From: Gemmatimonadota bacterium
GTDB lineage: Bacteria > Gemmatimonadota > Gemmatimonadetes > Gemmatimonadales > GWC2-71-9
Direction: 5' to 3'
NCBI GenBank assembly: GCA_003222195.1
Contig: QHVB01000034.1
Location: 12,974 to 76,973, forward strand
Length of the DNA: 64,000 bases
In this document: in pieces, positions 1 to 64,000 of the stretch
How positions within the stretch are numbered: position 1 is the first letter of the stretch
Layout: the number at the start of each line of letters is the position of its first letter
Made by a program: the position numbers and the translations under genes
The notes under the pieces: generated by a model
What the model saw: only the letters and a program-made list of their open reading frames with translations
Database searches by the model: none
What the model was told of the DNA's origin: nothing

Positions 1-201
1 GGGGCGGGTGGCGAGCCGCCGCAACGAGCCATCGCCACGGGCCAGTATGTCGGCGGCCACAGCGAGGGCGTCCCTGCCCCGGGTGCCCGTCCCTAAGAGA
101 ATGGCCAAGAGCTCTTGCCCAGTCAACGCGGCCGGCCCAATGGCCCAGAAACGCTCGCGAGGACGGTCATGTTCGAGGTGCTCGGAAAGGCGCAGCGGCA
201 T
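1..201 (-). CDS. radC: RadC/UPF0758-family protein, N-terminal part (gene runs off the left edge)
   Basis: Edge-truncated ORF not in the track. ATG is the complement of 199-201. Translation MPLRLSEHLEHDRPRERFWAIGPAALTGQELLAILLGTGTRGRDALAVAADILARGDGSLRRLA fits the conserved RadC N-terminal pattern (RPRER..G...L...ELLAILL.TG). Confidence 0.65.
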   Translation of the reverse strand, partial: MPLRLSEHLEHDRPRERFWAIGPAALTGQELLAILLGTGTRGRDALAVAADILARGDGSLRRLATRP

Positions 202-369
202 GGGAAAACAGTAGGGCACTGCGCCGGTTCGACATAGCCAGAATTACGCCCTCCGGCACCTAACGGCCGGTCCAGTCCGGAGCGATCATTGCAGTGCCAC
301 CCCGTGCCTTGCTCATCCATCCACGAGGCGACGCCTTCCCCAGCCGTCCTACCCCTTCGTGGAGGCATC

Positions 370-918
370 ATGCCGATCGCGCGAATCCCGGTGGCAGTTT
401 CCCTGATCGCCCTGACCAGCGCGTTGATGGCCTGTACCGCCGAGCCAGATCCTGTTGCCCCAAGTGTCTCGGCGGGCGCCCCAGCGAACGCTCTCATCAG
501 CGCAAGTAGCTGGGGACCGGAAACGCCGCCGTTCAACGATGAGGTCATCCTGCGCGACGTAACCGGCAACGGTGGTTTCGGGCACGTCAAATTCCGCCAA
601 CCCAACGACGCCGACAGAATCGTGAATCTGGATACCTGGGTGCGAGACCTGGAGCCCAACGCGACGTATCGGTTGCAACGCGCGACGGACACGGCCATTA
701 ACGATGACTGCACCGGGACGAACTGGCTGACGCTGGGAAGAGGTACGGCACCGCAGGTGATCACGACGGACTGGCGGGGCACCGGTCGCGCAGACCTATT
801 CCGCAACCTCGGCACCACCGCCATTGGTTCGACGTTCGACATTCATTTTCGTGTGATCGACGCCAGCGGAGCCGTCGTCTTGGAGAGCAGCTGTTACCAG
901 TTCGTAGTCACGCAATAA
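370..918 (+). CDS. Secreted lipoprotein, function unknown
   Basis: Internal ATG of ORF 289..918, preceded by GGAGG 6 nt upstream. N-terminus MPIARIPVAVSLIALTSALMAC has a signal peptide plus lipobox Cys. No family recognised. Confidence 0.7.
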   Translation: MPIARIPVAVSLIALTSALMACTAEPDPVAPSVSAGAPANALISASSWGPETPPFNDEVILRDVTGNGGFGHVKFRQPNDADRIVNLDTWVRDLEPNATYRLQRATDTAINDDCTGTNWLTLGRGTAPQVITTDWRGTGRADLFRNLGTTAIGSTFDIHFRVIDASGAVVLESSCYQFVVTQ

Positions 919-937
919 TCGCGGGAGAACAAGAACT

Positions 938-961
938 CGGGGCACGGCATGCCGCGCCCCG
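938..961 (+). terminator. Putative intrinsic terminator hairpin after the lipoprotein gene
   Basis: cggggcAcggcatgccgCgccccg is a GC-rich imperfect palindrome 20 nt after the stop at 916-918, followed by atgttatt. The U-tract is weak. Confidence 0.45.
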
Positions 962-984
962 ATGTTATTCCCACCTCTGTCCAG

Positions 985-1181
985 CTAGGCCCCCGCGCCA
1001 TGGCATTTCATGAATTTCTTGCCGCTGCCGCACGGGCACGGCGAGGGCGTCCTGCCCGCGTGTGCCTGTTCCTAGGAGAATGGCCAGGAGCTCCTGCCCC
1101 GTCAACGCGCCCGGCCCAACGGCCCAGAAACGCTCGCGCGGACGGTCATGTTCGAGGTGCTCGGAAAAGACGCAGCGGCAT
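985..1181 (-). pseudogene. Gene relic: frameshifted copy of the radC 5' end (1041..1181) abutting an 18-codon SEC-C motif tail (985..1041)
   Basis: Minus strand from ATG 1179-1181 reads MPLRLFRAPRT*, carrying one extra T relative to copy A. With the shift it continues SEHLEHDRPRERFWAVGPGALTGQELLAILLGTGTRGQDALA. In the +1 frame, 985-1041 encodes PCPCGSGKKFMKCHGAGA*, nearly the SecA C-terminal zinc motif. Confidence 0.6.
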
Positions 1182-1423
1182 GGGCGAAGCTAGTCGCAGC
1201 GGTGTCGCCTCCGCGTACCCCGACAACGCCGGCCAAAGCCCCTTATCGCAACCCCATGCGACGGCGGAGAGCCCGAAACCGCGGGTGAAGAGCCATGACT
1301 CCCGGGGAAGGCCCCTAACCGGGGTTCCATTTTGGAGCGATCATTATCGTGCCACCCCGTGCCTGCCGACCGATCCACGAAGCGACGTCTACGACTCTCC
1401 CCTAACCTCGTGGAGGAACGATG
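1041..1423. repeat. Copy B of a duplicated upstream module (copy A = 62..372)
   Basis: 62-204 versus 1041-1184 align over about 145 nt at roughly 85-90% identity by eye. Conserved blocks are ggagcgatcatt...gtgccaccccgtgcc (279-308 / 1334-1363) and ccacga..gcgacg...tcgtggagg..atg (321-372 / 1374-1423). Copy B has about 75 extra nt in the middle. Confidence 0.8.
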
Positions 1424-2677
1424 CCCTCTAGATTCGCAGTCTTCGCTGCAGCCCTGGCCATCCTCGCGGCGTGTACCGACCATGCTCCCGCACCGACCGG
1501 CTTCGACCTGTCCGCGTCGCGTAGCGGCCTCCCGTTCACCGTAGGTCTCGCAAGCCCGGCATGGCAGGCGAGGGCGGCCGCCCTTGTTACCCAAGCGGGC
1601 TTTAACCCCCAAACTGCAACGCACGCGTATCCCCTGCTGGGTGTCGCGCAGTATGTAGCCGTGCAACGGGCGGAAGCCGCCGACGGTGGCACGGACGCCG
1701 AAGACCTGGCCTCCGGGATCGGGATCGGGCGCGGCGGGCGCAACCGCCTCGAGATGGATCGCGGCGCGGTCGCGGGCGCGTCGGCGGTTGTGCTCACGTA
1801 CCTGTTCCCCAGCCAGGCTCAGGCGTTGGAGGATCTGGTCACGACGCAGGCGAACGCCAGCCCCGGAGGGCCGCACCCTGCATTCGCGCAAGGTGAAGCG
1901 ATCGGTCGCGCGGTCGGTGCCGAGATCGTTGCGCGAGCGCAGACTGACGGTTTCAGCCGCGCGTTTACCGGTACCATTCCAACGGGCCCCGGGTTCTGGA
2001 TCAGCAACACCACCAACCCGGCGACGATCGCGGGCGGGCAGCTGCCGGGGGTGACCCCCTGGTTCCTGAACTCCGCGAGCCAGTTCCGGCCGGGGCCACC
2101 GCCGGCGTTTGGGTCTGCGGCGTTCGTGACGGCGCGCGACGAAATCCGCCAGCTCTCCGACAGCCGCACGGCCGGCCAGATAGGGATCGCCACCTTCTGG
2201 GCGCTGAGCACCGGTACGCCGACCACGGCCGGGTACTGGATCCAGGTTGGCACCGACGGCATCAATGCGCACGCCCTATCTGAGCGTGAAGCCACCCATC
2301 TCTACGCCCTGCTCAGCGCGACGATGTTCGACGCGCAGATCGGTTGCTGGGACGCGAAGGAGACGTACTGGTTCATCCGCCCGTGGCAGGCGGACGCGCT
2401 GATCACAGTCGTCGCCGCCGTCGGAAAACCCAACCACCCATCATATCCCTCCGGCCACAGCTGCCTCTCCGCATCGGGGGCGGAGGTGCTGAGCACGTTC
2501 TTTCCCGAGCAGCGCGCGCAGTTGGACGCGAAGGTCACCGAGGCGGGGCTGTCGCGGATGTACGGCGGGATTCACTACCGCTTCGACATCGACTCGGGAC
2601 AAGCGCTGGGACGCAATGTCGCGCACTTCACGATCGCGGCAGACGCAGCGGGAAATTCGGTGCTGACGCCACACTAG
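1421..2677 (+). CDS. PAP2-superfamily / vanadium-haloperoxidase-like lipoprotein
   Basis: Signal peptide plus lipobox (MPSRFAVFAAALAILAAC). C-terminal acid-phosphatase motifs are FIRPWQ, YPSGHS and SRMYGGIHYRFD. GGAGG lies upstream of the ATG. Confidence 0.8.
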   Translation: MPSRFAVFAAALAILAACTDHAPAPTGFDLSASRSGLPFTVGLASPAWQARAAALVTQAGFNPQTATHAYPLLGVAQYVAVQRAEAADGGTDAEDLASGIGIGRGGRNRLEMDRGAVAGASAVVLTYLFPSQAQALEDLVTTQANASPGGPHPAFAQGEAIGRAVGAEIVARAQTDGFSRAFTGTIPTGPGFWISNTTNPATIAGGQLPGVTPWFLNSASQFRPGPPPAFGSAAFVTARDEIRQLSDSRTAGQIGIATFWALSTGTPTTAGYWIQVGTDGINAHALSEREATHLYALLSATMFDAQIGCWDAKETYWFIRPWQADALITVVAAVGKPNHPSYPSGHSCLSASGAEVLSTFFPEQRAQLDAKVTEAGLSRMYGGIHYRFDIDSGQALGRNVAHFTIAADAAGNSVLTPH

Positions 2678-2693
2678 AAAATCAGTCGAAATG

Positions 2694-2723
2694 TGTAGGG
2701 GCGCAGCATGCTGCGCCCCTACA
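2694..2723. terminator. Bidirectional terminator hairpin between convergent PAP2 gene and secA
   Basis: Perfect 30-nt palindrome tgtaggggcgcagcatgctgcgcccctaca in the 72-nt convergent gap. Confidence 0.7.
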
Positions 2724-2749
2724 TGATCCACATTAGATCCCTGTTTGCT

Positions 2750-6046
<3,297 letters not shown>

Positions 6047-6053
6047 TACACCT

Positions 6054-6626
6054 CTAGCGATACAGCCCGTGGGTCGCGATGTATTCGCGGACCGCGTCGG
6101 GGACTAAATATCGAATGGAACGTCCTTGTTTGACGCGTTCGCGCACCTGCGTGGCAGATACGTCGATCGACGGCACCGGGATGACCCGCGCAATCAGGGG
6201 GTGACGGACCACGCTCGCACCCGGCCGCGCGAAGACGACGACATCGGCAAGTGCTGGGAGTGCTTCGACTTCCCACCAGTCGGCAAGATCGCGCGCGGCG
6301 TCCGCCCCTAGCAACAACGTGTAGCGGTTCCCCTTTCCGGACGCGCGCTCGCTCAAGGCGCGGAGCGTCCGGACTGTGTAGGAAGGAGTGGGCAGCCCCA
6401 ATTCGACGCGCTCCACCGCCAGCCGGGGATTGCCTGTCACGGCCAGGTCCAGCATGTCCGCGCGCTGCTCGGGGCTGGCCTGGTGCGCGGCACGCTTGAA
6501 AGGCTGCTCGCGAGCCGGCAGGAAGCGCACAGCCACCCCCAGCGCATCCGCCGCCGCTTCCGCCACGATCAAATGCGCGACGTGCACGGGGTCGAACGAT
6601 CCCCCGAACAACGCCCCTCCGTTCAC
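6054..6626 (-). CDS. nadD: Nicotinate-nucleotide adenylyltransferase
   Basis: GGSFDPVHVAHL (the (H/T)xGH-type motif), about 190 aa. GTG at 6626 chosen because the upstream ORF (bamD) ends at 6632. The long ORF-track start at 6746 would overlap bamD. Confidence 0.8.
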   Translation of the reverse strand: MNGGALFGGSFDPVHVAHLIVAEAAADALGVAVRFLPAREQPFKRAAHQASPEQRADMLDLAVTGNPRLAVERVELGLPTPSYTVRTLRALSERASGKGNRYTLLLGADAARDLADWWEVEALPALADVVVFARPGASVVRHPLIARVIPVPSIDVSATQVRERVKQGRSIRYLVPDAVREYIATHGLYR

Positions 6627-6631
6627 GCCGG

Positions 6632-7426
6632 TCAGTGACTCGCGGGCGTCGACGGCGTGGAGGGCGTCGCGCCGGAGTTGGGCGCGGCGGGACAGCTTCG
6701 ATCGATGCCCTTCGCGTTGGGGTAGAAGCGCCGCAGGTGCTCGCACGTCTCGTCCAGCTCCTGCGTGTATTTGATCGCGCGATAGCTGTCGACCAACCGG
6801 AGCAACGCGTCAGGGGCGCGCGCCGTATTGGGATAATTCGCGATCACATCCTTGAAATAGATGATGGCGGAATCGAAGGCTTTGCGCCGCATGTAAAAGA
6901 TTCCGGTCTTGTACGTCTTCTCGGCGAACTCATTCTCGAGTCGGCGCACATGCACCCGCGCGCGCGAGGCGGCGTCGCTCTCGGGAAAGCGCCCCGCCAG
7001 CTCCTGATAAATCGCCAGCGCAGTCTCCCCGTAGGAGGGATCGAGTTCGGGACGGCGCCACAGCCGCAGGTTCGCGTCGCCCGCTCTGAGCAGCGCCAGC
7101 GGTGCGTACTCCGTCGTCGAGAACTCGTCGGCAACCTTACGGAAGTCGCTGGCGGCCTGCACGTAGTCGCCCATCTGGAACGAGCACTCGGCCATGTAAT
7201 AGCGAATCTGCGCTAGCTCGGGTCGCCCCGGATCGAGCTCGAACGTCAAGCGCTGCAGAATCGCCAGCGCGCGGCGAAAATCGCCATGGTGGAACAGATC
7301 CATGGCACGCGTGAGCTCCACATCCGGTTGCACGACCGGCGCAACGTGCGGCCGGTGGTGGCACGCAGCCAGGCCACCGAGCGCCATGCCGAGCAGCAGT
7401 ATGCCGATCGTCCGTCGCATCCTCAT
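6632..7426 (-). CDS. bamD: Outer membrane protein assembly lipoprotein BamD/YfiO
   Basis: Lipoprotein signal (LLLGMALGGLAAC). TPR-like repeats and the typical BamD C-terminal region (AEKTYKTGIFYMRRKAFDSAIIYFKDVIANYPNT..APDALLRLVDSY). Confidence 0.8.
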   Translation of the reverse strand: MRMRRTIGILLLGMALGGLAACHHRPHVAPVVQPDVELTRAMDLFHHGDFRRALAILQRLTFELDPGRPELAQIRYYMAECSFQMGDYVQAASDFRKVADEFSTTEYAPLALLRAGDANLRLWRRPELDPSYGETALAIYQELAGRFPESDAASRARVHVRRLENEFAEKTYKTGIFYMRRKAFDSAIIYFKDVIANYPNTARAPDALLRLVDSYRAIKYTQELDETCEHLRRFYPNAKGIDRSCPAAPNSGATPSTPSTPASH

Positions 7427-8319
7427 TCCGGTTCAGCCTTCCCTAACGCGTTGAGCTTCTCCTGGGCACGCTGCGAAATCGTATCGCCGGGCGTCCCCCC
7501 CGCGAGCGCCTGCTGGTAGCTCTCCATCGCGCCGGCGATATCGCCCTGTGCGAGCCGCACGTCGCCGAGACCCAGGAACGCGCCGCGGACCACGTCCGGA
7601 GGCGCGCCAGGGGCGGTGGCGCGACGGAACCAGGCTTCCGCATCGGCGGGGTGTCCCTGTTCGAGCGCGATCTGTCCTTGGACGAGGGCGCACAGGCCCA
7701 GCCCTTCCCGCGCCCGCTCGACGACCACCGGCGCCCGCTGGCGCCGGACGACGCCCTCGAAGACGCGCACCGCCGTACTACAGTCCCTGACTCGGACCAA
7801 CGTCATTCCGTATGCGAACAGTAGCGAGTCAGCTCGCGCGGCGTCGACGGCGGACGCCGCGGCCACGGGCAACAAGGCCCTCGCCTCCGCGGTGTCGCCG
7901 CGGTCGACGGCGTCGAGCGCCGCCAGAACGACATAGCGCCCGAGGGGCCTGCGCGGGGCGACCTCCCGCAACCCCGTCAGGGCGTTGGCGAGGGCGGTGC
8001 GGTCATTGGCGGCCAGAGCGGCGCGCGCCACACGATCGAGGCCGTCGCCAGCTTCTTCGGCCCGCGAGCGATCGCGCTTGGCGAGTTCGCGGTAGGATTC
8101 GGCGGCCAGCTCGTAATCCTCCGCGTGCATCGCGGCGGCGCCTGCTTTGGCCAGGAGGTCCGCGCTCCCGGCGTTCGACTTGAGACCCAACTGGTATTCC
8201 GCGAGCGCATCGGCATACGAGCCCGCGGCGTACGCGCGATCGCCGAGCTCTTCATGGTTCGCCGCAGAACGAGTGCATGCCAGCGCAATCACCAGCACAA
8301 CGGGCGAGAACCGTCTCAC
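7423..8319 (-). CDS. TPR-repeat lipoprotein
   Basis: GTG at 8319 overlaps the upstream stop (GTGA). MRRFSPVVLVIALAC lipobox. Ala/Arg-rich TPR-like repeats. Confidence 0.65.
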   Translation of the reverse strand: MRRFSPVVLVIALACTRSAANHEELGDRAYAAGSYADALAEYQLGLKSNAGSADLLAKAGAAAMHAEDYELAAESYRELAKRDRSRAEEAGDGLDRVARAALAANDRTALANALTGLREVAPRRPLGRYVVLAALDAVDRGDTAEARALLPVAAASAVDAARADSLLFAYGMTLVRVRDCSTAVRVFEGVVRRQRAPVVVERAREGLGLCALVQGQIALEQGHPADAEAWFRRATAPGAPPDVVRGAFLGLGDVRLAQGDIAGAMESYQQALAGGTPGDTISQRAQEKLNALGKAEPE

Positions 8320-9107
8320 TTCTTTTTCTTCTTTCGTGCCGGGGGGGGGGAATCGTCGGGGGCCTCGAGGCCGTCGGCGTTTGCGCCCGCGGAAACGGGC
8401 GCGACGTCGGACGCCGACAGGAGCGCCAGATAGGCTTCGACGCGCGGATCCTCGGGCCGCCGAGCCCGCAGCTCCTCCCAGACGGCCCGCGCCGCCAGCC
8501 CGTCGCCCGCGAGGTAGCACGCCATTCCCAGCATCGCGGCGGCATCGAGAAACGACGGTCGCTCGCGCACGATCGTCTGGAAATGCTCATGCGCTTCGAG
8601 CGTGCGGCCGGCTTCGAGCAGCATGCGCCCCAACTTGTACCGCAGGTCGTGAAAACCGGGACCGAGCGTCAGTGCCGCCTCGTACTGGGCGATCGCCTCG
8701 CTGAGCCCGCCCGCTTCGTAATACGCCTGCCCGAGCACCGCGTGCTGGTTCGCCAGCTTCGCCGCGACATGGCCGTGGAAGCCTGCGCGCCGCTCCGAGG
8801 TCACCTGGCGGGCGCGCCGCAGCACGGTGTTCGCTTCCTCTTCGCGACCCAGCTCGTTCAGCACGAGCGCCCGATGAATCAGGGCCTCGATGTAATTGGG
8901 GTTCAGCGCCAGAGCGCGATCGAGCTGCTCCAACGCCTTGTCCGGCTGCCCCGCGAGCGAATACGACAGACCCAGCAGGTGGTGCGCGTCCGCAAACGCG
9001 CGGCCCGTCGCGACGACCTCCTCGAGAAGATGAATCGCGCCGTAATAGTCCTGCAGCTGAAAGCGTTCGTTAGCCTGCTCGACCAGACGTTCGGGACTGA
9101 CGTCCAT
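8316..9107 (-). CDS. TPR-repeat protein with oligo-lysine C-terminus
   Basis: ATG at 9107 ([31 protein letters not shown]). Multiple canonical TPR units. Ends PPPARKKKKK. Confidence 0.7.
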   Translation of the reverse strand: MDVSPERLVEQANERFQLQDYYGAIHLLEEVVATGRAFADAHHLLGLSYSLAGQPDKALEQLDRALALNPNYIEALIHRALVLNELGREEEANTVLRRARQVTSERRAGFHGHVAAKLANQHAVLGQAYYEAGGLSEAIAQYEAALTLGPGFHDLRYKLGRMLLEAGRTLEAHEHFQTIVRERPSFLDAAAMLGMACYLAGDGLAARAVWEELRARRPEDPRVEAYLALLSASDVAPVSAGANADGLEAPDDSPPPARKKKKK

Positions 9108-10056
9108 GGACCTCCTCATACCAGTCGACGAATTTGCGGATCCCTTCCTCGATCCCGACGCGCGGCTTGAAACCCAACACGCGTCCGGCGTGCGCCAGGT
9201 CGGCATCCGTGAGCCGCACGTCACCTGGCTGATCGGGGTGGCGCTCGATGTGCGCTTCCCGACCCAGCGCCTCGGCGATCAGCGCGATCAACCGGTCGAG
9301 ACGCACGCGCTCGCCGCCGCCCAGGTTGACCGTCTCGATCGCCCCCTGCGCCGCGCCGGCGGTCCATTCCAGCGCGGCCAGGATGCCGTCGAGGCAGTCG
9401 GTAATATAGGTATAGTCGCGCTCGCTCGACCCGTCCCCATGCATCCGCACCGGGCGGCCCCGGGCGATCAGATCGGTAAATTTGTGGATTGCCAGATCGG
9501 GACGCTGCCGCGGCCCATACACCGTGAAAAACCGCAGGCAGATCATCTTGAGCGGATACAGGTGCGCGAAGGCATGGGCCAGCAATTCTCCCGCGCGCTT
9601 GCTGGCGGCATACGGCGAAATCGGCGAAACCGCCGGTTTGTCCTCCGCAAAGGGTGCGGGCGTCGCGTTGCCGTACACCGACGACGACGAGCCGAAGACG
9701 ATCCGGTTCAACCCGACGCGCCGCGCCGCATCGAACAGCCGCGCGGTCGCGGTGACGTTGGCGTCCATGTAGGACGCCGGATCCTCCAACGAGGGCCGTA
9801 CGCCGGCCTTGGCGGCCAAGTGGATCACCGCGTCGATGCCGTCCAGCGGCAGGGGATCGCGGGCGACATCCGCCTCGACGAATTGGAAGGCGGGAAGATT
9901 GCGCAGGCCCGCGAGGTTTCGCTCCTTCACTTCACGCGCGTAAAACGGATCGAAATTGTCCACACCGGCCACTTCGTTCCCGCCTCGGATCAAGGCTTCG
10001 CACACATGTGAACCGATAAACCCGGCCGCGCCGGTGACGAGCACCCGCTGCGTCAC
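9070..10056 (-). CDS. NAD-dependent sugar-nucleotide epimerase (UDP-glucuronate 4-epimerase-like)
   Basis: [13 protein letters not shown] Rossmann motif, YAASK catalytic motif, [14 protein letters not shown] characteristic of the Cap1J/GlaKP-type subfamily. Confidence 0.75.
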
Positions 10057-11006
10057 GTCGCGGCCGTTCGCTCGCGCGCGACCACCCCACGGAAGTATTC
10101 GATAGTCCGGCGCAGGCCCTCCTCCAGGCGAACCGTTGGCTCCCAGTCGAGCGTGCGCCGAGCGTACGAGATGTCCGGCTGTCGCACGCGCGGATCATCC
10201 ACGGGGAGCGGGCGCTGCACGATTTGGCTCTTGCTGCCGGTGAGCTGCAGGACGCGATCGGCGAGCTGGCGGACGGTGAATTCATGCGGGTTACCAAGGT
10301 TGGTCGGCTCGGGCGTGCCCCGCTCGAACAGCCGCACGATTCCCTCGATGAGGTCGTCCACGTAGCAGAACGAGCGGGTTTGCGAACCGTCGCCGTAGAT
10401 GGTCAGCGGCTCACCCCGCAGCGCCTGGACGATGAAGTTCGATACGACGCGGCCATCGTTGGGCCGCATCCGCGGACCGTAGGTGTTGAAGATGCGCACG
10501 ATCCGGGTGTCCAGGTCATGGTAGCGGTGATACGCCATCGTGAGCGCCTCGGCGAAACGCTTCGCCTCGTCGTACACACCGCGCGGTCCCACCGGATTCA
10601 CGTTGCCCCAATACGATTCCGGCTGCGGGTGAACGAGCGGATCGCCGTAGACTTCGGACGTCGACGCCAGGAGTAACCGTGCCTGCTTGGCGAGCGCGAG
10701 TCCCAGCGCCTTGTGTGTGCCCAGGGCGCCCACCTTGAGCGTCTGAATCGGCAATTCGAGGTAGTCCACGGGGCTGGCGGGACTCGCGAAATGGAGCACG
10801 CCGTCCAACGGGCCTTCCACTTCGATATACCGGGTGACGTCCTGATTAGCGAAGCGGAAGCGCGCATGTGAGCTCACGTGCTCGAGATTGGCCGGACTAC
10901 CCGTGATGAGATTGTCCATCCCCAGCACCTCGTACCCGAGCGCCAGGAACTTGTCGACGAGGTGTGAACCGAGAAATCCGGCCGCGCCCGTTACGAGGAC
11001 GCGCAT
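10053..11006 (-). CDS. UDP-glucuronate decarboxylase (UDP-xylose synthase)
   Basis: [50 protein letters not shown]. Start is the internal ATG at 11006, just after ugd ends. Confidence 0.85.
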
Positions 11007-12307
11007 CCGAGCGGGCGGCCGATACTGTCGTAGGTAAACCCGAGCCGGCCCAGCTTGACGGGATCGTAGAGATTCCGCCCATCCACGATCAGCGGCCGGT
11101 TCAGGAGGCGCTTGATTCTGGCAAAGTCGGGGTTGCGGTATTCCAGCCACTCCGTGACGATCGCGAGCGCGTCCGCGCCGCTCAGGGCGTCGTACGCATG
11201 CTCGGCATACTTGACGCGGCTGCCGAGGGAGCGCGCCGCCGATTTCATTGCGGCCGGATCGTGCACCTGCACCTTGGCGCCGGCGCAGAGCAGCGCTTCG
11301 ATCAACACGAGCGCCGGACTTTCGCGCACGTCATCCGTTTCGGCTTTGAACGCGAGCCCCCACACCGCGATGGTCCGCTGGTGCAAATCACCCACATGCT
11401 CGCGCAGCTTCTCGAAGAGCACCTGCTTCTGTGCATCGTTCGCCTTCTCGACGGCGTCGAGAATGTCGAGCGCAACATGCTGATCGGCGCCGGCGCGAAT
11501 CAGCGCCTTGACGTCCTTGGGGAAGCAGGATCCGCCGTACCCCGGACCGGGAAAGAGAAACGCCTGGCCGATCCGCCGGTCAGTGCCGATGCCGCGCCGG
11601 ACTTGGGTCACGTCGGCACCCACGGCTTCGCACAGGCGCGCGATCTGGTTCATGAACGAAATCCGCGTTGCGAGCATCGCGTTCGCGGCGTACTTCGTCA
11701 TTTCCGCCGACGGGATGTCCATCACGATCAACGGATTCCCGGTGCGCACGAACGGCGCGTACAGCTCTTCGATGACGTGGGCCGCTTCGGCGGAATCCAC
11801 GCCGACGACCACGCGGTCCGGCTTCATGAAATCGTCGACGGCCGCCCCCTCTTTCAAGAACTCGGGGTTCGAGCACACGTGGAATGGCGTGCGGGTCCGC
11901 TGCGCGATCTCGGCGCGGACCCTCTCCGCCGTTCCGACCGGGACGGTGCTCTTCGTGATGACCACTTTGGGCTCGTGCATGTGGTCGCCGATCGTGCGCG
12001 CCACCTCGAGCACGTGCTGCAGATCGGCCGAGCCGTCCTCGTCGGGTGGCGTGCCAACCGCAATGAAGACGATTTCGGAGCGCTCCACGGCGTCCGCCAC
12101 GTTCGCCGTGAAGATCAAGCGGCCGTCCCGTTGATTCCGCACGACCATGGGTTCGAGCCCAGGCTCGTAGATCGGCAGCTTATTCTGCTTGAGCGACCCG
12201 ATCTTGGCGACATCGACGTCGGCGCAAATCACTTCGTTGCCAGTCTCCGCGAGGCACGCACCCACGACGAGCCCGACGTACCCCGTGCCGACGACGGCTA
12301 CCTTCAC
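10991..12307 (-). CDS. ugd: UDP-glucose 6-dehydrogenase
   Basis: [31 protein letters not shown]-type catalytic Cys region ([10 protein letters not shown]), 438 aa. Confidence 0.9.
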
Positions 12308-13626
12308 GTGCGTTCTGCCTTGCGCTCACGCGAGAGTACATGGCGCGTATCCACCGTCGCGCGCGCATGTCGCTTCACCGCCGCGTAGTCGACCGCGTTG
12401 TGATCGGTGATGATCATGACGCAATCGGCCGCGCGGAGCGTTTCGGGCGTCAGCGCCACGGAGTTGAGCGCAATGCCGTCGTCCTTGAGAACCGACACAT
12501 GCGGGTCGTGGTAGGACACTTGCGCGCCGCGGTGCTGGAGCAGCCGGATCACATCGAGGGCCGGACTCTCGCGGATGTCGTCGACGTTTTTCTTGTACGC
12601 GACACCCAGCAACAGCACGCGACTGCCGCGCACCGCCTTCCCCTGGTCGTTCAGCGCGTCGACCACCTTCGCCACCCAGAATTCCGGCATTTCCGCGTTG
12701 AGCTCACCGGCGAGCTCGATGAAGCGCGTCTTGTAATTGAGCGTGCGCATCTTCCACGCGAGATAATGCGGGTCGAGTGGGATACAGTGCCCGCCGACGC
12801 CCGGTCCCGGCGTGAATTTCATGAACCCAAAGGGCTTCGTGGCCGCCGCATCGATGACTTCCCACACGTCCACGCCGAGTTTGTCGCACACGATCGCCAT
12901 TTCGTTGACGAGCCCGATGTTGACGCTGCGGAACGTGTTCTCGAGGATCTTCACGAGCTCGGCCGCCTCCGGCGAGGAGACCGGGACCAGCGTATCGATG
13001 GCCGGTTGATACAGCGCCAGCGCCACCTTCAGGCAGTTCGGCGTGATGCCGCCGACGACCTTGGGGGTGTTGCGGGTATTGAACCGCTCGTTGCCCGGGT
13101 CCACGCGCTCCGGCGAAAACGCGAGGAAAAAGTCCTCACCCACCTTCAGGCCCGTCGACTCGAGCGCCGGCAGCATCAGCTCGCGCGTGGTGCCGGGATA
13201 TGTGGTGGACTCGAGCACCACGAGCTGGCCCTTGCGGAGCGCGCGTTTCACCGACTCCGTCGCCGCGAGCACGTAGCTCACGTCGGGATCTTTGGTCTTC
13301 GATAGCGGCGTCGGCACGCTGATGGAGATGACGTCCGGGTCTTTGAGCCGGGTCAGGTCGGCCGTCGCCGAGAATTTCTTGGCTTGCACCGCGTTAGCGA
13401 CCGTCGCGGCCGGGACGTCCTGGATATGCGAGCGGCCCGCGTTGAGCGAATCGACGACCCGCGGGTTCACGTCGACGCCGAGGACCCGGTAGCCGGCACG
13501 GACCAGCTCCATCGCGAGCGGCAGTCCGACGTAGCCGAGGCCGACGACGCCAAAGAGGGCGGTACGGTCCTTCCCTTTCGCGAGAAGGGTGTCGACCATG
13601 GCTGGTGCTGCGGCAGTCGCGGTCAT
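12304..13626 (-). CDS. UDP-N-acetylhexosamine 6-dehydrogenase (WbpA/WecC-like nucleotide-sugar dehydrogenase)
   Basis: VVGLGYVGLPLA Rossmann motif, GVGGHCIPLDP catalytic Cys. Context with WbpB/E/D-like genes. Confidence 0.8.
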   Translation of the reverse strand: MTATAAAPAMVDTLLAKGKDRTALFGVVGLGYVGLPLAMELVRAGYRVLGVDVNPRVVDSLNAGRSHIQDVPAATVANAVQAKKFSATADLTRLKDPDVISISVPTPLSKTKDPDVSYVLAATESVKRALRKGQLVVLESTTYPGTTRELMLPALESTGLKVGEDFFLAFSPERVDPGNERFNTRNTPKVVGGITPNCLKVALALYQPAIDTLVPVSSPEAAELVKILENTFRSVNIGLVNEMAIVCDKLGVDVWEVIDAAATKPFGFMKFTPGPGVGGHCIPLDPHYLAWKMRTLNYKTRFIELAGELNAEMPEFWVAKVVDALNDQGKAVRGSRVLLLGVAYKKNVDDIRESPALDVIRLLQHRGAQVSYHDPHVSVLKDDGIALNSVALTPETLRAADCVMIITDHNAVDYAAVKRHARATVDTRHVLSRERKAERT

Positions 13627-14627
13627 GGTGTCTCCGGAGTGCCGCCGCGTGCCAATGAGCGGGAGGCGGCTTCGAGCACGCGGACGACGCGCACGCCGTC
13701 CTCAGCGCTCGCGCGCGGCGCTTCAAGACCCTGTGCGGCCCGAACGAAATGCGCCAGCTCGGCCGCCAACGGTTCCACGGTGGGAATACGGGGGATGAAA
13801 ATGTCGCCCTCGCGAATCGCCAGGCTCTCGCCGAACGACCCGTACTCGGGCGGACGGTCCACGCCCTTATCGTAGATCCGCAACTTCTCGCGCGGCTCCA
13901 TGTCGTCGAAGACTACCATCTTCTTGGCGCCTACCACGGTGAGTTTCCGTTCTTTATGGGGATCGAGCCACGACATCTGGACGTGCGCAAGCACGCCGCT
14001 TGCGAACTCCATGGTGAGAAACACGACATCCTCGATGGCGGGTTGCAAGTAGCTCTTGCCGTGGGCAGCGACGCGTACGGGTTGTTCACCAAGCAAGTAG
14101 AGTGCCACTGAAACGTCATGTGGTCCAAAGCTCCAGAGCGCGTTTTCGTCCTTGCGAACCTGCCCCAGGTTCACGCGGAGGCCATAGAGATAGAATACCT
14201 TGCCCAGCTCGCCTGTCTGGACGAGCTCGCGGAGCCGTTGGACGGCCGGGTGATAGACGAGGAGGTGGCCGGCGAGTACCGGGATGCCCCGCTGAGCGGC
14301 CTGCCTGGCCACGGCCTCGGCATCGCGTACACTGAGGGCAAACGGCTTCTCGACCAGCACCGGCTTGCCCGCCTCCAGCACCTGTTGGGCGACGGCTGCA
14401 TGGGTTGTGGCTGGGGAAGCCACGATCACGGCGTCCACGACGCCGAGCAGCGCGGGCACGTCGCCCGTCACGAGGGCGCCCGGGTATTGCCGCGACAGTC
14501 GCTCTCGCACTTTCTGGTCGGTGTCGCAGACCGCCGCAAGCTCGCCTTCGGCCAAGCCGGCGACCGTGCGGACGTGATTGCGCCCCCAGGCGCCAGCGCC
14601 GATTACGCCGATCTTCAGCCGCTTCAC
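13623..14627 (-). CDS. Gfo/Idh/MocA oxidoreductase (WbpB-like 3-dehydrogenase)
   Basis: KIGVIGAGAWGRNH N-terminal Rossmann motif, EKP motif (VLVEKPFA). 4-nt overlaps with neighbours. Confidence 0.75.
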   Translation of the reverse strand: MKRLKIGVIGAGAWGRNHVRTVAGLAEGELAAVCDTDQKVRERLSRQYPGALVTGDVPALLGVVDAVIVASPATTHAAVAQQVLEAGKPVLVEKPFALSVRDAEAVARQAAQRGIPVLAGHLLVYHPAVQRLRELVQTGELGKVFYLYGLRVNLGQVRKDENALWSFGPHDVSVALYLLGEQPVRVAAHGKSYLQPAIEDVVFLTMEFASGVLAHVQMSWLDPHKERKLTVVGAKKMVVFDDMEPREKLRIYDKGVDRPPEYGSFGESLAIREGDIFIPRIPTVEPLAAELAHFVRAAQGLEAPRASAEDGVRVVRVLEAASRSLARGGTPETP

Positions 14628-15739
14628 CGATAGAATCCGTGGATCGCATCGACCACCCGATCGAGCTGCGCGCGGGTCAGTTCGGGGTAGATGGGGAGCG
14701 AAATCGCTTCACGCGACGCCTGCTCTGCCTGGGGCAGGCTGCCTTCCTGAAGGCCTAAGTGCTCAAAACAGGGCTGGCGGTGAAGCGGGACCGGGTAGTA
14801 GACGGCGTGGCCGATCCCTTCCTTCTTCAAATGCGTCTGGAGCTCGTCGCGGCGCTCCGCCCGGAGCGTGTACTGGTGAAAGATGTGCTCGTTCGCAGGA
14901 TCCACCACCGGTGGCTTGACCTGCGGGACTTCGGCCAGCGCCTTCGTATAGTAGGCAGCGTGCTCGCGCCGCTTCGCCGACCAGGCGGCCAAATGCGGCA
15001 GCTTGGCGAGCAGAATGGCGGCCTGGAGCGAGTCCAGGCGGGAGTTGGTGCCGACTTCCTCATGGTGGTATTGCTTGGCACCACCATGCAGGCGCAGCTT
15101 CTTGAGTCGCTCTGCGGCGGCGTCGTCCGAGGTGACCATCATGCCGCCGTCGCCCCAGGCGCCCAGATTCTTGCTCGGGAAGAACGAGTAGCCCGTCACC
15201 CATCCGAGCTCACCCGCCATCCGCCACTCGCCATCCATCTTGCGCCGCGCCCCGATCGCTTGCGCGGCGTCTTCGATCAGCTTCAGGCCTCTGGCCCGCG
15301 CGATGGACATCAGCTCGAGCATATCGGCCATCTGGCCGTAGAGGTGCACAGGCAGGATCGCGCGGGTACGCGACGTGATCGCGCGCTTCACCGCCGCGGG
15401 ATCGATGTTGAACGTATCGGGCTGAATGTCGACGAACACGGGCTTGCCGCCGGCATTATGAATCGTCCCCGCCGTCGCAAAGAAGGTGAACGGCGTCGTG
15501 ATGACTTCGTCACCCGGCTTTAGGTTGAGCGCCTTGAGCGGCAGCAGCAGCGCGTCCGTCCCGCTCGCGCAGCCGATCCCATGCTTGGCGTGCGACAGCC
15601 GCGCAATCTCTGACTCGAGCCGCGGCACGGTAGGGCCCATGATGAAATGCTGGGTCTCGATGACCTCCATCATCGCAGGGAGCACATCGTCCTTGATCGC
15701 ATGGTATTGAGCGACCAAATCGAGCAGCGGGACGTTCAT
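14624..15739 (-). CDS. DegT/DnrJ/EryC1-family PLP aminotransferase (WbpE-like)
   Basis: [19 protein letters not shown] start (ATGA overlap with the upstream stop). [14 protein letters not shown] carries the PLP-lysine motif. Confidence 0.85.
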
Positions 15740-16341
15740 GAAGCACCTACGCGTGATGGAGTGACCTGGCGCAACGCGCCGCCGGTTTCCGTGTAACTCG
15801 CGCCGCAGCGCGCGCACGTGGCGTGCCCGCCGGTCGGATGTAGCCGCTCACCGCACTGGCACATCCATCCCACGCGTCGGGCGGGAACGCCGACCATGAG
15901 ACCGTATGCCGGAACATCAGAGGTCACGACCGCACCGGCGCCGATGAACGCGTATTCGCCCAGCGTGACGCCGCAGACGATCGTGGCGTTCGCGCCGATC
16001 GAGCCGCCCCGCTTCACGACCGTACGCCGGTACTCGTTCTTGCGCGACACGTGGCTGCGGGGATTCATGACGTTGGTGAACACGCACGAGGGGCCGCAGA
16101 AGACGTCGTCTTCCAGCTCGACGCCTTCGTAGATCGAAACGTTGTTCTGAATCTTCACGTTGTTGCCGATCTTCGTTCCAGGCATGACGACGACGTTCTG
16201 GCCGAGATTGCACCGCTCGCCGATTACCGCCCCGGGCATCACATGTGAGAAGTGCCAGATCTTGGTGCCGTTCCCGATGACCGCACCATCGTCGACGTAG
16301 CTGGACTCGTGCGCGAAATAGTTTAGCCGATGATCTTGCAC
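15736..16341 (-). CDS. Hexapeptide-repeat N-acetyltransferase (WbpD-like)
   Basis: [27 protein letters not shown]... left-handed beta-helix repeats. There is no ATG, so GTG at 16341 was chosen (19-nt overlap with the murB 3' end). Start is uncertain. Confidence 0.75.
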
Positions 16342-17321
16342 TCGAGCTCCAGTGTGACACCGGTCTTTTTGGCGACCGTCTTGCGGAGGTGATCGATCAC
16401 CTTGAGCACGTCGTTCGCCGTCGCCGTGCCCTTGTTGATGATGTAGTTCGCGTGGAGCGTGGACACCTGCGCGCCGCCGATGGTGAAGCCCTTGAGCCCG
16501 CACTCGTCGATGAGCATGCCGGCCGTCTTGGTGCTGCCACTGGGATTGGTGAACGTCGAGCCGCAGCACGGCTGATCGAACGGGGTCCCCGCCTTGCGCC
16601 AGCGGAACAGCTTCGCCTGCAGCTCCTTCAGCTTGGCCGGCGACTCCTCACCCAGCACCAGCTTCGCTTCGAGGACGATGCCCTCGATATTGCTCGCGCG
16701 ATACTTGAACGAGATCTGTTTGCGCGAGAGCTGCTTGACCTTGCCCCGCGGATCCATCACGGTCACTTCCGTCACGATCTCCGCAAACTCGGCGCCATGG
16801 CAGCCTGCGTTCATGTAGATGCCGCCGCCCACGGTGCCGGGGATTCCGATGAACCGCTCGACGCCGACAAACCCGGCTTCGGCCGTGCGCCGCGCCAAGA
16901 TAGGCGTCGGCATCCCCGCGCCGACGATCGCAGTCGCGCCCTTCATCTCGAAGCGGTCGAGTCCCTTCCCCATCCGAATCACGACGCCGGGGAAGCCCCC
17001 ATCTTTGACGAGGACGTTGGAGCCCAGACCCAGCACGATCCAGGGAAGGCCACGCTCCTGGGCCAGCTCCAGCGCGCGGACCACGTCCTCGCTGTCGGCC
17101 GGCAGCGCGAGGTAGCGGGCCGGGCCGCCGAGGCGCCACGTGGTGTAGCGGGACAGCGGCTCATTCTCGAGCAGCTTGCCGCGGAATTTGATCCTGGGCG
17201 CAGGCGGCGGCGCAGGCGCAACCGCCTTCGCCTTGGGTTTGGCGACCGTCTTGGCTACGCGTTTGCCGCGGCTATTTGCCCGCCGGTCGTCGACTTTTCG
17301 CCGTTCGCTCTTTCGTGCCAT
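16323..17321 (-). CDS. murB: UDP-N-acetylenolpyruvoylglucosamine reductase with Lys/Ala/Pro-rich N-terminal extension
   Basis: [19 protein letters not shown]-binding domain, GSTFTNP C-terminal motif. The start at 17321 overlaps the carB tail by 67 nt. Confidence 0.85.
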
Positions 17322-20300
17322 TCCTGTAAGCTCCTGACGCTCCCGGTTCGGCTGCGGAGCGCAATGATCGCATCACACGCGGCACTCGCCGCGGACATGG
17401 TCGTCGTGTACGGCACCCGGTGCACCAGCGCGGCGCGCCGGATAGCGTAGTCATCAGCCTGCGTGAACTTCCCGAGCGGCGTGTTGATCAACAGCTGCAC
17501 CTCGCCCGACACGATCAGATCGATCGCGTTGGGACGCCCCTCGTGCACTTTCAGCACGCGCTCCGCCGGAACGCCACGGCCCCGGAGATACCGCTCGGTC
17601 CCCTCGGTCGCCAGGATCCGGAATCCCAGCTCGTGGAAGCGACGGGCGATCGGCAAGACCGTCGGTTTGTCGTGGTCATTCACCGTCACGAAGATCGTGC
17701 CCGCGAGCGGCAGGCTGCCTTCCGCGGCAATCTGCGCCTTAGCGAACGCCATGCCGAAGCTGTCGGCCAAACCCATCGCTTCGCCCGTAGACCGCATTTC
17801 CGGCCCCAACACGGTATCCACGCCGGGGAGCTTCGTGAAGGGGAACACCGCCTCTTTGACCGCCACCCCGGCGACGGGAAGCTCATCGGGAAGACCCAAA
17901 TCGTCCAGTGTCCGCCCCGAGATAACCGCTGCCGCCAGCTTCGCCAGGGGCACCCCGGTAGCCTTGCTGACGAACGGAACGGTCCGCGAGGCCCGCGGAT
18001 TGACCTCCAGCACGTACACCACCCCGTTCTTGATCGCATACTGGACATTCATCAGGCCGATGACGTTCAGCGCCCTGGCAAAGGCCTGGGTATGACGGCG
18101 CATCTCCTCCACCTGGCGGTCCCCGATCAGATAGGGCGGGAGGACACAGGCCGAGTCGCCAGAGTGGACGCCGGCGTCCTCGATGTGCTGCATCACGCCG
18201 CCGATCACACAGCGTGTGCCGTCTGCGATCGCGTCGACGTCGGCTTCGAAGGCGTCCTCCAAAAACCGGTCGATGAGCACCGGATGCTCCGGGGCGACGC
18301 GTGCGGCCTTGACGAAGTAATCGCGCAGCGAGTCGTCGTCGTACACGATCTCCATCGCCCGGCCGCCCAGCACGTAGGATGGCCGCACCAGGACGGGATA
18401 GCCGATGCGCTGCGCGACCGCGACGGCCTCCTCCACCGAGCGTGCGATGCCATTGGGCGGCTGCGTGACGCCCAGCTTGTCGGCGAGCGCTTCGAAGCGC
18501 TCGCGGTCTTCGGCGATGTCGATGGCGTCGGGCGACGTACCGAGCACGGTGACGCCGGCGGCGTCGAGCGGCTTGGTGAGCTGCAGCGGCGTCTGACCGC
18601 CGAGCTGCACGACGACGCCCTTGGGACGCTCCCAGCGGGTGATCTCGAGCACGTCTTCGAACGTGAGCGGCTCGAAGTACAGCTTGTCGGAGATATCGAA
18701 GTCGGTCGAGACCGTCTCGGGATTCGAGTTGATCATGATCGTCTTGAACCCGAGCTCGCGGAACGCCAACCCGGCCCGCACGCAGCAGTAATCGAACTCG
18801 ACGCCCTGGCCGATGCGGTTCGGCCCGCTGCCAAGAATCACGATGCCCTGCTCGCCGAACGGCTCGGACTCGTTCTCTTCGTCATAGGACGAATAGAGAT
18901 ACGGCGTCGTGGACGGGAATTCTCCGGCGCAGGTATCGACCGTCTTGTAGGCGGGATGAATCCCGAGGCTCCAGCGCTGGTCCCGAATGGCGGACTCGGT
19001 CGTGTTGCGCAGCGCGGCGAGCTGCCGGTCCGAGAATCCCAGCCGCTTCATCTGCTTCAGCTCGGCACGGCCGACGGTGGCGAGCGCGCTGAACCACCGC
19101 TCCGCAGCGACCAGCTCCTCGAGCTGATAGAGGAACCACGGATCGATGTCTGAGGCGTGCGCAATGTCATCCACCGTCAGCCCGGCGAGGAAGGCGCGTT
19201 TGATCTGGAAGATTCGCTCCGGCGTCGCGGTCCGCAGTGCGACGCGGAGATCGTCCGGCGACGTGCTGGTGAGCCGGTCGTCCGCGGGCGTCGCGCCGAG
19301 GACCCAGCCGGGCCGGCCGATTTCGAGCGCCCGGAGGCCCTTCTGGAACGCCTCTTTGAACGTGCGACCGATGGCCATCGCTTCGCCGACGGATTTCATC
19401 TGCGTCGTGAGCCGGTAGTCGGCCGTCGGGAACTTCTCGAACGCGAACCGCGGCACTTTCACCACGACGTAGTCGAGCACGGGCTCGAACGACGCCGGCG
19501 TCGTGCGCGTGATGTCGTTGGGGAGCTCGTCGAGCGTGTAGCCCACGGCGAGCTTGGTGCCGATGCGCGCGATGGGGAAGCCGGTGGCCTTGGAGGCAAG
19601 CGCGGACGAGCGTGAGACGCGTGGGTTCATCTCGATCACCAGCATCTCGCCGTCGGCCGGATTGACGGCGAACTGGATGTTGCAGCCGCCCGCTTCGACG
19701 CCGATCTCGCGGATGATCGCGATGGCGGCGTCCCGCATGCGCTGATATTCCCGGTCGGTGAGCGTCATCGCGGGCGCGACCGTGATCGAGTCGCCGGTGT
19801 GCACGCCCATCGGATCGAGGTTCTCGATCGAGCAGACGATCACGACGTTGTCGCGCCTGTCACGCATCACCTCGAGCTCGAACTCTTTCCAGCCGAGCAC
19901 GCTGTGCTCGATCAGCGTCGAATGCACGGGCGACAACTCCAGCGCCCGCTCGACCAGCTCCTCGAACTCGGCGCGGTTGTAGGCGACACCGCCGCCCGTG
20001 CCGCCGAGCGTGTACGACGGACGGATGATCGCGGGGTAACCGAGGTCCTGGACCACCTCAAGGGCTGCGGCGACGGACGTCACCGTGCGGCCCGCCGGCG
20101 TCGCGAGACCGATGCGTTTCATCGCGGCGCTGAACTCCGCGCGATCCTCGGCCATGCGGATGGCGCGCGCGTTGGCGCCGATCAGCTCGACCTTGTGCTT
20201 CTTGAGCGTGCCGTCGTTGGCGAGCGCCATCGCCACGTTCAGGGCCGTCTGGCCGCCCATCGTCGGCAACAGCGCGTCCGGCTTCTCGCGCTCGATGACT

Positions 20301-20510
20301 TTGCGCACCCAGTCGGGCGTGACCGGTTCGATGTACGTGCGGTCGGCCAGCTCGGGGTCTGTCATGATCGTCGCAGGATTCGAGTTCACCAGGATGACGG
20401 TGTAGCCCTCCTCTTTGAGGGCCTTCACGGCCTGCGTTCCCGAGTAGTCGAACTCCGCGGCCTGGCCGATGACGATCGGCCCCGAGCCGAGCAGCAGGAT
20501 GCGTGCGAGA

Positions 20511-20527
<17 letters not shown>
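17255..20527 (-). CDS. carB: Carbamoyl-phosphate synthase large subunit
   Basis: [33 protein letters not shown]. Duplicated ATP-grasp halves, about 1090 aa. The ORF-track N-terminal extension is rejected. Confidence 0.97.
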
Positions 20528-22483
<1,956 letters not shown>

Positions 22484-22485
22484 CT

Positions 22486-22677
22486 ATGGCTCGAGTGTGT
22501 GAAATTTGTGGCAAAGGTCCCATCACGGGACATAACGTCAGCCACGCGAACAACAAGACGCCCCGGCGCTGGTACCCCAACCTACAGCGCGTCCGCGTCG
22601 TGGTGAACGGCGTCGTCCGCCGAATCCGCGTCTGCACGCAGTGCATCAAATCGAATCGAGTCGCGAAAGCGTCATAA
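22486..22677 (+). CDS. rpmB: 50S ribosomal protein L28
   Basis: [34 protein letters not shown]. Internal ATG of ORF 22468..22677. Confidence 0.9.
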
Positions 22678-22693
22678 CCGTCGGGCTGCTCAA

Positions 22694-22727
22694 GAAAAAA
22701 GGGACCCGTCCGGGTCCCTTTCTTATT
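22694..22727. terminator. Bidirectional intrinsic terminator between rpmB and rplQ
   Basis: aaaaaagggacccgtccgggtccctttcttatt: GC hairpin (22701-22718) flanked by an A-run and a T-run, in a convergent gap. Confidence 0.85.
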
Positions 22728-22743
22728 TCGGCTCGGCGCCCGG

Positions 22744-23100
22744 TCACTCAGCGAGCAGCTCGATGCGGGCCACGTCGGCGCCGTCGCCGACGCGATGGCC
22801 CAGCTTCACGATGCGCGTGTAGCCTCCCGGCCGCGCCGCAAACCGCTTCCCGATTTCGGCGAACAGCTTGGTCGTGACCGCCTTATCCTTGAGCCGCCGC
22901 TCCACCAGCCGGCGGGCGTGCAAATCGCCGCGCCGCGCCAGCGTGATGAGCCGCTCCGCGAACGGACGCAGCTCCTTCGCCTTCGCCTCGGTGGTCTGAA
23001 TCCCGCCGTGCTCGAACAGGCTCGTCGCCATGTTGTTCAGCGTCGCCTTCTTGTGGCTCGACGTGCGCGACAGTTGGCGGCCTTTGGCGCGGTGCCGCAT
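22744..23100 (-). CDS. rplQ: 50S ribosomal protein L17
   Basis: [37 protein letters not shown]. Confidence 0.95.
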   Translation of the reverse strand: MRHRAKGRQLSRTSSHKKATLNNMATSLFEHGGIQTTEAKAKELRPFAERLITLARRGDLHARRLVERRLKDKAVTTKLFAEIGKRFAARPGGYTRIVKLGHRVGDGADVARIELLAE

Positions 23101-24161
23101 TACTCTTCCTCGGTTCCCGTCAGCTGCGCTTGCGGCGCGGTGCCCGGATCGATGACGCGAATCTCACCGCCCGGCGTCTCCTCGAGCTGCATCCCGAAGT
23201 TCAGGCCCTCCCGGCGCAGCAGCTCCGCGATTTCCCCCAGCGCCTTCTCGCCCACGTTCTTCACCTTCAGCAGATCGTCTTCCTTGTAGCGGACGAGATC
23301 GCCCAGGGTGCGGATGTTGGAATTCTTGAGGGAATTCACGGATCGCACCGACAGCCCAGCGTCGTCGATCGCGCGGCTCAGCACGTCTCGCAGCCGCCCG
23401 CCTTCGGTCCCGCCATTGCCGGCGGGCTCGCCCGGCACGATTGGCACCTTGCCGAAATCGACGAAGAAGCGGAAGTGCTCCTGCGCGAGCGCGGCGGCGT
23501 ACGCGACCGCGTCCTCGGGAGAGATCGTGCCATTGGTCTCGACGGTCAGCGTCAGGCGATCGTAGTCGGTGCGCTGGCCGACACGCGTCTCCGCCACCGT
23601 GAAGTTGGCGCGGCGCACCGGATTGTAGATCGAATCCACGCGCACGACGTCCACCGCGAGGGTCCGATCGACCGGATGCTGCTCGGCCTCGACGTAGCCG
23701 CGGCCCTTGTTCACGTACAGCTCGCCCGAGATGTCGCGGTCGTCCTGCACAGTGAACAGCAGCTGGTCGGGGTTGACGATCGTCACCGAGCCATGCTGTT
23801 CGAGGTCGCGCGCGTACACGGGACCTGCCTTCTCCACCTTGAAGCGCAGTACGGCCTCGTCCACCTCAGGCGCGAGCACGAGCGTCAGCTGCTTCAGGCG
23901 CTGGATGATCTGATGCACGTCCTCGACGACGCCCGGGATCGTCTGATGCTCGTGGACCACCCCGTCGATGCGGAACGCCCAGACCGCGGCGCCACGCAGC
24001 GAGGAGAGCAGCAGCCGGCGCAGCGAATTGCCCAACGTATAGCCGTAGCCCCGCTCCAGCGGCTGGAGCCGGAACTCGGCGGAATTCGGGTTGTCCTCGC
24101 GCTTGGTCATTTCGACCAGATGCGGCCGGACCAACCCCGTCAAATCAAGAGTCGTAATCAC
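23100..24161 (-). CDS. rpoA: DNA-directed RNA polymerase alpha subunit
   Basis: N-terminal dimerisation domain ([17 protein letters not shown]) and C-terminal domain ([21 protein letters not shown]). Confidence 0.97.
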
Positions 24162-24793
24162 TTGGAATAGAGCTCGACGATTAACTGTTCTTGTGCCGCA
24201 AGCGGGATGGCGTCGCGGGTTGGCCGCTCGGTCACCTTGCCCAGCACTTTGTCAGTGTCCACCTGGATCCACGAAACCGGTTGTCCACGCCCGAACTGCT
24301 CGAGCGCAACCTTCACCTGCACGAGCTCACGGCTCGCATCGGCGACCCTCACTTCGTCCCCGACCAACACGCGGTAGGAGGGAATGTCCACGGTGCGGCC
24401 GTTGACGAGGATGTGGCGATGCCGGACGAGCTGCCGCGCCTGCTTGCGCGAGGTCGCAAAGCCCATGCGGTACACCAAATTGTCCAGCCTGCTCTCGAGG
24501 GCCACGAGCAGCGCTTCGCCCGTTACGCCTGGCTCCTTGATCGCCCGCTCGAACAGGTTGCGGAACTGGCGCTCGGAGAGGCCGTAGATCCGCTTCACTT
24601 TCTGCTTTTCGCGCAGCTGCTTCGCGTACTCCGACGCCTTGCGGCGCCGTCCGGTCGACTGGCCATGCTGCCCCGGCGCGTATGCGCGACGCTCGACGGC
24701 GCATTTCTCCGTCAGGCAGCGCGTGCCCTTGAGAAACAGCTTGGTGCCTTCGCGCCGGCACAATCTGCAGACGGGTCCCGTGTAACGCGCCAT
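24158..24793 (-). CDS. rpsD: 30S ribosomal protein S4
   Basis: [23 protein letters not shown]. Confidence 0.97.
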
Positions 24794-24794
24794 G

Positions 24795-25265
24795 CTAGAC
24801 TCGCCGCTTCTTGGGCGGCCGGCACCCGTTGTGCGGAATCGGCGTCACGTCGCGGATCGAACGGATCTGCAGCCCGGCGCTCGCGAGCGCCTGAATCGCG
24901 GACTCGCGGCCAGAGCCGGGACCCTGCACGCGCACGTGCACGCGCTTCACGCCGAGGTTCAGCGCTTCCCGCGCCGCCTGCTCAGCCGCCACCGTCGCGG
25001 CGAAGGGCGTCGATTTCTTGGAGCCCTTGAAGCCGGCCTTGCCCGACGAGCCCCACGTGATCGCGTTGCCCTGTAGGTCGGTAATCGTGATGAGCGTGTT
25101 GTTGAACGTCGCGGTCACGTGCGCTATGCCCTCAGCTTCGACGACCTTCTTCGTGCGCTTAGCAGCGCCGGCGGCGCGAACCGGCGTCGGCTTCGCGTCC
25201 GGTTTTGCCTCGGGCTTGGCGTCGGGTTTGGCTTCTGCTTTCGCTTCTGGTTTGGCGTCCGCCAT
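24795..25265 (-). CDS. rpsK: 30S ribosomal protein S11 with about 35-aa (AKPE/D)n N-terminal extension
   Basis: [18 protein letters not shown]...[13 protein letters not shown]...[13 protein letters not shown]. The N-terminus is [26 protein letters not shown]. Confidence 0.95.
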
Positions 25266-25271
25266 GTGCCT

Positions 25272-25655
25272 CTACTTTTTGAGGACGGGCTTTTTCTTGC
25301 CCGCGATCGCGCGCCGCGGCCCCTTCTTCGTGCGCGCATTGGTGTGCGTGCGCTGGCCGCGCACCGGCAGATTCTTGCGATGGCGCCCGCCGCGGTACGT
25401 CCCGATGTCCATCAACCGCTTGATGTTCATCGCGACCTCGGTCCGCAACGCGCCCTCGACTTTGTAGTCCCGCTCGATCACTTGCCGCAGCCGGGCGACT
25501 TCGGCGTCCCGCAAATCGCGCACGCGCGCGTCCGGGCTAATGCCCGTCTCCGCGAGAATCTTGACCGAATTGCTGGGACCGATGCCGAAGATGTACGGAA
25601 GTGCGTACTGGATTTTTTTGTCGCGCGGCAGATCCACGCCTGCAATACGTGCCAT
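25272..25655 (-). CDS. rpsM: 30S ribosomal protein S13
   Basis: [26 protein letters not shown]. Confidence 0.97.
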
Positions 25656-25663
25656 GCCTCTCC

Positions 25664-25780
25664 CTAACCCTGCCGCTGTTTATGCTTGGGGTTGCGCTTG
25701 CAGATCACGCGAATCACGCCCCGGCGCGTCACGACTTTGCAGTGCTCGCAGATGGGGCGCACGCTCGAACGTACCTTCAA
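25664..25780 (-). CDS. rpmJ: 50S ribosomal protein L36
   Basis: Not in the ORF track (38 aa). TTG start at 25780. Translation (M)[37 protein letters not shown] with stop at 25664-25666. Confidence 0.9.
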
Positions 25781-25873
25781 CAGGCCTGCTCCGGAAAAGT
25801 GAAATATTTTCTGGCTGAGCCGTGAAGAATAGACGGGGTCCGAACTTCACGCAAGGGGCCGCACCACAATCAA

Positions 25874-26293
25874 TTACGGCGCACTCCGCAGTTCCACGAG
25901 CCGCCAGTCGCGACCCTGTAACCGGTAGCCCAGAAACAAGGTTTCACGTCGCAATTCCGTCGTCCCCGCTACCACATAGCGGCGGGCCAGCTCGACGAAC
26001 CCCCTCCCCGGCTCGACCTCACGAATCGCCGTCACGTCGAGCCCGCGCTCCTCGGCGGGCCGAAAGTACCGGCGCAGCAGCTCGATCGCTTGGGAGCGTC
26101 CCAGGGGTGACGACGGATCGGCACCGGGGATCTGGAGCACGAGGTTGGAGCTCGCACCAACCAAGCCCTCGGCGTCATGCGCGAACAAGGCCTGCTTGGC
26201 GCGCGCGGCTGCATCGGAGAGCGTGACTTGGCCATAGGCGGGAATCGCCAGCGCCATCATCCAGATCCAAAGCCAACCCCGCGGCGTACGCAT
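25874..26293 (-). CDS. Secreted hypothetical protein
   Basis: Signal peptide MRTPRGWLWIWMMALAIPAYGQ. 139 aa. No family recognised with confidence. Confidence 0.55.
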   Translation of the reverse strand: MRTPRGWLWIWMMALAIPAYGQVTLSDAAARAKQALFAHDAEGLVGASSNLVLQIPGADPSSPLGRSQAIELLRRYFRPAEERGLDVTAIREVEPGRGFVELARRYVVAGTTELRRETLFLGYRLQGRDWRLVELRSAP

Positions 26294-26309
26294 AGGTCGG
26301 TTAATACCC

Positions 26310-26993
26310 TCAATCGAGCCCGTCGACCAACCTCTGGTAGGCAGTCACCGGGTCGCGGGCGGCGGTGATCGGCCGGCCAACCACGAGGTGGGTCGCGCCG
26401 CGCCGCACCGCCTCAGCCGGCTCGACGGTGCGCACTTGATCGCCAGCCGGCTCCCCGGGGGCGCGAATTCCCGGAACGACGATCCACGGGTCCGGTCCGA
26501 GCGCCTCGCGCAGCAGGCCCAGCTCCTGACCCGACGCGACTACCCCACGCAACCCCGCGTGCATCGCCGCGCGCCCGAGTCGCTCAGCCTCGAAGCCGAC
26601 ATCGGGCACGCCGCGTCCCAACACACCCTCCAGCTCCGCGGCGTCATGGGAAGTCAGGACCGTGACGCCGACCACCCCTAACTCACTCCCGTCGGCGGCC
26701 CGCGCCGCCGCTGTCAGCATCGCCCGTCCGCCGAGGCAATGCACCGTCGTCATCGCTACGCCGAGCTCGCGGGCAGCGGTGACCGCGCTCGCCACGATGT
26801 TGGGGATGTCGTGCCATTTGAGATCGAGGAAGACGCGAATGCCGCGCTGCGTGAATTCCCTGATCAGCGAAGGCCCTTCCCGGTTGTACAGGACCGGGCC
26901 GATCTTCGCCCAGCGCAGCCCCGGAAGCCGGCCCGCCAGGCCTAGGGCCTCGCGGCCACTGGGGACGTCGAATGCGACGATCAGCTCAGCCAT
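26310..26993 (-). CDS. pyrF: Orotidine 5'-phosphate decarboxylase
   Basis: LIVAFDVP, FLDLKWHDIPNIV, VVGRPI motifs. Confidence 0.9.
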   Translation of the reverse strand: MAELIVAFDVPSGREALGLAGRLPGLRWAKIGPVLYNREGPSLIREFTQRGIRVFLDLKWHDIPNIVASAVTAARELGVAMTTVHCLGGRAMLTAAARAADGSELGVVGVTVLTSHDAAELEGVLGRGVPDVGFEAERLGRAAMHAGLRGVVASGQELGLLREALGPDPWIVVPGIRAPGEPAGDQVRTVEPAEAVRRGATHLVVGRPITAARDPVTAYQRLVDGLD

Positions 26994-27825
26994 GCATCAG
27001 CTCCCGCGCGATACGCACCGGCACTCGCGGGTCGGCCAGTGCGGCGGTTCCGATCGCGACCAGCGAAGCGCCCGCTGCAAGATACTCTCGCGCGTCGGAG
27101 AGCGTGCGGACGCCGCCGACGCCGATGACGGGCATGCCGACCTGCTCGCGCACGCGGCGCGTCGCCAGCACGCCGATCGGCAGCAGCGCCGGACCGCTGA
27201 GCCCGCCGCTGCCGTTGCCGAGCCGCCGATCGAGCGATCCCGGTATCGTGTTCACGAGACTCACTGCCTCGGCGCCCGCGTCGCGCGCGACGCGGGCCAT
27301 GGCGGGAATGTCGGGCAGCACCGGAGACAACTTGACCGTGAGCGGCCGCGTGGACACTTCGCGACACGCCCGCACGAGCTCGCTGAGACAGCGAGGCTCG
27401 GCGCCGAACTCCAGCCCGCCCGCATTGGTGTTCGGACAGGAGGCGTTGATTTCAAAGGCGGCGATTGGCTCGAGGGGGGTCAGTCGTTCGATCACCTGCA
27501 CGTAGTCTCCGACTCTCGCTCCGGCCACGTTCACGATGACGCGCGCGCGACGCAGGCGTTGCGCGAGCCAGGGCAGCTCGTGCTCGGCGACATGCGTGAC
27601 CCCGGGGTTCGCAAGCCCCACCGCGTTCAGCATGCCGCCACGAAACTCAGCCACGCGCAGGGCCGGGTGACCCTGCCGGGGTTCCGGCGTCACTGCTTTC
27701 GTGACGATGCCACCGAGCAGATCGAGATCGATGACGTCATCGAGCTCGCGCCCGAACCCGGCGGTGCCAGCAGCAAGAAGGATTGGATTTTGGAACGTCG
27801 TGCCGAACAGCGCCACCGTACTCAA
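26986..27825 (-). CDS. pyrD: Dihydroorotate dehydrogenase catalytic subunit (class 1)
   Basis: FQNPILLAAGTAGFG, NASCPNT active-site region, GGLSGPALLPIGV, IGVGGV. Confidence 0.88.
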   Translation of the reverse strand: MSTVALFGTTFQNPILLAAGTAGFGRELDDVIDLDLLGGIVTKAVTPEPRQGHPALRVAEFRGGMLNAVGLANPGVTHVAEHELPWLAQRLRRARVIVNVAGARVGDYVQVIERLTPLEPIAAFEINASCPNTNAGGLEFGAEPRCLSELVRACREVSTRPLTVKLSPVLPDIPAMARVARDAGAEAVSLVNTIPGSLDRRLGNGSGGLSGPALLPIGVLATRRVREQVGMPVIGVGGVRTLSDAREYLAAGASLVAIGTAALADPRVPVRIARELMHG

Positions 27826-28886
27826 GGCAGCGGACCTCGCGGGCCGGACCGGGGTGCTCCGAACCTCGCCCCGGTGGGGACGGCGATGGTGCGCACGGTC
27901 GCCACGCCCAGCGCTCTGCCCAGGGAGTCCTCCGCGGCAGCATAGGCGACGCTCGACTCACCGTGGAACGCGCGCGCGTACGGTGACTCGGTATAGCGCG
28001 AGTCCAGCACGGCGACGATCGAATCGCGGCGGTCGGGCAAGACCGCCAACGCGGCGATCAGCGCTTTGGGCGCGTAGAGCGAGCCGGCGTCGCGGGCAGC
28101 GGCATCGAGAAACAGCTCCCCGGCCAGTGCCGGCGCGTGGAGCGAATCGCGCGCGACTTCGGCGACGTGGAACCGCGCCGCGGGTGTCTCAGCAACAGTC
28201 ATCACTTTCGTGAGGAGCTCGAGCAAATGCGCTGCCTCGTCGGTTTCAGGCTCGGTGCGGAGCAGCTGTGTCAGCTCGCTGACCACCGGCGTGAGATCGG
28301 TGGTCGTGCGTGCGCGGGCAATGCGAAGCCGCTGTTGGCCGACGAGCGCGCTGCGCCGCGCCGACGCGACGTGCGAGCGATTGAAGTGTTCCACCGCCCC
28401 GTCGTAATCTGTCCGCACCGTCGCCACCTGGCCCGCGACGTACTCGGCGCGCGAGCGTCGGTCGGCATCGCGGGATGCGAGTGGCGCGGTCAACGCGGCG
28501 TCCGCTTCCACGAGATCACCCCTCGCCAGGGCACATTCGGCGACCGCGAGATCGACGCGCTCCCGTCGCGACGCGTCCCGCACGGCCGTGCGCGCCTGCG
28601 CAAGCGGCTCGGCGGCGTCGCGGCACGCGCCCGACCGAGCTAACGCCTCCGCCCGCAGCGCCAACGCGTCGTCTGCCCAACGGCTGTGCGGATGCCGCAG
28701 CGTCACGATTTGGGCTTTGCTGGCCGCCTGCGTCCATTCGGCGCGGGCCTCGGACGACCGGCCGCGCTGCTCGAGCCGTCTCGCCTCTTTGGCATGCCGC
28801 TCCGCACTCCACATGCTGTTGTAATACGCGCAGCCGCTGGCCGTGGCTGTCGTCGCCAGGATCATCAAGGAGCGACGCCAGATCAT
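27822..28886 (-). CDS. Lipoprotein with TPR-like Ala/Arg-rich repeats
   Basis: MIWRRSLMILATTATASGC lipobox. Helical-repeat composition. 4-nt overlaps on both sides. Confidence 0.6.
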   Translation of the reverse strand: MIWRRSLMILATTATASGCAYYNSMWSAERHAKEARRLEQRGRSSEARAEWTQAASKAQIVTLRHPHSRWADDALALRAEALARSGACRDAAEPLAQARTAVRDASRRERVDLAVAECALARGDLVEADAALTAPLASRDADRRSRAEYVAGQVATVRTDYDGAVEHFNRSHVASARRSALVGQQRLRIARARTTTDLTPVVSELTQLLRTEPETDEAAHLLELLTKVMTVAETPAARFHVAEVARDSLHAPALAGELFLDAAARDAGSLYAPKALIAALAVLPDRRDSIVAVLDSRYTESPYARAFHGESSVAYAAAEDSLGRALGVATVRTIAVPTGARFGAPRSGPRGPLP

Positions 28887-30094
28887 CGCGCCTGTCCGCC
28901 CCCTCCAACGGCAATTTTTCGCTCGAACTCCAGCAGGTAAGCCACGATCCCATCCGCGATCGCGGTCGCAATTTTGTGCTGTCCCGTCGCCGAAGCGAGA
29001 AACGCCCCGTCGGAGGGATTGGTCGCAAACCCGGTTTCGACCAGAATGGATGGTCGCCGCGCCGCCGCGAGCACCAGGAACGGGCCCTGCTGTACTCCCC
29101 GATCTTCCCCCGGATGAATTCGCGCGACCTTTCCCTGCACCAGCTCCGCCAGGCGCGCAGACTCGCGCAGATACTCATTGAGCTGCAGATCGCGTAGAAC
29201 GAAACCGAGCGGCCCGTCCACCACAGGCGACGTCCCGAACCGCAGGGCATCGTTTTCCATTTGTGCCACGCGTTTCTGGTCTTCCGTCTTTGCATCCGAC
29301 AGGAAGTAGGTCTCGACCCCGTTCACGGAGGTCTGTCGCCGCCCCGGCGGCATCGAATTGACGTGAATGCTGACGAACAAGTCGCAGTCCGCCCGGCAGA
29401 AGGTCGGCCGGCTGGCGAGATCAATGAGGGTGTCGGTCGAGCGCGTGAGCACGACGGTGAGCCCACGTCGCAGCAGCTCGGCCCGGAGCAGCTTGCCGAT
29501 GCCGAGCGTGATGTCCTTTTCGGTCAGGCCGCCGGGGAAATGAAGACCGGGATTTCCGGGATCGATACCACCGTGCCCGGGATCGACGACAATCGTGTGG
29601 GCAAGCCGTAACCCCGTGACTGGATTTGGAGCCGCGGGCACCGCCATCGGTGGAGTTGCGACCGCAATGGGGGGAGCTGCGATCGCCGTCGTGGTACCGG
29701 CGGGCACCGTCTGTTCGTCCAAGCGGGAGAGCCCGGGACTCCAGCGATAGCGGTTCGCCAACAGACGAGGTACGTGGCCCGTCAGCCAATGGAGGGGCAG
29801 AAACAGCGTATCGCGTGCGACGTAGGGCGCGCCGACGAGGGGATACGCCGCCCCGTCATAGCGGAAGAATGGAGATCCCACATCAAATTCGAACACGCGG
29901 CCGTCCAACGTGACGCGCGCCGCCGAGCCTCCCCCGTCGAGTGACACCGTGAGCCCAAGTGGCTGCGCCAGCAGCACCGCGGCGATCGCCGCGGCACCGG
30001 CCTCGTTCGTGACGGGAATACTAGCCTGACCGCGCGGCGTCACGATGAGGACCTGTTGCGGAATCAGAGCCGCCAGCAGGAGGAGCACCATCAT
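28883..30094 (-). CDS. N-acetylmuramoyl-L-alanine amidase (Amidase_3 / AmiC-like)
   Basis: VVDPGHGGIDPG, SIHVNS, GVETYF, E..SARLA motifs. N-terminal targeting/AMIN-like region. Confidence 0.88.
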   Translation of the reverse strand: MMVLLLLAALIPQQVLIVTPRGQASIPVTNEAGAAAIAAVLLAQPLGLTVSLDGGGSAARVTLDGRVFEFDVGSPFFRYDGAAYPLVGAPYVARDTLFLPLHWLTGHVPRLLANRYRWSPGLSRLDEQTVPAGTTTAIAAPPIAVATPPMAVPAAPNPVTGLRLAHTIVVDPGHGGIDPGNPGLHFPGGLTEKDITLGIGKLLRAELLRRGLTVVLTRSTDTLIDLASRPTFCRADCDLFVSIHVNSMPPGRRQTSVNGVETYFLSDAKTEDQKRVAQMENDALRFGTSPVVDGPLGFVLRDLQLNEYLRESARLAELVQGKVARIHPGEDRGVQQGPFLVLAAARRPSILVETGFATNPSDGAFLASATGQHKIATAIADGIVAYLLEFERKIAVGGGGQAR

Positions 30095-30546
30095 GACCGT
30101 CTTCCCTTCACAACGCGCGCCATTTCGCGCTCCGCGACGCGGCGTTTCAGGTCCTCGCGCTTGTCGTGCGCCTTCTTCGCCTTGGCGAGCGCGATCGCGA
30201 CCTTGGCTAACCCGTCTTTGAAGTAGACCTCGAGCGGAACGACGGTGAGCCCTTTCTGGGTCGTGGCGCCGAGCAGTTTGCGGATTTCGCGTTTGTGAAG
30301 GAGGAGTTTGCGGGAACGGGCCGGCGGTGGGTTGTTGTAGCTGCCGGGCCCGTAGTGCGAAATCGTCATGCCCTCCAGCCAGACTTCCCCATTCCGAACG
30401 TGGGCGTAAGCCTCACTCAAGCTCGCCTTGCGATCACGCAGCGATTTGACTTCCGTCCCGGTGAGCACCAACCCCGCCTCCCATGTCTCGAGAAGGTGGT
30501 AGTCGTGCCGGGCGCGCGGGTTCCGGGCGATGGAGACTTTTTCCAC
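30091..30546 (-). CDS. smpB: SsrA-binding protein
   Basis: IARNPRARHDYHLLETWEAGLVLTGTEVKSLR. Confidence 0.95.
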   Translation of the reverse strand: MEKVSIARNPRARHDYHLLETWEAGLVLTGTEVKSLRDRKASLSEAYAHVRNGEVWLEGMTISHYGPGSYNNPPPARSRKLLLHKREIRKLLGATTQKGLTVVPLEVYFKDGLAKVAIALAKAKKAHDKREDLKRRVAEREMARVVKGRRS

Positions 30547-30568
30547 GATGACGTCGGCAAGATACGCA

Positions 30569-30598
30569 TTGACTTGGGGTTATACAACAATCTAGATT
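30569..30598 (+). promoter_or_regulatory. Sigma70-like promoter for tRNA-Leu
   Basis: TTGACT (30569-30574), 18-nt spacer, TAGATT (30593-30598), about 20 nt before the tRNA 5' end. The consensus for this lineage is unknown to me. Confidence 0.4.
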
Positions 30599-30617
30599 GC
30601 CGTTCCTCAAAAATCTG

Positions 30618-30701
30618 GCCGAAGTGGTGGAACTGGTAGACGCGCTGGCTTCAGGAGCCAGTGGGCGCAAGCCCGTGGGGGTTCGAGTCCCCCCTTCGGC
30701 A
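30618..30701 (+). tRNA. tRNA-Leu (anticodon CAG), type II with long variable arm, no encoded CCA
   Basis: Acceptor GCCGAAG/CTTCGGC. Anticodon stem CTGGC/GCCAG with loop TTCAGGA. Variable arm TGGGCGCAAGCCCGT. T-arm GGGGG-TTCGAGT-CCCCC. Confidence 0.93.
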
Positions 30702-30702
30702 C

Positions 30703-31845
30703 TCAGTACCGCGGTATCTCCGGATCAACTTCCCGCGCCCAAGCATCGATTCCGCCCGCGAGGCTGCGTACGTTGGCGAATCCCGCGCCCACGAGAATCT
30801 CGCGCGCTTTCAGCGACCGCTGACCGTGATGACAGTGCGTCACGATCTCCGCATGTGACGGGATTTCCCCCAAGCGGCTCGGCAGCTCTCGCAGTGGAAT
30901 CAGCCGGGCGCCTTCGATGCTCGCAATCTCCGCTTCGCGCGGTTCACGAACATCGACCAGCAGCAAATTGGGTTTGTGACTGCGCTCGCGTTGCAAGTCG
31001 CGGGGCGTGATTTCGACCCCTTCCCCGTTCCCCCGACTCGCCTCCACGACTCCGCAGAACGCTTCGTAGTCGATCAGCCGTGTGACGGTCGGGTGCTCAC
31101 CGCACACGGGACACCCGGGATCCTTTTCGAGCGCCAGCTCGCGGAATTGCAGGCGCCGGCCGTCGAACAGCAACAGACGACCGATCAGTGGCTGACCAAA
31201 GCCGACGATCAGCTTGATCGCTTCCAGCGCTTGCAGCGAGCCGATGATGCCCGGCAGGACGCCGAGCACGCCCCCTTCGGCGCACGACGGCACGAGATCG
31301 GGCGGCGGCGGCTCGGCATACAAGCAGCGATAGCAGGGCCCCTGTTTCGCGAAGAACACGGAGACCTGGCCGTCGAACCGAAAGACCGAGCCGTAGATGT
31401 TCGGCTTGCCCAACAACACACAGGCATCGTTGACGAGATAGCGGGTGGGAAAATTGTCGGAGCCGTCGACCACGATGTCGAATTTGCTCAGGATCTCGAG
31501 CGCGTTGGCTGACGTCAACCGCTGACCGAACGCTTCAACCTGGACGTGCGGATTGATGTCGCGCAGTCGCGCCCGAGCCGAGTCCGTCTTCGCCCTGCCG
31601 ATGTCCGACGTCCCGTGGAGGATCTGCCGCTGCAGGTTGCTGCGATCGACCAGATCGAAGTCGACGATGCCGATCGTGCCCACGCCGGCCGCGGCGAGAT
31701 AGAGCGCCGCCGGCGATCCCAAACCGCCCGCGCCAACCAGCAAGACGCGCGCGTCGCGAAGCTGCGATTGACCGTGGAGACCGACATCGGGAAGCGTGAG
31801 GTGCCGCGAGTACCGCAGCAGCTCCTCATGCGACAGCGTCGTCAA
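30703..31845 (-). CDS. moeB: MoeB/ThiF-type adenylyltransferase fused to C-terminal rhodanese domain (MoeZ-type)
   Basis: RYSRHLTLPDVGLHGQ, LLVGAGGLGSP, two CxxC pairs, C-terminal rhodanese with active-site loop CHHGQRS. Confidence 0.88.
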   Translation of the reverse strand: MTTLSHEELLRYSRHLTLPDVGLHGQSQLRDARVLLVGAGGLGSPAALYLAAAGVGTIGIVDFDLVDRSNLQRQILHGTSDIGRAKTDSARARLRDINPHVQVEAFGQRLTSANALEILSKFDIVVDGSDNFPTRYLVNDACVLLGKPNIYGSVFRFDGQVSVFFAKQGPCYRCLYAEPPPPDLVPSCAEGGVLGVLPGIIGSLQALEAIKLIVGFGQPLIGRLLLFDGRRLQFRELALEKDPGCPVCGEHPTVTRLIDYEAFCGVVEASRGNGEGVEITPRDLQRERSHKPNLLLVDVREPREAEIASIEGARLIPLRELPSRLGEIPSHAEIVTHCHHGQRSLKAREILVGAGFANVRSLAGGIDAWAREVDPEIPRY

Positions 31846-32294
31846 TTGCCCGACGCCACCCCGGCGATCTGGTACACTTGGGGCTCGGCAAGCTGCAGAT
31901 CGGCGAGCGTGACGCTCGCGAGCACTTCGTTGATACGCCGCTCGAGCAGGCGCCAGACGGGACGAATACTGCAGGCGGTCGCCGGATCGCAGCGCTCATC
32001 GTCCACGCGGTGGAGATCGCAATTCACTTCGAACGTCACGTGCTCTGACGCTTCAATGACGTCCTTCACGCTCACGGCCTGGGCCTCACGCGCGAGGAGG
32101 TAGCCGCCGCGCGCCCCGCGCACCGACTCGACCAAACCGGCACGCCGCAGGCGCAGCAGGATCTGCTCGACGTAATCGTGGGGGAGGCGTTCTTGCTCCG
32201 ACAATTCGCGGGCGGCGACGGGGCCCTTCCCCGCGCGCCGGGCCAGATGAATCGAGACGATTAACCCGTATTCCGCCCAGGTCGTAACGCGCAT
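31842..32294 (-). CDS. Rrf2-family transcriptional regulator
   Basis: MRVTTWAEYGLIVSIHLAR...LRRAGLVESVRGARGGYLLA winged-helix signature. Confidence 0.85.
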   Translation of the reverse strand: MRVTTWAEYGLIVSIHLARRAGKGPVAARELSEQERLPHDYVEQILLRLRRAGLVESVRGARGGYLLAREAQAVSVKDVIEASEHVTFEVNCDLHRVDDERCDPATACSIRPVWRLLERRINEVLASVTLADLQLAEPQVYQIAGVASGN

Positions 32295-32325
32295 GGGGGG
32301 AATATGCGAGAGAGGTTATCGGGAT

Positions 32326-33360
32326 TCAATGGCTCGCATGCTCGAGCCTGGGGCTCAGACTGACACCGAGCTGCACGAGGAACGCATTGCGATTGGTGGG
32401 GTCATTGCGCTGCAGCCACAACACCCGCGCATTGACGTTGGTCATCAGGGTCCGGCCACTGAAAATGTCGGCGCCGAGCCCGCCGTGCGCACCCTGAGCC
32501 ACGCCGCGATCCTGGCCGATTTGCGGGAAACCGGCGAGCAACAGGCCAAGTTCGGCGTACAGCCGGCCCCACGCTGGATGCAGCGAAGGCTCGTATCCTG
32601 GAGCAAACAGAATCGCATACGGCTCACAGCTGCCCGAGCAGCCGGTCCGGACGCGCAGCGGCGCGTAATCGATCTGCAGCCCCAGCGCTCCTCCCTTTCT
32701 TTGCTCACGGTGGAAGCGGACGCCCACGGTGCCGCTGCGACCTTCGAGCGGCCCGCTGAGGGGCAGCAGCACACCGATGGCGGGTCCCAGGGTGCCATTC
32801 AGCAACTGCGACTTCTTGTTCGGGCTCCCGAACGCGAATGAGACGTTGGCGCGCCCTTCAAGCGCCTTGATGGCGCTGTTCGGGACCTGAAAGAACCGCC
32901 CCTCGATGAGGGCGGCGAACTGCTTCCCGAAATTGAAGCGCACGCCAAGCCCGAAACCCAGTCCCAGCTCGTTCGCGGTCTGTGCGCCGGTGCTGCAGCC
33001 CAACAGTGCCAGCGTGGGATCCTGATCGAGCACACGCGCCAACCCGACGGCGGTCGACGCAAAGGGCGCGACCCCGCTCGCCCCGACCGGATAGTAGTTC
33101 GACTCGAGCCCGACGAACGTCATTTGCCGCACACAGCTGTTGTTCGAGAGATCGCCGTAGCGCGACACACCGAGGCCGAATTCGCCATCATCGCCCGACA
33201 GCAGCGCGAGACTTCCCCCGAACGAGTTGAAGGCGTTGCTGCCGCCTGAGCCGTTTTCGATCGAGATGGAGGAGACGGTGGGGCCGATACGCGCGCGGCG
33301 CTGCGCGGCACTGCTGCCGGCAACGGCGAGCGCGACGAGGACGAGCGGTAGAATGCGCAT
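32326..33360 (-). CDS. Putative outer-membrane beta-barrel protein
   Basis: Signal peptide MRILPLVLVALAVAGSSAAQ. Gly/Ala-rich alternating pattern typical of beta-barrels. No family recognised. Confidence 0.55.
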   Translation of the reverse strand: MRILPLVLVALAVAGSSAAQRRARIGPTVSSISIENGSGGSNAFNSFGGSLALLSGDDGEFGLGVSRYGDLSNNSCVRQMTFVGLESNYYPVGASGVAPFASTAVGLARVLDQDPTLALLGCSTGAQTANELGLGFGLGVRFNFGKQFAALIEGRFFQVPNSAIKALEGRANVSFAFGSPNKKSQLLNGTLGPAIGVLLPLSGPLEGRSGTVGVRFHREQRKGGALGLQIDYAPLRVRTGCSGSCEPYAILFAPGYEPSLHPAWGRLYAELGLLLAGFPQIGQDRGVAQGAHGGLGADIFSGRTLMTNVNARVLWLQRNDPTNRNAFLVQLGVSLSPRLEHASH

Positions 33361-33405
33361 GGAAGGACTTCTACTCCGTCGCGCTCGCGCGTGCCGTGAC
33401 TCCGG

Positions 33406-33822
33406 TCACTTCACGAGCAATCCCACCACGAGCCCGGCGGCGTTCATCCGTACGAGCCATTCCCAACAGGTCGCCATTTGCAGTCTGCGAACCTTGGTGT
33501 ACCAGACGCCGCTACCCACGCTCGCGAGAAAGATCGTCGGCAGCCACAGCACGGTTGCGAACTCCATGCCGGCGAGCGGCGGGCTGTTCTGGACCCACAG
33601 CGCGCCGCGGAAGCGGGCGTAGAACCACGCCAGCAACAACCCGAAGGCAAGCGTCAGCACCGCCGACTTCGCAAGCGCCGGACCCATGAACGACTTCATC
33701 TGTTCCGGCGTCAGCTGCTCGCCGAACGCTTCCAAGCCCGTGTTGAAGACCTTGCTCCACATCACCCAGTCCACGAGATACGCGACGACGCCTGCGATCA
33801 GTCCGGCCACGATCCAGTTCAT
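33406..33822 (-). CDS. Small integral membrane protein (DUF1761-like)
   Basis: Four predicted TM helices. MNWIVAGLIAGVVAYLVDWVMWSKVF. The family assignment is tentative. Confidence 0.55.
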   Translation of the reverse strand: MNWIVAGLIAGVVAYLVDWVMWSKVFNTGLEAFGEQLTPEQMKSFMGPALAKSAVLTLAFGLLLAWFYARFRGALWVQNSPPLAGMEFATVLWLPTIFLASVGSGVWYTKVRRLQMATCWEWLVRMNAAGLVVGLLVK

Positions 33823-33844
33823 AGCTGCGTCTCCGAGGTGAGAG

Positions 33845-35263
33845 TCATTTCCGCTCTCCGGGCACGCCGAGCTCCGTCATAGCCCGCAAATCGAGGACCT
33901 CCTCCAGCTCCTTCCCCTTCAACAGCCCCTTCTCCATCACCAGTTGGCGGACGGTGACGTTCTTCGCCACCGCTTCCTTGGCCAGCTTCGCGGCCTCCGC
34001 GTAGCCGATTTTCGGCGCCAGCGCCGTCACCAGCGCCGGACTGCGCTCCAACCAATGCGCGCACTGCGCCGCGTCGGCCTGAATCCCCTCCACGCACCGC
34101 TCGGCCAGCACGCGGGTGGCGTTCGTGAGGATCATCATCGAGCTGAGGAGGTTGTGGGCGATCACCGGCATCATGACGTTGAGCTCGAGCTGGCCCGCCT
34201 CCGCCGCGGTGGCCACGGTGACATCGTTGCCGATCACCTGGAAACACACCTGATTCACCATTTCGGCAATCGACGGATTCACTTTGCCGGGCATGATGCT
34301 CGACCCCGGCTGCACGGCGGGCAACGCGATCTCGGCCAACGCGGTGCGCGGCCCGGATGCGAGCAGCCGCAGATCACTCGCGATCTTGCCGAGGTCCACG
34401 GCGGAGGTTCGCAGCGCGCCGGAAAACGCGGCCGGGTCGCCCATCGATTGCATCAACTGCACGCGATCCTTGCCCTCACGCAGGTCGAGCCCCGTCATGG
34501 CGCGGAGGTGCTTCACCATCAGCGCCGGATACTGCGGCTCCGCGTTGAGTCCAGTGCCGACGGCGGTCCCTCCGATCCCCAGGTCGCGTAGATCGTCCGC
34601 GGCGCGCGCAATGCGGTCACGGTTTCGCTCCACCGTGTGCGCGAAGGCCATGAATTCCTGGCCGAGCCGCACCGGTGTGGCATCCTGCAGGTGCGTGCGG
34701 CCCGATTTGACGATGTCGTCGAACTCTTTGCCTTTCCCGCCGAACGCGCGCGCGAGCCGTGTCAGCGCTTCCGTCAGTGCGGCGAGCTGCGACAGCGCAG
34801 CCAGGCGGATCGCCGTCGGGATGACGTCGTTGGTGGACTGCGCCATGTTGACGTGATCGTTGGGGTGGACCGGCTTGTAATCGCCCCGCTTGGCGCCGAG
34901 CAGCTCATTGGCGCGGTTCGCGAGCACCTCGTTGCAATTCATGTTGTGCGACGTGCCGGCACCGGCCTGGTAGGGATCCACCACGAAGTCGTCGCGATGA
35001 CCACCCGCGAGCACCTCGTCGGCGGCCTTGATGATCGCGTCGGCGAGCTTGCGGTCCAGCCGCCCGGTTTCGCGGTGGGTCAGGGCAGCGGCTTTCTTGA
35101 TGCGGATGACAGCGTCGACGAAGGCGGGGAGCGGGCGGAGATTGGAGATCGGGAAATTCTGCCGCGCCCGTTCGGTCTGGATGCCCCACAGCGCCTCAGC
35201 CGGTACGGGCAGCTCTCCCAGCGGATCTCGTTCAATGCGGGTCTGATTCACTGGGGCCACCAT
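33845..35263 (-). CDS. aspA: Aspartate ammonia-lyase (fumarase/aspartase family)
   Basis: GSSIMPGKVNPSIAEMVNQVCFQVIGND and AGQLELNVMMPVI resemble AspA more than FumC. ATG at 35263 is preceded by GGGAGGA. Confidence 0.85.
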   Translation of the reverse strand: MVAPVNQTRIERDPLGELPVPAEALWGIQTERARQNFPISNLRPLPAFVDAVIRIKKAAALTHRETGRLDRKLADAIIKAADEVLAGGHRDDFVVDPYQAGAGTSHNMNCNEVLANRANELLGAKRGDYKPVHPNDHVNMAQSTNDVIPTAIRLAALSQLAALTEALTRLARAFGGKGKEFDDIVKSGRTHLQDATPVRLGQEFMAFAHTVERNRDRIARAADDLRDLGIGGTAVGTGLNAEPQYPALMVKHLRAMTGLDLREGKDRVQLMQSMGDPAAFSGALRTSAVDLGKIASDLRLLASGPRTALAEIALPAVQPGSSIMPGKVNPSIAEMVNQVCFQVIGNDVTVATAAEAGQLELNVMMPVIAHNLLSSMMILTNATRVLAERCVEGIQADAAQCAHWLERSPALVTALAPKIGYAEAAKLAKEAVAKNVTVRQLVMEKGLLKGKELEEVLDLRAMTELGVPGERK

Positions 35264-35325
35264 TCCTCCCGCGGTTCGATCGCCATTCGTGTCGAGCCAA
35301 GAATCGCCCATACAGTTTGTCCGCG

Positions 35326-36192
35326 CTAGCGGCGCCGGAACCAGCCGACCGTGAACAGCTCCTTCGCGGCGGCGGCACCGTGCGTCCGGATCAAGAGGTA
35401 GACGCCGAGTACTGTCAGCAGAACCGTCGTGTAAAAGCGCCACAAGAGCAGCATCGTGAGTTGATGGCCCGGGCCGAAGTCACCCGCGAACCCGGACAGA
35501 AACGCGACTTCGATTCCGCCGCCGCCCGACGGCAGCGGCACAACCAGGGGCGCGTGGAGCAGCGCCAGCGATCCGAAGAACATGATCGCGAAGGGTGGCG
35601 CGTCGGGGTGACCCCAGACCAGGGCGGGCAATATCAGGGCGCGCGCGGCGAGACTGATGACGGTGAGAAGGGCGCCGACCAACAGCACCCACCACGGCGC
35701 CCGTCGCACGTGCGCCAGCGCGACGCGCCACTGGCGCCGCACACGGTGACGAATGGCGCCGGGTCGCACCAGCCGTTGCAATGTCCACACGACCAGCAGC
35801 ACCACCAGCGCGATGAGCTCGAAACCCAGCAAGTCCCGCGCGAGGCTGTGAGTCAGAAATCGGTCCGCGGCCGCGCTCCAATCCGGCACGTAGTACGCCG
35901 CCAATGCGAGGGCCACGATCCCAAAGACGGGCCACTCGGCGGCGACCTCTACGCCAAGCGCGACCAGCGCCAGCACGACGCGCAGGCCGGACCATGTCAT
36001 ACCGAGGAAGCGGGCCGGCTCGCCGCCAAGGCGGTTCGGCGTGAAGGTCGAGGCCGCCTCGCCGTAGAGGTTGAGCCGCAACGCATCGCGAAAACCGAGT
36101 CGCCCGCCGGCCGCCCAGGTCGCGAGCTGAATGCGCCACGCGCGGGTCGCGCAATCGACCGCGAGCAGCAGAATCGCGAGGACGTGATTCAA
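35326..36192 (-). CDS. Flippase-like / lysylphosphatidylglycerol-synthase-TM-region family membrane protein (UPF0104)
   Basis: Multi-TM protein with FRDALRLNLYGEAASTFTPNRLGGEPARF. TTG at 36192 proposed because third-position GC is poor in the first 16 codons of the ATG-36237 model, and TTG overlaps the upstream stop (TTGA). Confidence 0.65.
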   Translation of the reverse strand: MNHVLAILLLAVDCATRAWRIQLATWAAGGRLGFRDALRLNLYGEAASTFTPNRLGGEPARFLGMTWSGLRVVLALVALGVEVAAEWPVFGIVALALAAYYVPDWSAAADRFLTHSLARDLLGFELIALVVLLVVWTLQRLVRPGAIRHRVRRQWRVALAHVRRAPWWVLLVGALLTVISLAARALILPALVWGHPDAPPFAIMFFGSLALLHAPLVVPLPSGGGGIEVAFLSGFAGDFGPGHQLTMLLLWRFYTTVLLTVLGVYLLIRTHGAAAAKELFTVGWFRRR

Positions 36193-36377
36193 TCGGAGCA
36201 GTCGCCGAGGGGATAGAGGAATCCGCAATTCGGGCACGGATTCTTGCAGCCCCAGGGCTTGGGCGGGACCTCGGCTCCGCAGCGCAGGCAGCGGGGCTTC
36301 GGCTTAGACGATCCGGTCGACGCCGGTGAGGAAGGGATTCGTGCGGCGCTCCCGTCCGATGGTGGTTTCGGGTCCAT
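36189..36377 (-). CDS. Small zinc-ribbon protein (two CxxC pairs)
   Basis: C-terminus KPRCLRCGAEVPPKPWGCKNPCPNCGFLYPLGDCSD. High third-position GC in this frame across 36189-36303. The only canonical start (36377) overlaps the gloB-like gene by 74 nt, so the true start is unresolved. Confidence 0.4.
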   Translation of the reverse strand: MDPKPPSDGSAARIPSSPASTGSSKPKPRCLRCGAEVPPKPWGCKNPCPNCGFLYPLGDCSD

Positions 36378-36945
36378 GTCCGCTGTACACGATGGTGTCG
36401 TCCGAAAGAGGGAGCAACTCGCGCTCGATACTCGCGATCAATGTCTCGAAATCGGCGCCCGGCAGGTCGGTTCTGCCGATCGACCCGGCGAACAACACGT
36501 CCCCGCTCAACACCACGCCCGGTCCCACCAGGCACACGCTGCCGGGCGAGTGACCGGGCGCATGCCGCGCTTCGAAATCCAGACCGCCCACCGAGAGCCG
36601 CGCTCCGGGCGCGATCTCGTGGTCGGGCGGCGGAAGTGATCCGGGAGGCGCAAGCCCAAACCAGGCCGCCTGTTCGGGCACGGCGTCATACAGCGGGCGG
36701 TCAGCGGGATGCAGCCACACTGGCGCGCCAGTTTCGGCGGCGATCCTGGGAACGCCGAGGACATGGTCGATGTGCGCGTGCGTGAGCCAGATCGCGACGG
36801 GCTTCGTGCCCGTTTCCTTCACTGTGTGAAGAATCAGCCCGGCTTCCTCGCCCGGATCGACGATGGCACACTCCCCCGCGTGCGCGTCCACGACGAGGTA
36901 GCAGTTCTCGGCGAACATGCCGTTGGGGATCTGGACGATCTTCAT
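36304..36945 (-). CDS. MBL-fold hydrolase (hydroxyacylglutathione hydrolase-like)
   Basis: THAHIDH metal motif and HAPGHSPG. 213 aa. Confidence 0.85.
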   Translation of the reverse strand: MKIVQIPNGMFAENCYLVVDAHAGECAIVDPGEEAGLILHTVKETGTKPVAIWLTHAHIDHVLGVPRIAAETGAPVWLHPADRPLYDAVPEQAAWFGLAPPGSLPPPDHEIAPGARLSVGGLDFEARHAPGHSPGSVCLVGPGVVLSGDVLFAGSIGRTDLPGADFETLIASIERELLPLSDDTIVYSGHGPETTIGRERRTNPFLTGVDRIV

Positions 36946-37907
36946 TTCTTGGCCTTCCCGTCGCCTTCCCGGAGTCCCTTGAGAAACTTCTCGACTGCTA
37001 TCGCAGCGGTCGTCGCGTCGCCGACCGCCGTGGTGATTTGCCGCGTGACCTGACTGCGCACATCCCCCGCGGCGAAGAGACCCGCCATCGAGGTCATCAT
37101 CCGGTTGTCGGTGATCAGATAGCCGCCGGCATCGTGATCGACGTGCCCGTCCACAAGCTGCGTGTTCGGCTTGAACCCCGCGAAGATGAACACCCCCCCG
37201 ACATCGAGGTTGGAACGCATGCCGGTCGAGTTGTCCTCGAGTACGGCGTGGGTGACGCCTGTGTCGTTGCCGACGATTTCCGGGACGACGGTGTTGCGGA
37301 TGACTTCGATCTTGGGATTGGAGAACGCGCGCTCCTGCAGCAGCTGCGAGGCGCGGAATTCGTCGCGCCGATGCACGAGATGCACCTTGCTGGCGTAGCG
37401 CGTGAGGTAGTCGGCCTCCTCGACGGCGGCGTCGCCCCCGCCCACCACGGCGAGGCGCTCGCCCCTGAAGAACGCGCCGTCGCAGACCGCGCAGTACGAG
37501 ACGCCCTTCCCGGCATATTCTTTCTCGCCCGGGATGCCGAGCTTCACCGGCGTGCCGCCTGCAGTGAGAATAACCGCCTGACTCCGGTAGGAATCGCCGC
37601 GGGCCGTCTCGACGTCAAACCAGCCGTCCGCGTCGCGGTGGATGCGCTCGACCATATCGGTCACGATCTCGGCGCCGAACTGCTTGGCGTGCTCCGTCAT
37701 CTTCTGCGCCAGCTCCCACCCCTTGACGCTCTCGAACCCGATGTAGTCTTCGATCAGATCGGTGTTGAGGAGCTCGCCGCCAGGGGCGCCGCGCTCGATC
37801 GTCACCGCCTTGAGCAAGCCCCGGCCCGCATACAGCGCGGCGCACAGCCCGGCGGGACCAGCCCCGACGATGACGACATCGTAGATGAGCGCGACACGTT
37901 TAGTCAT
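36942..37907 (-). CDS. trxB: Thioredoxin-disulfide reductase
   Basis: YDVVIVGAGPAGL, redox-active CAVCDG, VVGGGDAAVEEA. ATG at 37907 avoids overlap with the upstream gene. Confidence 0.92.
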   Translation of the reverse strand: MTKRVALIYDVVIVGAGPAGLCAALYAGRGLLKAVTIERGAPGGELLNTDLIEDYIGFESVKGWELAQKMTEHAKQFGAEIVTDMVERIHRDADGWFDVETARGDSYRSQAVILTAGGTPVKLGIPGEKEYAGKGVSYCAVCDGAFFRGERLAVVGGGDAAVEEADYLTRYASKVHLVHRRDEFRASQLLQERAFSNPKIEVIRNTVVPEIVGNDTGVTHAVLEDNSTGMRSNLDVGGVFIFAGFKPNTQLVDGHVDHDAGGYLITDNRMMTSMAGLFAAGDVRSQVTRQITTAVGDATTAAIAVEKFLKGLREGDGKAKK

Positions 37908-39006
37908 GTGCTCGGAATTCCAGTCGCGGGGGATCACCCTCCCCCGCCAGGGCGCGCGCCAACTGGGCGCGAAATTCTACGGTTTCGAATTCGATCTCGG
38001 GTCGCTGCGGACCGGCCAGCTTCTCGAGCGCTGCCGCTCCAACGACCACCGTCCCGTGACGGTTCCCGCGGGCCCGGTGCAGCAGCGCGGCCGCGGCTTG
38101 AATGAAGCCCTGCCAGACCTGCGCCTCTTCCTTCTTAATAATAGAACGCCAGACTGTTTCCAACGCTTCGTGCGCTAACCAGAACTCCCTGCGATTGAAT
38201 AGGTCCTGAGCATGGACCAGGTAGCGCTGGCGATCCTCGGGTGTCACGTGCGTCGTGCGTCGTGCGTCGTGCGTCGTGCGTGGACCGACCCGCAAGAGGT
38301 TGAGCGCCCCATGACAGCTGGAGATCGTCCCAACGAGCACGTCGGCCTCGCCGGAAGCGCCGGCCTCCTCGACCAGCCGGTCCCCTTCGCGAACCGACTC
38401 CGCCGAGAACATCCCCACGCCGAAGACTTGATGCTTGCACACAAACAGCGCCGGCCCGCGCACTTGCCGACCGCCGGCCCGCAGCCGTGCTGCAAGCTCG
38501 CGGACCGTATCCCCCATCTCCCACGTGCGCTGGGCGCCGATCGCCGGGCAAAGCGCCGGCTCGATGCAATGGGTCGGGCAGACCCAGTCCGCCCACGAGA
38601 CGTAGCGCGTCGCATCCGGGCCGCCACCGGCGCGATCATACGGCGTCGGAACGTCGCCGGGTACCGGCTCGACCGATACGGATCGGGTGGGCCAGCGTTC
38701 CAGCGCCCGGCGAAGCACCCACTCGAACATGAGATGCGGCATGTGGGGCGAGGGGACGATCTGGTCGTCGGTCGGACTGTCGGACGGTCGGACGGTGAGA
38801 AACCGATCGAAGAATGCGGTCCACTCCGATACAACGAATGCGCGATCGGGACTCTCTCCGAGCTCACGACGCGCCCGGCACTCTGGATTCCGATCCACCA
38901 CTATGACCTTGCGATAGTCGGTCTTGCCGCGCGCTTTGGCTTTCGCGAGCTGAGACGCGTAGAACGTCCCATAGCACCCGCCACCGACGACGACGACGTC
39001 CCTCAG
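37900..39006 (-). CDS. Conserved hypothetical: N-terminal dinucleotide-binding domain + Cys cluster + C-terminal DUF309 domain
   Basis: The frame stays open upstream of ORF-track start 38901 and encodes (M)RDVVVVGGGCYGTFYASQLAKAKARGKTDYRKVIVVD. The only start-like codon is CTG at 39004-39006, overlapping the SDR stop (CTGA). The C-terminus LFNRREFWLAHEALE...WQGFIQAAAALLH is DUF309-like. Confidence 0.6.
   Translation of the reverse strand: MRDVVVVGGGCYGTFYASQLAKAKARGKTDYRKVIVVDRNPECRARRELGESPDRAFVVSEWTAFFDRFLTVRPSDSPTDDQIVPSPHMPHLMFEWVLRRALERWPTRSVSVEPVPGDVPTPYDRAGGGPDATRYVSWADWVCPTHCIEPALCPAIGAQRTWEMGDTVRELAARLRAGGRQVRGPALFVCKHQVFGVGMFSAESVREGDRLVEEAGASGEADVLVGTISSCHGALNLLRVGPRTTHDARRTTHVTPEDRQRYLVHAQDLFNRREFWLAHEALETVWRSIIKKEEAQVWQGFIQAAAALLHRARGNRHGTVVVGAAALEKLAGPQRPEIEFETVEFRAQLARALAGEGDPPRLEFRAHD
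38248..38282. repeat. Heptanucleotide tandem repeat (GTGCGTC)x4 + GTGCGTG inside the CDS
   Basis: Read directly at 38248-38282. Encodes TTHDARRTTH on the minus strand, between the N-terminal domain and DUF309. Confidence 0.9.
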
Positions 39007-39734
39007 CGGAGGAGTCTCCCTCCATCGACGACGAGGATCGTGCCGGTCGCGTAATCCGTTCCCGCCAGGAGAAATCGCAACGCGGCCACGACGTCCGCGG
39101 GAGAGCCGATGCGCTCGAGCGGGGTCGTTTCGCGAATGTGCTCCCGCGACTGGGTATCCCAGTCGTCGGGCAGGAGCACAGCCCCGGGCGCGATCGCATT
39201 GACGGCAATATCGGGCGCCAGGGCGCGCGCGAGCGCCTTGGTCAGCATCACGACCCCCGCCTTACTGACGCTGTGCGGGATGTACGTCGGCCACGGCTCC
39301 AGACCCGCGAGATCCGCGAGGTTGACGATCTTGCCCTTGGTGCGGCGCAGATGCGGGATGGCGCCCTGGGAGACGAAAAAGATGGCGCGCAGGTTGAGAT
39401 CGAGCGTCGCGTCCCAGCTCTCGGGCGTCACCGTTTCCACCGATTGGCGTACCATGATGGCCGCCGAGTTGACCACGATGTCGAGGCGCTGCAACGCGCG
39501 GGCGGCTTGATCGGCCAGGCCCCGCGCGGCGCTGGGGTCACGCAGGTCGGCCGACACCAGCGCGGCCCGGCGACCGGCCTTCCGCACCGCCAGCGCCGTC
39601 TCTTCGGCACCCTTCGCGGAACCATGATAATGCACGGCGACGTCGCAGCCGGACTCCGCGAGTCCGATGGCGATCGCCTGACCGATCCGCCGCCCTGCCC
39701 CAGTAACGAGTGCCGCCGCGCCTTCGAGCCGCAC
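39003..39734 (-). CDS. Short-chain dehydrogenase/reductase
   Basis: ALVTGAGRRIGQAIA, NSAA, YSVSKAG catalytic motif. GTG start shares 1 nt with the upstream TAG. Confidence 0.85.
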   Translation of the reverse strand: MRLEGAAALVTGAGRRIGQAIAIGLAESGCDVAVHYHGSAKGAEETALAVRKAGRRAALVSADLRDPSAARGLADQAARALQRLDIVVNSAAIMVRQSVETVTPESWDATLDLNLRAIFFVSQGAIPHLRRTKGKIVNLADLAGLEPWPTYIPHSVSKAGVVMLTKALARALAPDIAVNAIAPGAVLLPDDWDTQSREHIRETTPLERIGSPADVVAALRFLLAGTDYATGTILVVDGGRLLR

Positions 39735-40456
39735 TAGTACGCTTTTCCGGTAATGGGAACGATCTGGCCGGTGATCGCGCTGGCTTCGTCACTCGCCAGA
39801 AACAGAACCGTGTTCACGACTTCTTCCAACTCGACGAGTGGTTGCGTATCGCCCATCTGTGCCACGTTGTCGGCGGTGCGGACGGTCGCTGGCGCCACCG
39901 CGTTCACGCGGATGTTGGCATCGCGGTATTCGCGCGCCAGCTCGCGGGTGAGTCCGGCGACGGCTGACTTTGCCGCGCTGTACGCGGACATGTACATGAG
40001 CGACCGCACCACGGCGATCGATGCGAAGTTGACGATCGCGCCGCCCCCGCGCGTGAGCAGGAGGGGGACGGCGGCCTGACACATGTAGAAGGCGGTCTTG
40101 AAGTTGACGGACAGCTCACGATCGAGGATCTCGGGCTTGACCTCCGTGAACGGACCATAGCTGAAAAAGCCGCCCGCGACGTTCACCACGACGTCGAGGC
40201 CGCCAAACTGCGCCTGCGCCATGGCGGTCGCGGCGCGCGCGGCCTCGGGTTGCGTCAGGTCGCCGGCCGAGGCTTTCGCGGCGATCCCTTCCGCCCCGAA
40301 CTCCTTGACCCGATCCGCGAGCCCGACGGCGTTGACGTCGGCGAGCAGCAGCTTCCCGCCGGCGCGGCCGATACCGCGGGCCACCGCATGACCGATTTGT
40401 CCGACCCGGCCCACGCCGGTGACGAGGACAACCTTGCCGTGCAAATCAGGCGGCAC
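39734..40456 (-). CDS. Short-chain dehydrogenase/reductase
   Basis: VVLVTGVGRVGQIGHAVA, NVAG, YSAAKSA catalytic motif. Confidence 0.85.
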   Translation of the reverse strand: MPPDLHGKVVLVTGVGRVGQIGHAVARGIGRAGGKLLLADVNAVGLADRVKEFGAEGIAAKASAGDLTQPEAARAATAMAQAQFGGLDVVVNVAGGFFSYGPFTEVKPEILDRELSVNFKTAFYMCQAAVPLLLTRGGGAIVNFASIAVVRSLMYMSAYSAAKSAVAGLTRELAREYRDANIRVNAVAPATVRTADNVAQMGDTQPLVELEEVVNTVLFLASDEASAITGQIVPITGKAY

Positions 40457-40883
40457 GGACGATGTCGTCTACGGGAGGGGCGCCGCGCTGCGCAAAGCGC
40501 ACGGTGCCGTCGCGGCCGATCACATACACCGTGCGCTGAATCCGCTGGCCATCTTCCCTCAGCGCGTTGTACGCCCCGGCGATCGTGCGCTCGGGATCCG
40601 AGAGCAGCGGGAAGTTGAACTGAAACTTGTCGACGTAGCCGCGATGACTCTCCACGCTCGCGGGATTCACGCCCAGCGGCTGCATTTTGGCTGACTCGAA
40701 TTTGGCTATCTCATCGCGCACGGCGGAGAGTTGGCGGTTTCAGCCGGGCGTGTTGTTGCCCGGGTAGAAAACCAGCGCCACCGGTCCGTTCTTCAAGAGA
40801 TCGGCCAGGGCGTAGGTCCGGCCGTCCGAGGCCGGAGCCTTGAACGCGGGTGCCTTACTACCGATCGGAAGCGGCTCGCTCAT
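40446..40883 (-). CDS. Bcp/PrxQ-type peroxiredoxin with in-frame TGA (candidate selenocysteine) at the peroxidatic position
   Basis: ORFs 40740..41144 (from ATG 40883) and 40446..40721 share one frame. The joined product ...VALVFYPGNNTPG-U-NRQLSAVRDEIAKFESAKMQPLGVNPASVESHRGYVDKFQFNFPLLSDPERTIAGAYNAL... is colinear with Bcp. TGA at 40740-40742 replaces the Cys of TPGC. Confidence 0.7.
40709..40729 (-). promoter_or_regulatory. Candidate bacterial SECIS hairpin
   Basis: mRNA +14 to +34 from the U of UGA is UCUC-CGC-CGUGC-GCG-AU-GAGA. That gives a 4-bp lower stem, a 3-bp upper stem, a 3'-side AU bulge, and apical loop CGUGC with G22/U23. As I recall, the E. coli fdhF SECIS has G23/U24. Folded by hand only. 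Confidence 0.4.
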
Positions 40884-41838
40884 CGCGTTTCCTCGTGGTG
40901 AGCTCGAGACGGTGCTCGAGCTGTTCCAGCCAGGCGTCCGGGACGCGCATGCCGCCGAGCGGCGCATGCGACTCCCCGTACTCGCTCTCCCCGTGCCAAT
41001 CGGACCCGCCCGTGATGCCGAGTCCGAGCCGCTCGGCGATGCGCGTGAGCCTCTGCTCGACGGCGGGGGCGTGACTGGGATGGCGGACCTCGACGCAGTC
41101 GAGTCCCTGGTCCTGAAAGATGCGGATCTGCGCCTCCGTCCCACGATCGCCCAGATGCGCCGCGGCGGTGAGTCCGCCCACGTGGTGCACCAGATCCGTC
41201 ACGTCGGCGAGCTTGGGGAGGGGCTTCTCGACGTAAGCGGCACGGCCACGGCCGAGGTAGCGGCGAAATGCGTCGCCGATGTCGTCGCAGGCGCCGCAGT
41301 CGACCAGCGCGCGCGCCACGTGAGGCCGGCCCAACGCGCCGCCGTCCCCGCCGGAAAGTTGTGCGTGCACGTCGTCGAGGTCGATGGCCACGCCGAGGCC
41401 CTGCAGCTTGGCGACGATCTGCTCGCCGCGGCGCCGGCGCGCGGCCCGCGTGTCGCGCAGGAAAGTTTGCAGCCGCTCGTTCTCATGGGGCAGGAACAGC
41501 GCCAAGACGTGCAGCTCCCCCCAGGGGGCGCGGACGCTGAACTCGCAGCCGGCAATGACGCGCACACCGAGCTTCGTCGCCTCGTGCCTCGCATCGGCAA
41601 CGCCGTCGGTCGTGTCGTGGTCAGTGAGCGCGATCGCCGCAAGATCCACCGCACGGGCACGACGCGCTACCTCCGCCGGCTCGCACTCGCCGTCGGACGC
41701 GGTCGAATGGCAATGCAGGTCAATGTGCGTCGTAATCGGCCTCGGGCGCGGTCCACGCGGGCTGCGACTGGCGCAACAGCTCGAGGAGCTCGCGGTCCGG
41801 CAGCTCCGCGAAGGCCCGGTCCGGCGAGCGGGAGCCAA
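40858..41838 (-). CDS. PHP-domain phosphoesterase (TrpH/YciV-like)
   Basis: HIDLHCHSTASDG, LTDHDT, H..H metal ligands. The only canonical start is TTG at 41838 (119-nt overlap with the upstream ORF). The true start may be non-canonical, nearer 41736. Confidence 0.75.
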   Translation of the reverse strand: MAPARRTGPSRSCRTASSSSCCASRSPRGPRPRPITTHIDLHCHSTASDGECEPAEVARRARAVDLAAIALTDHDTTDGVADARHEATKLGVRVIAGCEFSVRAPWGELHVLALFLPHENERLQTFLRDTRAARRRRGEQIVAKLQGLGVAIDLDDVHAQLSGGDGGALGRPHVARALVDCGACDDIGDAFRRYLGRGRAAYVEKPLPKLADVTDLVHHVGGLTAAAHLGDRGTEAQIRIFQDQGLDCVEVRHPSHAPAVEQRLTRIAERLGLGITGGSDWHGESEYGESHAPLGGMRVPDAWLEQLEHRLELTTRKRDERAASDR

Positions 41839-41989
41839 GCGGCGAGTAATGCGTGACGCGCCGGCGACGCTGCGGTCCCGTGCCGTGCTCGAAGATCAGG
41901 CCGAACTGATCGCGCCCGTACACGGTCACGCGACCGGAGGGGTAGACCTCCCAACGAGCGCCATCGACGGTGATGATACGCCGAGCCAT
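41720..41989 (-). CDS. Hypothetical protein (89 aa)
   Basis: ATG start with good third-position GC bias. MARRIITVDGARWEVYPSGRVTVYGRDQFGLIFEHG. No family recognised. Confidence 0.5.
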   Translation of the reverse strand: MARRIITVDGARWEVYPSGRVTVYGRDQFGLIFEHGTGPQRRRRVTHYSPLGSRSPDRAFAELPDRELLELLRQSQPAWTAPEADYDAH

Positions 41990-41995
41990 GGGCGC

Positions 41996-42316
41996 CTACG
42001 CCTGTGAGGTGGTGGCGACGGGAACCTCGCTCCACAGCTCCCAGGCGTCGGGCGCGTACGTCGCCAGCGCCTGGAGCCGGCGCTCGAGCTTGATTTCCTC
42101 GGGAAGCCGCGAGGCCTGCGCGCGGTGCGACATCTCCGTCGGGCTCTCCGAAAACTCGATGAACAGCCGCGGGTCCTTGGCGTTCCGGAACAGCCAGATC
42201 CGCTGGCCGCGCGCCTCCGCGAACTGGCTCAGCTCGCGCAGCGTGTTGACGTACTCCGTCTCGTTCTGGCTGGGCACGCGCACGCGCGCCGCGGTCAAGA
42301 CTTTCGGCATGCTCAC
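41996..42316 (-). CDS. Hypothetical protein (106 aa), possibly small alpha+beta barrel
   Basis: 4-nt overlap with the E2 stop. MSMPKVLTAARVRVPSQNETEYVNTLRELSQFAEARGQRIWLFRNAKDPRLFIEFSE. No family recognised. Confidence 0.5.
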   Translation of the reverse strand: MSMPKVLTAARVRVPSQNETEYVNTLRELSQFAEARGQRIWLFRNAKDPRLFIEFSESPTEMSHRAQASRLPEEIKLERRLQALATYAPDAWELWSEVPVATTSQA

Positions 42317-43686
42317 ACCGCTCCCTCGGGAAACTCCTGCAACAGCTTCTTCACGTCGGCCAGGAACTTGTCGGCGTCCGCGCCGTCCACGACGCGATGA
42401 TCGTAGGACATCGTCAACATTCCCATCGTGCGGATCGCGATGGACTCGGTGCCGTCGGCGGCGGTCACGACCTTGGGGCGTTTCTCGATCGTCCCGACGC
42501 CGAGAATCGCGACCTGTGGCTGGTTGATGATGGGAATGCCGGCAAACGGGCCGAAGCCGCCCGGGTTCGTGATCGTGAACGTGCCGCGCTGGATGTCGTC
42601 GGGTAACAGCTTTTTGGTGCGCGCCCGCTCACCCAGATCGTTGATCGCGCGGGCGATCCCGATCAGCGACAACTCGTCGGCGTGCTTGATCACCGGCACA
42701 ATCAATCCCCAGTCGAGCGCGACGGCGATGCCGATGTTGACGTCCGCCCGGTAGATCGTGCTGTCGGCCGAGACTGCGGCGTTCACGATGGGATGCTTGC
42801 GCAGATTTTCGGCGCACGCTTTCGCGATGAACGCGAGGAAGGTGAGGTTCACCCCGCGCTCGGCATATGTCTGCTTGGCTTTGGCGCGCAGCTGTGCCAC
42901 ACGCGTGAAGTCGACTTCGAAGAAACTGGCGACGTGTGCCGAGACGCGCCGCGACATCACCATGTGATCGGCGGTGATCTTGCGGATCTTGGACCAGGGC
43001 TCGACGCGGTCGCCCGGCCACGGCTCGACGGCGGGATGCTCTATTGCACCGGGGCCCTGGGGCTGGGGCCTCGGGCCTGGGGCTGGAGCGGCCGGCGCGC
43101 GTTCGATGTAGCCGAGGATGTCTTGCTTCGTCACGCGGCCGGCGTAACCGCTACCCGCGATCCGCGAGATGTCCACGCTGTGCTCGGCCGCGATTTTGCG
43201 GACGAGGGGCGTCGATTTCGTGCGCAGACGCTGCTCGGCCGTCTGGACTCCGCCGTCCCCATCTCCGCTCTTCAGCGCGGGAGCCGGCGCGGGGGCGGGG
43301 GCGGGGGCTGGGGTTGGGGCGGGAGGAGGTGGACCGGGTGCCTGAGCTCTCGGTGCCGGCGCCCCCTTGGGCGGCTCGGCTCTCGGTGGCGCAGGAGCAG
43401 GAGCGGCGGCAGGAGCCGGAGCCGGTTTCGATGCGGTCGCGCCGGCGTCGGTTTCCAGAACCGCGACGAGTGTCTGCACGGGCACCGTCTGCCCTTCCTG
43501 GACCTTGATCTCTGCGAGGACGCCGGCCGTGGGCGCCGGGATCTCGGCGTCGACTTTGTCGGTCGAGATCTCGAACAGCGGCTCATCCCGCTTCACCGGG
43601 TCGCCGACCTTCTTGAGCCACTTGCTCAATGTGCCTTCGGCGATCGACTCGCCCATCTGGGGCATGAGAACGTCAACTCGGGCCAT
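42313..43686 (-). CDS. 2-oxoacid dehydrogenase E2 (dihydrolipoamide acyltransferase)
   Basis: Lipoyl domain (EISTDKVDAEIPAP), PA-rich linkers, E3/E1-binding domain (PLVRKIAAEHSVDISRIAGSG), catalytic DHRVVDGA. Confidence 0.93.
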   Translation of the reverse strand: MARVDVLMPQMGESIAEGTLSKWLKKVGDPVKRDEPLFEISTDKVDAEIPAPTAGVLAEIKVQEGQTVPVQTLVAVLETDAGATASKPAPAPAAAPAPAPPRAEPPKGAPAPRAQAPGPPPPAPTPAPAPAPAPAPALKSGDGDGGVQTAEQRLRTKSTPLVRKIAAEHSVDISRIAGSGYAGRVTKQDILGYIERAPAAPAPGPRPQPQGPGAIEHPAVEPWPGDRVEPWSKIRKITADHMVMSRRVSAHVASFFEVDFTRVAQLRAKAKQTYAERGVNLTFLAFIAKACAENLRKHPIVNAAVSADSTIYRADVNIGIAVALDWGLIVPVIKHADELSLIGIARAINDLGERARTKKLLPDDIQRGTFTITNPGGFGPFAGIPIINQPQVAILGVGTIEKRPKVVTAADGTESIAIRTMGMLTMSYDHRVVDGADADKFLADVKKLLQEFPEGAV

Positions 43687-43695
43687 AATTCCTCA

Positions 43696-44694
43696 CTAGT
43701 ATTTCGCCAACCACCGCGCGGCTTTGACGATATCGTCAGTCTGCGGCAAGACGAAGTCTTCCAGCGTCGGCGCGTAGGGCAGCGGCACGTCGTGGGCCGT
43801 GACGCGCATGATCGGCCCGTCGAGCCACTCGAACGCCTGCTCGTTGATCCGTGCGGCGATTTCGCCGGCGATCCCACCGGTGCGCGTGTCTTCATGCACG
43901 ATCAGCACCTTGTTCGTCTTCTTCACGGTCGCGACGATCGCCGCGTCATCGAGCGGCAGCAACGTGCGCAGATCGAGCACCTCGACGGACACGCCATCTT
44001 CTTTCTCGAGCTTGTCGGCCGCTTCCAGCGACTTCCAGAGCGTCGCGCCGTAACTGATGATCGAAAGATGCTTCCCTTCCCGAGCCATGCGCGCCTGCCC
44101 GATCGGCGTGAGAATCTCCTCACCCTCGGGCAGCTGTTCCTTGATGCGGCGATACAGCCATTTGTGCTCCAGGTACAGCACGGGGTCCTCATCGCGAATC
44201 GAGGACTTGATGAGCCCTTTCGCGTCGCGCGCGGTTGCGGGGTAGACGATCTTGAGACCCGGCGTGTGCAGAAAGGCCGCCTCGGGGTTCTGCGAGTGGA
44301 ATGGCCCGCCCCGCACGTACCCGCCGCACGGACCGCGCACGACCATCGGCGTCGATAGACCGGCCCGATAGCGCGCGGTCGCGACGTAGTTGGTCAGCAT
44401 GTCGTAGGCGCACGAGATGAAGTCGATGAACTGCATCTCGGCGACCGGTCGCAGTCCCATGTGCGCCGCGCCCGCCGCCGCGCCCACGATGGCCGCCTCA
44501 GAGATCGGCGTGTCGATCACGCGTGACTCGCCGAACCGCTTCGTGAAGCCTTCGGTAACCTTGAATGCTCCGCCATAGAGCCCGACATCCTCGCCGAGAA
44601 TGAAGACGCGCTCATCGCGCTCCATCTCTTCCCACAAGCCCTGGCGGAGAGCCTCGAGAAAAGTGACTTCCGGCATCAGAGACTCTTGAACCAC
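43696..44694 (-). CDS. 2-oxoacid dehydrogenase E1 beta subunit
   Basis: VFILGEDVGLYGGAFKVT, transketolase-like Pyr and C-terminal domains. Confidence 0.92.
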   Translation of the reverse strand: MVQESLMPEVTFLEALRQGLWEEMERDERVFILGEDVGLYGGAFKVTEGFTKRFGESRVIDTPISEAAIVGAAAGAAHMGLRPVAEMQFIDFISCAYDMLTNYVATARYRAGLSTPMVVRGPCGGYVRGGPFHSQNPEAAFLHTPGLKIVYPATARDAKGLIKSSIRDEDPVLYLEHKWLYRRIKEQLPEGEEILTPIGQARMAREGKHLSIISYGATLWKSLEAADKLEKEDGVSVEVLDLRTLLPLDDAAIVATVKKTNKVLIVHEDTRTGGIAGEIAARINEQAFEWLDGPIMRVTAHDVPLPYAPTLEDFVLPQTDDIVKAARWLAKY

Positions 44695-45737
44695 AGTCTG
44701 TCGGCCGAGGGCGGATCCACGTATACGCCCGGCAATGCGGTCTCGCCCTCCGGCAGCGGTTCGTTCACACAGGCATCCGTCGCTTGATCGACTTCGACGC
44801 GCACACGATCGTCGATGTCCTTCATATCAGCTTCCGAAACCAGATCCGCCGCGAGCACACGCTGCGTGTACCGATCGACGGGATCGTTCGACTTGGACCA
44901 GAGCTCGAGCACGTCCTTCGGCACGTAGTGCTGATCGTCGTGCTCGGCGTGGCCCTTGCGTCGATACGTCTTGACCTCGATGAAATGCACGCCCTTGCCG
45001 CGACGCGCGCGCTCCACGGCGAACTTCGTGGCTTCGTAGACCGCGAACACGTCGTTCCCATCGACGGTCACGGATGCGATGCCGTAGCCCTTCGCCTTCT
45101 CGGCGAGATCCTTCACGGCGAATTGTTTCTCGGGGGGGGTGGAGTACGCCCAATGGTTGTACTCACCGATAACGACGAGCGGGAGGCGCTGCACCGCGGC
45201 CAGGTTCAGGCCTTCATGAAACGTGCCGGTCGAGGTCCCGCCATCGCCGATGTACACCAGACCGACACGGAGCTCGCCGCGCAGCTTGAAGCTCAGCGCG
45301 ATGCCCGCCATCACCGGGATCATATCTCCGAGGTGCGAGATCTGCCCGAGGTAACCCTTCTCCAGGTCGTTGAAATGGACATTCAGCTCGCGGCCATGGG
45401 TCGGGCTGTCGGCCTTGGCCATGTACTGGCGGAGGATCTCGATCGGCTGGGCGCCCATCACGAGCAGCGAGCCGAGGTTGCGGATCAGGGGCGACAGGAT
45501 GTCCTTGTTCCGCCCCCGCTCCAGGGCGTAGGCCGTGGCGACCGATTCGCCCTCCTGACCGAGAGAGCGGAACAGCCCGCCGATGACCTTGGTCTGGCGA
45601 TACAGCGCGACGAGACGCTCTTCCAGCGTTCGGGTAAGCCGCAGGTAGTAGTAGATCTCGAGCAGCTGGTCGGCGGACAGCGCCGCGCCGCCGGGGGGGG
45701 GCACGGCGGCGGTGGGCCGAGTCGCAGGAAGAGCCAT
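44676..45737 (-). CDS. 2-oxoacid dehydrogenase E1 alpha subunit (TPP-dependent)
   Basis: YIGDGGTSTGTFHEGLNLAA TPP motif, YRRKGHAEHDD. Confidence 0.92.
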   Translation of the reverse strand: MALPATRPTAAVPPPGGAALSADQLLEIYYYLRLTRTLEERLVALYRQTKVIGGLFRSLGQEGESVATAYALERGRNKDILSPLIRNLGSLLVMGAQPIEILRQYMAKADSPTHGRELNVHFNDLEKGYLGQISHLGDMIPVMAGIALSFKLRGELRVGLVYIGDGGTSTGTFHEGLNLAAVQRLPLVVIGEYNHWAYSTPPEKQFAVKDLAEKAKGYGIASVTVDGNDVFAVYEATKFAVERARRGKGVHFIEVKTYRRKGHAEHDDQHYVPKDVLELWSKSNDPVDRYTQRVLAADLVSEADMKDIDDRVRVEVDQATDACVNEPLPEGETALPGVYVDPPSADRLWFKSL

Positions 45738-45768
45738 GGCCCTAAATTATAGTCGGGAGGGAAGAGCC

Positions 45769-45984
45769 ATGGCGAACATCAAGCTCCGCGTGACCGGCAT
45801 GACCTGCGGCCATTGTCAAGCCAAGGTCGAGAAAGCGTTGAAAGGGGTGAACGGCGTGTATTCCGCCGTCATCGATTTGCCGGACGGCGAAGCGGAAGTC
45901 GACTTCGACGACGACTCGGTGACCACCGACCAGCTCGTGGCCGCGATCGCGAAGGCGGGCTACGGCGCGAAGATCGCGGGCTAG
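45769..45984 (+). CDS. copZ: Heavy-metal-associated copper chaperone
   Basis: MANIKLRVTGMTCGHCQAKVEKAL. GGGAGGG lies 8 nt upstream. Confidence 0.88.
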   Translation: MANIKLRVTGMTCGHCQAKVEKALKGVNGVYSAVIDLPDGEAEVDFDDDSVTTDQLVAAIAKAGYGAKIAG

Positions 45985-46271
45985 TACGCGCCGCGCATGA
46001 TGTGCGCGGGCTCGACCAGCTTGTGCACTTCCGCTAAGAATCGCTTCGCGAGCCTATCGAGCTCGGATTCTCCGACCTGATCCGTCGCCGCTTCCACGAA
46101 CGTGTAGTGCCCACCCTCCGGCTGCGCGGTGATGGTGATGCGGCCGAGCGTGCCCTGATAGGCGCGGCGGCGCGGCGACTCCTCCGCCGGCGCGAGCCGG
46201 CCGCCAAAGAAGCTCTTCGCCACATCGAGCACCGCTTCGGGGCTCGCGCTAGTTCTGTGGAAGTAACGCAT
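45981..46271 (-). CDS. Hypothetical protein (96 aa) downstream of copA
   Basis: 23-nt overlap with the copA 3' end and 4-nt convergent overlap with the copZ stop. No family recognised. Confidence 0.45.
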
Positions 46272-48852
46272 GACTCGCCGCTCCTGGCGTTTTGAACGCG
46301 CGCAGTGTCAGGCTGTTGAGCACCACGGAGAGACTCGACCACGCCATCGCCACGCTCGCGAGCACCGGCGACAGCAGCCATCCGGTTACGGGATACAGCA
46401 CGCCCGCCGCCACCGGAATCAGCAGCACGTTGTACCCGAACGCCCAGATCAGATTCCAGCGAATCGTCCGCATCGTGCGGCGCGCCAGCTCGATCGCCGT
46501 GAACACGGCGCGCAGGTCGCCGCGGATCAGCGTCACGTCCGACGCTTCCATGGCGATGTCGGTGCCCGTGCCGATCGCAATCCCGACGTCCGCCTGGGCG
46601 AGCGCCGGGGCGTCGTTGATCCCGTCGCCAACCATGACGATGTGGGCGCCGCCATTCTGCCGCTGCAGCTTCTTCACGAGGTCCGCCTTCTGCGACGGCA
46701 GCACTTCGGCGAGCACTTCATCGATGCCGACTTCACCGGCCACCGCCTCCGCACCCTTCCTCGAGTCGCCGGAGACCATGATCACGGGAATGCCGCGCTT
46801 CTTCAGGAGCTGGATGGCGGTCTTCGACGTCGGCTTGATCGGATCGGAGATCGCGATCACGGCGTAGACGGTGTTGTTCACCACGCAGATCACGGGCGAG
46901 CGGCCCTGCGCCGCCAGCCGGTCGGCGTCGCCGCCCAACGAGCCGAGCTCCAGACTGCGCTCGCGCGCGTGCCGCAGCGAGATGACCTCGATGATGCGGC
47001 GGTCCACGGTGCCGCGCACGCCGCGTCCCTCCATGGCCGCGAACTTCTCGACCGGCAGCAACGAGACCTGCTTGTCCTGCGCCGCTTTGAGAATCGCCAC
47101 CGCGAGCGGATGCTCGGAGCGCTGCTCGACGGACGCCGCCCATCTGAGGACGTCGGCCGGGCTGATCGGCGTGCCGTCGGGCTTTTTGGCCGTGACGATA
47201 TGCGTGACGGTCGGCTTGCCCTCGGTGATCGTGCCGGTCTTGTCGAGCAAGACCGTGCGCGCGTTGGCCAACCGCTCGAGCGCTTCCCCGCTCCGGATCA
47301 GGATCCCGTACTCCGCCGCCTTGCCGGTGCCGACCAGAATCGCCGTTGGCGTCGCGAGACCGAGCGCGCACGGACAGGCGATGATCAGCACCGTCACGAA
47401 GGCCACGGTCGCGAAGACCAGGGCACGCACCTGCGGGGCCGGTCCCAGATCGAACCAGGCAAGGAACGCGGCGATTGCCAGGGCGATCACGACCGGCACG
47501 AACACGCCCGCGACGCGATCGGCCAGTTTCTGAATCGGGGCCTTGGTGGCCTGGGCGTCTTCGACGAGCTGCACGATTTGACCGAGGGCGGTTTCTTTGC
47601 CGACCCGCGTCGCGCGAAACGTGATGCTGCCCGTCGTGTTCAGCGTCCCGCCGATGACTTCGTCGCCCGGCTTCTTTCCCACCGGCATCGGCTCGCCCGT
47701 GAGCATCGCTTCGTTCACCGCCGACCCGCCCTCGGTGACGATCCCGTCCACGGGCACCTTCTCACCGGGTTTCACGATCACCATGTCCCCGACGACGACC
47801 GCCTCGACGGGGATGTCCGTCTCCTGCCGATCGCGGATGACGTGCGCCGATTTCGCCCGCAACGCGGCGAGCCGGCGGATCGCCTCCGACGTGCGGCCCT
47901 TCGCGCGCGCCTCGAGCAGCCGGCCGAGCAACACCAGCGCGATGATGGCCGCAACGGCTTCGAAGTACACGTCGGCGGGGAGGCCCGCGCGAAGGAAGAA
48001 TGTGGGCGCGGCGGTCGCGACGAGTGAATAGAGATAGGCCGCTCCCGTCCCGACTCCAATGAGGGTGTTCATGTCGGCCGTGCGGTGCCGCAGCCCGCTC
48101 CACGTGCCCTTGTAGAACTGCTGACCCGACCAGGCGACCACGGGCAGCGTGAGACCGGCGAGTCCCCACTTGATCCAGTCGAGGTCGAGCACCCAGCCCC
48201 GTGCCGCGATCCAGTCGCGCAGCGAAACCGCCAGCGGCATCAGCAACCGCCCCAGGAGATCCACCTGCTTCATCGTACCGTTCTCGCCCATCGGGCGATC
48301 GGCCATCAGCAGCATCGAGCCGAGCATTGCGACGATCGTCACGAGCGCGGCGACGACGAACTTCCATGTGAGCGCGCGGACCTCGCGGCGGCGCGCGATC
48401 CGCTCCCGCTCGAGCGGGTCCTCCGCCGCGATCGGCTCGGCGACCTCGAATCCCGCCGCGGTGACCGCCCGCTCCAGGTCCTCGGCACCGACGACTCCTG
48501 GAACGTAGTCCACGGTCGCCGTCTCGGTCGCCTGATTGGCGACGGCGCGAATCACGCCGTTGACCTTCGAGAGCGACTGCTCGAGCGGCGCGACGCTCGG
48601 CGCGTAATGCAGATCGACGATCCCAAAGGTCACGGTGGCCTTGCCGCAGTTGTAGCCCGCCTCGCGCACCGTCTTGATGAGCTGCCCGACGTTGGTCTGC
48701 GCGGAGTCGTACTCGATGGCGGCCTTGTTCGTCGCGAAGTTGACCCCGGCCGACGTGACGCCGCTCGCACCGGCCAGCGCCTCCTGCACCGTCGCGGCGC
48801 AGCTGGCGCAGGTCATCCCCTCGATCGGCAGCACGATGCGGGTCTTACTCAT
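46249..48852 (-). CDS. copA: Copper-translocating P1B-type ATPase with two N-terminal HMA domains
   Basis: GMTCASCAA (HMA), CPC in TM6 ([13 protein letters not shown]), DKTGT, GDGIND. ATG at 48852 overlaps the upstream stop (ATGA). Confidence 0.95.
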
Positions 48853-49289
48853 GGGCGGGGGGCAGCATTGTGGAATTTGTGGGGCGATGAAGCGGCGCGA
48901 CGCTCGCCGGGCGGCTCCACGACGAGCAGCCCCTTCAGCATGTTCATGCCGCAGCGAAAGGGGTATTCGCCCGGCTGCTCCGGCGTGAACTCGATCGTGG
49001 TGGTTTGAAATGGCGGGAGCTGCTGATCGATGCCGAACTTCTCGAACACGACGCGTTCGGAGCAGTCGGCCGTCTCGTCCCGGTAAAACTGCAGCCGCAC
49101 CGGCTTTCCCGACTGAACGACGATCGTGTCGGGGGTGTAGCCGCCCTTCACGGTGACGCGCACCTCCTGCACACCGCTCGCGCCGGTCGTCGCCGCCACA
49201 GCCGGGTTGCGGGAGTAGAGGAAGTACCACAGCACCCAGGCGATGGCGACCGCGCCGAGCGCCGTGACGGCGATCTGGGTGGACGTCAC
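48849..49289 (-). CDS. Membrane-anchored cupredoxin-like protein
   Basis: N-terminal TM helix. The C-terminal domain ...[12 protein letters not shown]... resembles a cupredoxin Cys/Met copper site. Typical copA companion. Confidence 0.7.
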
Positions 49290-49299
49290 GCGTCCGTCG

Positions 49300-51753
<2,454 letters not shown>

Positions 51754-51778
51754 TCGGGGTTATCTCCTGGAGGGTGCC

Positions 51779-53134
51779 TTACTTCTCCGCGTACTCGTAG
51801 TACTCGATGCCGAGGTGCGTGATCTGCTCCTCGCCCATCATCCAGCGCAGCGTGTTCTTGAGCTTCGTCTGCTGAATGAACAGGTCATGCTCGGCGTAGA
51901 GGCCCTGGGCGAACTGCGGGCTCTTAAAGTAGAAGGAGAGCCACTCCTGAATGCCCGACAGTCCCGCGCGGCCGGCGAGATCGAAGAACAGCGCGAGGTC
52001 GAGCACGATCGGCGCGGCGAGGATCGAGTCGCGGCACAGGAAATCGACCTTGATCTGCATCGGATAGCCGAGCCATCCGAAGATGTCGATGTTGTCCCAC
52101 CCTTCCTTATTATCGCCCCGGGGTGGGTAGTAGTTGATCCGGACCTTGTGATAGACTTTGCCATAGAGCTCCGGATACAAGTCGGGCTGGAGGATGTGCT
52201 CGAGCAGGCCGAGCTTCGACTCCTCCTTCGTCTTGAACGACTCGGGGTCGTCCAGCACTTCACCGTCGCGGTTACCGAGGATGTTGGTGGAATACCAACC
52301 TGACAGGCCCAGCATGCGCGCCTTGAAGGCCGGCGCGAGCACGCTCTTCATCATCGTCTGGCCGGTCTTGAAGTCCTTGCCGCCGATCGGCACATGGCGC
52401 TCGTCGGCCAGCCGCTCCATTACCGGCAAGTCGACCGTGAGGTTGGGCGCGCCGTTCGCGAAGGGCACGTTCTCCATCAGCGCGGCGTATGCGTAGAGCA
52501 TTGACGGCGCGATCGACTGATCGTTCTGCTCCATCGCCTTCTCGAATGCCGCGAGCGATTGATGGGCGGGACCAGGCGTTAGGAACACCTCGGTCGACGC
52601 GCACCACACCACGACCAGGCGATCCAGCTTTGCGCTCTGCTTGAAGTTGCGCATGTCCTCGCGCAGCTGCTCGGCCAGCTCCCGCTTGGTCTTCCCGCGC
52701 TTGACGTTCGTACCCTGCAGGCGCTTCACGTAGTACTGATCGAAGACGGCAGGCATCGGCTTGATACTCTGGAGGAACGGCTTGATCGGCTCGAGGTGCT
52801 CGTGCTGGTCGAGCACGCCGGCCTTCACGGCGGCGGTGTAGGCGTCGTCGGGAATGGGATCCCACGCCGCGAAGACAAGATCGTTGAGGTCCGCGAGCGG
52901 GACGAACTCCTTGATCTTCGGCACTCGCTTCTCGGTGCGCTTGCCGAGGCGGATCGTCGCCATCTGACTGAGCGAGCCGATCGGCAGCGCGCGCCCGCGG
53001 CGCACATTTTCGACCCCGGCGATGAACGTTGTGGACACGGCGCCGAGGCCCACCAGCATCACGCCCAATTTTCCCGTCGCGGGCGCGATCTCGCGCGCGC
53101 CGCCCGTCAAAACCGCTTGATCCCGTCCCATCAA
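51779..53134 (-). CDS. ino1: myo-Inositol-1-phosphate (inositol-3-phosphate) synthase
   Basis: GVMLVGLGAVSTT Rossmann motif, WYSTNILGNRDG (cf. SYNHLGNNDG), CRDSILAAPIVLDL (cf. CEDSLLAAPIILDL). Confidence 0.85.
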   Translation of the reverse strand: MMGRDQAVLTGGAREIAPATGKLGVMLVGLGAVSTTFIAGVENVRRGRALPIGSLSQMATIRLGKRTEKRVPKIKEFVPLADLNDLVFAAWDPIPDDAYTAAVKAGVLDQHEHLEPIKPFLQSIKPMPAVFDQYYVKRLQGTNVKRGKTKRELAEQLREDMRNFKQSAKLDRLVVVWCASTEVFLTPGPAHQSLAAFEKAMEQNDQSIAPSMLYAYAALMENVPFANGAPNLTVDLPVMERLADERHVPIGGKDFKTGQTMMKSVLAPAFKARMLGLSGWYSTNILGNRDGEVLDDPESFKTKEESKLGLLEHILQPDLYPELYGKVYHKVRINYYPPRGDNKEGWDNIDIFGWLGYPMQIKVDFLCRDSILAAPIVLDLALFFDLAGRAGLSGIQEWLSFYFKSPQFAQGLYAEHDLFIQQTKLKNTLRWMMGEEQITHLGIEYYEYAEK

Positions 53135-53829
53135 TGTCCTTTGCGGCGTGCGGCCGCCATTCCAGGCAACGTCTCACGTTTAGGAACCGGCGAAGGTGGC
53201 GGCGCGCCCCGCGCCACCTGCGCGACATGCACCACCCGTTGGATCACCGTGATCGCGGAGACGAGCGCGAGCACCACCACAATCCAGAATAGCACGACGC
53301 CGGGGCGCCCCGGCCCCGCGCCCAATGCCAGCGCAGGCACTCCGAGCAACAGAATGCGCTCGGCGCGCGGCGCGATGCCGACCTTGTTTTCGACGCCGAG
53401 CGCTTCGGCCCGCGCCCGCGTGTACGATACCAATAACGATGCGACGAGCGCGACCAGCCCGGCCGCGATGGCCCGCGGCTTCATGTCGGCCGGCAACGGG
53501 CCGGTCAAAAAATAGAAGATCAGCCCCGCAAACACCGCCCCCTCGCCCACGCGGTCGAGCGTCGAATCGTAAAACGCGCCGAACGCCGTCATTTTGCCGC
53601 CCTGGCGCGCGACCTGCCCGTCGAGAAGGTCGAATATCCCACTAATCAGCAGCAGCAATCCGCCGAGCCGGATGGCGCCGGTGCCAAACGCCACTCCCGA
53701 GCCGATTACGACTAGTGTGCCGACGGTGGTAATCGCATTCGGATCCACACCGGCCCTGATGAGAAGACGCGCCAGCGGGCCGATCAGCTCGACGAAGCCG
53801 TCCTTGACGCGCTGGGGAATGACGTTCAT
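53131..53829 (-). CDS. CDP-alcohol phosphatidyltransferase (phosphatidylinositol-phosphate synthase-like)
   Basis: DLLDGQVAR...GAFYDSTLDRVGE is the D-x2-DG-x2-AR...G-x3-D-x3-D motif. 4-nt overlap with ino1. Confidence 0.8.
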   Translation of the reverse strand: MNVIPQRVKDGFVELIGPLARLLIRAGVDPNAITTVGTLVVIGSGVAFGTGAIRLGGLLLLISGIFDLLDGQVARQGGKMTAFGAFYDSTLDRVGEGAVFAGLIFYFLTGPLPADMKPRAIAAGLVALVASLLVSYTRARAEALGVENKVGIAPRAERILLLGVPALALGAGPGRPGVVLFWIVVVLALVSAITVIQRVVHVAQVARGAPPPSPVPKRETLPGMAAARRKGH

Positions 53830-53945
53830 GCCGGGGGGAAGCTAATCGCCGGAGGCAATGACGGTAGGGCCAAAACTCCTAGTGGACCAAAGGGTTGGCT
53901 CGTACCTTTGGTCAGCCGTCATGAACGCTTCACCAGGAGCCTGCC

Positions 53946-56060
53946 ATGACCCGCATTCCCTTCCTGCTCGCCATCACCCTTCTCCAACCGGCCCTTGTCG
54001 TCGCCCAGCAAGCATCATCGCCTGCGCCTCCCGCCGACGACCCGTTCGTCTGGCTCGAGGATGTCGAAGCGGCGCGCTCGATGGAATGGGTGAATGCCAA
54101 GAACGCGGCAACCATAGCCGTCCTCGGCCGTGCGCCGCTCTATCAAACGCTCTACGATCGGCTCAAGCAGATCCTCGATTCCAAGGACAAGATCGCCTAC
54201 CCCAACGTCATGGCGAATGCGCTCTACAATTTCTGGAAGGATGCCGACCACGAGCGCGGCATTTGGCGGCGGACGACGTGGGCGAGCTATGGCACTGCGA
54301 GTCCGATATGGGAAACTGTGATCGACCTCGATTCGCTGAGCAAGGCGGAGGGCGTGACGTGGTCTTGGGGTGGCGCGGATTGCCTCGAACCTGAGTACCG
54401 CCGCTGCATCGTCGCCCTGTCGCGCGGCGGCTCGGATGCGACCGAACAGCGCGAGTTCGATGTGACGACGAAGCGATTCGTTGCCAACGGATTCACAGTG
54501 CCGGAGGCGAAGACCAGCACCACCTGGGTCGATGACAACACGCTCCTCGTCGGCACCGATTTCGGGCCTGGCAGCCTGACGACCTCCGGCTACGCGCGAA
54601 TCTTCAAGCTGTGGAAGCGCGGCACGCCGCTCTCCGCCGCGACGACACTGTTCGAGACGCCGGCGGATCATGTCGGGGGGTTTGGCTTCAGCGTCGTTTC
54701 CGGCGGCCGCCGTTACGTGGAAATCGCGGACCGCATCAACTTCTACGAAGGCGCGCAATACGTCTACGATCAGGGGAAGCTCGTCAAGATCGATATCCCC
54801 AAAGACGCCGACTACTATCAGGTCGGCGATCAGTTGATCGTGTACGTCCGCGACCCCTGGACGGTGGCGGGACACACCTGGTCGACTGGAGCGCTGGTCG
54901 CGACGTCCTTCGACAACTTCCTCGCCGGCAAGCGCGACCTCCAGCTCGTGCTGCAGCCCGGTCCGCGCGAAACGATCAATAGCGTTGCGGCGACACGCGA
55001 CTACCTCATCGTTAACGTCCTCAACAATGTGCGGGGCGAGCTCCGGCGCTATCGCTATCAGCAAGGCGCATGGAAGTCGGAAAAGGTGCCCGCCCCCGAT
55101 TTCGGCACCGTCGGTGTCGTCGCCCTGTCGCCGTACGCGAATCGCTACTTCTTCACGTTCACGAACTTCATTCAGCCAACGACACTCTATCTCGCGGAAG
55201 AGAACGGCAGCGTCGCGGAGGTCAAGCGCCTCCCGGCGATGTTCGATGCAGCCGGACTGGTCGTCGATCAGCAGGAAGCGACCTCAGCTGACGGCACGAA
55301 GATCCCGTATTTCGTCGTGCATCGCCGTGACATGAAGCGGGACGGCACCAACCCCACACTGCTCGGCGCCTACGGCGGATTCGAGATTGCCAACACACCG
55401 TCCTACAGCACCCACACCGGCGCGGCGTGGCTCGAGCGCGGCGGGGTCTACGTGCTGGCCAATATTCGGGGCGGCGGCGAGTTCGGACCGCAATGGCACC
55501 GCGCCGGACTGAAGGAGCACCGGCAGCGCATCTACGACGATTTTGCGGCGGTCTCGCAGCAGCTGATCCGGGACAGCATCACCAGCCCGCAGCATCTGGG
55601 AATCCGCGGCGGCTCGAACGGCGGCTTGTTGATGGGCGTCGCGCTCACCCAGCACCCCGAGCTCTATAACGCGGTGCTGATTCAGAATCCGCTTTTGGAT
55701 ATGAAGCGGTACAATCATCTGCTCGCCGGCGCGAGCTGGATGGCGGAGTACGGTGATCCCGACAAGCCGGAGGAGTGGGCCTACATCTCGAAGTATTCGC
55801 CGTATCAGAACCTCAGGCCGGGGACCAAATACCCGACCGTGATGTTCACGACGACGACGCGCGACGACCGCGTGCACCCTGGCCACGCCCGCAAAATGGC
55901 CGCCAAGATGGAATCGATGGGCACGCCGTTCTACTACTTCGAGAACACGGAGGGCGGACACGGCGCGGGGGTCACGAACGCGCAAGTCGCGAAGGAGCTC
56001 GCGCTCACCTACGTCTATCTGTGGCGACAGCTCGGAACGGGGATGGCGGCGATCCCGTAG
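53946..56060 (+). CDS. Secreted prolyl oligopeptidase-family serine peptidase (S9)
   Basis: Signal peptide, beta-propeller region, catalytic domain with GGSNGGLLMG nucleophile elbow and a C-terminal ..GGHG.. His region. Confidence 0.88.
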   Translation: MTRIPFLLAITLLQPALVVAQQASSPAPPADDPFVWLEDVEAARSMEWVNAKNAATIAVLGRAPLYQTLYDRLKQILDSKDKIAYPNVMANALYNFWKDADHERGIWRRTTWASYGTASPIWETVIDLDSLSKAEGVTWSWGGADCLEPEYRRCIVALSRGGSDATEQREFDVTTKRFVANGFTVPEAKTSTTWVDDNTLLVGTDFGPGSLTTSGYARIFKLWKRGTPLSAATTLFETPADHVGGFGFSVVSGGRRYVEIADRINFYEGAQYVYDQGKLVKIDIPKDADYYQVGDQLIVYVRDPWTVAGHTWSTGALVATSFDNFLAGKRDLQLVLQPGPRETINSVAATRDYLIVNVLNNVRGELRRYRYQQGAWKSEKVPAPDFGTVGVVALSPYANRYFFTFTNFIQPTTLYLAEENGSVAEVKRLPAMFDAAGLVVDQQEATSADGTKIPYFVVHRRDMKRDGTNPTLLGAYGGFEIANTPSYSTHTGAAWLERGGVYVLANIRGGGEFGPQWHRAGLKEHRQRIYDDFAAVSQQLIRDSITSPQHLGIRGGSNGGLLMGVALTQHPELYNAVLIQNPLLDMKRYNHLLAGASWMAEYGDPDKPEEWAYISKYSPYQNLRPGTKYPTVMFTTTTRDDRVHPGHARKMAAKMESMGTPFYYFENTEGGHGAGVTNAQVAKELALTYVYLWRQLGTGMAAIP

Positions 56061-56074
56061 ACCTCCTGGGCTGC

Positions 56075-56374
56075 TTAGCGAGGTCTGATGGTTCCGGTGA
56101 CCTCGACGACCACGCGGTAGCCTTCGAGGCGCGCGGGAATTTTGCGTTTCGTCTCCGGATTGGAGTCGGCCAGCAGAACCTTGATGCAGCGCTCGCCGTC
56201 GCACAACCCGACCGCCGTTCCCACGACGCCGGGAATTGCCATCAGGGAATCGGTATGGTCGACGAGCACTTCATCGATGCTCCGAGTGGCCACCGGGGCT
56301 CCCCCGCTGTGAGTGCCGGAACAGGCCGCCACCACTGCGACCAGCAGCACCGCCGCGATCAGACGTCCGATCAC
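56075..56374 (-). CDS. Mini-lipoprotein, paralog of the N-terminal pro-like domain of the adjacent protease
   Basis: GTG start shares 1 nt with the protease TAG (TAGTG). Lipobox VAVVAAC. IPGVVGTAVGLCDGERCIKVLL...VVVEVTGTIRP aligns with protease residues about 86-135 (TPGVVGTAVGFANGHAGVLLLV...VSVSVTGRIMA). Confidence 0.7.
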   Translation of the reverse strand: MIGRLIAAVLLVAVVAACSGTHSGGAPVATRSIDEVLVDHTDSLMAIPGVVGTAVGLCDGERCIKVLLADSNPETKRKIPARLEGYRVVVEVTGTIRPR

Positions 56375-59300
56375 TACTGGCGCTTCACGGTGACCGAGAA
56401 GCCGTTGCTGCTGCCATCCGGATCGTGATTCAGCGACGACTTATACACGTAGCCCGCGAGTGTGATGCCGGTGACCCCGAACGAGACCATCTTCGTCGAA
56501 CTCGGGGACGTCAGGACGACGCTGCAAATCCCACTACTGCCCACCGTCGTCGTGCACACCACGTCGGGGCCGGATCCGTTCCAGAGACCGTGGACGGTCG
56601 CGCCGGTCACGAGATTATGCCTGGAGTCGTGGACGGTGATCTGAACCGTAGCGGTCCAGGTGTTCCCGTTGATCGCGGCAAAGCCGTCGAGATTCCCCAC
56701 GTGGAGGTTCGGCGGGTTGACCGTGATCGCGATCGCGCGGGCGTTGTTGCTGGGGTTGTTGTCGGCAAACATCTGCGTCGCCGTCAGGATGTGCCCGTTC
56801 GTGGCCGCACCGGCGGTGTTCCAGTTGATGGTGCCCGTCGCACTCGCCCCCGCCGCGAGTCCGGGGAATGTCTGCGTGCCAACCGTCACATTGCCGGCCG
56901 TGCCGTCCGTCAGCACGACGGTGAAACTCGTGGTTACAGCCTGCCCTCCCACGTTCTGCACCGTGATCACCACAGGAGCCGTATCGCCTTGCGTCACCGG
57001 GCTGGGCGCGCTAATGCCCGTTAGCGCGAGATCGGCCGGGGGCGGCGCCGGAGGTGCCGGCGGTGGCGGCGGCGGGGGGGGCGGGGGGGGCGGTGGGGGC
57101 GGCGGCGGCGGCGGCGGCGGTGCCATCACCGTGATCGTCGCGGAACCCTGATTGTTGGCGGCGTTTGCGTCCGCCAGGGTCTGGGTAGCTACCAGCTGAT
57201 GTGCACCGACCGCCGCGCCCGTCGTGCTCCAATTGAATGTGCGCGTCGTGTTGCCTGCCACCGGGAGCCCAGGGATCGTCTGCGTGCCGATCGTCACTCC
57301 GGCCGTCGCATCGGTCAGGACGATATCGAAGTTGCTACTGACCGTGAGCCCGCCCACGTTCTGAACGGTGACCGCGATGGCAGCCGTACTCCCTTGCGTC
57401 ACTGACGCAGGCGCTGTCACGCCGCTCACCGCGACATCAGTCACAGGCGGAGTCTGGACGTCGATCCCGATCCCGACGCTGTTGTTCGCCGAGTTGGCGT
57501 CGGCCAGCTTCTGCGTCGCGAACAGCGTGTGACCACTGATCGCCGCGCCGGCGGTGTTCCAGTTGAACGTGCGCGTCGCGCTCACGCCCACGGCGAGACC
57601 CGAGATCGTCTGCGTGCCGAGTACCGCGTTGCCGTACGTCCCATCGGTGAGCACGACGTCGAAGCTGGTGGTGACATCCTGCCCACCCACGTTCTGCACC
57701 GTCACGACGACGGGAACGATGTCGCCCTGTGAGACGCGCGCCGGCCCGGTGACGCCGGTGACCGCGAGATCAGTCGGCGGCGGCGGCGGCGGCGGTGGCG
57801 GCGGGGGCGGCGGCGGCGGCGGCGAGGCCGGCGCAGTCACGTTGATCCCGATCCCGATGCTGTTGTTCGCCGAGTTGGCATCGGCCAGTTTCTGAGTCGC
57901 GAACAGTGTATGCCCGGTGATTGCCGCGCCGGCTGTGTTCCAGTCGAGGGTGCGGGTGACGCTCGCACCGACAGCTAGCCCTGCGATGGTCTGGGTAGCG
58001 ACTGTCGTGCCCGCCCACCCGTCAGTCAGCACCACATCGAAATTGGTCGGGACATCCTGGCCGCCCACGTTCTGCACCGTAACCACGACGTGGGCGGTGT
58101 CTCCCTGAGCCACTGAGCGGGGCCCCGTGATGCCGGTGACGGCGACATCCGTGCCGGGCGGCGGCGGCGGCGGTGGCGGCGGCGGCGGGGGCGCCGACGG
58201 TACGGTCACATTGATCCCGATTCCGATGCTGTTGTTCGCCGAATTGGCATCCGCCAGCTGCTGCGTGGCAAAGAGCGTGTGCCCAGTGATCGCCGCTCCG
58301 GCGGTGTTCCAGGGGACATCGACGGTGGTCGTCGCCCCTACAGCGAGTCCCGCCACGGTTCCCGTACCGACGGTCGGGCCGGCCCAGCCGTCGGTCAGGA
58401 TAACGGCGAAGCTCGCGCCGACGTCCACCTCCCCGACGTTCTGCACCGTGACGACGACGTGCGCCGTGTCTCCCTGCGCCACCGAGCGGGGCCCGGTGAT
58501 GCCCGTCAGAGCGATATCGGTCGGCTTGGGTGTCACCGTGACACCGAACGTGAGCCTGTTGTTCGCGGCATTGTCGTCGGACAGACTCTGCGTCGCCACG
58601 AGAGTGTGCCCGCCCAGCGCGGCGCCGGTCGTATTCCAGCTGAAGACGACCAACGTATTGGCACCAGGCACCAACCCAGCGACCGTCTGCGTGCCGAGCG
58701 TGACGCCAGCCGTCGAGTCCTGCAGGCTGACGGTGAAGCTGCTCGTGACGTTCTGATTGCCGACGTTCGCCACCGTTACGCCGATGTTGACCGTGTGTCC
58801 CACGATGACCGAACCAGCTCCAGTGAATCCCGTTACGGCAACGTCGGTGATCGGGGGAGCGACGGGGATCGTGAGTGAGCGCTGATCGTTACCGGGGCGC
58901 TGGTCCGTCAGGTTGTGGCTGGCCACGAGACTGTGGTCACCCGTGGTCGCCGGCGTCCACGCGAAGGTCAGAGTCGTACTGGCACCCGCGACCAGTCCGG
59001 CGACGGTCTGCGTACCCACGATCACGTGCGCCGTCGTGTCCTGCAGCGTGACGTCGAAGCTGGAGACGTCCTGGTTGCCGAAGTTCTTCACCGTCACCGC
59101 GATGTTGCCCGTCGTGTTTTGCACCAGCGTACTCGGCCCGCTCATACCGATCACCGCGAGGTCGGTCAGTGGGCCCGGTGGCGGCGGCGCAAAGCCGTCG
59201 ACGCTGACGCCGAAGCGGTTGAGCACGAGGTCGATCCGATTGGCGATCGTCACGGACGAGCTTCCCGCGAACAGCAGCCCGACGGGATTGAGATTCGCGT

Positions 59301-60246
59301 CGTCGGTGACGATGAGCGAGCCGGAGTCCCCGCCGCCGCTGAACGTGCCGGGCGAAATGATCAGCTGATCGACGAAGCGCGCGGTCTTGGTGCAGCTGAT
59401 TCCCGAGACTTGATAACACACGGTGACCGTAGCATTGACGCCGGTGATCTGGCCGTGCGTGAGCCGCGTGGTGCGGCCGTATTTCTGCACGTTGAGACCG
59501 AGCAGCGCGTCGCGGTTGTCGAATAAGCCATCGCCGTTGGCATCACCGTAGATCGTCGAGTTCGGCATGCCGTAGCCGTCGTCCGCGGGCACGGCGTTGT
59601 CGAGCAGATCCGTACTGGAAAGCGCGATGGCCGCGTCAATCGTGTTATTCGCGCCGCTAAAGTCGATCGCCTGGAAATCGGTGAGGGTCGCGATCTGGTC
59701 CGCTGCCGTGCCGCCGTCGTACGGACCGGGCTGATACTCCGGATCACCGATCGTGGCGCCGTTCGAGTTCGCGAGGACGTGGTTATTGGAGAGGATGTAG
59801 ACGTGTCCCAACGCATCCCGCACCCGCGCGCCGATCGTCCCGGCCGTGATCGCCGGATGCCCGACCGAGAAACCCAGCGGAGCGGGTCGCTGACGCTGGG
59901 TTGGATCGCTGAACGCCATGATGCGACCGGTGACGCTGACGCTGACTGGCACGCCATCGAGTGCCTGGGGCAGACCGGCAATTCCCGGTCGCTCGACGAG
60001 GAGCAACACGCCGGCGTGTCCGTTTGCGAACCCCACCGCCGTGCCGACGACGCCCGGAGTGTCCAGCAGCTTCGGCGAATGCCGATGCTGCGCCGCAACG
60101 GCGCTCTGGAACTCCGCGGTGAACTGCTGCCCGACATCGGGGGGGCGTGAAACAGAAGGACCGGCCGGAGAATCGCCTGTGTTGTCGAAACAGGCAGCCA
60201 TCACGAAGATGATGGCGACGCACGTCAACGTCCGGCCGGTGATCAT
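56374..60246 (-). CDS. Giant lipoprotein: pro-like domain + chymotrypsin-fold (S1-like) serine peptidase + 7 CARDB domains + C-terminal beta domain
   Basis: MITGRTLTCVAIIFVMAAC lipobox. Candidate His in ILSNNHVLAN and Ser in GGGDSGSLIV. Ca-loop-like DANGDGLFDNRD. Seven roughly 105-aa units with the pattern TD.A.TG......G....V.VTV.N.G...V...F.V.L.D. Proline runs P13, P16 and P21. Confidence 0.85.
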   Translation of the reverse strand: MITGRTLTCVAIIFVMAACFDNTGDSPAGPSVSRPPDVGQQFTAEFQSAVAAQHRHSPKLLDTPGVVGTAVGFANGHAGVLLLVERPGIAGLPQALDGVPVSVSVTGRIMAFSDPTQRQRPAPLGFSVGHPAITAGTIGARVRDALGHVYILSNNHVLANSNGATIGDPEYQPGPYDGGTAADQIATLTDFQAIDFSGANNTIDAAIALSSTDLLDNAVPADDGYGMPNSTIYGDANGDGLFDNRDALLGLNVQKYGRTTRLTHGQITGVNATVTVCYQVSGISCTKTARFVDQLIISPGTFSGGGDSGSLIVTDDANLNPVGLLFAGSSSVTIANRIDLVLNRFGVSVDGFAPPPPGPLTDLAVIGMSGPSTLVQNTTGNIAVTVKNFGNQDVSSFDVTLQDTTAHVIVGTQTVAGLVAGASTTLTFAWTPATTGDHSLVASHNLTDQRPGNDQRSLTIPVAPPITDVAVTGFTGAGSVIVGHTVNIGVTVANVGNQNVTSSFTVSLQDSTAGVTLGTQTVAGLVPGANTLVVFSWNTTGAALGGHTLVATQSLSDDNAANNRLTFGVTVTPKPTDIALTGITGPRSVAQGDTAHVVVTVQNVGEVDVGASFAVILTDGWAGPTVGTGTVAGLAVGATTTVDVPWNTAGAAITGHTLFATQQLADANSANNSIGIGINVTVPSAPPPPPPPPPPPPGTDVAVTGITGPRSVAQGDTAHVVVTVQNVGGQDVPTNFDVVLTDGWAGTTVATQTIAGLAVGASVTRTLDWNTAGAAITGHTLFATQKLADANSANNSIGIGINVTAPASPPPPPPPPPPPPPPPPTDLAVTGVTGPARVSQGDIVPVVVTVQNVGGQDVTTSFDVVLTDGTYGNAVLGTQTISGLAVGVSATRTFNWNTAGAAISGHTLFATQKLADANSANNSVGIGIDVQTPPVTDVAVSGVTAPASVTQGSTAAIAVTVQNVGGLTVSSNFDIVLTDATAGVTIGTQTIPGLPVAGNTTRTFNWSTTGAAVGAHQLVATQTLADANAANNQGSATITVMAPPPPPPPPPPPPPPPPPPPPPAPPAPPPADLALTGISAPSPVTQGDTAPVVITVQNVGGQAVTTSFTVVLTDGTAGNVTVGTQTFPGLAAGASATGTINWNTAGAATNGHILTATQMFADNNPSNNARAIAITVNPPNLHVGNLDGFAAINGNTWTATVQITVHDSRHNLVTGATVHGLWNGSGPDVVCTTTVGSSGICSVVLTSPSSTKMVSFGVTGITLAGYVYKSSLNHDPDGSSNGFSVTVKRQ
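56716..59166 (-). repeat. Tandem array of seven CARDB-coding units with poly-Pro (GGC/GGG-rich) spacers
   Basis: Unit boundaries from the protein: aa 385-487, 490-597, 599-706, 723-829, 849-956, 959-1065, 1096-1201 of the 1314-aa ORF. Units 3-5 share long identical strings. Pro linkers lie at 58156-58194, 57775-57822 and 57037-57120. Confidence 0.85.
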
Positions 60247-60289
60247 AGCGACTCCCCCAGTCCCGCCCCTGTTCAGACTGCGGGGCACG

Positions 60290-60318
60290 ATTATGGAGGC
60301 GCCGAACCACCTCGGCAA
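60290..60318 (-). promoter_or_regulatory. Possible sigma70-like promoter of the protease gene
   Basis: Minus strand: TTGCCG (60318-60313), 17-nt spacer, CATAAT (60295-60290), about 45 nt upstream of ATG 60246, with GGGGGAG as the SD. Pattern match only. Confidence 0.25.
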
Positions 60319-60351
60319 TTAGGGGGTTGAACTAGGCGCGAAGTGCTTGAA

Positions 60352-60728
60352 TTACTTGGCTTTTTTGATGGCCAGGTCTTTGGGAGCTTGAGAGCGCCAT
60401 GCTTCGGTGATGAGTGGCCGGAGCTCTATGACCGACACCGCCGGAAGACGGACGAGCACGGCAGGGAACCCCTGCAGTGGGGCTCGGTGAAGAATTTCTC
60501 GGAATCCAGACCGAGCACGAAATCTTTGTCGGCGAGGCTGGCGACGCGCACGGCGATCACCTTCGGCTGAGGCACGCGCGGCTTCTTGGGGACCACGCGC
60601 TCCATCCACACCCAGACGAATCCCTTCAGCTTGCCCTTGTTGGCCACCGAGAAAGCGAAGCGATCGCTCGCCTCCACTGTACCCGGGAGCGACAGCGCGA
60701 TGCGGCGGACGTCGGCTTGCGTTGCCAC
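60352..60728 (-). pseudogene. Frameshifted small conserved protein (MmcQ/YjbR-like, tentative)
   Basis: ORF 60426..60728 (MATQADVRRIALSLPGTVE...KFFTEPH) continues in another frame as ORF 60352..60609 (..GFPAVLVRLPAVSVIELRPLITEAWRSQAPKDL). One base appears to be missing near 60470 (ggttccct versus ggtttccct). Confidence 0.6.
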
Positions 60729-60779
60729 GAGCTCTGTCAGGTGCGCTTGCGCAAAACCGAGAAGTTGCGGACGACGACC

Positions 60780-61166
60780 TTAGTCACGCGCCGCGCCAAA
60801 ATGCGGGTTCTCGATGAGGCCGATGAGATTCCCGAATGGATCGGCCACGGTCGCAACGCGAATGCCCTCTCCGACGTCTTGCGCTGGCGACTTGAGCGTC
60901 GCGCCGGCGCGTACAAACTGTTCCACGGCGTCGTCCAGTTTGGGCACGCCCCAATAGGCGACGACGCCGCCCGCGCCAGGTTTTGTGCCCTTGGTGTCGG
61001 GATCCAAGCCGAGCTCGAAGCCTCCGATGTTGAAGCCCACGTAAAAGGGCTCATCGAAGTACGGGGCCACACCGAATGCCGCGCTATACCAGCCTTTGGC
61101 GCGCTGCAGATCGGCAACCTTATAGATGACAGTGCGCAGGCCGAGGACCATGCTTACTCCGAGCAA
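60780..61166 (-). CDS. VOC (glyoxalase/bleomycin-resistance/dioxygenase) family protein
   Basis: 128 aa. Paired beta-alpha-beta-beta-beta pattern. ...VATVADPFGNLIGLIENP typical C-terminus. Confidence 0.75.
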   Translation of the reverse strand: MLGVSMVLGLRTVIYKVADLQRAKGWYSAAFGVAPYFDEPFYVGFNIGGFELGLDPDTKGTKPGAGGVVAYWGVPKLDDAVEQFVRAGATLKSPAQDVGEGIRVATVADPFGNLIGLIENPHFGAARD

Positions 61167-61245
61167 AGGCGAGGAACTCCACGACGAATGCGGACGGAGT
61201 AGAACTTGCCGTCCACGAGGACCTTTTCGAGAGTGCTATGAGGTT

Positions 61246-61632
61246 TCAGAGCGTATGCCCGAAACAGAGGCGGTATCCATTGCAGTCTTCGACGTCAAAG
61301 TCCCGGCACCCGTACGGCTGATCACAGACATCCCGCACGACCTTTACGCCTTTCGACTTGAACTCGGCATGCAGCGCATCGGCATCATCGATCCAGACGT
61401 ACGTGTCCCACGCCCCGCCTTCGGGATCGACGACGTGATTGGGGCGCATCTTTCCCGACGTGTCGAGCTGTGCCAGCATAATGATGATGCCGGCACGCTT
61501 GACCATACAAAAAGACGGCGGGTCGTTCCAGAAGCGCTCGTAGCGAAAGCCAAGCTTGTCGCGGTAGTAGTTCGCGGTTTTCACCACATCGTCGACGATG
61601 AAGTACGGAGCAAGGCTCCAGCGCTCATCCAC
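61246..61632 (-). CDS. VOC family protein (bleomycin-resistance-like)
   Basis: 128 aa. YYRDKLGF...DPEGGAWDTYVWIDDADALHAEFKSKGVKV...QPYGCRDFDVEDCNGYRLCFG. Confidence 0.75.
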   Translation of the reverse strand: MDERWSLAPYFIVDDVVKTANYYRDKLGFRYERFWNDPPSFCMVKRAGIIIMLAQLDTSGKMRPNHVVDPEGGAWDTYVWIDDADALHAEFKSKGVKVVRDVCDQPYGCRDFDVEDCNGYRLCFGHTL

Positions 61633-61688
61633 GTGTCTGCACCGTTGACAAAGGCTTGTACAATGAAGGCGGTGCGCATGGTTGCATT

Positions 61689-62924
61689 TTAGTAGATCAA
61701 GAACTTACGCCGGAGTTCCAGAAAGCGCGCAAGGTCCGGCTCCCACGCCCTCCAGATGTCTTTGGCCGGCCGTCCCGCCTCGATCGCTGTGCGCAGCTCC
61801 GGCCCCGCCGCCAGGCGATCAAAGCTCTGGGCGCGAAACTGAAATTGCGCCGGATGCACGGCGCGAATGGCGACCAGCAGCGCGACAGCAAGGCGAGTCG
61901 GATCGTACGTCGCGCGATCGCGCACGCGAAATCGCAGGCCCCGCAACGCGATACCCGCGTACTTCCCGTCTGTCGGTGATAGCGGCGTGAACGTCGTTGC
62001 CGTCATGTCGACCCCAACCAACGAATCGGCACGCAGCCGGTCCAGGACGGCCGCAGGATCGAGCCACGGCGCACCGATCACCTGAAACGCCTGCGGCGTT
62101 CCGCGACCAACCGACACGTTGGTCCCTTCGAACAGACACGTCCCGGGATAATGGAGCGCGCTCTCGAGGTCCGGCATGTTCGGCGAGGGCTTCACCCACG
62201 GCAGGCCGGTCTCGTCATAGAGCAGCGCACGGGTCCAGCCCGCCGCGGGGACGACAACGAGGTCGGCACCGATGGCCATGACGTCATTGGCCAACCGCGC
62301 GAGCTCGCCCAATGTCATGCCATAGCGCATGGGCACCGGCATGAACCCGGAGAACGCGGAATCCGGATCGACGAGGCGCGCCCGGACGTTGCCCTGCACC
62401 GCCACGCCGCCCACGGGATCGGGGCGGTCGAGGACGATGACGCGCTTCCCCACGCGCGTTGCATCGCGCATCAACTGCACCGTCGTCGCGATGTAGGTGT
62501 AATACCGCGCGCCGATGTCCTGGAGATCGACGAGCAGCACGTCGATCGAATCCAGCGCCGCCGCCGCCGCCGCGCTACGCGATCCGCCATAGAGACTGTA
62601 GATTGGTAGCCCGGTCGCCGAATCCCGGCTGTCGGGAAGCCCCATGCGATCTTCCCGGCCGAGAAAGCCGTGCTCGGGACTGAACAAGACCGTGAGTCGT
62701 GCGTCGTGCGTCGTGCGTAACAGATCGACATCACGGCGACCGAGATGATCGACCCCCGTGTTGTTTGTGAGGAGGCCGAGACGCTTGCCGGCGATGAGGT
62801 GTGCCGAGTCCGAGAGCAGGACTTCGATGCCCGGCCGGACTTGGGCGGCGACAAGTGACGGGACGCGTGTTCCGCTGGAACAGCCAATCCCCAACACAAT
62901 CCAAACGAGACGATGCGCGCGCAT
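61689..62924 (-). CDS. namZ: DUF1343-family protein (exo-beta-N-acetylmuramidase NamZ-like), lipoprotein
   Basis: MRAHRLVWIVLGIGC lipobox. LFSPEHGF.G, GLPIYSLYG, VDLQDIGARYYTY are hallmark DUF1343 motifs. Confidence 0.8.
   Translation of the reverse strand: MRAHRLVWIVLGIGCSSGTRVPSLVAAQVRPGIEVLLSDSAHLIAGKRLGLLTNNTGVDHLGRRDVDLLRTTHDARLTVLFSPEHGFLGREDRMGLPDSRDSATGLPIYSLYGGSRSAAAAAALDSIDVLLVDLQDIGARYYTYIATTVQLMRDATRVGKRVIVLDRPDPVGGVAVQGNVRARLVDPDSAFSGFMPVPMRYGMTLGELARLANDVMAIGADLVVVPAAGWTRALLYDETGLPWVKPSPNMPDLESALHYPGTCLFEGTNVSVGRGTPQAFQVIGAPWLDPAAVLDRLRADSLVGVDMTATTFTPLSPTDGKYAGIALRGLRFRVRDRATYDPTRLAVALLVAIRAVHPAQFQFRAQSFDRLAAGPELRTAIEAGRPAKDIWRAWEPDLARFLELRRKFLIY
62692..62719. repeat. Second copy of the GTGCGTC heptamer tract (GTGAGTC GTGCGTC GTGCGTC GTGCGTA)
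   Basis: Read directly. Encodes TTHDARL in namZ. Same strand and same reading phase as the tract at 38248-38282. Confidence 0.85.
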
Positions 62925-64000
62925 AGACTCCTGATCGTGATGCTACTGGCCGCGTGTGGTGGCCGATCGACGACCGCTCCCCACCCACCGCAGCCGGTCG
63001 CCGCGGACGCCGTGCTCGCCAAGCTCAGCACGCGCCAGAAGGTGGGGCAGCTGGTCGTGCCGTGGCTGGGCGGAAACTACATGGCGCTCGACGATTCCGC
63101 CTTCCAGATCGCGACGCGCTGGGTCGATTCGCTCGAGGTCGGCGGCATCATCATCTCGGTCGGCTCGCCCTACGACATTGCCGCCAAGCTCAACACGCTG
63201 CAGCGCCGCTCCAAGCTGCCGCTGCTCGTGTCCGCCGACCTGGAGTGGGGCGCGGCGATGCGAGTCGTCGGCGCGACGGCGTTCCCGCACATCATGGCCG
63301 CGGGGGCGACGGGTGACGAGCGCGACGCCTACACGATCGGTCGCATCGCCGCGCTCGAGGGTCGCGCGGTCGGCATCCACGTGAACTTCGCGCCCGACGC
63401 TGACGTCAACAACAACCCGCTCAATCCCATCATCAATATTCGGTCGTTCGGCGAGGATCCGCACGCCGTGGCGCGACTGGTGCGCGCCTACGTTCGCGGC
63501 CTGCAGGACAACGGGATGCTTGCCACGCTAAAGCATTTTCCCGGCCATGGCGATACCGATGCGGACTCGCACATCGGGCTGCCCTCGATCCGCGTCGACT
63601 ACGCCCGGCTCGACTCCGTGGAGCTGGTGCCGTTCCGCGCCGGGATCGATGCCGGTGCGCAGGTCGTGATGAGCGCGCACATCGCCTTCCCGGCGTTCAC
63701 GGGCGACGCGCCGGCAACGCTGTCGGCGGCGGTGCTCACCGGCTTGCTGCGTGACTCGCTCAAGTTCCGCGGGCTGGTGGTGACCGACGCGCTGCAGATG
63801 GGCGCGATCGTCGCGAAGTACGGCGCGGGTGAAGCGGCGGTGCGGGCCTTCGAGGCCGGATCCGATCTCCTGCTCATGCCCGCCGATCCCGACTCGGCGA
63901 TCGGATCGATGCTGATCGCCTTGCAGACGGGCCGGATCACGACGGCGCGGCTCGATGCCTCGGTGCGGCGCGTCCTTGAGATCAAACGCGGGCTCGGACT
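62913..64000 (+). CDS. nagZ: Glycoside hydrolase family 3 beta-N-acetylhexosaminidase (NagZ-like), lipoprotein, 3' end off the window
   Basis: Edge ORF not in the track. MRAHRLLIVMLLAACGG lipobox. KHFPGHGDTDADSH and LRGLVVTDAL-type GH3 motifs (FRGLVVTDALQMGA). Confidence 0.85.
   Translation, partial: MRAHRLLIVMLLAACGGRSTTAPHPPQPVAADAVLAKLSTRQKVGQLVVPWLGGNYMALDDSAFQIATRWVDSLEVGGIIISVGSPYDIAAKLNTLQRRSKLPLLVSADLEWGAAMRVVGATAFPHIMAAGATGDERDAYTIGRIAALEGRAVGIHVNFAPDADVNNNPLNPIINIRSFGEDPHAVARLVRAYVRGLQDNGMLATLKHFPGHGDTDADSHIGLPSIRVDYARLDSVELVPFRAGIDAGAQVVMSAHIAFPAFTGDAPATLSAAVLTGLLRDSLKFRGLVVTDALQMGAIVAKYGAGEAAVRAFEAGSDLLLMPADPDSAIGSMLIALQTGRITTARLDASVRRVLEIKRGLG

Follow-up and report, generated by a model that had tools for sequence, protein, structure and literature searches.

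We predict that positions 40883..40446 on the minus strand of the window, the 64,000-nucleotide stretch of Gemmatimonadota DNA analysed here, very probably form one functional BCP/PrxQ-type peroxiredoxin gene in which the UGA at codon 48 encodes the peroxidatic selenocysteine (Sec). The Sec-peroxiredoxin enzyme type is already known; what is new is a member in Gemmatimonadales that is split in public records, where the gene is entered as fragments of 47 aa and of 79 or 91 aa. This agrees with the original prediction, which held that the family is not new and that it is the annotation that changes.

An intact gene with an in-frame UGA

The BCP/PrxQ-like peroxiredoxin gene (40446..40883, minus strand) is complete, as judged from its translation, its Pfam match and its homologs. 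It runs from an ATG at 40883..40881 to a TGA terminator at 40448..40446, and its frame reads MSEPLPIGSKAPAFKAPASDGRTYALADLLKNGPVALVFYPGNNTPG*NRQLSAVRDE...VRAA*, with 145 sense positions including codon 48 (the inner asterisk). ATG is found at the same start in 148 of 151 unique homolog DNAs, and a Shine-Dalgarno-like GAGGA, read from the sequence and presumably functional, lies 6 nt 5' of it (40890..40894, minus strand). The two listed open reading frames at 40740..41144 and 40446..40721 share one frame and, as first proposed, are separated only by the TGA at 40740-40742 and six sense codons (AAC CGC CAA CTC TCC GCC).

Reading through the TGA was expected to give a 145-aa protein colinear with Bcp/PrxQ, and the profile and structure searches bear this out. 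With Cys put in at codon 48, the protein matches Pfam AhpC-TSA along its whole length with 113 bits (cutoff 26; E 1.1e-32), residues 7-130 of 145 aligning to profile positions 1-123 of 124. Among solved structures it comes nearest to 5enu, 3drn, 2cx3, 5epf and 2ywn, the best three with E values of 2.7e-17 to 8e-16; the named matches 3drn and 2cx3 and, lower down, 3hjp, 5iiz and 3gkk are BCP-type, and structures of AhpE and typical 2-Cys peroxiredoxins score below these. The two best-scoring NCBIfam models are NF006960 (thioredoxin-dependent thiol peroxidase equivalog; 65.1 bits) and NF053650 (PrxQ; 54.8 bits), yet both scores fall under their cutoffs of 140 and 260, respectively. By these scores the protein is BCP-like and not a curated BCP/PrxQ equivalog.

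The in-frame UGA (40740..40742, minus strand) sits exactly where the original prediction placed it, at the peroxidatic Cys: in an alignment with 77 full-length homologs it falls on the Cys of their TPGCNRQ motif, and in the solved BCP structures its counterpart is the peroxidatic Cys. Around it the local sequence FYPGNNTPG-U-NRQ contains the active-site motif PxxxTxxU (P41, T45 and the predicted U48), and R117, the Arg partner of U48, is invariant in both homolog alignments. The protein is without Cys over its full length, in agreement with the earlier assignment to a 1-Sec type with no resolving Cys, and Cys is likewise absent from 145 of the 151 Sec forms.

TGA is kept at codon 48 in 158 of 160 homologous loci. 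These comprise all 80 of the best-matching 80 Gemmatimonadales species-representative genomes (69-94% amino-acid identity) and 78 of the best 80 matches among soil-metagenome contigs, the remaining two being Cys forms. The TGA-form loci collapse to 151 unique DNA sequences, which were used for the conservation counts. Selection has acted similarly on the two sides of the UGA, with dN/dS of 0.171 for codons 1-47 and 0.168 for codons 60-139 (dS ~1.0), and therefore both parts are translated in one frame. Persistence in 158 loci, together with purifying selection in both halves, supports the earlier argument that the TGA is not a random lesion.

One alternative is that the locus is a pseudogene, or that it holds two small genes, one for an N-terminal peptide of 47 aa and one for a C-terminal fragment of 91 aa that starts at the GTG at 40721. 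Public gene calls do yield 47-aa plus 79- or 91-aa products, and the GTG lies six codons past the TGA. An exact sequence look-up of the window's own 91-aa ORF found no record. Against this, the 151 unique sequences all share the same TGA, frame relation and six-codon spacing despite dS ~1, and those DNAs contain no secondary stop or frameshift, the signs of decay that the original prediction named as evidence against it. Moreover, neither fragment alone is a complete thioredoxin fold, the C-terminal piece would be without the catalytic residue, and the candidate GTG start is the loop of the hairpin described below. We give this alternative almost no weight and consider it effectively refuted; 40883..40446 is an intact gene.

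The idea that the TGA is a misread or misassembled TGC, or that UGA is reassigned genome-wide to a sense codon (code 4 or code 25), has nothing in its favour beyond the single in-frame TGA, and its probability is close to nil. Many projects have independently assembled contigs with the same TGA, 158 in all, which refutes an error; reassignment is refuted by the use of TGA as the terminator of 9 of the 15 neighbouring genes, the peroxiredoxin gene among them. Recoding of codon 48 is thus site-specific. A scan of the window for further selenoprotein genes, defined by an in-frame TGA with high GC3 on both sides, returned nothing beyond antisense artefacts and a single gene junction.

RNA-level constraint downstream of the UGA

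Synonymous change is saturated throughout the gene (dS ~1) and collapses at nt +4..+35 after the UGA. The resulting frozen zone, which we infer to be the SECIS region with its spacer, covers nt +1..+35 from the U of the UGA (40708..40742, minus strand). In codons 49-59 pS is 0.09, compared to 0.56 in both flanks; even the protein motif FYPGNNTPG (codons 38-47), which is equally conserved, still has a pS of 0.49. Seven of ten codons in the zone (49, 52-56 and 58) never vary in ~150 sequences, while every one of 57 degenerate codons with equal conservation elsewhere in the gene does vary (p ~1.4e-7, hypergeometric arithmetic). Nowhere outside the hairpin region are synonymous sites of this gene frozen, and the constraint acting over that region is at the level of RNA. 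Cys forms vary synonymously over the same codons, using alternative codons at 11 of 42 positions. A "relic SECIS" in the Cys forms was considered and rejected as evidence because GC-rich preferred codons for LSAVRD yield nearly the same nucleotides anyway.

With the U of the UGA numbered as nt 1, RNA folding and conservation point to a predicted SECIS hairpin at nt 13-34 (40709..40730, minus strand). Its upper stem consists of three contiguous base pairs (C18-G28, G19-C27 and C20-G26) beneath an apical loop CGUGC (40718..40722, minus strand; G22 is 40721 and U23 is 40720) that all 151 sequences share unchanged. The lower stem is CUC/GAG or, one register over, UCUC/GAGA, with U16/C17 and A29/U30 in an internal loop or bulge. 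RNAfold favours the CUC/GAG register (C13-G33, U14-A32 and C15-G31 with a 2x2 internal loop; -6.5 kcal/mol), and the alternative folds at -5.6 kcal/mol. The stem begins 9-10 nt and the apical loop 17 nt after the UGA. In the original prediction, UCUC/GAGA and CGC/GCG enclosed the CGUGC loop, which stands as a possible register, and the loop G-U was correctly placed 22-23 nt from the UGA; the predicted 11-nt spacer is in fact 9-10 nt, and the preferred lower stem is the shifted one.

Folding stability, which had been suggested as a check on the hairpin, fails as a test by itself: the energy is no better than that of shuffled sequence (z = -1.3), and stability was rejected as evidence. Because energy alone is not significant, support for the hairpin comes from conservation. 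All paired positions are invariant in the 151 sequences, and across nt 13-35 variation is confined to nt 30 (U or C), a position left unpaired by either register. Just 5' of the hairpin, the codon ending in A12 shows a preference for CAA. Invariant stems leave no covariation that could serve as proof of pairing.

The published bSECIS model specifies an apical loop of 3-9 nt with G in the first two loop positions, a UGA-loop distance of 16-37 nt, an upper stem of 4-16 bp and a minimum free energy (MFE) of at most -7.5 kcal/mol (PMC13188914, Fig. 2). The loop rules are satisfied by a 5-nt loop with G22 at loop position 2 followed by U23, at a distance of 17 nt. Compared with the stem and MFE rules, the hairpin has three contiguous base pairs, an internal loop and 3-4 bp more, and folds alone at -6.5 kcal/mol; to reach -7.9 kcal/mol it needs two flanking pairs that are not conserved. 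The hairpin appears to fit this model apart from an energy that is borderline. No Rfam SECIS family matched at the gathering threshold, and none was found in a permissive search of 40660-40790, which gave only a chance snoRNA match.

Codon 48 is almost certainly decoded as selenocysteine. A different residue could be inserted at a read-through UGA, either Cys, brought by a tRNA(Cys) that resembles tRNA-Sec and works with a SelB-type factor, or Trp or Cys by near-cognate suppression stimulated by the RNA element, and the data do bear on read-through and RNA constraint rather than on the chemistry of the inserted residue. SECIS-dependent Cys insertion reportedly occurs in some bacteria. In addition, neither the window nor 1.74 Mb of related loci yielded selA, selB, selD or tRNA-Sec. 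That search used tblastn over the 1.74 Mb with E. coli SelA, SelB and SelD probes, and ARAGORN over the window and all loci, which reported only tRNA-Leu(CAG). Because all of this DNA represents the same syntenic region, it carries no information on the other parts of these genomes. Insertion of another residue nevertheless seems improbable. The recoded site is a redox-active catalytic Cys, the classic position for Sec; plain TGC and TGT forms exist as a cheaper way to encode Cys; and Trp would inactivate the peroxidatic site, at odds with the strong purifying selection.

Gene neighbourhood, proposed function and distribution

On the minus strand the peroxiredoxin gene overlaps a gene on either side, a context that suggests an operon. 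A PHP-domain gene lies 5' of it (40858..41838; Pfam PHP E 2.9e-13), its 3' end overlapping the peroxiredoxin start by 26 nt, and a short-chain dehydrogenase (SDR) gene follows (39734..40456; Pfam adh_short E 1e-42), its GTG start overlapping the peroxiredoxin stop. This PHP-Prx-SDR order is kept in all loci inspected. Four genes downstream is a gene for thioredoxin-disulfide reductase, TrxB (36942..37937, minus strand; NCBIfam TIGR01292, 357.4 bits, cutoff 343.45), which keeps its syntenic place near Sec forms and Cys forms alike.

Comparison of orthologs at codon 48, which the original prediction had put forward as a check, showed TGC or TGT at this codon in nine syntenic loci for which DNA was available, beside the 158 loci with TGA. 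These nine Cys-form loci share the PHP-Prx-SDR context, followed by TrxB and an MBL gene where the contig reaches that far, and the syntenic Gemmatimonadota Cys orthologs are annotated "peroxiredoxin Q/BCP". Because these orthologs are syntenic and carry TGC or TGT at codon 48, they make up a Cys/Sec pair with the TGA form. In a bootstrapped neighbour-joining tree, built to see whether Sec forms are monophyletic, they interleave with one Cys-form group at support values of 0-13%; as this support is nil, the tree carries no signal on the direction or number of Sec/Cys switches.

We propose that the hairpin at nt 13-34 would recruit SelB with Sec-tRNA(Sec), letting translation continue through the UGA as a Sec codon. 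The enzyme would then reduce peroxides at U48 via a selenenic-acid intermediate, with T45 and R117 as the activating residues. Being a 1-Sec protein without a resolving Cys, it would need an external thiol system for its regeneration. Thioredoxin and TrxB are a plausible reducing pair because trxB sits in the same conserved gene string, and TrxB is a candidate part of the reducing system through a functional link that this synteny suggests.

If our reading is right, the 47-aa stub and the 79- or 91-aa "peroxiredoxin" fragment should be reannotated as one intact selenoenzyme, a correction that would apply to the same error in >150 Gemmatimonadales assemblies. It would also imply that soil Gemmatimonadales, an abundant and poorly cultured lineage, decode selenocysteine, which bears on their selenium demand and oxidative-stress physiology. 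Our literature search found no paper tying Gemmatimonadota to Sec use. We lean slightly towards the broader view that the Sec PrxQ-like form is standard across a large aerobic soil clade of Gemmatimonadales, and that its unusually small, ~21-nt invariant SECIS would be systematically missed by structure-based predictors and gene callers, because -6.5 kcal/mol falls short of the bSECIS cutoff of -7.5 kcal/mol. On this view, a dominant soil lineage absent from the selenoproteome literature searched would have Sec decoding as a core trait. The gene reveals no new mechanism. The 151 Sec sequences and their syntenic Cys orthologs, with a minimal bacterial SECIS whose stem and loop are frozen, could provide a natural data set for benchmarking selenoprotein predictors and for studying Sec/Cys exchange.

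Comparison with known systems

Sec peroxiredoxins with the motif PxxxTxxU are an established family (PMC13188914; PMC5029168), listed among selenoproteins as "Peroxiredoxin (Prx), PF00578, TxxU" (PMC13188914). PrxU from Eubacterium acidaminophilum serves as its experimental prototype (Sohling et al. 2001, cited in PMC13188914). Like this family, the protein described here has an AhpC/TSA fold and PxxxTxxU with a predicted Sec at the peroxidatic position, and its gene has a UGA inside the coding region with a hairpin directly 3' of it. Unlike PrxU, which is found in anaerobic Firmicutes, it comes from aerobic-soil Gemmatimonadales and is BCP/PrxQ-like, short (145 aa) and free of Cys. Its score of 37.9 bits against the PrxU Sec-peroxiredoxin equivalog NF040737 (cutoff 270) shows that it is not a PrxU ortholog, and none of the NCBIfam selenoprotein models covers it.

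The protein resembles BCP/PrxQ enzymes (E. coli Bcp; 5enu, 3drn and 2cx3), especially the 1-Cys members, in its FYPxxxTPGC motif, conserved Arg, size and monomer-type architecture. It differs from them in the predicted Sec that replaces the peroxidatic Cys and in having no resolving Cys at CP+5.

The best comparison for the hairpin is the SECIS of E. coli fdhF, which is reported to have a minimal 17-nt upper stem-loop 11 nt after the UGA, with a loop G23/U24 and a bulged U17. The minimal fdhF element folds at -4.2 kcal/mol. The Gemmatimonadales hairpin differs from it in sequence, in its 5-nt loop (CGUGC compared to GGUC), in the shift of all positions by one nucleotide, and in its unpaired bases, which lie in a 2x2 internal loop or in a bulge on the 3' side where fdhF has one bulged U on the 5' side. 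The two are alike in being small hairpins within the open reading frame ~10-11 nt past the UGA, in the G-U of the apical loop (here G22/U23), in the comparably small folding energy (-6.5 kcal/mol here), and in an unpaired U (here U16) that precedes the loop G by the same distance of 6 nt.

The peroxiredoxin gene and its internal TGA

The peroxiredoxin (Prx) gene begins on the minus strand with an ATG (40883..40881), 6 nt downstream of a GAGGA, and ends with a TGA stop (40448..40446), all read in the sequence; on translation, the sole in-frame TGA inside this frame is codon 48 (40742..40740). Exactly as the original prediction described, the listed ORFs 40740..41144 and 40446..40721 share one frame, with only the TGA and six sense codons between them. 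With codon 48 read as Cys, the translation (145 residues) has an end-to-end match to Pfam AhpC-TSA (E 1.1e-32), and its best-matching solved structures are the BCP-type peroxiredoxins 5enu, 3drn and 2cx3. The proposed placement of the TGA at the peroxidatic Cys is borne out by alignment with the universal PxxxTxxC motif (P41, T45, U48) and by full-length relatives (147-152 aa, ≤73% identity, labelled Gemmatimonadota), which carry TPGCNRQ. The active-site Arg, R117, is invariant across family alignments. Consistent with the predicted 1-Sec type, in which a resolving Cys is missing, no Cys at all occurs in 145 of 151 Sec forms (TGA at codon 48), and the peroxidatic Cys is the only one in 72 of 77 Cys forms (TGC or TGT there). 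In 3 of the 77 Cys-form proteins, for example at loci L082 and L165, another Cys (codon 54) lies six residues beyond the peroxidatic one (CNRQLSC) and might serve as a resolving Cys; none of the Sec forms has it.

A protein database search returned all close relatives (82-99% identity) as fragments of 87-91 aa starting just after the TGA. At the DNA level, TGA occupies codon 48 in 80 of the 80 best loci among GTDB species representatives (one genome per species, all Gemmatimonadales MAGs) and in 78 of the 80 best loci of a JGI metagenome scan, despite the use of Cys forms as seeds. Together, these loci gave 151 unique DNA sequences, 148 of which have an ATG start at the same position. Ortholog decay around the TGA had been named as evidence against a selenoprotein; we looked for it and found no further stops or frameshifts among the 151 sequences. 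The recurrence of the same TGA across homologous loci excludes a sequencing error. Based on 1500 random pairs (Nei-Gojobori), dS is approximately 1.0 across the homologs and dN/dS is 0.171 before the TGA (codons 1-47) and 0.168 after it (codons 60-139), indicating that both halves are translated in one frame and kept by selection. A pseudogene is excluded by the conserved TGA, the lack of other stops and the dN/dS of 0.17 in both halves, and two independent small genes by the shared frame and the selection on both halves. Genome-wide reassignment of UGA is ruled out by the use of TGA as terminator in 9 of 15 neighbouring genes, Prx itself among them. The gene is thus intact and selected, and its internal UGA is read through site-specifically, at the position of the catalytic Cys.

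DNA was obtained for nine Cys-form loci, eight with TGC and one with TGT. They share with the window the gene string 2-oxoacid dehydrogenase E1/E2, two small ORFs, PHP, Prx and SDR, followed on longer contigs by DUF309/AF_1314_C, thioredoxin reductase and a metallo-beta-lactamase (MBL)-fold gene, and are therefore orthologs, not paralogs. The ortholog alignment proposed as a check thus places TGC/TGT in nine syntenic Cys forms opposite TGA in the Sec forms. In a neighbour-joining distance tree of loci L001-L170 and database proteins P0001-P0027, 152-aa Cys forms (P0001-like) interleave with Sec forms and the other Cys forms (148 aa) fall outside, a topology that might hint at repeated Sec/Cys switching but has bootstrap values of only 0-13%.

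RNA-level constraint and the SECIS-like hairpin

Synonymous divergence is saturated through the Prx gene (pS 0.56), compared to a pS of 0.09 in codons 49-59. Codons 49, 52, 53, 54, 55, 56 and 58 show zero codon variation in approximately 150 sequences, whereas of the 57 further degenerate codons whose amino acid is conserved at 97% or more, none is invariant (hypergeometric p ~1.4e-7); shared ancestry cancels out because codons of the same sequences are compared. Just upstream of the TGA, codons 38-47 encode an equally conserved protein motif (pN 0.014), and their pS is still 0.49. The nine Cys forms use alternative codons at 11 of 42 same-residue positions (CTG/CTT, TCG, GTA/GTT, CGG/CGT, GAA). 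Counting from the U of UGA as nt 1, variation within nt 13-35 is confined to nt 30, a U in 98 sequences and a C in 53, which is unpaired in both hairpin registers. There is, then, RNA-level constraint over the SECIS-like hairpin. In the spacer, 147 of 151 Sec forms encode Gln51 (40731-40733, minus strand; nt 10-12) as CAA and nine of nine Cys forms as CAG, which is the more frequent Gln codon in the rest of the gene; the selected A12 lies outside both registers.

The hairpin of the original prediction is present, but RNAfold favours a fold (-6.5 kcal/mol, versus -5.6 for the predicted register) in which the lower stem is displaced by one position (C13-G33, U14-A32, C15-G31). Above this stem are a 2x2 internal loop (U16 C17/A29 U30), an upper stem (C18-G28, G19-C27, C20-G26) and the apical loop C21-G22-U23-G24-C25. 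The suggested computational folding therefore recovers a hairpin, but one of unremarkable stability on energy alone (z ~ -1.3), and the case for its putative function is evolutionary. The stems never vary in homologs, leaving zero covariation to count. The bacterial SECIS model of PMC13188914 (Fig. 2 legend) has a loop of 3-9 nt, MFE ≤ -7.5 kcal/mol, an upper stem of at least 4 bp, a G at loop position 1 or 2 that in most cases precedes a G or U, and a UGA-to-loop distance of 16-37 nt. Relative to the model as described there, the 5-nt loop, G22 followed by U23 and the 17-nt distance agree, the MFE is borderline (-6.5 kcal/mol for the hairpin by itself, -7.9 once two flanking pairs that are not conserved are added), and the upper stem is just 3 contiguous bp long up to the internal loop. 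The layout is comparable to that of the Escherichia coli fdhF minimal SECIS, a hairpin 11 nt after the UGA with loop G23/U24 and a bulged U17. Folded under the same parameters, that element reaches just -4.2 kcal/mol, and the weakness of the Prx hairpin is therefore not disqualifying.

Probable selenocysteine decoding and gene neighbourhood

We consider it highly probable that this is a genuine Sec-decoded peroxiredoxin. SelB with Sec-tRNA(Sec) would bind the hairpin and insert Sec at codon 48, and U48, activated by T45 and R117, would reduce peroxides, with a selenenic acid as intermediate. Lacking a resolving Cys, the enzyme would depend on an external thiol system for recycling. Gene association suggests Trx/TrxB as the obvious candidate reductant, since Sec-form and Cys-form loci alike keep a thioredoxin-disulfide reductase (36942-37937, minus strand; TIGR01292, 357 bits versus a cutoff of 343) on the Prx strand, four genes downstream. 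Neither the window nor the homologous loci, all of which represent one gene neighbourhood, yielded any Sec machinery.

Two SDR genes and a DUF309/AF_1314_C protein lie between Prx and the reductase. The gene model of the latter protein is uncertain: a 333-aa ORF is listed (37900-38901, minus strand) with DUF309 only at its C-terminal end, and related contigs have either two genes (AF_1314_C, 216 aa; DUF309, 115 aa) or one fused 276-aa product. Prx shares 26 nt at its start with the 3' end of the PHP-domain gene before it (40858-40883) and 11 nt at its stop with the start, a GTG, of the SDR gene after it (40446-40456). These overlaps suggest a translationally coupled operon, in which case translation that stopped at UGA48 would have consequences for coupling further downstream as well. 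At 30618-32294, a tRNA-Leu(CAG) adjoins two minus-strand genes, one for a MoeZ/MoeB-type adenylyltransferase-rhodanese (30703..31845) and one for an Rrf2-family regulator (31842..32294). In many related loci this tRNA-Leu is syntenic, approximately 10 kb from Prx.

Annotation and relation to known selenoproteins

As originally proposed, the annotation should change from fragments to one selenoprotein gene. In public records L171, L172 and L173, gene callers split Prx into 47-aa and 79-aa ORFs, and at the same locus in NCBI GCA_001919895.1 Prx is recorded in fragments, with only the 79-aa piece called. The window's exact 213-aa MBL-fold protein occurs on contigs in 57 blocks of the sequence collection, so that soil data sample this organism or population widely. 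Literature and supplement searches returned no mention of selenocysteine use in Gemmatimonadota. What is noteworthy is the near-universality of a Sec Prx in a major soil order, its systematic mis-annotation, and a very small, completely frozen predicted SECIS.

The mechanism and family are textbook, and the expectation that Prx-like selenoproteins were already known is confirmed: Sec-peroxiredoxins with PxxxTxxU are an established family (91 genes in 78 organisms in a 2016 survey; PMC5029168), listed as PF00578/TxxU in PMC13188914, which names PrxU of Eubacterium acidaminophilum as the experimentally shown prototype. The Prx product is not an equivalog of PrxU (37.9 bits versus a cutoff of 270), and it also scores below the cutoffs of the curated Bcp (65 versus 140) and PrxQ (55 versus 260) models. 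The description that fits it best is that of a Gemmatimonadales-specific 1-Sec peroxiredoxin of BCP/PrxQ-like type.

Follow-up and report, generated by a model that had tools for sequence, protein, structure and literature searches.

A widespread gene pair encoding a Nal1-like serine protease and a paralogue of its N-terminal domain, a possible trans-acting restraint

Why should a serine protease be encoded next to a stand-alone copy of its own N-terminal domain? The question is raised by two genes on the minus strand of the 64,000-nucleotide stretch of DNA analysed here (the window). Both open reading frames and their overlap proved to be as the original prediction had described them:

56374..60246, minus strand: protease gene, encoding a 1,290-aa lipoprotein (ORF list, stop codon counted in)
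56075..56374, minus strand: small lipoprotein gene, 99 aa (ORF list, stop codon counted in)
56372..56376, minus strand: TAGTG junction, where the TAG that stops the protease gene and the GTG that starts the small gene have one G in common

The 1,290-aa translation from the ATG at 60246, a start in agreement with those of homologues, opens with MITGRTLTCVAIIFVMAAC, and the 99-aa translation, starting at GTG, opens with MIGRLIAAVLLVAVVAAC. The junction reads ...CGCCAGTAGTGATCGGA... on the minus strand, and in relatives the spacing of the called protease and small genes ranges from a 1 nt overlap (-1) to +23 nt. Judged from this layout, the small gene is very probably translationally coupled to the protease gene, a conclusion that is well supported. 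A sigma-70-like site, for which the evidence is weak, was noticed immediately upstream of the protease gene (60318-60290). The S9 peptidase gene (53946-56060, plus strand) converges on the pair as predicted, ending 14 nt from the small-gene stop; it is a neighbour in the closest relatives only, and gene neighbourhoods indicate that it is not part of the two-gene module. No third conserved gene accompanied the pair at the relatives' loci examined.

The large protein was divided into the following features:

60190..60246, minus strand: putative signal peptide and lipobox ...FVMAA/C, residues 1-19 (sequence pattern)
59911..60126, minus strand: N-terminal alpha/beta domain (N-domain), residues 41-112 (AF2, hhalign to the small family)
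59188..59889, minus strand: Nal1-like chymotrypsin-fold serine protease domain, residues 120-353 (profile and triad)
59779-59781, minus strand: His156, catalytic triad
59635-59637, minus strand: Asp204, catalytic triad
59323-59325, minus strand: Ser308, catalytic triad
59506..59547, minus strand: single EF-hand/dockerin-like calcium-loop insert GDANGDGLFDNRDA, residues 234-247 (phmmer)
56710..59166, minus strand: seven CARDB units, residues 361-1179 (Pfam CARDB, 7 stretches, E 3.8e-50)
58156-58191, minus strand: poly-proline linker before CARDB unit 4, residues 686-697
57775-57822, minus strand: poly-proline linker before CARDB unit 5, residues 809-824
57058-57120, minus strand: poly-proline linker before CARDB unit 7, residues 1043-1063
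56377..56709, minus strand: C-terminal beta domain, residues 1180-1290 (sub-threshold Pfam)

The hydrophobic N-terminus with its Cys is conserved among protease homologues. The protease domain carries the motifs SNNHVLAN, NTIDAAIA and GGDSGS, and H156, D204 and S308 were invariant in 66 homologues (47-88% identity), in keeping with the catalytic triad that had been claimed. In a profile search of the PDB the best match was rice NAL1 (E 6e-6), followed by S. griseus proteases A and B; PHROG 20754 'protease' was matched with E 7e-40. The 1,290-aa protein itself scores below the cut-off of Pfam Nal1_C (PF25819; 22.5 vs 26.1 bits), whereas its relatives, at 31-43 bits, lie above it. The catalytic domain is about equally close to NAL1 and to alpha-lytic protease, streptogrisins and Glu-specific protease, and for that reason the earlier suggestion of an alpha-lytic-type pro region was a reasonable one.

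The rest of the large protein partly fits its earlier description. The seven CARDB units were found, but the poly-proline stalks on which they were said to stand are limited to the three linkers listed above. The DNA of the array contains a 369-381 nt tandem repeat (about 2.3-2.8 copies, 76-78% match) and (CCG)n tracts, and the number of CARDB units among homologues varies from none to many (proteins of 340-1,481 aa). What had been called a dockerin/EF-like insert corresponds to one dockerin calcium loop or repeat (phmmer, E 0.016) and no more; since the distant-homologue consensus lacks it, GDANGDGLFDNRDA is lineage-specific. The C-terminal beta domain is distinct, as predicted: it gives sub-threshold Pfam matches to Invasin_D3 (E 4.9e-5) and Big_1, is kept in 590-aa homologues and is probably Ig-like.

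The small protein has these features:

56321-56374, minus strand: putative signal peptide and lipobox VVAA/C (sequence pattern)
56078..56284, minus strand: folded domain, residues 31-99 (AF2)
56186-56203, minus strand: CDGERC cysteine pair
56078-56101, minus strand: C-terminal tail ...VTGTIRPR

AF2 modelled the small protein with pLDDT of about 95 (helices 33-45 and 73-78; strands 50-58, 61-68 and 86-92). In the model of the N-domain with the protease, which is confident over the N-domain only, pLDDT was 83-95 across residues ~40-106 (helix 40-61; strands 66-74, 77-84 and 99-105). Both follow the order helix, hairpin, (short helix), strand. The two sequences from the window matched each other in BLASTP with E 6e-8, and hhalign aligned their close families with 99.0% probability (E 6e-18) and their broad families with 99.6% (E 5e-24). 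That the small protein is a true paralogue of the N-domain, as the original prediction held, and one of ancient divergence, is therefore well supported by profile comparison and predicted structure.

Neither the small family, in Pfam, NCBIfam, PADLOC or PDB, nor the N-domain, in Pfam, had any recognizable relative. The small protein has 518 close homologues of 92-113 aa, and its family comprises 2,031 clusters (50% identity, E<=1e-3). Among 120 cluster representatives (67-100% identity) almost all core positions are conserved, which shows strong purifying selection on the entire 70-aa fold. Beyond the TG motif the chain nearly always continues for at least 5 residues, and in 100 of 120 close homologues it ends exactly 5 residues after it, with Arg at TG+3 in 95 of 147 small-family representatives. 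The conserved tail, x-[IF]-R-[AP]-[LR], aligns with the N-domain/protease junction, x-[FI]-[VM]-A-[LF] followed across the junction by S-D-P-T; many family members have a variable extension beyond it. There are also small proteins built of two or three domains in tandem (three in P0246), each encoded beside one protease gene.

The main new result is that the pair recurs, without annotation, across many bacterial phyla. The small gene adjoins the protease gene in 59 of 80 genome loci. Leaving aside 8 loci that end before it could appear, the count is 59 of 72 informative loci in more than ten phyla, the loci being phylogenetically non-independent; in the other 13 no small gene was found within 2.6-6 kb downstream of the protease. 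The phyla and classes include Gemmatimonadota, Planctomycetota, Bacteroidota, Ignavibacteria, Chloroflexota, Desulfobacterota, Nitrospinota, KSB1, Fibrobacteria, Verrucomicrobiota and Gammaproteobacteria, and plasmids of Bacillus cereus and Rubrobacter carry the pair too. In the reverse search, a protease gene lay immediately upstream of the small gene in 11 of 11 places examined. Linkage does not depend on CARDB number and holds for minimal proteases of 340-390 aa. By these comparisons, an old, widespread and conserved two-gene module is well supported. Thus on three of the four points by which the original prediction could have fallen, namely domain similarity, linkage in related genomes and the triad, the findings went its way.

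The predicted localisation of the two products varies. Both window proteins have a lipobox and therefore would be placed together; surface display of the protease is an assumption. In 21 of the 59 linked loci the small protein has no signal peptide and the protease keeps its N-terminal export signal, and in at least 10 of these 21 a stop codon lies so close upstream that a signal peptide could not fit. At locus L096 the situation is reversed, the protease lacking a signal peptide and the triple-domain small protein being a lipoprotein, and in Bacillus and Rubrobacter the pairs are fully cytoplasmic. Across loci, the Cys pair in the small protein tracks the presence of a signal peptide (Fisher p 4e-6).

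For the function of the small protein we tentatively favour a trans-acting mimic of the N-domain of its cognate protease, which would dock on the catalytic domain and restrain the enzyme. Functional analogues, propeptide-like inhibitors and potempins, are known in other protease clans (see below). We infer binding, inhibition and the role of the tail as follows. Docking would take place on the catalytic domain at the position where the cis N-domain or linker normally packs, with the tail inside or close to the substrate cleft, like prodomain C-terminal tails, and the enzyme would stay latent or restrained until release of the complex or removal of the small protein. The small protein would then be a co-produced, roughly 1:1 cognate inhibitor or 'guard', a role that the combination of exported protease and signal-less small protein seems to suit, as it does not an extracytoplasmic foldase. 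Against the mimic stand the 13 informative loci without a small gene and the reversed localisation at L096. Moreover, Foldseek found no significant fold relative for the N-domain or the small protein, so that the models tie neither of them to any known family of inhibitors or prodomains.

Comparison with NAL1 would favour an assembly role instead. The NAL1 pre-protease domain, which is described as four strands plus a curved helix and immediately precedes the protease domain, is the trimer interface in trans; it contacts the neighbouring catalytic domain and builds the active oligomer, and activity needs oligomerisation (PMC12012508). The stand-alone domain might likewise complete, cap or tune a NAL1-like oligomer as an activator or stoichiometric subunit and not as an inhibitor, which we regard as possible but rather unlikely. 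Besides being the best solved-structure match, NAL1 shares with the window protein a chymotrypsin-fold catalytic domain with the order His, Asp, Ser and a small domain immediately before it; it is cytoplasmic like the Bacillus and Rubrobacter pairs, and three-domain small proteins beside a single protease gene could serve a trimer. However, the profile aligns in the catalytic domain only, with no detectable sequence similarity between the N-domain/small family and the NAL1 pre-protease region, and the small protein's top 50 fold matches do not include NAL1. A subunit would also have to share a compartment with its enzyme, which is at odds with the roughly one third of loci that pair an exported protease with a signal-less small protein. 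The window protein differs from NAL1 in being a lipoprotein and in carrying seven CARDB units; it falls short of the Pfam cut-off, and no similarity was detected between it and the N-terminal or ATP-binding domains of NAL1, for which no separate small partner is reported (PMC12012508).

A membrane-tethered steric chaperone, folding a kinetically trapped protease beside it in trans, seems improbable, even though both window proteins would have the same placement by their lipoboxes. The catalytic domain is related to a subfamily (alpha-lytic protease, streptogrisins, Glu-specific protease) whose folding depends on pro regions; in these S1 protease precursors an alpha/beta domain before the catalytic domain acts as foldase and inhibitor. 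The N-domain fold resembles the alpha-lytic Pro region weakly: the Foldseek matches to 2pro_A, 4pro_C and 3pro_C (prob 0.72-0.75; rmsd 3.5-4.1 A over 72-76 columns) are non-significant (E ~0.5), 2PRO, 4PRO and 3PRO are absent from the 50 structures closest in fold to the small protein, and Pfam Pro_Al_protease gave no match even at E<=10. The alpha-lytic-type pro region of the original prediction is thus not established, and cleavage of the N-domain is hypothetical. The protease has its own cis copy, so that a trans copy is not obviously needed, and a pure foldase role is a poor match for the roughly one third of loci in which a small protein without export signal could not meet an exported protease at the folding site. 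We know of no separately encoded pro-region copy in the alpha-lytic/streptogrisin family. Less probable again is a different role altogether, as a decoy or preferred substrate, a processed-peptide precursor or an adaptor to another envelope component, with the N-domain similarity a relic of duplication. The variable tail extension could be trimmed and localisation is mixed, but constraint spans the whole fold and not just a short peptide, across phyla the small gene stays very tightly linked to the protease gene, and no third conserved gene goes with the pair.

Stand-alone propeptide-like inhibitors include MEROPS I9 and I29 and the streptococcal Spi next to SpeB. The statement that no such architecture had been described holds for this protease family, but other clans have SUB1-ProM of Plasmodium, a stand-alone propeptide-like inhibitor whose gene lies beside its subtilase (PMC6993865), and the potempins of Tannerella forsythia, lipoproteins of 98-132 aa that inhibit the peptidases whose genes lie next to their own (PMC9890683). 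SUB1-ProM, I9, I29 and Spi are, like the small protein, separate small homologues of a protease's N-terminal domain with a gene next to the protease; they belong to subtilase or cysteine-protease clans of unrelated folds, whereas here the protease has a chymotrypsin fold and inhibition is putative. Potempins are co-transcribed with a secreted peptidase, and by inhibiting it specifically they protect the cell envelope (PMC9890683). They share with the small protein a size of about 100 aa, the lipoprotein character and a gene right beside the peptidase, but they are beta-barrels (OB-fold or eight-stranded) encoded upstream and not paralogues of a protease domain, in contrast to the downstream-encoded alpha/beta domain of the window. 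The lipase-specific foldase Lif is membrane-anchored, acts in trans and is encoded just downstream of its exported hydrolase. This gene order is the same as in the window; Lif differs in its all-helical, unrelated fold, in having no paralogy to a lipase domain and in being a proven foldase, while many of the small partners here have no export signal.

Reading of the ORFs placed both genes where the original prediction had them:

60246 (ATG) to 56374-56376 (TAG), minus strand: ORF of the protease, 1,290 aa, beginning MITGRTLTCVAIIFVMAAC.
56075-56374, minus strand: ORF of the small protein, 99 aa from a GTG, beginning MIGRLIAAVLLVAVVAAC.

The last G of the protease stop codon TAG is at the same time the first base of the GTG start codon of the small gene (TAGTG overlap). 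By pattern, both products are predicted bacterial lipoproteins with a signal peptide and a lipobox (MITGR-TLTCVAIIFVMAA before the lipobox C in the large protein, MIGR-LIAAVLLVAVVAA before the C in the small one). The S9 gene was correctly predicted to converge on the pair: on the plus strand, its end lies 14 nt from the stop of the small gene. It encodes a secreted prolyl oligopeptidase of 704 aa with a signal peptide (53946-56060). This peptidase was rejected as a third member of the module, because it is a neighbour in the nearest relatives (loci L007-L009) only and not in loci L001 and L004. On the minus strand, the segment 51779-53829 contains two ORFs in succession, the first (451 aa) resembling myo-inositol-1-phosphate synthase and the second (232 aa) a CDP-alcohol phosphatidyltransferase. 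Both Pfam families are also found on the syntenic contig L007, and the two ORFs seem to form a pair for inositol-phospholipid synthesis in a genome of the Gemmatimonadales.

The catalytic triad was conserved: His156 (SNNHVLAN), Asp204 (NTIDAAIA) and Ser308 (GGDSGS), arranged in the order of the PA clan, were invariant in 66/66 homologues (47-88% identity). No Pfam trypsin model scored above the cut-off for the window protease, and the best Pfam match of the catalytic domain was Nal1_C (PF25819; 22.5 bits, E 7e-5, gathering cut-off 26.1). Relatives from other phyla (loci L079, L088 and L069) scored 35.9, 31.2 and 42.8 bits with the same model, and a precomputed PF25819 match is present on some close homologues. 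When a profile of the 66 homologues was compared with the PDB, the best match was rice NARROW LEAF 1 (NAL1; E 6e-6), with Streptomyces griseus proteases A and B next. In the alignment SNNHV corresponded to TNRHV and GDSGSLI to GDSGSLI of NAL1. A Bacillus homologue gave near-equal matches to Glu-specific protease, alpha-lytic protease and NAL1. So the window protein would appear to be an active-looking chymotrypsin-fold serine protease, Nal1-like and close to the alpha-lytic/streptogrisin subfamily. Judged from sequence, its membership in the Nal1-like group is at the level of the family, the window protein itself lying just under the Pfam cut-off.

The AF2 model of protease residues 1-360, computed from an alignment of 25 homologues at 64-88% identity, was confident for the N-domain only. 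The pLDDT of the protease part was below 50 because the alignment was shallow, and the top Foldseek match of this low-confidence model was NAL1 (8pmg_A, E 4e-3, TM 0.18). The protease family is very large: over 7,900 database proteins gave a match, and relatives are encoded on no fewer than 592 genome stretches. Minimal forms of 340 aa consist of N-domain and protease, whereas the longest members, with many CARDB units, reach 1,481 aa. A repeated homologue search with a profile of 56 diverse sequences returned close relatives only, since most of the score came from the CARDB and C-terminal columns. The protease domain (59167-59949) matched PHROG 20754 'protease' (E 7e-40), and tblastn found an uncultured 484-kb phage and an Aeropyrum coil-shaped virus 'putative serine protease' (30-32% identity); a relative of the small protein was looked for in the phage records and none was found.

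Seven CARDB units had been predicted in the large protein, and Pfam found seven stretches (PF07705; 168.7 bits against a cut-off of 22.7, E 3.8e-50). The poly-proline stalks ascribed to these units were present before units 4, 5 and 7, and not under each unit.

Residues 361, 467, 576, 699, 825, 936 and 1071, minus strand: starts of the CARDB units, mapped on the sequence.
57037-57120, 57775-57824 and 58157-58193: poly-proline linkers, near-perfect (CCG)n tracts of 12-28 repeats.

Units 3-5 form a tandem repeat at the DNA level (369-381 nt, 76-78% match), and the number of units in close homologues varies from none to many. Taken together, the (CCG)n tracts, the tandem repeat and the variable counts suggest rapid expansion and contraction of the array, and perhaps MAG assembly errors. 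The protease ORFs of loci L019 and L040 were broken. For the C-terminal 110 aa, Pfam gave Ig-like matches below threshold only (Invasin_D3, Big_1). The insert described originally as dockerin/EF-like contains one calcium loop: GDANGDGLFDNRDA (residues 234-247, a single DxNxDGxxD loop) matches one dockerin calcium loop with E 0.016. A functional type I dockerin was rejected, since it requires two tandem segments and the second is absent. Because the loop is single and is also absent from the consensus of distant homologues, the insert is a lineage-specific calcium loop, not a dockerin.

The proposed paralogy between the small protein and the N-domain was well supported. The small protein matched protease residues 1-360 in BLASTP with E 6e-8, and profile-profile comparison after removal of the signal peptides gave 99.0% probability (E 6e-18) when close families were compared and 99.6% (E 5e-24) when the families were taken phylum-wide. 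The order of predicted secondary structure elements was identical in the two AF2 models. The small protein (pLDDT ~95 for residues 30-95) has a helix at 33-45, a hairpin at 50-58/61-68, a short helix at 73-78 and a strand at 86-92, and the N-domain (pLDDT 83-95) has a helix at 40-61, a hairpin at 66-74/77-84 and a strand at 99-105. In every lineage the small-family profile scored small proteins far above N-domains and the N-domain profile did the converse, which argues that the duplication is old. Three features were specific to the small family: two cysteines spaced as CxxxxC where the hairpin turns, the additional short helix, and an Arg conserved in the tail at the C-terminus. Beyond the last strand this tail has the pattern x-[IF]-R-[AP]-[LR]; in 100 of 120 close homologues the protein ended exactly with it, and earlier ends were very rare. 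The corresponding N-domain/protease junction reads x-[FI]-[VM]-A-[LF]-S-D-P-T.

The likening of this domain to an alpha-lytic pro-region did not hold up at the level of sequence. Pro_Al_protease (PF02983) matched neither the N-domain nor the N-terminal 360 aa nor the small protein with E up to 10, and was found in none of 36 diverse small-family members. For the N-domain, Foldseek detected a suggestive but non-significant likeness to the alpha-lytic Pro region (2PRO, 4PRO, 3PRO; probability 0.72-0.75, rmsd 3.5-4.1 A, 72-76 columns, E ~0.5). For the small protein no such likeness was seen: the Pro region was not among its 50 best Foldseek matches, the best of which was EscJ with E 0.028. Against the PDB, Foldseek gave no significant match with either the N-domain/protease model or the small-protein model. 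The C-terminal part of the eukaryotic ribosomal protein eS7 recurred across independent methods for the N-domain (59911-60126) and the small protein (56078-56284), yet non-significantly (profile E 0.06-0.7, Foldseek 0.06-0.1). As homologues, eS7, uS3, MamM-CTD and EscJ were rejected, the recurrent weak matches looking like generic two-layer alpha/beta similarity.

The protease profile recovered 80 genome loci, in which linkage of the two genes was surveyed; the resulting counts are phylogenetically non-independent. An ORF with the small domain was found beside the protease in 59 of them, almost always immediately downstream and in the same orientation. In eight loci the sequence stops before a small gene could appear, thus co-occurrence amounted to 59/72 informative loci. 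The remaining 13, including two from Vibrio and one from Psychromonas, had no small gene, although the sequence continues downstream for 2.6 kb or more. Informative loci came from Gemmatimonadota, Planctomycetota, Bacteroidota, Ignavibacteria, Chloroflexota, Desulfobacterota, Nitrospinota, KSB1, Fibrobacteria, Verrucomicrobiota and Gammaproteobacteria. Three relatives of the small protein situated on long contigs all follow a CARDB protease gene, with differing flanking genes; 590-aa protease paralogues are likewise accompanied by a small gene, and two further, more distant small proteins are also encoded downstream of a protease gene. In locus L061 (3504-5507), and only there, the small gene is upstream of and divergent from the protease gene. 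Locus L001 has an extra 88-aa gene (8373-8639) after the small gene, which did not match the small-domain profile.

A full-library profile search assigned 2,031 clusters at 50% identity to the small family, 685 of them at E<=1e-10. Among the matches listed nearly all were stand-alone proteins of 70-150 aa, and a few had two or three tandem domains. The two-copy cluster representatives were P0245, P0250, P0281, P0282, P0290 and P0309. The family had no relative in Pfam, NCBIfam, PADLOC or PDB sequences; a known defence system was rejected, as PADLOC gave no match.

Nearly every protease of the 80 loci has an N-terminal hydrophobic export signal. Among the 59 small partners a signal was recognized in 38 and was missing from 21, as called from stop-to-stop ORF limits with start codons not individually curated; in at least ten of the 21, a signal peptide would have no space because of a nearby upstream stop codon. 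The CxxxxC pair was present in 31/38 partners with a signal and in 4/21 without (Fisher p 4e-6, phylogeny ignored). A disulfide that forms only outside the cytoplasm should be distributed in this way, and the pattern thus speaks for a real split. Among the 150 cluster representatives, for which the annotated starts cannot be relied on, the association did not hold. The pairs of Bacillus and Rubrobacter are fully cytoplasmic. In one locus the pattern is reversed: L096 (ENA contig ctg306699_2x_l, 2866-4768) encodes a protease without space for a signal peptide and then a triple-domain lipoprotein of 255 aa (P0246). For a trimeric enzyme, three small domains encoded next to a single protease gene would be fitting.

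Taking these observations into account, we tentatively regard the small protein as a trans-acting mimic of the N-domain, which may dock on the catalytic domain and restrain it. It would then inhibit its cognate protease and, by translational coupling, be produced in step with it; more speculatively, its junction-like C-terminal tail could occupy the substrate cleft as prodomain tails do. An inhibitor is favoured because the partner copies the very domain that adjoins the catalytic domain, because the linkage is tight and ancient and the small protein strongly conserved, and because the C-terminal tail is conserved. The TAGTG overlap and the adjacency in 59/72 informative loci are also as found with co-encoded cognate inhibitors. 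The combination of a cytoplasmic small protein and an exported protease fits a guard against premature activity, not a foldase. A foldase acting in trans, the other role proposed originally, is unlikely, since the protease already has a copy of the domain in cis and some small partners are without an export signal.

NAL1 is active only as a hexameric cage, and its pre-protease domain assembles a trimer in trans, oligomerization being required for activity (PMC12012508). By analogy, the small protein might take part as a subunit in a NAL1-like oligomer, completing or tuning it. No link in sequence or fold was found between the N-domain and the pre-protease domain of NAL1, and we consider this role possible but less than likely. 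Some other role, e.g. that of a substrate, decoy or adaptor, seems quite improbable. Restraint by a domain mimic could have a broader form: the small protein would found a new, phylum-spanning family of protease regulators, derived from the N-domain by duplication and controlling Nal1-type proteases by domain mimicry, either with the tail blocking the active site or by gating of oligomer assembly. In this extended form the proposal is possible, if doubtful.

The claim that no described example exists must be narrowed. Cysteine proteases are known to be paired with a stand-alone copy of their own N-terminal domain, the prodomain copy acting as an inhibitor in trans. Stand-alone copies are known for subtilases too: SUB1-ProM is a propeptide-like inhibitor that exists as a separate protein, its gene lying next to that of the subtilase (PMC6993865). 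The window protease is instead predicted to have a chymotrypsin fold. The potempins are 98-132-aa lipoprotein inhibitors whose genes adjoin those of the peptidases they block; they are beta-barrels (PMC9890683), in contrast to the predicted alpha/beta fold of the small protein, which has no homology to known inhibitor families in Pfam, NCBIfam, PADLOC or PDB sequences. For chymotrypsin-fold proteases no description was found of a stand-alone N-terminal-domain copy or of an adjacent small lipoprotein inhibitor, nor was a published description of this protease/small-protein pair.

As a cognate regulator, if it is one, the small protein would represent a new family of inhibitors or regulators of chymotrypsin-fold proteases, with about 2,000 clusters at 50% identity in more than ten phyla, absent from Pfam and NCBIfam and without a sequence relative in the PDB. 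Trans-inhibiting prodomain copies would thereby be extended from subtilases and cysteine proteases to this clan. Because the catalytic domains are related, the same regulatory principle might bear on plant NAL1, and the pair may illuminate how Nal1-type proteases are restrained, including the agronomically important, yield-controlling rice enzyme. A frequent ~100-aa 'hypothetical protein' would also gain a name and a context.

The question is directly testable, since pairs occur in cultivable hosts: B. cereus and B. thuringiensis (on plasmids), Rubrobacter radiotolerans and Oceanimonas marisflavi. Minimal pairs are WP_061656737.1 with WP_233937128.1 in B. cereus, WP_041339327.1 with WP_051590075.1 in Rubrobacter, and that of O. 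marisflavi on NZ_QAGM01000032.1. On Bacillus cereus plasmids the small gene is upstream of the protease gene on the same strand, and the pair was also found on a Rubrobacter plasmid; RefSeq names the proteins of the plasmid pairs 'S1 family peptidase' or 'hypothetical protein'. A sulP sulfate-permease gene adjoins the pair on the B. cereus plasmid NZ_CP090087.1 (locus L097, 1-1703) and on the Rubrobacter plasmid NZ_CP007516.1 (locus L098, 3790-5493), a recurrence in Bacillota and Actinomycetota that may be coincidence or may reflect a shared mobile or functional context.
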